From contig CBDDDG010000009.1 of NCBI GenBank assembly GCA_965226555.1, positions 1 through 22,880 on the forward strand: a DNA stretch of 22,880 nucleotides, in the 5' to 3' direction. Positions 1-22,880 of the stretch are shown here, piece by piece (within the stretch, counting starts at the first letter, position 1; each line of letters opens with the position of its first letter). A program made the position numbers and the translations under genes. Source of the stretch: Salinispira sp. GTDB taxonomy: Bacteria > Spirochaetota > Spirochaetia > DSM-27196 > Salinispiraceae. A model generated the notes under the pieces. It was not told where the DNA came from. It ran no database searches and saw nothing but the letters and a program-made list of their open reading frames with translations.

Positions 1-184
1 GAAGGGCATCGAGGTCTTTATTTTTCTGATATTCCTGCTTCAGGCGATCAGTTTCACGAGAAAACTGATCATTGCTCAGTTTCCGCGCCCACATTTCCCG
101 CGCGTTAATTTCATGCAGGCTGGGCAAAAGTTCTTTCAGGTCATTATCGTGCTTTTTTTCACGAAATTTTTTGAGAAGTTTCAT
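1..184 (-). CDS. secA: Preprotein translocase subunit SecA, N-terminal part (runs off the window)
   Basis: Manual translation from ATG at 184: MKLLKKFREKKHDNDLKELLPSLHEINAREMWARKLSNDQFSRETDRLKQEYQKNKDLDAL. This resembles spirochete SecA N-termini. Not in the ORF track because it is truncated. Confidence 0.85.
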   Translation of the reverse strand, partial: MKLLKKFREKKHDNDLKELLPSLHEINAREMWARKLSNDQFSRETDRLKQEYQKNKDLDAL

Positions 185-294
185 GCCGTAAGTCTACTCA
201 TCGGTACCGTATGGGTCAAGGATTTCTGTCCAATTCTTCCTATTCTTGATTTTTTTATTTTGGATGATATAATCAATACTAGTGTTAACATAAT

Positions 295-1500
295 ATGTCG
301 AAATTTCCCGTTTATGCAGCAGTTTGTCTGCTTTTTCTTACTATTTCATGTAACCGCTCAGCCGTTTCAGGTGAAGTTCTTCCAGGAGAATTTCTATTTT
401 CTCTGGATATCGGTGTACTTGAAAATGAAATTGATCTCTTCCACCGCGGAGGAACCCTCCCCGAAGAACGAAACAGCGTTTTCATGTACCGCGGCATTAT
501 CTTCATCGCCAATTCCCTTGGAAATAAGATCATGGAATTTTCATCCTATGGCGATCTCATATCACTCATATACAATGCCGAAGAAAACCCCCGTCCGCTT
601 CTCCTTTCTTCGCGCCCCCGCGAGGGAAACATTGTCAACAAGGCTGCCCATTCATTTCCGTTCAGAAACATTGGAGAAATTTCCGTTAGTTCAGAAAATG
701 TTCTGCTGGCAGCAGATACTGTTGCCCCGGGTCAGGAAGGCTTCGACCTTGAAACAGGCGCGGCATTTCAGCACATTATTCACCGGTTCACATCGGAGGG
801 AGATTATCTTGATTATATTGGCCAGGAAGGGGTGGGCGGTACCCCCTTTTCCTTCATTGTTTCAATGAATGTAACTGCCCGCAATGAGCTTGTTGTTCTT
901 ACCCGCAGCAGTCATTCATACAAGGTATTCTGGTACAACAAGGAAGGCAAGCAGTTGTTTGAAGTTATGCTGGATGAGGCGCACCTGCCCGCTGGTAAGA
1001 CCCCTGCCGATTTTCCGAACATTGCGGAGGTTTTCCCGGACCCTGAAAAATACTGGCTCTATCTTCATATCAATTATGACAACAATGAGTCGGAAGGAGT
1101 TGATTCTCTGGTATATGTGCTTGATCTTTCAACAGAAAAATACAGCAGTAAATTTGGGCTCGATACTAATCGGCAGGCGCTGCCGGGCGATGAGGGTATG
1201 GACTATGTCGATTATCCCTATCAGTTTATCGGAGTTGCTGAGGGGGGGAATCTTTTCTTCATTAGCCGTAACAGCGCCTTTGAACAATCGCTTGCCGTTT
1301 TCGATTTTACCGGTGTTCTGAAAGTACGGCGTATACTGCGGGTGGAGAATCCTGATATATTTTTCAGCGACTATCAGGTATCGCAGGAGGGTATTATTAC
1401 CGCGCTCATGAGTGATCCTGACAGTGCCGATGTTTACTGGTGGCGGACCGACAGGCTACTTGAACCTCTGAGGGCTGCTTCAAGGGGTGGGAATTTATGA
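295..1500 (+). CDS. Spirochete conserved lipoprotein (LIC_12708-like, probable beta-propeller)
   Basis: 401 aa with signal peptide and lipobox LTISC. Motifs IFIANSLGNKIMEFSSYGDL and YIGQEGVGGTPF. Divergent from secA. Confidence 0.7.
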   Translation: MSKFPVYAAVCLLFLTISCNRSAVSGEVLPGEFLFSLDIGVLENEIDLFHRGGTLPEERNSVFMYRGIIFIANSLGNKIMEFSSYGDLISLIYNAEENPRPLLLSSRPREGNIVNKAAHSFPFRNIGEISVSSENVLLAADTVAPGQEGFDLETGAAFQHIIHRFTSEGDYLDYIGQEGVGGTPFSFIVSMNVTARNELVVLTRSSHSYKVFWYNKEGKQLFEVMLDEAHLPAGKTPADFPNIAEVFPDPEKYWLYLHINYDNNESEGVDSLVYVLDLSTEKYSSKFGLDTNRQALPGDEGMDYVDYPYQFIGVAEGGNLFFISRNSAFEQSLAVFDFTGVLKVRRILRVENPDIFFSDYQVSQEGIITALMSDPDSADVYWWRTDRLLEPLRAASRGGNL

Positions 1501-3053
1501 ATTATGCCATAGATACTCATCACATGAGGGACTTTGACGCTCAGGCAACTGAGATCATTCCCGAAATGATCCTCATGGAGAACGCCGGCCGAATTATTGC
1601 CGGACACATTGTACGCGATTTCCGTGCTTCCCACCTGAAAACAATACTTATTCTGGCCGGAACCGGTCATAACGGCGGCGATGCCCTCGTTGCGGCCCGG
1701 CACCTGAACAATAAAGGAATACCAACACGGATTTTTCTGGTCAACAGGAAACTCAAGCCCCTCACACAAACGATGCTCGAAACCCTCGATAGCCATTTGA
1801 GCACCGTTTCTGCGCTTTCGGAAACCGGCCCCGATGAACTCATCGGCTTCCTTAAACACAAACACACACACTGCGCCGTTGTCGATGGCGTACTCGGCTC
1901 AGGAATACGCCGCCCAATTTCAGACAGTACCCTTCTGAGAATTATTGAGCACTGGAACCGGAGCGCTGCATTTCGTTATGCGATAGATGTACCGAGCGGT
2001 ATTTCTGATATTTCTGAATCGGCAGAAACACCCCCTCCCGTATTCTTCCATGCCGACTGCACCCTTGCGATCCAGTTTTCCTGTACGGCGTTCTACGGTA
2101 ACCTGCGGGAATACTGCGGAAAAATCCGGCATCTGGAAATTGGATTTCCCGCGGCGCTCCTGCGCAGGTACACGGAAGCTCAGCAGGAACAGGGACTCAT
2201 CCCCCTGCTTGAAACAGAAGACCTGCCGGAACGTATTCCGCCGATCTCTGCTGATGCTCACAAGGGAAAACGAGGAAAGGTTGAGGTATTTGCCGGGAGC
2301 CGAGGAATGGAGGGATCCGCAGTGCTTGCTGCGCGGGCAACCCTGCACAGCGGCGCGGGCATGGTGCGTATCGACTGTCCAAGTGAATCGATCATTGACG
2401 AAGTTCTGAAACAGGAAGCGGCAATCATGACAGATACGGAAACAAAGCCGGGGTCATGGGGCAACTGCCTGCTCGCGGGGCCGGGCTGGGGAAGGCAGAC
2501 GCAGAAAACAACTGAGGTGATGATGGAACTCATACAGAGTAATCTGCCGCTTGTTGTTGATGCCGATGGTTTTCGGAATCTCAAAGCGCTGTATGATGCG
2601 GGGGGCAGCGCATTCCGAAACAATCTGCGCACGCGCGGCTCGGCGCTCGTACTCACCCCCCACCCGGGAGAGGCTGCCGTTCTCCTTGAAGATGATATAG
2701 CGGAAGTGCTCTGCCGTCCGCTGCGGTCTGTACAGCGTATCGCGGAACGGTACCATGCCCATGTTGTTCTGAAAAACTCCGTAAACCATATGTGCACCCC
2801 CCAAGGCAGGGTCTGCATACACGACAGCCGCCTGCCTGCCCTCGGTACGGCGGGAAGCGGGGATGTTCTCGTTGGAACTATCGCAGGTCTGCTTGCGCGG
2901 GGGGTGGATGCCGACAATGCGGTATCCGCTGCTGTTCTTCTTCATGCGGGCGCGGGGAGACGCTGCTTTCTGAACCGCGGATGGTTTACCGCAAGTCAGC
3001 TCCTTGAAACACTTTCAACATTAGCCGGAGAAATTCAGTATAGGAATAATTGA
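1497..3053 (+). CDS. nnr: Bifunctional NAD(P)H-hydrate epimerase/dehydratase
   Basis: YjeF_N motifs LMENAG, GTGHNGGD, DGVLGSG, IDVPSG. Carbohydrate-kinase-like domain with HKGKRG, GPGWG, VVDADG, LTPHPGE, GTAGSGDVL. ATGA overlap with the upstream gene. Confidence 0.93.
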   Translation: MNYAIDTHHMRDFDAQATEIIPEMILMENAGRIIAGHIVRDFRASHLKTILILAGTGHNGGDALVAARHLNNKGIPTRIFLVNRKLKPLTQTMLETLDSHLSTVSALSETGPDELIGFLKHKHTHCAVVDGVLGSGIRRPISDSTLLRIIEHWNRSAAFRYAIDVPSGISDISESAETPPPVFFHADCTLAIQFSCTAFYGNLREYCGKIRHLEIGFPAALLRRYTEAQQEQGLIPLLETEDLPERIPPISADAHKGKRGKVEVFAGSRGMEGSAVLAARATLHSGAGMVRIDCPSESIIDEVLKQEAAIMTDTETKPGSWGNCLLAGPGWGRQTQKTTEVMMELIQSNLPLVVDADGFRNLKALYDAGGSAFRNNLRTRGSALVLTPHPGEAAVLLEDDIAEVLCRPLRSVQRIAERYHAHVVLKNSVNHMCTPQGRVCIHDSRLPALGTAGSGDVLVGTIAGLLARGVDADNAVSAAVLLHAGAGRRCFLNRGWFTASQLLETLSTLAGEIQYRNN

Positions 3054-3142
3054 AATACCCACCGCTCGCATCAGCCGACTAAAGCACTCCGCCAGCCAGA
3101 TCCCGAGCACGCCATCCCGTCCCGCGCTCCTACATTTACCGG

Positions 3143-3376
3143 TCAATATGGCGTAGGCTGTTTTGCGTGGCCTTCTGTGTCAGTGTCTTTGTACTGCGGC
3201 TGGTTAGCGGCACTACTGTTGATGATGTAGGTAAACAGTATCTGTCGTAATTCCCGCATTTCTTCTGTCAATCGGTCGTAGCGTTTATCTATCCGCCTAT
3301 CCAGATATGCGATACCGCCTAAAACAGAACCAACAATAGAGATCACCGTAAGAACAAACTCAATGCTAATATTCAT
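3143..3376 (-). CDS. Small hypothetical protein (N-terminal TM helix plus short coiled coil)
   Basis: 77 aa with a hydrophobic N-terminus followed by LDRRIDKRYDRLTEEMRELR. TATAAT lies 7 nt before the ATG. Confidence 0.65.
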   Translation of the reverse strand: MNISIEFVLTVISIVGSVLGGIAYLDRRIDKRYDRLTEEMRELRQILFTYIINSSAANQPQYKDTDTEGHAKQPTPY

Positions 3377-3438
3377 AATATCAATTATAACACATGTGTC
3401 GTTATGGTTTCCAGCCTAATGTATAATCGTCAGCCCCG

Positions 3439-4332
3439 CTAAGCCCCCGCATATTCAAAATTGGCAGTTACTATTGCATGATCCGATGTTGCCGTCTTTG
3501 CGTTTTCCATATCGTATTCTATGTTCTCGACCCGCCAGAAACGGGAATGCAGTATGTGGTCGTATCGCCGGTGGGGGCGGGCGCCCCGTGAAACAATGTA
3601 CGATACTGCCAGAGGGTCGCTGTTGTTTTCGTCGGTTCTGTTGTTTTCGTCAGTTTCGCCGTTGTCCGCGGCGCTCATGGTGTTGGCGGCGGTTGCGTTT
3701 TTTGATGTGGTTTTTGCTGGGGGATGCGCTGATGAAAGGGCATCGGCTAGGGCGTCGGTGAGCTGGTGAACATCGGTTTCTCCTAGGAGGAGGCGGGCGC
3801 CCCGTCCCTTATCGCCTCTGTTGAAGAAGATTCGTTGTTTGGGGTTTATGTGGTCAATTTTCGGTTCGTTGGCATCGCAGCAGATGAAGGACATATCTTC
3901 ATTGTCCGCCACAAAATCGGCAATAGCAGCGAAATTGCTCGCCTTTGCCCGTTTGTATCCGACTCCGGTGAGCGAGTGAAAGGCGAGAATTTTTACCGGT
4001 ATTTCATTGTAGAGAAGATGAGCGCACAAAGTTCTCTCGGGAAATACCGCGCGCCATATCAGATGAGCCGAATGCCCGCGCCCGCAGGTAGCAAGAACAG
4101 CAACGCCGAGCTTCCGCTCCCCGCTTTCATACTGCCCGGGCGGGCGGTGAGTCAGGCTCAGGTCTGACCATGTCGGGCGCAGTGCCGTTTTTATGCGCTC
4201 ATAAGCATTTTGCGATACTTCATTCAGGCAGATGATGGCCGGAATATCCCCAATTTTCTCAGTGAGAAGTCCGGAAATTTTCGCTGCCGTACTGCCGGTT
4301 CTGATATTCCACTGTATTATCCGAATTTTCAT
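3439..4332 (-). CDS. Endonuclease/exonuclease/phosphatase (EEP) family protein
   Basis: Motifs QWNI, CLNEV, CCDAN (GDxN variant), RYDHI, SDH. GAGG RBS. Low-complexity insert near the C-terminus. Confidence 0.85.
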   Translation of the reverse strand: MKIRIIQWNIRTGSTAAKISGLLTEKIGDIPAIICLNEVSQNAYERIKTALRPTWSDLSLTHRPPGQYESGERKLGVAVLATCGRGHSAHLIWRAVFPERTLCAHLLYNEIPVKILAFHSLTGVGYKRAKASNFAAIADFVADNEDMSFICCDANEPKIDHINPKQRIFFNRGDKGRGARLLLGETDVHQLTDALADALSSAHPPAKTTSKNATAANTMSAADNGETDENNRTDENNSDPLAVSYIVSRGARPHRRYDHILHSRFWRVENIEYDMENAKTATSDHAIVTANFEYAGA

Positions 4333-4470
4333 AAGTCATCCGCCTCGCCCCAGTGTATACGAATACCTTTCGTTTCACACTGGGGAGGAGGGTCAGCTCA
4401 AGCATTAATTTTCCAGTTTATTTTCCAATTGATGTTTACATTCTTCTGTAATGTCGATAGTATTGTGCTA

Positions 4471-4497
4471 GAAAGTTTTGCAAAATGCAAAAGTTTC
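4471..4497. mobile_element. Minimal 27-bp palindromic element
   Basis: GAAAGTTTTGC-AAAAT-GCAAAAGTTTC, flanked by TGCTA/TACTA (5-bp near-duplication). Confidence 0.7.
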
Positions 4498-4533
4498 TAC
4501 TATACTGTGAATAAAACTTTACGGAGGTAATGT

Positions 4534-5991
4534 ATGCAAATTTTAAGCATTAACCGAAAAAACAGGAAGCCTGTCAGTACCTATGTGCTGAGCGGTTTTC
4601 TTATCATCCTGATATTGCTCGTCGCGGCATGTCCCATGCCGGATGCGCCGCCAGCAATGTTTGCACCAGCCCTTATGGCAGGAGACGGACAACTGACTGC
4701 CTCATGGGCTGAACTGGCCGCTATATGGAATGAGGTAGACAAAAAGGATGGCAAAAACGCAATTACCGCGTACAATCTGCGCTATGGTGAATTTGGTAGT
4801 GGAAACTGGACGGAAATTACCTCCGGTATTACCGGCGCAAGCCATACCATTACCGACCTGACAAACGGCGTCAGTTATGTTGTGCAGGTACGCGCCGTCA
4901 ACGCTGGGGGCGGAGGTACGTGGTCGGCATCTTCCACGGCACGCCCTATTGCGCCACCTGTGCCAACTGCCGCGCCGGGAACAATGGTTGCCCCAACCCT
5001 TTATGCGGGCACTGAGCGGCTCATTGCGACATGGACTGCGCCAACCGATAACGGCGGCAGCCCCATTACCGGGTACGAATTGCAATATCGCACAGGCGGC
5101 GGAGCATGGACGAAAATTAGCTCCGGTATTGCCGGCACAAGCCATACCATTACCGGTCTGACAAACAGCTCCCCCTACCAAGTACAGGTGCGCGCCGTCA
5201 ATGTAGTCGGAGCTGGAACTTGGTCTCCATTTGCAATAGGAAGGCCGCAAAGGACACAGACTCCTGCGGGTACGGCAAGGTTTGTAAGCCTTTCAGATGC
5301 TGTTAACGTTATTATTGCCAGTGAAAACCTCAGCATTTCTTTGACCACGGTAGAGCCTGGCACGTACGCGGTTGATGAATCGGGAAACATTACGATCACC
5401 CCCGCAACGACGCCCGGAACGGTCACCATTCCGACAGTTAATGAAAGTACCGGAATTGTTACGGTTACCGCAGGTACAACGGCAGGAACATATCTGGTAT
5501 ATGGCAAAACCGGAAGTGAAGACATACTCTTTACCGAATATCTCTATGTTACTGAGAGTCCAACAACTAACGCTGAACTGACCACAGCGGTAACTACGGC
5601 GATAGGAGACTACACAGATACCAATGACTCCGGAATCTGGGGTAATACTGCCGATCTCAACTACATTATTACCACGGCAGTAACGAATATGTCTGATATA
5701 TTCGCTGCACAAAGCGAATTCAATGGCGATATCTCCGGTTGGGATGTCAGTTCGGTAACGGATATGAGCAGTATGTTCATTGCCGCAACCTCGTTCAATG
5801 GCGATATCTCACTCTGGGATGTCAGCTCGGTAACGGATATGGGCAGTATGTTCTTTTCCGCAAGCGCATTCAATCAAAATCTTGAGGAGTGGGGGGAGCA
5901 TTGGACGCTTAATGCTAATGGCAAATATACCGGATCCAAAACAAATATGTTTCAGGGTTCCGGCGTGACAGCAACGCCGTCATGGTATTAG
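4534..5991 (+). CDS. Surface lipoprotein with 2 fibronectin type III domains and BspA-like/DUF285 repeats
   Basis: GGAGG RBS and lipobox LVAAC. FN3 motifs (ITAYNLRY...YVVQVRAVN). 25-aa repeats FNGDISGWDVSSVTDMSSMF. Confidence 0.88.
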   Translation: MQILSINRKNRKPVSTYVLSGFLIILILLVAACPMPDAPPAMFAPALMAGDGQLTASWAELAAIWNEVDKKDGKNAITAYNLRYGEFGSGNWTEITSGITGASHTITDLTNGVSYVVQVRAVNAGGGGTWSASSTARPIAPPVPTAAPGTMVAPTLYAGTERLIATWTAPTDNGGSPITGYELQYRTGGGAWTKISSGIAGTSHTITGLTNSSPYQVQVRAVNVVGAGTWSPFAIGRPQRTQTPAGTARFVSLSDAVNVIIASENLSISLTTVEPGTYAVDESGNITITPATTPGTVTIPTVNESTGIVTVTAGTTAGTYLVYGKTGSEDILFTEYLYVTESPTTNAELTTAVTTAIGDYTDTNDSGIWGNTADLNYIITTAVTNMSDIFAAQSEFNGDISGWDVSSVTDMSSMFIAATSFNGDISLWDVSSVTDMGSMFFSASAFNQNLEEWGEHWTLNANGKYTGSKTNMFQGSGVTATPSWY

Positions 5992-6110
5992 TTTCATAAC
6001 CCCCAGCGGCTATTGAAACGCGGCAATTCAACTCAGGCAGGCGCGGGGCTGGTCGGCGCTCCGCGCCTGCTCGCCCGAGCATCCGGCTCGCCATGCGACT
6101 GGATCAGGCT
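5991..6110 (+). repeat. Conserved 3' region downstream of lipoprotein genes, copy 1
   Basis: GTTTCATAAC..GGCTATTGAAAC followed by a GCAGGCGCGG/CCGCGCCTGC hairpin. Homologous to 7612-7715 and 18493-18645. Confidence 0.8.
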
Positions 6111-6114
6111 AATA

Positions 6115-6240
6115 GAAACTTTTGCATTGGAAAATTGTGCTTGCACAATTTCCAGTAGCAAAAGTTTCAAATTTGGAATGCTTTCTTTGTGCTTAGCATT
6201 CTCCTATTTTATAGAAAGTTTTGCATGTTGCAAAACTTTG
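6115..6240 (-). mobile_element. 126-bp three-hairpin palindromic element (MITE-like), reverse orientation
   Basis: Near-exact reverse complement of 21575-21700. Perfect 5-bp direct repeat TAATA at 6110-6114 and 6241-6245. Confidence 0.88.
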
Positions 6241-6693
6241 TAATATCTCAAAATAATAAAACTTTTTGAAAAACTTTCTCATTTTGTCATTCACCGTTCA
6301 TATTTACCCCGTCTATATAGTATGAGAAAAGATTATATCGGTATGGTACATGACAAAAGCTGGAAATATGTTTTCGGGAATGCTCAGATATTCTGGAACT
6401 TCATATATTCATACTTCAACAAAGACCTCGCGCGGAGCATTGTTCCCGGGAGCATGGAGAGCATCAACACAGAGTTTATTCACAAAGGTGAACGCAAACG
6501 TTCCCTCTCCGATGTCATTTATAAAACCACGTGCACTTTTAACGATAAAATGGGGGAACTGAAACCAATAGATGTGTATTTTATCATTGAGTTTCAGTCG
6601 ACAGTGGATAACACCATGCCAGGGAGAATATACACATACGCCCAGCGCTTATCCGAACGCATTTCCTCATCGGGGAAGAAGAAAACCGATAAT

Positions 6694-6789
6694 AAAGTTT
6701 TGCCTCAGGCAAAACTTTCTATACCTTGAGAGAATCAAGAGTATAGATGAGAGAATCCTTATTTGAAAATTTTGCAGAGCAAAATTTTC
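6694..6789 (+). mobile_element. 96-bp multi-hairpin element inside Rpn gene 1 (insertion A)
   Basis: AAAGTTTTGCC-TCA-GGCAAAACTTT ... TGAAAATTTTGC-AGA-GCAAAATTTTC. Two in-frame TGA codons. Confidence 0.85.
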
Positions 6790-6990
6790 AGTTACCGGAT
6801 AATCACCCTTGTCATATACACCTGCTCCGGAGCGCCAATGACAAATTCTGACCCCCGCAAAATAGATTTTTCATCATATCTTTACTTAGGCATTTGTATA
6901 TCCCCCTATTTTCAGATCAACGTTGAGAATTTCAGCAACAAGGAACTGATCTCCGCAGGCGGAGTCATTTCTGCAATAATGTACATCACC

Positions 6991-7086
6991 AAAGTTTTGC
7001 CTGTGGCAAAACTTTCTATATCTTGAGAGAATCAAAAATATAGATAAGAGAATCCTTATTGAAAAATTGTGCAGAGCACAATTTTC
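6991..7086 (+). mobile_element. 96-bp multi-hairpin element inside Rpn gene 1 (insertion B)
   Basis: Homologous to 6694-6789 with compensatory stem changes. In-frame TGA, TAA, TGA. Confidence 0.85.
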
Positions 7087-7275
7087 TGTGAAAATCTTGG
7101 AACAATAGAAGAATACACAGAAGAAACAATCGTCATCCTCAACAATATGATACAGAATAAGATGTCCGAAGATAAAGATGTATTATATGAATGGATAATA
7201 AAGAGGTTTGATGGTAAGATAAACAGGGATGAAACAAAAAAACTATTTCAGGAAAATCCTGAGGAGGTAAAACGT

Positions 7276-7488
7276 ATGTTGGTAGATCTTTTAGATAAGC
7301 CATGGCGGGCAGGACTTGAGCAGGGACTTGAGCAAGGGCAAGCTCAGCTCCGGCGTGAAATTGCTCGGACCCAGCGTAAGCAGGTATTCAAAATGCTCAG
7401 GGATGGTCTGCCAATAGACCGTATTCATGAGTACACCGAGCTCAGCGGGGATGAAATTCGGGCATTTCAGAAAAACGGTCAGGAATAA
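7276..7488 (+). CDS. Putative internally initiated small Rpn C-terminal protein (RpnS-like)
   Basis: GAGGAGGT at 7261-7268, then in-frame ATG at 7276: MLVDLLDKPWRAGLEQGLEQG...IHEYTELSGDEI. Confidence 0.65.
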   Translation: MLVDLLDKPWRAGLEQGLEQGQAQLRREIARTQRKQVFKMLRDGLPIDRIHEYTELSGDEIRAFQKNGQE

Positions 7489-7612
7489 CAGCGCTGGCAC
7501 ATATACCGGAAGCACAATACATATGTTCGTGGATTTCGGCGTGGTGACGAATACGGACGGGTCGGATACGAGTAAGCCTACGGGTGTGGGTGTTCCATCA
7601 TGGTATGAGTAA
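7484..7612 (+). pseudogene. Orphan 3' tail of a third FN3/DUF285 lipoprotein paralog
   Basis: Translates NNSAGTYTGSTIHMFVDFGV...GVPSWYE*, matching tails GKYTGSKTNMFQGSGV..PSWY and KYTGTTQDMFYGSGV..VPSWYE. Followed by the same 3' region. Confidence 0.78.
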
Positions 7613-7655
7613 TTTCATAGCCCGCAGCGGCTATTGAAACATTGCAATGCAACTC

Positions 7656-7692
7656 AGGCAGGCGCGGATTTTCCCCCGTGCCTGCCTTTTTT
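7656..7692 (+). terminator. Rho-independent terminator in conserved 3' region, copy 2
   Basis: AGGCAGGCGCGG...CCGTGCCTGCCT stem followed by a T-run. Confidence 0.7.
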
Positions 7693-7780
7693 CGATCAAG
7701 TGGCGGCTGGTCGCATATTAATTTCCAAATAATTATAAAATCTCTTGCATAATTATATGTGAGCAGGATATTATACAACC

Positions 7781-7884
7781 GTCAACATACCAAATACCGC
7801 ACATGTCGCAGTCTCATGGAGATTGCGCCTGCCTATCTGTGCGGTCGGTATGTTGACACTGCGGCTTGTTTGATATGCAGGCGC
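7781..7884 (+). ncRNA. Candidate structured non-coding RNA
   Basis: Long nested hairpin 7781-7857 with a competing pairing between 7825-7837 and 7872-7884. Promoter-like TTGCAT-N18-TATTAT just upstream. Confidence 0.35.
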
Positions 7885-8031
7885 TTATAATTCGACTTCG
7901 TGCATTCAATTCATTAAAAATTATGGAAGTATCCGTTCAATTATCCGCGCAATGCCTATCTGCTCAGCGTGTCCGCCCGCTGGCGCATTTGCTCAATAAG
8001 CTTATTCGCTCAGCGCGGACATGCCCATTTG

Positions 8032-9309
8032 TTAGATGATTGTGCCGTCCGGGATGATGCAGTTCTTAGGTATTATGATAATACCATCCTTCATCCAGTA
8101 CAGACCGTGATCGCCTTCTTCCCGCGGATGATCGTCAATGCCTATCCGGCAATGCTTTCCGATGCGGGTATTTAGGTCGACAATGGTGTTTTTGATAATG
8201 GAGCCGCCGCCGATGCCGATGTTGGGAATTCCCTTCTGCCGGTTTTCTTCCTTGTCTTCGTTCGTTTCATAGTAGTCCGCGCCCATACAGATAACACCGT
8301 CCAGACTTGCGCCCGATTCAATGAAGGTTCGTATACCCACTATCGAATTCGCGATATGCGCATTGGTAATAACACATCCATCGGCGGCAAGGGTCTGGCT
8401 CACTGAGCTGAAATTAAATTTACTTGCCGGCAGGTCGCGGCGATGCGTATAAATAGGATTTTCCTCATCGTAGAAATTGAAGACGGGGTTAATGTGCGCC
8501 AGTTCGAGGCTGGTTTCATAGAAATTCTGAATTGTTCCAATATCTTCCCAGAACCCCGTATAAATATAGGACTGCACGTTATGTTTTTTTATCAGCGCCG
8601 GAATAACTTCGTGTCCGAAATCGGTGTAGTTATTATCGAGAGCGGTGTAGAGCGTATCTGCGTTAAATAAGTAAATGCCCATTGAGCCGAGATATTCCCG
8701 TCCTTCTGAGAGCATACGGGGGTCAGGATGCAGCTTTTCGGGAATTTTTACATCCTGTATATCCATATCGGGGGCAGGCTTTTCGATAAAGGTTTTAATG
8801 CGCTTCTTGCTGTTTACATTGAGAATACCGAAGTCCGAGGCATCTGAACGGGTTACGGGCGTGGCTGCAACGGTAACTTCGGCATTGTTCGCAATGTGAT
8901 CTTTGAGAAAATCGGAAAGGTCCATGCGGTAGAGCTGATCGCCCGAGAGTATGAGCAGATAGTCCGGCCGCTGATTCCTGAAGTGGTGGAGGTTCTTGCG
9001 TACGGCATCCGCAGTTCCCTCATACCACCCGGTATCGTCAAAGCTCTGTTCGGCTGCGAGTATTTCCACAAAGCCCTTGCTGAAGGAGTCGAATATGTAG
9101 GTGCGCGCAAGGTGGAGATGCAGGGATGCTGAATTAAATTGTGTAAGAACATATATATTTTTGAATCCTGCGTTTATGGAATTGCTGATGGGAATGTCAA
9201 CTAGGCGGTACTTTGCCCCGAAGGGTACTGCCGGTTTTGCCCGTTCTTTTGTGAGGGGATACAACCTCGTACCCTTACCGCCCCCGAGAATAATGGTTAG
9301 TATTTTCAT
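8032..9309 (-). CDS. glgC: Glucose-1-phosphate adenylyltransferase
   Basis: ILGGGKGTRLYPLT..RAKPAVPFGAKYRL, GTADAV, LSGDQLY, FIEKP, SMGIY, WEDIGT. Start reassigned to ATG 9309, which follows AAGGAGG. Confidence 0.96.
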   Translation of the reverse strand: MKILTIILGGGKGTRLYPLTKERAKPAVPFGAKYRLVDIPISNSINAGFKNIYVLTQFNSASLHLHLARTYIFDSFSKGFVEILAAEQSFDDTGWYEGTADAVRKNLHHFRNQRPDYLLILSGDQLYRMDLSDFLKDHIANNAEVTVAATPVTRSDASDFGILNVNSKKRIKTFIEKPAPDMDIQDVKIPEKLHPDPRMLSEGREYLGSMGIYLFNADTLYTALDNNYTDFGHEVIPALIKKHNVQSYIYTGFWEDIGTIQNFYETSLELAHINPVFNFYDEENPIYTHRRDLPASKFNFSSVSQTLAADGCVITNAHIANSIVGIRTFIESGASLDGVICMGADYYETNEDKEENRQKGIPNIGIGGGSIIKNTIVDLNTRIGKHCRIGIDDHPREEGDHGLYWMKDGIIIIPKNCIIPDGTII

Positions 9310-9337
9310 ACATCCTCCTTGAGATATCTCCTTTATT

Positions 9338-9964
9338 ATGATATTATTACCGGCATTCATTCAAGGGGGTAGGGGTATTATATTCAGGAAGCGTCATAAT
9401 TTCCCCAATGAGGATCGTTCAAAACGTCTTGAAATTCAGGATTCCGGTGGAACCTTCTATTATTCACGGGGTGATCGTGAGCGGTTATCCCCCCCCAATG
9501 AGGGTTCATGGTATAAAAAGAACCGCGGTCTCATGATACTGGCGGTGGATGTTTTCATTATTCTTGTCTTTCTCGGAGTATATCAGATTTTTCTTAAGCC
9601 CGATAACAGTACCGTAGAATTCGCCGAACATCGTTTTGAACTCCGCGCTCTTGAGTTTGACGAGGAAGTACTTGTGACGCTCAGAATTACCGCTCTCGAA
9701 GACCAGCCTCCCGACAGCCCTTCAATTCTGGACCTCCAGTTTGCTGCCCGGGAAGATTTTTTCGATTCAGAGGATGTTCGGGAAATTCTCCCCTCAGGAA
9801 AGGATCAGACAATAAGTACCCGCATCAAGCTCCCCGTGCCCCCTCCTCCAGAGCTCTCCGGGGCATCACGGGTCTTTGTTCGCGGGGCTATTCTGCCGGA
9901 TACTGTTCTGCCGAATGACATTGTCTGGGATTTTACCGTATATGCTGAGGTTGACCTTGAGTAG
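9338..9964 (+). CDS. Hypothetical single-pass membrane protein (start uncertain)
   Basis: FYYSRGDRE motif, basic patch, then TM helix LMILAVDVFIILVFLGVYQIFL. Fills the gap between glgC and era. Confidence 0.7.
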   Translation: MILLPAFIQGGRGIIFRKRHNFPNEDRSKRLEIQDSGGTFYYSRGDRERLSPPNEGSWYKKNRGLMILAVDVFIILVFLGVYQIFLKPDNSTVEFAEHRFELRALEFDEEVLVTLRITALEDQPPDSPSILDLQFAAREDFFDSEDVREILPSGKDQTISTRIKLPVPPPPELSGASRVFVRGAILPDTVLPNDIVWDFTVYAEVDLE

Positions 9965-10070
9965 TCGTGAGGGCGACCCCGAGCGACCCCGGGCAGCAGC
10001 GTCGACACCCCGAGCAGCAGCTGGGCAGCTGCGGGCGACCCCCGGCAATGATTCTGTTTGCGTTTTACGG

Positions 10071-10973
10071 CTACTGTATGAGCTTCCGTGTTACCTGCTC
10101 GTTCCGGCGCCACCTAGGGCTGCATTTTACCCGAAGATCTAGGTATATTCTGTAGGGGAAGATTTTTCCCGCTTCCCGCTGGCTTTCTTTGCGAATTTCC
10201 CGTATTCCCGAACCATTCCTGCCGACTACCAGCCCGATCTGGCTCTTACTTTCAACACAAATATGCGCCCGTATGAGCAGATGCCGTTGTTCTTCCCGAA
10301 CTTCAATTTCATGCACATCAACATATATGGCATGAGGCAGCTCCTGCCGTGAACGGAGCATAGCCTGTTCTCTAATAATTTCAGATATTCTGAACTCAGG
10401 ACTCTGATCCGTATAAAAATCGGGGGGATACAGAGCCTCACCCTCGGGAGCGCAATTGAAGATGTCGGTTTTTAATTCTTCAAGTCCGCTTCCCGTAAGG
10501 GCAGATACCTTCCGCATGAGATACGAAACAGATTGCCGCCGGAGCTTGAGGAGCTGCCAAACATCGGCCGCCGTCCCGCTCGCCGTTCCGCTTTCCGGGC
10601 AGATATCAACCTTATTGAGCGCAATAATAACCGGAAGTTCGGAGCCGGTAACAATGTCCATAAGCGCTTCCTCTTCAGGTCCTGGCTTACGTGTTACATC
10701 CACAACGTAGAGAATGAGATCGGCGCTTTCGAGACTATTTCGGATGAGCCCCCGAAGCTGCCTGTTGAACTTCCGCTCTGAATGATGAAAGCCCGGGGTA
10801 TCGAGAAAAACAAGCTGCCCCCGTTCGTTACTTATGATTCCCCGAATACAGTTACGGGTCGTTTGGGGCGATGGGGTAACAATGGATATTTTCTGCCCGC
10901 AGAGATTGTTCAGGAGGCTCGATTTTCCAGATGATGGTCTGCCGATGATGGATACAAAAGCGTTTTTTTTTAT
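10071..10973 (-). CDS. era: GTPase Era
   Basis: The frame of ORF 10071-10703 stays open upstream: KNAFVSIIGRPSSGKSSL (G1), PQTTR (G2), DTPG (G3), NKVD (G4), KH domain with ELPHA and VGRNGSGIREI. Likely start is ATA at 10973. Confidence 0.93.
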   Translation of the reverse strand: MKKNAFVSIIGRPSSGKSSLLNNLCGQKISIVTPSPQTTRNCIRGIISNERGQLVFLDTPGFHHSERKFNRQLRGLIRNSLESADLILYVVDVTRKPGPEEEALMDIVTGSELPVIIALNKVDICPESGTASGTAADVWQLLKLRRQSVSYLMRKVSALTGSGLEELKTDIFNCAPEGEALYPPDFYTDQSPEFRISEIIREQAMLRSRQELPHAIYVDVHEIEVREEQRHLLIRAHICVESKSQIGLVVGRNGSGIREIRKESQREAGKIFPYRIYLDLRVKCSPRWRRNEQVTRKLIQ

Positions 10974-11091
10974 GGTGATGTCCTCTTTTCTTTGAATATA
11001 TTATATGATACATGATAAGTGAACAGTGTGCAGCGATGAAAGTATCAACGCCGATCACTATTCAAAAATACCCACATTCTGGAGCACGCAT

Positions 11092-11679
11092 ATGAATCAA
11101 CACGATACGGATACCGAAGAAAATGAAAAGACCAACGACAACCTCGTTATGAGGATGATGAAAACCCGTTCCATTCTTCTCAGCGGCGAAGTGGACAAGG
11201 ATATGGCAGCGCGGGTTATCCGCTCGCTGCTCATTCTTGAGTCATCGGGAGATGAACCGATCAAGGTATTTATTGACAGTCCGGGCGGAGATGTAGATGC
11301 GGGATACGCAATTTTTGACATGCTTCGTTTTGTTAAGACCACGGTCTTTACCATTGGCATGGGGCTGGTAGCCAGCGCGGGCGCGCTGATTCTTCTCGGC
11401 GCGGACAGGCAACATCGCGTCGGTCTGCCGAACAGCCATTATCTTCTGCATCAGCCCATGAGCGGTATGCGGGGAGTTGCAACCGACATTGAAATTCACG
11501 CGAAGGAAATTGAAAAGACCAAGGCAAGAATTATCCGGCTTATCAGCGAAGAAACCGGCAAAACCGTGGGTCAGGTGAAAAAAGATACGGATCGCGATTA
11601 TTGGCTCTCTGCCGAAGAAAGCAGAGATTATGGACTCATTTCCCGAATTATTACGTATCGCTCGCAGTTTGAAAATTGA
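11092..11679 (+). CDS. clpP: ATP-dependent Clp protease proteolytic subunit
   Basis: IDSPGG, GLVASAG (catalytic Ser), LLHQP, ATDIEI, DTDRDYWLSAEES.DYGL. ATG 11092 follows GGAG. Confidence 0.95.
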   Translation: MNQHDTDTEENEKTNDNLVMRMMKTRSILLSGEVDKDMAARVIRSLLILESSGDEPIKVFIDSPGGDVDAGYAIFDMLRFVKTTVFTIGMGLVASAGALILLGADRQHRVGLPNSHYLLHQPMSGMRGVATDIEIHAKEIEKTKARIIRLISEETGKTVGQVKKDTDRDYWLSAEESRDYGLISRIITYRSQFEN

Positions 11680-11773
11680 TTCAGCGCCGTCTGCGGGAGA
11701 TCCGGAAGCGGCGGCCGATCTCGTGGCAGCGGCGGCAGCGGCGGCCGATCCTGCGGCTGTAGTGCCGCCAACG

Positions 11774-11862
11774 TTGGAAAATTTTGTTCTGCACAATTTC
11801 CAGTAGCAAACATTTTATCATTTTATCATTCAAGAAAGCAAAAAGTCCCGTCTATATAGTAT
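11774..11862 (+). promoter_or_regulatory. Partial palindromic element plus a promoter module shared with the Rpn leaders
   Basis: TTGGAAAATTTTGTTCTGCACAATTTCCAGTAGCAAA, then TCATTTTATCATTCA-N14-CCCGTCTATATAGTAT, as at 6279-6323. Confidence 0.6.
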
Positions 11863-11885
11863 ATCAGTTCATGGAGGTTCTATAG

Positions 11886-13046
11886 ATGTACTGGATCGAA
11901 TGGTTTTGTTTTTTTCAATGGCAATGGCTCGGGCGATGGCTTTGGCGATGTCGATGGTTTCGGCTTTGGCGATGGTTCTGTCCTTGGCGATGCCGATGGC
12001 TTTGTCTCTGCGCGGCGCTTGCCCTGCTCGGGTGTACTGCGCAGCCGGAGAGTGGGAGCTTTTCGCTCGTAACGTATAATGTCCAGACTCTGTTTGATGA
12101 TCGTCACGATGGTAATGAATTCAGTGAGTATGTTCCATCGCCGGACGGCTGGAATAGCAGGAAGTACCATAACCGCCTGCGCCGACTTTCACAGGTTATT
12201 CGGGATGTCGCATCGGAGGCGCCCGATGTTCTTGTGCTCCAGGAAATTGAAAACGCTCAGGTGCTTAAGGACCTTGATCAATTTTTCATCCGCGATCTCG
12301 ACTACCGCCATGTTACCGTATCGGGCGAAGGAAGCCTTTCCATCGCGGTGCTCAGCAAACGTCCCTTTCTGCATACGCAGGTTCATGGGGTGCGTTGGGA
12401 GGGAATCGATCTGCGTCCCCTCATTGAGGTTCATATAGAACTGCCGGATTCCCTCCGCCTCATTATGTATGCGGTGCATTGGAAAAGTAAGCGCGGCGGC
12501 GCCCGGGAGAGCGAGCATCTGCGCAGGGCATCGGCGCATGTTCTTGCCCGGGCAATTATGAAAAACAGGGAAAGTTATCCCGAGGCAGCTTTCATTGCGG
12601 CAGGCGATTTTAATGAGGATGTTGATGAGTTTTCAAAAAGCGGATACCGCACGGCAATAATGCCGGTATCTGAAATGATGAACTGGCAGGAGTCGGGAGA
12701 TATGATCATTCCGATTTTTGTGAGTTCTGCGCAGGACTTCGATGCCGAATCGGCGGATGATCAGGGTATTTCTGAGGGCATTCCAGAAGATTCGGAGGAT
12801 TTTTCGGTGTTTTATCATCTCTGGGGAGATGAGGGCGGCAGCTATTTTTTCAGAGATAGTTGGGAAAAAATTGATCATATTCTGTTCTCGCATGAAATTT
12901 TTCGAAGATATGATGATGTCGATTTCAGGGTTTTCAAGCCCTGGTATCTTCTTGATTATTCTCTGGAGCCTCAGGAATATCAGGCAAGAAACGCCAATGG
13001 ATATTCCGATCATTTACCGGTTGTTCTCGAATTTAAGCTCAGATAA
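11886..13046 (+). CDS. Secreted/lipoprotein EEP-family nuclease
   Basis: GGAGG RBS and LALLGC lipobox. TYNVQTLFD, LQEIEN, VHWKSK, GDFNE, WEKIDHI, GYSDHLPV. Confidence 0.88.
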   Translation: MYWIEWFCFFQWQWLGRWLWRCRWFRLWRWFCPWRCRWLCLCAALALLGCTAQPESGSFSLVTYNVQTLFDDRHDGNEFSEYVPSPDGWNSRKYHNRLRRLSQVIRDVASEAPDVLVLQEIENAQVLKDLDQFFIRDLDYRHVTVSGEGSLSIAVLSKRPFLHTQVHGVRWEGIDLRPLIEVHIELPDSLRLIMYAVHWKSKRGGARESEHLRRASAHVLARAIMKNRESYPEAAFIAAGDFNEDVDEFSKSGYRTAIMPVSEMMNWQESGDMIIPIFVSSAQDFDAESADDQGISEGIPEDSEDFSVFYHLWGDEGGSYFFRDSWEKIDHILFSHEIFRRYDDVDFRVFKPWYLLDYSLEPQEYQARNANGYSDHLPVVLEFKLR

Positions 13047-13060
13047 GGCTGCGGAAGCGG

Positions 13061-13777
13061 TCATTTCCAGATGCCCTGCTCTTCGAGAATTGCGCGTGCC
13101 TGACCTTCCCAGTTCCGGTTTGCTGCGGGATTTGCCGGGCTGGGGTGGAGGAGCTTATGAATGGGGTACTGCGTGGAAAAGTTTTCTTTGAGCCGTTTTT
13201 CTGCAAAATTCCCAATTCCGATGAGCCGAGCGGGCTGTATTATCTCAATCATCTGGGTAAGCGCGGTGTCGCAGAGCCGGAACAGAATTTTGCGTTCGGC
13301 AACAGGCAGTTTGTCCGGGGTGAGGTTCCTGCCCGCGGTGTCCAGAAACATAAGAGGGCAGTAGTTAATAACAAAGTGTTCTGCAAAAAAATCTTGTGCG
13401 CGCGGATAACGGGCGCTCATCAGGTTCCAGAAACGTTTTCCGCTTACTTCATCGCGTCCGCATTCGAAGCCCCGAACGGGTACCCGCGGGTGCTCGTGTT
13501 TGGGGCGGCCCTGTATCGGCGATATCCGCATCCAGTCGCGTACTGCTGAAACGGCTCCGAAGGGAATGCCGGTTTGTGCCATGCCCCAGGGCCCGGGGTT
13601 CATACCCAGAAAGAGCGCAGCGCCGGGGCTCGGGGTGAAGAGTTCCAGATATTCCCGTACGGCGGAAAAGGCATAGTCGAGAGGATTATATATCCATGAA
13701 GCAGTTTTGAAGTCGAGGCTGTCAAGTTCTCTGCCCAGACGGCTGTTAATTTCAATAAGTGTATCGTGTGCTGTCAT
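13061..13777 (-). CDS. SMUG1-family single-strand-selective uracil-DNA glycosylase
   Basis: IYNPLDYA, LGMNPGPWGMAQTGIPFG, EVSGKRFW, NYCPL, LHPSPANP. Confidence 0.92.
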   Translation of the reverse strand: MTAHDTLIEINSRLGRELDSLDFKTASWIYNPLDYAFSAVREYLELFTPSPGAALFLGMNPGPWGMAQTGIPFGAVSAVRDWMRISPIQGRPKHEHPRVPVRGFECGRDEVSGKRFWNLMSARYPRAQDFFAEHFVINYCPLMFLDTAGRNLTPDKLPVAERKILFRLCDTALTQMIEIIQPARLIGIGNFAEKRLKENFSTQYPIHKLLHPSPANPAANRNWEGQARAILEEQGIWK

Positions 13778-13829
13778 GTTCTATCGTTTATCCATTCCAT
13801 ATACAAACTTTTGCATTGATAAAGTTCAA

Positions 13830-16412
13830 TTATCCAACACCGAGGTCCATCTGCCCATCAGGGTGGAAAAACCGCCGAACTACGGCAGTAAGGTCATAGG
13901 GAACAGCAGCATTTATACTTTTCAATACCGGTATTACCTGTTTGGTAATATACCAGCCGATGTCCGCCTCTGCAATATCCGCGCCGCCGCCATTCGCCCC
14001 CACGGTATCTTCGAAATAGGGCATGGGCCCGTCTGCCGTCATGATGTATTGAATGCGGCGAAGTGGTTTTTTCCCGCTGCGCTGTTTTTCGGCAATAAGA
14101 GCAGCGCGGACATGGGGCGGAAGGTTGCCCCGATATTGGGATGCTGTCTTGCTGAGGCGTTTTCGGATAATGAGGAGATGACGGCCCTCAGGTTCCCGGA
14201 TCTGCCGGATAATGCCGCCAAGATATTCTGCAATCTCTGCTTTTTCGGAACCAGTAAATATCTTGTAGAGAATATCTTTCTGAATTTTCCGCGCAAGATG
14301 TGTCCAATCGCTCCGAACAGCCTCCATGCCCTTTATAAGCAATTCATGCCTGTTATCTCTGAAACCTGCTTCAGTGAACGATAAACCGGCATAGCTCTTC
14401 GCCCTCCCCTGCGGTCCGGAAAGATGTGCCTGCCGGAGTTTCTCCTGAATTTCCTGAGAAGCTACCGATTTCAGGGGCGGTATGAAGAAGGGCGCAAAAA
14501 TGTTCTCAAATTCAATTTCAAGATAACTTTCAACCCGGTATTTCTCTCTGACCCAGGTTGAGAGGCTTGAATTCAGTTTGTCGGCCAGCTCGGCAGCGAA
14601 CCGGAAGGTATCGCTGGTTTTTACTTCTTCGGGAGGAATGAGAAAGAGACTGTCGGTGTCGCCGTACATGACGCGATAGCCGAGTTCCTGAACAAAATCT
14701 CTGCTCCAGTACAATATTTCCCGAGCAAAGGAGGTAATGGCGGCGGCAATGTCGCTTCCCGCGAACCGGCAGGCTGGGCTTCCGAGCACTCCGTAGAAGG
14801 AGTTTGCAAGAATCTTGAAGGCATAGGAGGCAGTGTCATCGCCCCTGCGCTTGGCATCTTCTCTGAGATGATAAAAACGGGTAAGCAGTTCAGGTAAAAT
14901 CCCCTTTCCGCGCAGGAATGATGCCCCATTCGGACTGCGGAGAACAGCTTCGTCCGCTGCGCCGACCCCGTCCCCGTGAGCGCCGACCCCGTCCGCTCCG
15001 CTGCCCCCCGCTTCCGCGGCTGTTTGAGCGGCAATGTATGCCAGAGGGTCTATACCGAAGGTGCGGATAATAGAGGGATAGAGTCCTTTGAAGTCCAGAA
15101 GAATAACCCGTTCAAAAAGTCCGCTCTCGGGCGGGAGAATGGTTCCTCCGGGGCTTTCAGATATGGGAAGCCTGTCGACCCCGACATCAGGGGCAACAAA
15201 ATTCTGCTTATGCAGAGCGCCAATGTATAGATGATCGAAGGAATGTATGCTCGCCCATGCGCGACTCATAATAGTGCCGCAGAGTTCACTCCTCTTCAAG
15301 GTAAGATCAATGAGACCGGTGGCATCCAGAATATCAATAACAAGCCGGGAATCTTCCAGGCAATACAGCAGGAATCGGGCTGGATCATTCTCCCAAAGAT
15401 TATCAAGCTCATCCATTTTCCTGTCTGTGGTAAACTGTTCCCGTTTTCGCTTGCCGAGGAGTTTTTCAGCGACATAGTCCAGACTATACGATTCAAAGTA
15501 CGACATATACATACGCTGAAGGCGCATGGCATCAATAACCTGCCTTCCCGGCACATCGCTCATGTCGGGCACATCGGTATTTCCGGGAACATAGCTGGCG
15601 TCCTGCTGCGAACGGCCGAAGGCGGCCGGCAATCGGAGCGCAGCCATACGCTTCAGAATAACTGCCATATCAAATGAAACAACATTCCATCCGGTAATAA
15701 TATCCGGATCAAGCGCGCATATCTGCTGAATAAACCCGTGGAGCAGCTTCCGTTCATCGGCATATTCCCGTACATCAATCTCAGATAGTGGGTCGATATG
15801 TACTGGGTCGATATTACGCTCCACTGTTAAAATAGCATTGATCTGCTTTCCCGACAGCGAAATGCAGCGGATTTCTCCATTCCGTGTTGTTTCAATATCT
15901 ATTGCGAGAGTACGGACCTGGCAGCGGCGATGTTTTTCGGCAGGATTGATGACAGGGTTGATGACAGGGTTGATGACAGGGTTGATGAATCGGAGATCGA
16001 CCCGCCTGCCTTTTTCGGGATTTCCGGTGAAGGAAAAATACAAATGGATATTATGCGCAATGAGGAATTGCTGCACTATGGTGAGATCGCCTTCATATGT
16101 ATGAATACCGGCTGCGCGGAGAGCGTTGTGGGCGGTAAACATATTCCTATAGGCGGGAAATTCAATTTTACATACGGGAATGCCCCACATTGTTCGCTGC
16201 TGAACCGCCGAGCTGCCGTTGTTCCAAGGAATAGTTTTGCCGATAACAGATGCAGCCCGTTCCCTGTCCTGTTCAGGAATATAAAACCCAGCCCTGAAAG
16301 TATTTACAACAATTCCATAACTCTTCCCGTCTGAAAGGCGCCCCTGAAGAATAATCTGCTCACCCTTCCTGTTGTTTTGCGCTTTAATATATACAAGGAC
16401 AGCATGGAACAT
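13830..16412 (-). CDS. polB: DNA polymerase II (family B)
   Basis: Exonuclease motifs IDIET, TGWNV.SFD, YCLED. Polymerase motifs LDFKGLYPSII, KILANSFYG, YGDTDS, KGMEAVRSDW. Confidence 0.93.
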   Translation of the reverse strand: MFHAVLVYIKAQNNRKGEQIILQGRLSDGKSYGIVVNTFRAGFYIPEQDRERAASVIGKTIPWNNGSSAVQQRTMWGIPVCKIEFPAYRNMFTAHNALRAAGIHTYEGDLTIVQQFLIAHNIHLYFSFTGNPEKGRRVDLRFINPVINPVINPVINPAEKHRRCQVRTLAIDIETTRNGEIRCISLSGKQINAILTVERNIDPVHIDPLSEIDVREYADERKLLHGFIQQICALDPDIITGWNVVSFDMAVILKRMAALRLPAAFGRSQQDASYVPGNTDVPDMSDVPGRQVIDAMRLQRMYMSYFESYSLDYVAEKLLGKRKREQFTTDRKMDELDNLWENDPARFLLYCLEDSRLVIDILDATGLIDLTLKRSELCGTIMSRAWASIHSFDHLYIGALHKQNFVAPDVGVDRLPISESPGGTILPPESGLFERVILLDFKGLYPSIIRTFGIDPLAYIAAQTAAEAGGSGADGVGAHGDGVGAADEAVLRSPNGASFLRGKGILPELLTRFYHLREDAKRRGDDTASYAFKILANSFYGVLGSPACRFAGSDIAAAITSFAREILYWSRDFVQELGYRVMYGDTDSLFLIPPEEVKTSDTFRFAAELADKLNSSLSTWVREKYRVESYLEIEFENIFAPFFIPPLKSVASQEIQEKLRQAHLSGPQGRAKSYAGLSFTEAGFRDNRHELLIKGMEAVRSDWTHLARKIQKDILYKIFTGSEKAEIAEYLGGIIRQIREPEGRHLLIIRKRLSKTASQYRGNLPPHVRAALIAEKQRSGKKPLRRIQYIMTADGPMPYFEDTVGANGGGADIAEADIGWYITKQVIPVLKSINAAVPYDLTAVVRRFFHPDGQMDLGVG

Positions 16413-16461
16413 GCTGGTAGTATAGCATGTTCCCGGGCTATTAAAACCTTCATTTGGGATG

Positions 16462-16494
16462 TTGACACTCCGGATACATAAACGGTACTATAAT
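16462..16494 (+). promoter_or_regulatory. Putative sigma70 promoter for the lipoprotein gene at 16622
   Basis: TTGACA at 16462-16467, then TACTAT (18-nt spacer) overlapping TATAAT. Confidence 0.5.
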
Positions 16495-16539
16495 ATCACC
16501 AATGAGACTGTTGCCGTTCAACAATCTCTATTACTGTGA

Positions 16540-16593
16540 GAAAGTTTTGCATTGGAAAATTGTGCTTGCACAATTTCCAGTAGCAAAAGTTTC
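16540..16593. mobile_element. 54-bp single-hairpin palindromic element
   Basis: GAAAGTTTTGC...GCAAAAGTTTC with perfect TGTGA duplication (16535-16539 and 16594-16598). The paralogous leader has a single TGTGA at 4506-4510 (empty site). Confidence 0.88.
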
Positions 16594-16621
16594 TGTGAAT
16601 AAGACTTTACGGAGGTAACAT

Positions 16622-18493
16622 ATGCATAATTTACGCATTAACCGAAAAAACAGGAAGCCTGTCAGCACCTATGTGCTGAGCGGTTTTATCGTAATGCTGA
16701 CATTGCTCGTCGCTGCATGCCCCATGCTGACTGCGCCGCCTGCCATGTATGCGCCAACTCTCATAGAAGGAAGCGAACAGCTTACCGTATCGTGGATCGA
16801 TCCGACTACATGGAATTGGGGGGAGAACAACGCAGGAAACGATATTACTACATATCACTTGCGCTATCGTCACATGAGCAGCGAGAGCTGGACGGAGATT
16901 ACCTCCGGTATTATCGGCACAAGCCATACCATTACCGATCTGAAAAACGGTATGAATTACGCTGTGCAGGTGCGCGCCGTCAACGCGCAGGGCACCGGCG
17001 GCTGGTCGGCATCTGCCGCGGCAACACCTACTGCGTTCCTTGCCATGTCCGCGCCGTTATTAACGGTGGAAAACGGTACAATTACGGCTTCGTGGAACGC
17101 ACTTAACGGACACAACGTTACTGCCTACCACCTCCGCTATAGTGAAAAAGACAGCGGAAGCTGGACGGAGATTACCAAGGGTATAACCGGCACAAGCTAC
17201 CCCATTGTCGGACTGACAAACGGTACCAGCTATGATGTGCAGGTGCGCGCCGTCAACGCGCAGGGCACTGGCGGCTGGTCGGCATCGTCCACGGCAACTT
17301 TTGTTACTGCCCCTACTGCGCCGGGTACCATGATTGCTCCAACCTTTGAAGCAGGCACTGGGCGACTCATTGCCACATGGACTGCGCCGGAAAATGATGG
17401 CGGCAGCCCCATTACCGGGTATGAATTGCGATATCGCACAGATGATGGAGCATGGACGCGCATTAGCTCCGGCATTGCCTGCCGCGCACGTAGCGAGGGG
17501 CAGGCAGAAGTCTGTCATTTTTCCTTCTCATTTAATCCTTCTTACACAGGCCACACCATCACAGGCATGACAGACAGCGCCAACTACCAAATGCAGGTAC
17601 GCGCCATCAACGCGCAGGGCGTGAGCGAATGGTCTGCAACAGCAATGCTGCCGTTTGCAACGCAGCTTCCCGCGGGATCGCCAGCGTCCGTACCTTTGTC
17701 GGCTGATAGTAGTAATACCCTCATTGCCAATGAGGGTATAAGCCTTTTTGTGACCACGGTGGGAGTAAGCAATATCACGGTCGTTGATGGAGACATTACG
17801 GCGGTCACCTCCGTAGCTACGCCCGATGGGGTTACTATTCCGACTGTTGATTCGAGCAGCGGACTTATTACGGTTACGGTTAGCGCAGATACAACGGCAG
17901 GAACATATGTGGTATATGGTACTGGAACCGGAGATACCCTCCTCTTTGCCGAATATTTCTTTGTTACCGAGAATCCTACTACTAACGCTCAACTGAAAAC
18001 AGCGGTAACTGACGGGGTAACTACTTGGGGCAATACTGCCAACCTCAACTACATTGTTACCACGGCAGTAACGGATATGGACACTATCTTCATTAACAAC
18101 GCCTCCTTCAATGGCGATATCTCAGGCTGGGATGTCAGTTCGGTAACGAATATGCTCTCTATGTTCCAGCTAGCGGGGGCATTCAATCGCGATATTTCTG
18201 GATGGGATGTCAGCTCGGTAACGAATATGAGCTCTATGTTCCAGAACGCAAGTGCATTCAATAGCGATATTTCTGGATGGGATGTCAGCTCGGTAACGAC
18301 TATGAGCTATATGTTCGCTGTTGCAAGCGCATTCACTCAAAATCTTGAGGAGTGGAAGGATCATTGGACGCTCGAAACCGGCAACAAGCTTACTACCGCT
18401 GATCCTCCCAAATATACCGGAACCACACAGGATATGTTTTATGGTTCCGGCGTGAACGAAACGAATGGGAATGTGCCGTCATGGTATGAGTAG
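16622..18493 (+). CDS. Surface lipoprotein with 3 FN3 domains and BspA-like/DUF285 repeats (paralog of 4534-5991)
   Basis: Near-identical signal region INRKNRKPVSTYVLSGF..LVAAC. Three FN3 units and three DISGWDVSSVT repeats. Confidence 0.88.
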   Translation: MHNLRINRKNRKPVSTYVLSGFIVMLTLLVAACPMLTAPPAMYAPTLIEGSEQLTVSWIDPTTWNWGENNAGNDITTYHLRYRHMSSESWTEITSGIIGTSHTITDLKNGMNYAVQVRAVNAQGTGGWSASAAATPTAFLAMSAPLLTVENGTITASWNALNGHNVTAYHLRYSEKDSGSWTEITKGITGTSYPIVGLTNGTSYDVQVRAVNAQGTGGWSASSTATFVTAPTAPGTMIAPTFEAGTGRLIATWTAPENDGGSPITGYELRYRTDDGAWTRISSGIACRARSEGQAEVCHFSFSFNPSYTGHTITGMTDSANYQMQVRAINAQGVSEWSATAMLPFATQLPAGSPASVPLSADSSNTLIANEGISLFVTTVGVSNITVVDGDITAVTSVATPDGVTIPTVDSSSGLITVTVSADTTAGTYVVYGTGTGDTLLFAEYFFVTENPTTNAQLKTAVTDGVTTWGNTANLNYIVTTAVTDMDTIFINNASFNGDISGWDVSSVTNMLSMFQLAGAFNRDISGWDVSSVTNMSSMFQNASAFNSDISGWDVSSVTTMSYMFAVASAFTQNLEEWKDHWTLETGNKLTTADPPKYTGTTQDMFYGSGVNETNGNVPSWYE

Positions 18494-18536
18494 TTTCATA
18501 ACTCGCAGCGGCTATTGAAACACGGCAATTCAACTC

Positions 18537-18580
18537 AGGCAGGCGCGGGGCGCCGACCAGCCCCCGTGCCTGCCTTTTTT
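18537..18580 (+). terminator. Rho-independent terminator in conserved 3' region, copy 3
   Basis: AGGCAGGCGCGGGG-loop-CCCCGTGCCTGCCT followed by a T-run. Confidence 0.75.
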
Positions 18581-18649
18581 CGATAAAACGGCTGGTCGCT
18601 CTTGCCCCCATGTCGCCCGGCTCGCCCAAGCGTCTGGATTAGGATAATA

Positions 18650-18704
18650 TCTCATGTGGAATGCTTTCTTTGTGCTTAGCACAATTTTCAGGAGCAAAAC
18701 TTTG
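18650..18704 (-). mobile_element. Chimeric or deleted palindromic element
   Basis: GGAATGCTTTCTTTGTGCTTAGCA from the middle hairpin of the 126-bp form is fused to CAATTTTCAGGAGCAAAACTTTG. TAATA on both sides. Confidence 0.75.
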
Positions 18705-18779
18705 TAATATCCCAAAATAATAAAACTTTTTCAAAAACGTTCTCATTTTCACCATTCATATGTACCCCGTCTATATAGT

Positions 18780-18912
18780 ATGAGCGGAAAATATATCGGA
18801 ATGGTACACGCTGGAAATATGTTTTTGAAAATCCCCTGATATTCAGGGATTTCATATACTCATATTTCAACAAGGACCTCGCGGGGAGCATGGAGCGTAT
18901 CGACACAGAGCA
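18780..18912 (+). pseudogene. Decayed 5' fragment of Rpn gene 1 type, within the leader
   Basis: Aligns to 6322-6473 with a frameshifting deletion around GACAAAAGC. Repeated at 20530-20660 and 22299-22422. Confidence 0.75.
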
Positions 18913-19089
18913 TACCAGCCCCCATTCCCGACTCTCCGAAAAAAATTCACAAATTTTGCAAAATTCCTTCCAAAAACATAGGTAAAAATGACTTTTTACC
19001 CGTCACAGATTATAGAGGGGAGAATTCACCATGGGACCATGTCGCCATGGGAGCTCCCCTATTCAGAAAGAAACGTTCAGGAGGATTGT

Positions 19090-19854
19090 ATGATCGATTT
19101 CAAAGAAAAACCCGCCCCCGTTCCCTACGACCAAGGATACCGCTCTCTGCTGTTCCAACCCGCAATAATGCTCCAATTTCTGCAACGATTTGTCGGAGGC
19201 GCATGGACGAAAAAACTCCGAATCGAGGATATAACCATCGAAAACGGCACCTTTTTCATTGACCATGCGAAAACACGAATGGCCGACATTGTCTGCAAAA
19301 TAACGCAGAAGGATCACACGGGAGATGTTGCTATCTATGTGCTCCTTGAGCATCAGTCCGGCGTGGACAAAGACATGCCCTTCCGCATGTTGGAATACAC
19401 GCACCTTCTCTGCCGGAACATTCGCAGCTCCGGCACAATTCCCGATGACTGCGAGTTGGTATTTCTTCCCATTGTATTTTATAATGGAGAGCAAAGGTGG
19501 AAGGTGCCCGGGAATGTCAGAGATCGGAACACGCGGGAATTCCCGCAGTATCTTGCTCCTTTTCCCTACGATCTGATACGCGTGACCGATTATTCTGCGG
19601 AGCAGCTGCAGCAGCGGGGAAGAATGTTTGCGGCTGTTATGTACCTTGATCTGTACTCGAAAAATCTGCTGAATACGGATTGGGACATTCAGATAGTAGA
19701 GAAAGCGATAGCAGAAATGCTGAATGAGGAATCGCTGGAGCTGATAAAGGAATTTATCGGCGTGGTAGATTCGATGTTCGGAATTGTTATAGATTTAGAC
19801 ACGTTAATGAATCAATTAGAAGCAAAGTTTTGCCAGAGGCAAAACTTTCTATAA
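19090..19854 (+). CDS. Rpn/YhgA-family nuclease (unit 1), truncated by the 126-bp element
   Basis: CAGGAGG RBS. YDQGYRSL, RMADIVCK, YVLLEHQS.VDKDMPFRMLEY, LPIVFYNGEQRW. The last residues KFCQRQNFL are element-derived. Confidence 0.85.
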   Translation: MIDFKEKPAPVPYDQGYRSLLFQPAIMLQFLQRFVGGAWTKKLRIEDITIENGTFFIDHAKTRMADIVCKITQKDHTGDVAIYVLLEHQSGVDKDMPFRMLEYTHLLCRNIRSSGTIPDDCELVFLPIVFYNGEQRWKVPGNVRDRNTREFPQYLAPFPYDLIRVTDYSAEQLQQRGRMFAAVMYLDLYSKNLLNTDWDIQIVEKAIAEMLNEESLELIKEFIGVVDSMFGIVIDLDTLMNQLEAKFCQRQNFL

Positions 19855-19948
19855 AATTGGAGAATGCTAAGCACAAAGAAAGCATTCCAAATTTGAAACT
19901 TTTGCTACTGGAAATTGTGCTTGCACAATTTCCAGTAGCAAAAGTTTC
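19823..19948 (+). mobile_element. 126-bp three-hairpin element inside Rpn unit 1
   Basis: CAAAGTTTTGCC...GCAAAAGTTTC, flanked by AGAAG/AGAAA. Confidence 0.88.
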
Positions 19949-19988
19949 AGAAAGAACAAAAGAACCGAGAGGTAAGGAGGTAGCAAAA

Positions 19989-20345
19989 ATGTTCAGAATG
20001 AATGCGGAAACATTCAGAGCGCGCATTGCGGAGATGGGTCGGCAGGAAGGACTTCAGGCAGGACGACAGGAAGGACTTCAGACAGGATTGCAGACAGGTC
20101 GGCAGGAAGGCCGCGAAGAAGGACTTCAGACAGGATTGCAGACAGGTCGGCAGGAAGGACTGCGGACAGGTCGTGAAGAAGGACTTCAAAAGGGGCTACA
20201 GGCAGGCCGTGCTGAGGGGCATATTGAGGAGCGGAGAAAAAACGCCCGCAGTATGTTTTCCAAAGGATTTTCAGCCCATGACATTCAGGATGTTACCGGG
20301 CTGAGCGATGAGGAAATGCGGACATTGCGGAACGGGTCGCATTAA
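19989..20345 (+). CDS. Small Rpn C-terminal protein (RpnS-like), unit 1
   Basis: AAGGAGG at 19974-19980 and ATG at 19989. GRQEGLQT repeats, then an HTH-like end ARSMFSKGFSAHDIQDVTGLSDEEM. Confidence 0.75.
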   Translation: MFRMNAETFRARIAEMGRQEGLQAGRQEGLQTGLQTGRQEGREEGLQTGLQTGRQEGLRTGREEGLQKGLQAGRAEGHIEERRKNARSMFSKGFSAHDIQDVTGLSDEEMRTLRNGSH

Positions 20346-20400
20346 TTGGCGCTGCTCTGCCAAGCATCTGGCTCGCCCATGCGTCTGGATTAGGTCAATA

Positions 20401-20454
20401 AAAACTTTTGCATTGGAAAATTGCGCGTGCACAATTTCCAGTAGCAAAACTTTG
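20401..20454. mobile_element. 54-bp single-hairpin palindromic element at a unit boundary
   Basis: AAAACTTTTGCATTGGAAAATTG..CACAATTTCCAGTAGCAAAACTTTG, flanked by CAATA/TAATA. Confidence 0.8.
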
Positions 20455-20841
20455 TAATATCCCAAAATAATAAAACTTTTTGAAAAACTTTCTCATTTTC
20501 ACCGTTCATATTTTACCCGTCTATATGGTATGAGCAAAAAATATATCGGTATGGTACACGCTGGAAATATGTTTTCGGGAATGTTCAGATATTCAGGGAT
20601 TTCATATACTCATATTTCAACAAGGACCTCGCTCGGAGCATGGAGAGCATCAACACAGAGCATACCAAGCACCCCATTCCCGACTCTCCGAAAAAAACAC
20701 AACATTCTTTCAATTTCTTTTCAAAAACATAGTCAAAAATGACTTTTTACCCGTTATAGATGTAGGAGGAGAGAATTCACCATGGGACCATGTCGCCATG
20801 GGATCTCCCCTATTCAGAAAAAAACGTTCAGGAGGAATTAT

Positions 20842-21606
20842 ATGATCGATTTCAAAGAAAAACCCGCCCCCGTTCCCTACGACCAAGGCTACCGCTCCCT
20901 GCTGTTCCAACCCGCAATAATGCTCCAATTTCTTCAACGCTTTGTCGGAGGCGCATGGACGAAAAAACTGCGAACCGAGGACATAACCATTGAAAACGGT
21001 ACCTTTTTCATCGACCATGCGAAAACACGGATGGCCGACATTGTCTGCAAAATCAGAAGTCGGGATCACACGGGAGATGTTGTCATCTATGTGCTCCTTG
21101 AGCATCAGTCCGGCGTGGACAAAGACATGCCCCTTCGCATGTCGGAGTACACGAATCTGCTCTATCGGAACATTCACCGCTCTGGAGCAATTCCCGATGA
21201 CTGTGAATTGGTATTTCTTCCCATTGTGTTCTATAATGGAACTCGAAAATGGAAGGTGCCCGGGAACGTCAGAGAGCGGAACACGCGGGAATTCCCGCAG
21301 TATCTTGCCCCCTTTCCCTACGATCTTATTAGCGAGAACGATTATTCTGCGGAGCAGCTACAGCAGCGGGGAAGAATGTTTGCGGCTGTTATGTACCTTG
21401 ATCTGTACTCGAAAAATCTGCTGAATACGGATTGGGACATTCGGAAGGTAGAGAAAGCGATAGCAGAAATGCTGAATGAGGAATCGCTGGAGCTGATAGA
21501 GGAATTTATCGGCGTGATAGATTCGATGTTCGGAATTGTTATAGACTTAGACACGTTAATGAATCAATTAGAAGCAAAGTTTTGCCAGAGGCAAAACTTT
21601 CTATAA
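20842..21606 (+). CDS. Rpn/YhgA-family nuclease (unit 2), truncated by the 126-bp element
   Basis: Close paralog of 19090-19854 with a CAGGAGG RBS. Confidence 0.85.
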   Translation: MIDFKEKPAPVPYDQGYRSLLFQPAIMLQFLQRFVGGAWTKKLRTEDITIENGTFFIDHAKTRMADIVCKIRSRDHTGDVVIYVLLEHQSGVDKDMPLRMSEYTNLLYRNIHRSGAIPDDCELVFLPIVFYNGTRKWKVPGNVRERNTREFPQYLAPFPYDLISENDYSAEQLQQRGRMFAAVMYLDLYSKNLLNTDWDIRKVEKAIAEMLNEESLELIEEFIGVIDSMFGIVIDLDTLMNQLEAKFCQRQNFL

Positions 21607-21700
21607 AATTGGAGAATGCTAAGCACAAAGAAAGCATTCCAAATTTGAAACTTTTGCTACTGGAAATTGTGCTTGCACAATTTTCCAATGCAAAAGTTTC
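21575..21700 (+). mobile_element. 126-bp three-hairpin element inside Rpn unit 2
   Basis: Same site as in unit 1. The right arm of the third hairpin differs (TTTTCCAATGC vs TTTCCAGTAGC). Confidence 0.88.
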
Positions 21701-21740
21701 AGAAAGAACAAAAGAACCGAGAGGTAAGGAGGTAGCAAAA

Positions 21741-22097
21741 ATGTTCAGAATGAATGCGGAAACATTCAGAGCGCGCATTGCGGAAATGGGTCGGCAGGAA
21801 GGACTGCGAACAGGTCGCGAAGAAGGACTTCAGACAGGATTGCAGACAGGTCGGCAGGAAGGCCGCGAAGAAGGACTTCAGACAGGATTGCAGACAGGTC
21901 GGCAGGAAGGACTTCAGACAGGTCGTGAAGAAGGACTTCAAAAGGGGCTACAGGCAGGCCGCGCTGAGGGGCATATTGAAGAGCGGAGAAAAAACGCCCG
22001 CAGTATGTTTTCCAAAGGATTTTCAGCCCATGACATTCAGGATGTTACCGGGCTGAGCGATGAGGAAATGCGGACATTGCGGAACGGATCGCATTAA
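21741..22097 (+). CDS. Small Rpn C-terminal protein (RpnS-like), unit 2
   Basis: AAGGAGG RBS and ATG at 21741. Paralog of 19989-20345. Confidence 0.75.
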   Translation: MFRMNAETFRARIAEMGRQEGLRTGREEGLQTGLQTGRQEGREEGLQTGLQTGRQEGLQTGREEGLQKGLQAGRAEGHIEERRKNARSMFSKGFSAHDIQDVTGLSDEEMRTLRNGSH

Positions 22098-22168
22098 TTG
22101 GCGCTGCTCTGCCAAGCATCTGGCTCGCCCAAGCATCCGGCGCGCCATGCGTCTGGATCAGGTCAATA

Positions 22169-22223
22169 AAAACTTTTGCATTGGAAAATTGTGCAGAGCA
22201 CAATTTTCAGGAGCAAAACTTTG
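22169..22223. mobile_element. 55-bp single-hairpin palindromic element at a unit boundary
   Basis: AAAACTTTTGCATTGGAAAATTGTGC-AGA-GCACAATTTTCAGGAGCAAAACTTTG, flanked by CAATA/TAATA. Confidence 0.8.
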
Positions 22224-22576
22224 TAATATCCCAAAATAATAAAACTTTTTCAAAAACTTTCTCATTTTCACCGTTTATATTTTACCCGTCTATATGGTAT
22301 GAGCAAAAAATATATCGGTATGGTACACGCTGGAAATATGTTTTCGGGAATGCTCAGATATTCCGGGACTTCATATATTCATACTTCAACAAAGACCTCG
22401 CGCTGAGCATTGTTCCGGGAGCGTGCGTCAATACACCCTATAATACAGGGCGAATTCAACCATACGCTCACCCCCATTCCCGACTCCCCGAAAAAAACAC
22501 AACATTCTTTCAATTTCTTTTCAAAAACATAGTCAAAAATGACTTTTTACCCGTTATAGATGTAGGAGGAATGTGT

Positions 22577-22880
22577 ATGAAAAAATCATCCCACAGCACA
22601 GACCACATCCACGACATAGCCTTCAAGATCGCCTACTACAGAACCCCCCGGATGATTCCCGACCTACTGCGGCTGTTCTGTGAGGATACAACGCTTACCA
22701 AGCTGGACATGGATAAAATCCGCATTGAAACCCCCAGCTACATTGCGGGAAAAAAGAACCTTCACTGCGATCTCGTTGTCAGCGCTCCCTTCCTGTCAGA
22801 CCCCGACCGGAAGGCTCTATTCATTATTGAACATAAAAGCTACCTGCATAAACATGCTCTCACTCAAATCGATAACTATC
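22577..22880 (+). CDS. Divergent Rpn/YhgA-family nuclease, 5' part (runs off the window)
   Basis: AGGAGG RBS. Manual translation MKKSSHSTDHIHDIAFKIAYY...LHCDLVVS...LFIIEHKSY...LTQIDNY. Confidence 0.82.
   Translation, partial: MKKSSHSTDHIHDIAFKIAYYRTPRMIPDLLRLFCEDTTLTKLDMDKIRIETPSYIAGKKNLHCDLVVSAPFLSDPDRKALFIIEHKSYLHKHALTQIDNY

Follow-up and report, generated by a model that had tools for sequence, protein, structure and literature searches.

Two short stretches that interrupt a nuclease gene of this Salinispira genome are 102-base copies of a genome-specific, hairpin-ended repeat, which most likely moved as DNA into a gene of the Rpn family and breaks its reading frame with stop codons. The gene occupies 6322..7488 on the forward strand of the window (the whole stretch of DNA analyzed, 22,880 nucleotides) and is, by Pfam, an Rpn/YhgA-like (Transposase_31) nuclease gene, its first piece matching the PF04754 profile with an E-value of 7e-07 and 29.5 bits against a curated cut-off of 21. 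The two inserts split it into three ORFs (6322-6729, 6763-7026, and 7069-7488) that share one frame, opening at 6322, and unbroken paralogs of the gene lie at C8:5217-6173 and C1:27824-28759.

As the preliminary description had stated, the inserts contain two related 96-nt cores (6694-6789 and 6991-7086; 89.6% identity over 96 nt), both of which begin on a codon boundary of the frame opening at 6322 and neither of which is flanked by a direct repeat. The length given there, 32 codons, holds for these cores but not for the complete inserts, which measure 102 nt each when their extents are set by empty-site paralogs, namely the two unbroken genes and C17:7413-8276. Insert A, at 6690..6791 on the forward strand and in sense orientation, consists of TAAT, its core, and AG, with a 1-nt ambiguity of its borders (6690-6791 or 6691-6792). 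Insert B, likewise in sense orientation at 6988..7089, consists of ACC, its core, and TGT, and neither insert is accompanied by a target duplication. At either site, the difference between filled and empty paralogs is exactly 102 nt. In contigs from four public runs, the joints 6689->6792 and 6987->7090 skip 102 nt at each insert, but because the sides of these joints are only 21-31 nt long, they may stem from empty-site paralogs and confirm the insert length, nothing more.

Insert A lies within the nuclease domain and carries two in-frame stops (TGA 6727-6729 and TGA 6748-6750), while insert B is located at the boundary between the nuclease and C-terminal domains, between N-model position 181 and C-model position 1, and carries three (TGA 7024-7026, TAA 7045-7047, and TGA 7060-7062). 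A full-length RpnL-like nuclease would consequently no longer be makeable from the host gene. What could still arise is a short RpnS-like product, predicted to be translated from a separate ribosome-binding site 3' of both inserts. This putative internal cistron (7261..7488, forward strand) comprises a GAGGAGG motif at 7261-7267, an ATG at 7276 after a spacing of 8 nt, a (GLEQ)2 repeat encoded at 7312-7335, and a stop at 7486-7488. According to Zhong et al. 2023, RpnS proteins have four-residue repeats 8-20 residues after the internal start; judged by sequence only, GLEQGLEQ starts 13 residues after the Met of the putative cistron, within that range.

The window also contains elements of a sister class of the repeat, referred to as class II (about 125 nt), which has its left hairpin in common with the type of inserts A and B (class I). 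One lies on the reverse strand at 6115..6240, 5' of the Rpn gene and in opposite orientation to it; this 126-nt arm is 95% complementary to 21575-21700 and 91% to 19823-19948. Both of the latter are class II elements on the forward strand: 19823..19948 separates the nuclease-domain ORF from the C-terminal-domain ORF of a tandem Rpn paralog (Pfam match 18988-19854), and 21575..21700 occupies the equivalent position in the next tandem paralog (Pfam match 20782-21606). The stem-1 pattern of the inserts occurs six times in the window, compared with 0.00 expected from 100 shuffles.

Across the genome, the repeat family is dispersed, mostly outside genes, and its copies are nested within other copies and within hairpin loops. 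An nhmmer search yielded 380 hits, 340 of them non-overlapping and 186 covering the full model, which merge into 274 composite loci with a total of 29,886 nt; class I accounts for 59 full copies in 27 flank contexts. Intergenic copies only mildly favor positions upstream of co-oriented genes (46 vs 26). Among the 31 genomes searched, this one is the sole carrier, the repeat being absent from the 30 relatives. Scans of two genome collections with patterns for the class I core, the stem-1 hairpin, and the class II core returned zero matches and one lone match, in an unrelated MAG, and two metagenome scans with repeat patterns returned none.

The distribution of the family is strongly tied to Rpn-like genes. 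This genome of about 3 Mb contains 155 Rpn-like loci covering 6.6% of its DNA, with at least 70 PF04754 matches (70 of 164 candidates scored) compared to 0-6 in each of the 30 relatives; 100 of the 274 repeat loci fall inside Rpn-like loci and 146 within 300 nt of one. The interrupted genes found are exclusively Rpn-like genes and IS5-like transposase genes, and no essential gene carries a copy. Two IS5-like genes exist in both filled and empty copies; the IS5-like genes are insertion targets rather than parents of the repeat. A role of the palindromes as operators upstream of rpn genes was also dropped as a general feature, because a hairpin module is present within 400 nt upstream in only 13 of 36 intact Rpn genes. 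With respect to orientation, sense hits make up 37 of the 54 within genes (15 flank clusters, 11 Rpn protein positions); of the 17 antisense hits, 15 occupy a single position carried by about 15 paralogs, and the copies at both IS5-like sites are sense. Such a strong sense bias is not predicted by neutral gene-breaking insertion.

In the consensus of alignment A1, the element has terminal inverted repeats, AAAGTTTTGC and GCACAATTTT (the latter reading AAAATTGTGC as its reverse complement), with 8 of 10 positions in common. Exact direct repeats around class I copies reached at best 4 of 59 over all offsets tried, with none at sites A and B, and the insertion sites display no conserved target motif (left flanks CCGA, CATC, AACGT, CACAA, and ATATA). 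Target duplications are present in class II, where the flanks of 17 of 49 copies match at six or more of seven positions, compared with 1.7% for flanks combined from different copies. No match to Y1_Tnp (PF01797), TnpB, or IS110 was found in this genome, which is 93.5% complete, whereas the PF01797 control was positive in 6 of 14 genomes; the Y2_Tnp search was blank here and likewise in every control genome, so that this blank is uninformative. We propose that the 102-nt unit enters as DNA without duplicating its target, and that the moving or repair machinery probably depends on the palindromic ends, AAAGTTTTGCC..GGCAAAACTTT and GAAAATTGTGC..GCACAATTTTC. Such a requirement would explain why changes in the arms come in pairs.

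Once present in one Rpn paralog, an insert together with roughly 50-100 nt of flank was likely copied to others by gene conversion. Insert A is 100% identical in four paralogs (its core recurring at the same site in C10, C16, and C23), and the flanks diverge beyond about 60 nt. At a site with 18 copies, diversity is 0.00-0.05 in the element and the preceding 50 nt, compared to 0.14-0.24 farther out. The element is thus far more uniform than the surrounding coding DNA, which could also reflect selection on the element itself. The dN/dS values of interrupted paralogs (0.30 upstream and 0.52 downstream of the insert, vs 0.30-0.47 in intact genes) carry no information, since the element is considerably younger, or more homogenised, than the DNA on either side.

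With short flanks included, either insert adopts the four stems that had been described earlier and a short closing helix, at -42.5 kcal/mol for A and -31.9 kcal/mol for B (z = -8.6 and -4.8; matched by 0 of 200 shuffles), and the antisense strands fold equally well (-41.4 and -35.6 kcal/mol). The reported differences between the two copies were all seen, including C-G vs T-A in stem 2, T-A vs G-C in stem 4, and the A-T pair that closes stem 3 in copy B, as was the recurrence of GAGAATC in two loops. The further claim that the whole fold is maintained stands in part: in 27 independent copies, one per flank cluster (n = 27, assessed by shuffles and our own counts), stems 1 and 4 are solid, but stems 2 and 3 are not kept. 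Pairing was observed in 99.3% of cells for helix 1, 96.9% for helix 4, 96.2% for helix 3, and 86.0% for helix 2, and the stem-2 pair that had been called compensatory is in fact unpaired (C.A) in 19 of 26 distinct rows. RNAalifold, which had been suggested as a check, keeps helices 1 and 4 plus 3 bp and loses the remainder of the fold.

In both terminal hairpins, complementarity is preserved by paired changes. The covariation score of the whole structure is 0.074, compared with 0.044 in shuffles, and 16 cells show a change on both sides; neither value was reached by any of 500 shuffles. Genome-wide, 563 of 845 simple hairpin modules are fully complementary at four variable pairs, vs 172 expected if the arms were independent. 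The mismatches in hairpins comprise 23 G.T and 45 A.C and show no sense-strand bias. Hairpin-templated repair may be an alternative source of these paired changes.

The closest known relatives of the repeat are the TD-2 motif and MITE/PATE-type repeats. TD-1 and TD-2 of Treponema denticola (TD-2 being RF03162) were described as multi-copy, lineage-restricted modular hairpins with covariation and some broken pairs (Weinberg et al. 2007, PMC1950547). The present repeat resembles TD-2 in all these respects and in occurring in a spirochaete; moreover, the core of the central TD-2 hairpin, AGUUUUGC..GCAAAACU, equals the stem-1 core found here, and the last TD-2 hairpin, GAAAAAUGUAC..GUACAUUUUUC, resembles stem 4. 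However, the inserts score 21.0 and 20.8 bits, compared with a gathering score of 48.7 for RF03162, a model without matches in this genome at E <= 0.01 among the 150 of 584 candidates scored. Hairpin order and number also differ, and the GAGAATC loops are missing in the three TD-2 copies of standard layout (L033-L035) among four copies compared. In addition, Rpn-like loci contain 100 of the 274 repeat loci here but not one of the 76 TD-2 matches of G064, another spirochaete genome.

MITEs, PATE (derived from IS200/IS605), and REP/RAYT elements are short repeats of high copy number that contain no genes, end in palindromes, and insert into one another; target duplication is present in MITEs and absent in PATE and REP. 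The family described here shares with MITEs the terminal inverted repeats and, in class II, the target duplication, but its class I lacks the latter. Conversely, hairpin ends and the missing target duplication of class I are PATE/REP-like, whereas no Y1 HUH transposase or RAYT and no conserved 4-5-nt target were found, nor did the analysis turn up a parental insertion sequence sharing these ends. The strong preference for one gene family sets it apart from all three. Rickettsia palindromic elements (RPE) are reportedly frame-keeping palindromic repeats that lie inside protein genes and are translated along with the host protein. Palindromic in-gene inserts with a frame-keeping length at both sites are found here as well; unlike RPE, however, they bring two (A) and three (B) stops into the host frame, and the host genes are dispensable and multi-copy.

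In the preliminary description, the fold was proposed to bring the coding ends together as a substrate for splicing, excision, or bypass. Precise insertion or excision of DNA fits the presence or absence of 102 nt, but RNA splicing and translational bypass are unsupported. It is very improbable that the insert is a cis-acting structured element of the mRNA that is spliced or processed out, or skipped by the ribosome, with the full-length protein retained, even though the four-stem fold has a closing helix that juxtaposes the coding ends, stems 1 and 4 show paired changes, both inserts amount to 34 codons, copies within genes are biased to sense, and the related TD-2 motif has been proposed as a possible non-coding RNA (PMC1950547). 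The Rfam search recovered no ribozyme or intron model and nothing near the gathering score (best 21 bits vs 48.7), its hits other than TD-2 being microRNA and sRNA noise with E-values of 0.3-8; the antisense strand folds as well as the sense strand, G.U pairs are not in excess on the latter, and stems 2 and 3 are unmaintained. In-gene copies with a 97-nt core (the 18-copy site) or a 100-nt insert (C14 and C23) indicate that length is not kept to multiples of three, and the family as a whole is a dispersed repeat, largely outside genes, that within them is confined to Rpn and IS5-like genes. In the bypass of T4 gene 60, take-off and landing codons match and a stop comes right after take-off. 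Here, the codons do not match (GAT/AAT ... AGT/TAC at insert A and ATC/ACC ... TGT/GAA at insert B), and the ribosome would meet its first stop 12 codons into the core rather than directly after take-off. A second proposal, that sense inserts are kept as gene-splitting cassettes in which translation stops at the element TGA and restarts at a stem-4 GTG or TTG, so that the toxin and antitoxin-like parts of rpn become separate products, is also very unlikely. It would account for the sense bias and for the many sites that lie past the nuclease domain but before the RpnS-like start (N-model 181-221 to C-model 1-47, with the start at C-model 50), and it agrees with the stem-4 TTG and GTG that open ORFs 6763-7026 and 7069-7488 and with the covarying stem-4 pair, which swaps GTG to TTG, both being start codons. 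Among the members of the 18-copy site, the 11 with a long upstream ORF have a nuclease-domain dN/dS of 0.30, which is like that of intact genes but carries no information in the case of young inserts, to which the diversity valley points. Furthermore, insert A lies within the nuclease domain, where a functional split is unlikely, the codon phase is not significantly non-random (phase 0 in 4 of 6 non-nested sense sites, P about 0.1), the candidate start is buried in a stable stem without a good ribosome-binding site, and one antisense site is shared by about 15 paralogs.

Another explanation concerns the mover of the element rather than its effect and can therefore coexist with the mobile-repeat explanation. 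The hairpin repeats may be DNA partners of the expanded Rpn (PD-(D/E)XK) nucleases, which would cut or move them. A precedent is offered by the Ssn GIY-YIG nucleases, which act on NTS hairpins and whose NTS/SRM hairpin repeat occurs in hundreds of copies in the same genome (Chenal et al. 2025, PMC11893778). Hundreds of hairpin repeats and a nuclease family coexist here too, but this genome has no small single-domain GIY-YIG gene (its two PF01541 matches lie in 601- and 304-aa ORFs), its expanded nuclease is the PD-(D/E)XK Rpn, and the partnership with the repeats is hypothetical. Such a partnership would explain the joint expansion of both families in one genome, with PF04754 matches far outnumbering those of the repeat-free relatives and more than half of the repeat loci near Rpn loci, and it is in line with the lack of matches to Y1, TnpB, or IS110 transposases. 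Moreover, in G064, 10 of the 46 TIGR01784 (Rpn-like) loci have a TD-2 motif no farther than 1 kb away vs 3.3 expected, a value reached by 4 of 2000 random placements, although the enrichment is overstated as motifs were placed uniformly, including in coding DNA. Nevertheless, the explanation is rather unlikely: only a minority of intact Rpn genes have a module close upstream and the distances vary, the enrichment is explicable by the insertion tolerance of dispensable multi-copy genes together with gene conversion, and published work reports no terminal repeats around rpn genes and a low cleavage specificity of RpnA. A broader version, unlikely as well, holds that TD-2-like hairpins and Rpn PD-(D/E)XK nucleases form a spirochaete partnership that has run away here (155 Rpn and about 270 repeat loci), with sense cassettes that invade rpn, shut off the toxic long product, and leave the RpnS antitoxin part untouched.

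Gene disruption by small palindromic mobile repeats is nothing unusual, and this genome offers a well-documented case of it. Its setting is extreme, combining 155 Rpn-like loci with a repeat restricted to one genome among its relatives. The paired changes also carry a caution, in that covariation in a palindromic DNA repeat does not by itself argue for RNA function. Two features deserve attention, namely that in-gene copies are mostly sense and appear to leave the predicted RpnS-like start intact, and that the unexplained Treponema motif TD-2 shares these hairpin cores and, in G064, is found close to Rpn-like genes at a frequency above expectation. If the association with Rpn is genuine, these hairpins would provide this nuclease family with a natural DNA substrate.

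The genome to which the window belongs is a 2.98-Mb draft of 26 contigs (C1 to C26, the window being C9) with 47% G+C, 93.5% completeness and 6.7% contamination. The host gene at 6322-7488 is a single reading frame split into three ORFs (6322-6729, 6763-7026 and 7069-7488), and its straight-through translation yields a continuous protein save for two stops in insert A (6690-6791) and three in insert B (6988-7089). The first piece matches the Pfam model Transposase_31 (YhgA-like nucleases of the Rpn family, PF04754; E 7e-07, 29.5 bits, cut-off 21), and the second and third pieces, each searched alone against Pfam, returned no match. A tblastn search of the genome, with all three protein pieces as queries, showed them joined without a gap in two paralogs (C8:6173-5217 and C1:28759-27824), and both insert junctions are uninterrupted at C17:8276-7413. 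Insert boundaries were set by nucleotide alignment of ten paralogs, in which an empty site A reads CCGA/TTACCGG and a filled one CCGA-TAAT-(96 nt)-AG-TTACCGG, with ACATC/GAAAAT and ACATC-ACC-(96 nt)-TGT-GAAAAT as the corresponding forms of site B. Comparison of empty and filled junctions therefore indicates that each insert adds 102 nt (34 codons) without a target duplication; the 96-nt cores (6694-6789 and 6991-7086) are 89.6% identical. Short contigs from four public sequencing runs contain the joints 6689>6792 and 6987>7090, skipping exactly 102 nt, which may stem from empty-site paralogs because their sides are only 21-31 nt long. The public runs containing parts of the stretch are of DNA or unknown type, with no RNA run among them on record.

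Inserts A and B both belong to a family of hairpin repeats that is lineage-specific. Iterated searching of the genome with nhmmer produced 380 matches, 340 of them non-overlapping and 186 spanning the whole model, which merge into 274 composite loci. Class I, the type of inserts A and B, has a core of 96-97 nt and is represented by 59 full copies spread over 27 flank contexts; class II, a sister type of about 122-125 nt with variants of 152-165 nt, has its left hairpin in common with class I and ends in a nested double hairpin. Nesting is frequent, with class I copies lying in another hairpin's loop or flanked by the AATATA and GATGAG segments of a further class I copy. Direct repeats of 5-8 bp flank class II copies (e.g., 19823-19948 in the window): 17 of 49 copies match at six or more of seven flank positions and 15 of 49 at all five of five, compared with 1.7% and 1.2% in controls that pair the flanks of different copies. 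For class I, the best count of target duplications was 4 of 59 copies. The absence of a 5-bp direct repeat at both inserts, already remarked on in the preliminary description, is thus explained, since duplications mark class II and not class I. Among 31 genomes (this one and 30 relatives from the same family or order), family matches were confined to this genome. Two scans of species-representative genomes gave none in one and a single lone match, in an unrelated metagenome-assembled genome, in the other; two scans of metagenome contigs gave none.

For the splicing, excision or bypass substrate suggested earlier, Rfam provided no assignment: the only model aligning to the inserts was TD-2 (RF03162), which aligns by way of its own central hairpin GAGUUUUGCC..GGCAAAACUC and, at 21 bits, falls well under its gathering score of 48.7. 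No TD-2 match at E <= 0.01 was found among the 150 of 584 candidates scored in this genome. TD-1 and TD-2 are described by Weinberg et al. (2007, PMC1950547) as multi-copy modular hairpin motifs of unassigned function, present in Treponema denticola only. Of 151 genomes sampled from the class of the window's organism, 11 have TD-2 at E <= 0.001 (nine above the cut-off), and its range is therefore wider than one species; this occurrence also indirectly suggests that the organism is a spirochaete. Three of four TD-2 copies examined carry hairpins AGTTTTGC..GCAAAACT and GAAAAATGTAC..GTACATTTTTC, similar to the terminal stems 1 and 4 of the inserts. Another spirochaete genome (G064) has 76 TD-2 matches and 46 loci of the Rpn-like model TIGR01784, with none of the former inside the latter. 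Ten of these loci have a TD-2 match within 1 kb (3.3 expected, reached in 4 of 2000 placements) and 14 have one within 2 kb (5.6 expected, 0 of 2000), a proximity that is a lead and not a result because the null model of uniform placement ignores gene density.

Other hairpin elements also occur in the window. Two genes that are paralogs of each other and encode both fibronectin type III repeats and a DUF285 domain (4534-5991 and 16622-18493) are each preceded by a hairpin module (4469-4499 and 16525-16593). A separate G+C-rich palindromic repeat is located just after these genes and the Rpn gene (5959-6070, 7580-7667 and 18461-18564), and a related piece is inserted in Rpn paralogs on C14, C16 and C23 and in the 152-165-nt class II variants.

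The four-hairpin fold initially proposed was recovered for both inserts, which, with short flanks, form the same hairpins plus a short closing helix. Sense-strand energies are -42.5 (A) and -31.9 kcal/mol (B), with z-scores of -8.6 and -4.8; folds of the reverse strand are equally good (-41.4 and -35.6 kcal/mol). When the proposed structure was counted on an alignment of 27 family sequences, one per flank context, 94.3% of cells were paired (92.5% in shuffles), 16 cells were changed on both sides and the covariation score was 0.074 (0.044 in shuffles), values reached by none of 500 shuffles, and six pairs showed a double change, as did at least as many in 80 of 500 shuffles. Pairing was 99.3%, 86.0%, 96.2% and 96.9% in helices 1 to 4, respectively. 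Genome-wide, simple AANTTNNNC-loop-GNNNAANTT hairpins number 845, with at least six self-complementary variants; 563 are fully complementary at the four variable pairs, compared with 172 expected for independent arms. On the basis of these counts and the alignment, the paired changes are real for the two terminal palindromes, and the original observation is correct and clearly non-random. Stem 2 is the least well paired of the four, and at the position of its supposedly compensatory C-G to T-A change, 19 of 26 distinct rows have a C.A mismatch. Helices 1 and 4 and three helix-2 pairs are all that RNAalifold kept. Among the mismatches in 36 distinct class I rows, 23 are G.T (G.U in sense RNA) and 45 are A.C (G.U in antisense RNA), giving no sense-strand G.U signature. 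The paired changes are a property of a family of DNA palindromes, not of the host gene, and an RNA mechanism for the inserts is not supported by these sequence comparisons.

The Rpn genes that these repeats have colonised form an exceptionally expanded family. Profiles built from the Rpn pieces of the window itself detected the nuclease (N) domain in 269 ORF fragments and the C-terminal (C) domain in 176. The fragments merge into 155 Rpn loci, some of them tandem arrays counted as one, that occupy 196 kb (6.6% of the genome). Both domains are present in a single repeat-free ORF at 44 of the 155 loci, in fragmented form with repeats at 50 and in fragmented form without repeats at 27; 34 have one domain only. 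The Rpn model of Pfam gives at least 70 matches in this genome (70 of 164 candidates scored) and 0-6 in each of 30 relatives. Of the 274 repeat loci, 100 lie inside Rpn loci and 146 within 300 nt of one. Among 65 repeat loci chosen because at least 80 open codons adjoin them on either side, 47 are flanked by Rpn homology left and right, and the clear non-Rpn hosts are IS5-like transposase genes. No housekeeping gene interrupted by a copy was found, and where an ORF reads across a copy, it is either spuriously extended at its 5' end or read out of frame.

Three Rpn paralogs are arrayed in tandem at 18600-22880 of the window, with one unit every 1750 nt or so. In each paralog, a class II copy separates a nuclease-domain ORF (18988-19854 and 20782-21606) from a C-terminal ORF in another frame; 12-nt repeats, encoding four residues each, lie in the C-terminal ORF (20030-20230 and 21794-21982). 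Each array gene is preceded by a copy of about 100 nt of the start of the 6322 gene, 76-92% identical and in a different frame (18801-18900, 20551-20650 and 22320-22419), and each copy is followed by a further repeat of about 100 nt (18921-19019, 20672-20770 and 22472-22570); in appearance, these are recombination scars or another type of insert.

In a first count restricted to full-length matches, all in-gene copies were sense. Among 54 matches between two Rpn-homologous segments, 37 are sense (15 flank clusters, 11 protein positions) and 17 antisense (five clusters). Four of the antisense clusters (15 copies) share one position, about N80, as checked by eye at C13:6255-6338, and the fifth (two copies) is a low-scoring match bridging two elements. 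The C13 copy and about 14 paralogous ones are antisense class I elements with a hairpin nested in the stem-1 loop; they split the nuclease domain in the region of its ALFI/IEHKSY motif, and no other in-gene site with antisense copies was found. At both IS5-like sites the copies are sense. One kind of IS5-like gene holds class II at C10:480606-480714, C10:540028-540136 and C26:9503-9611 and is empty at C21:353556, C14:99575 and C1:58445; the second holds it at C21:310756-310865 and has one filled and one empty copy. With three filled and three empty copies of the first kind, the interrupted insertion sequence itself has therefore multiplied or been converted. Counted by position, 13 sense versus 1 antisense (two-sided binomial P ~0.002), the in-gene sense bias is real, not absolute; intergenic copies show a mild bias, 46 versus 26 being co-oriented with the downstream gene. 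In-phase insertion, noted for A and B, is not significantly favoured in the wider set: four of six non-nested sense class I sites begin on a codon boundary (P ~0.1). Insert length is not restricted to multiples of three, as the commonest in-gene site (18 paralogs) has a 97-nt core that shifts the downstream frame by one, and a site common to C14 and C23 adds 100 nt. At 6763 and 7069, the covarying stem-4 pair exchanges TTG (copy A) for GTG (copy B), both of them start codons that share the frame of the gene piece that follows.

At the 18-copy site, nucleotide diversity is 0.00-0.05 across the element and its 50 preceding nt, 0.05-0.08 over the next 90 nt or so and 0.14-0.24 farther out. Insert A is 100% identical in C9, C10, C16 and C23, with flanks near-identical for about 60 nt and divergent beyond. 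The simplest reading is that gene conversion recently copied the insert, together with a short flank, from one diverged paralog to another; the same diversity picture would be expected under strong selection on the element itself. The dN/dS of the nuclease domain is 0.30 in 11 interrupted paralogs (intact genes: median 0.30, ratio of means 0.47), a comparison that is uninformative if the inserts are young. As for a mover, Y1_Tnp, TnpB (Cas12f1-like_TNB) and IS110 had no match in this genome with positive controls, and the Y2_Tnp search is void, its control genomes also giving none. GIY-YIG matched only two ORFs, of 601 and 304 aa, and there is therefore no small Ssn-like gene. Rpn is the only nuclease family expanded together with the repeat, which might suggest a direct link between the two; two points weigh against it, namely that a hairpin module lies within 400 nt upstream of only 13 of 36 intact Rpn genes, and that, according to published work (Zhong et al., 2023, PMC10400941; Kingston, 2017), terminal repeats are not found around rpn genes and RpnA specificity is low.

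According to Zhong et al. (2023, PMC10400941), rpn genes are genes-within-genes in which the long product is the toxic nuclease and RpnS, a short C-terminal product made from an internal start, blocks it, with four-residue repeats starting 8-20 residues past that start. In the window gene, a putative ribosome-binding site (GAGGAGG, 7261-7267) read from the sequence lies 3' of both inserts, followed by an internal ATG at 7276, GLEQGLEQ 13 residues on and a conserved tail. This Met is position 50 of the C-domain profile, and the in-gene repeat sites found from the domain boundary onwards begin within C positions 1-47, apart from one at position 79, in a detection biased against sites near the gene end because pieces of 30 residues are needed. 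By the criteria of Zhong et al., the window gene retains an intact predicted RpnS-like cistron, with its long frame broken twice, and the repeat copies leave its putative antitoxin-like part untouched.
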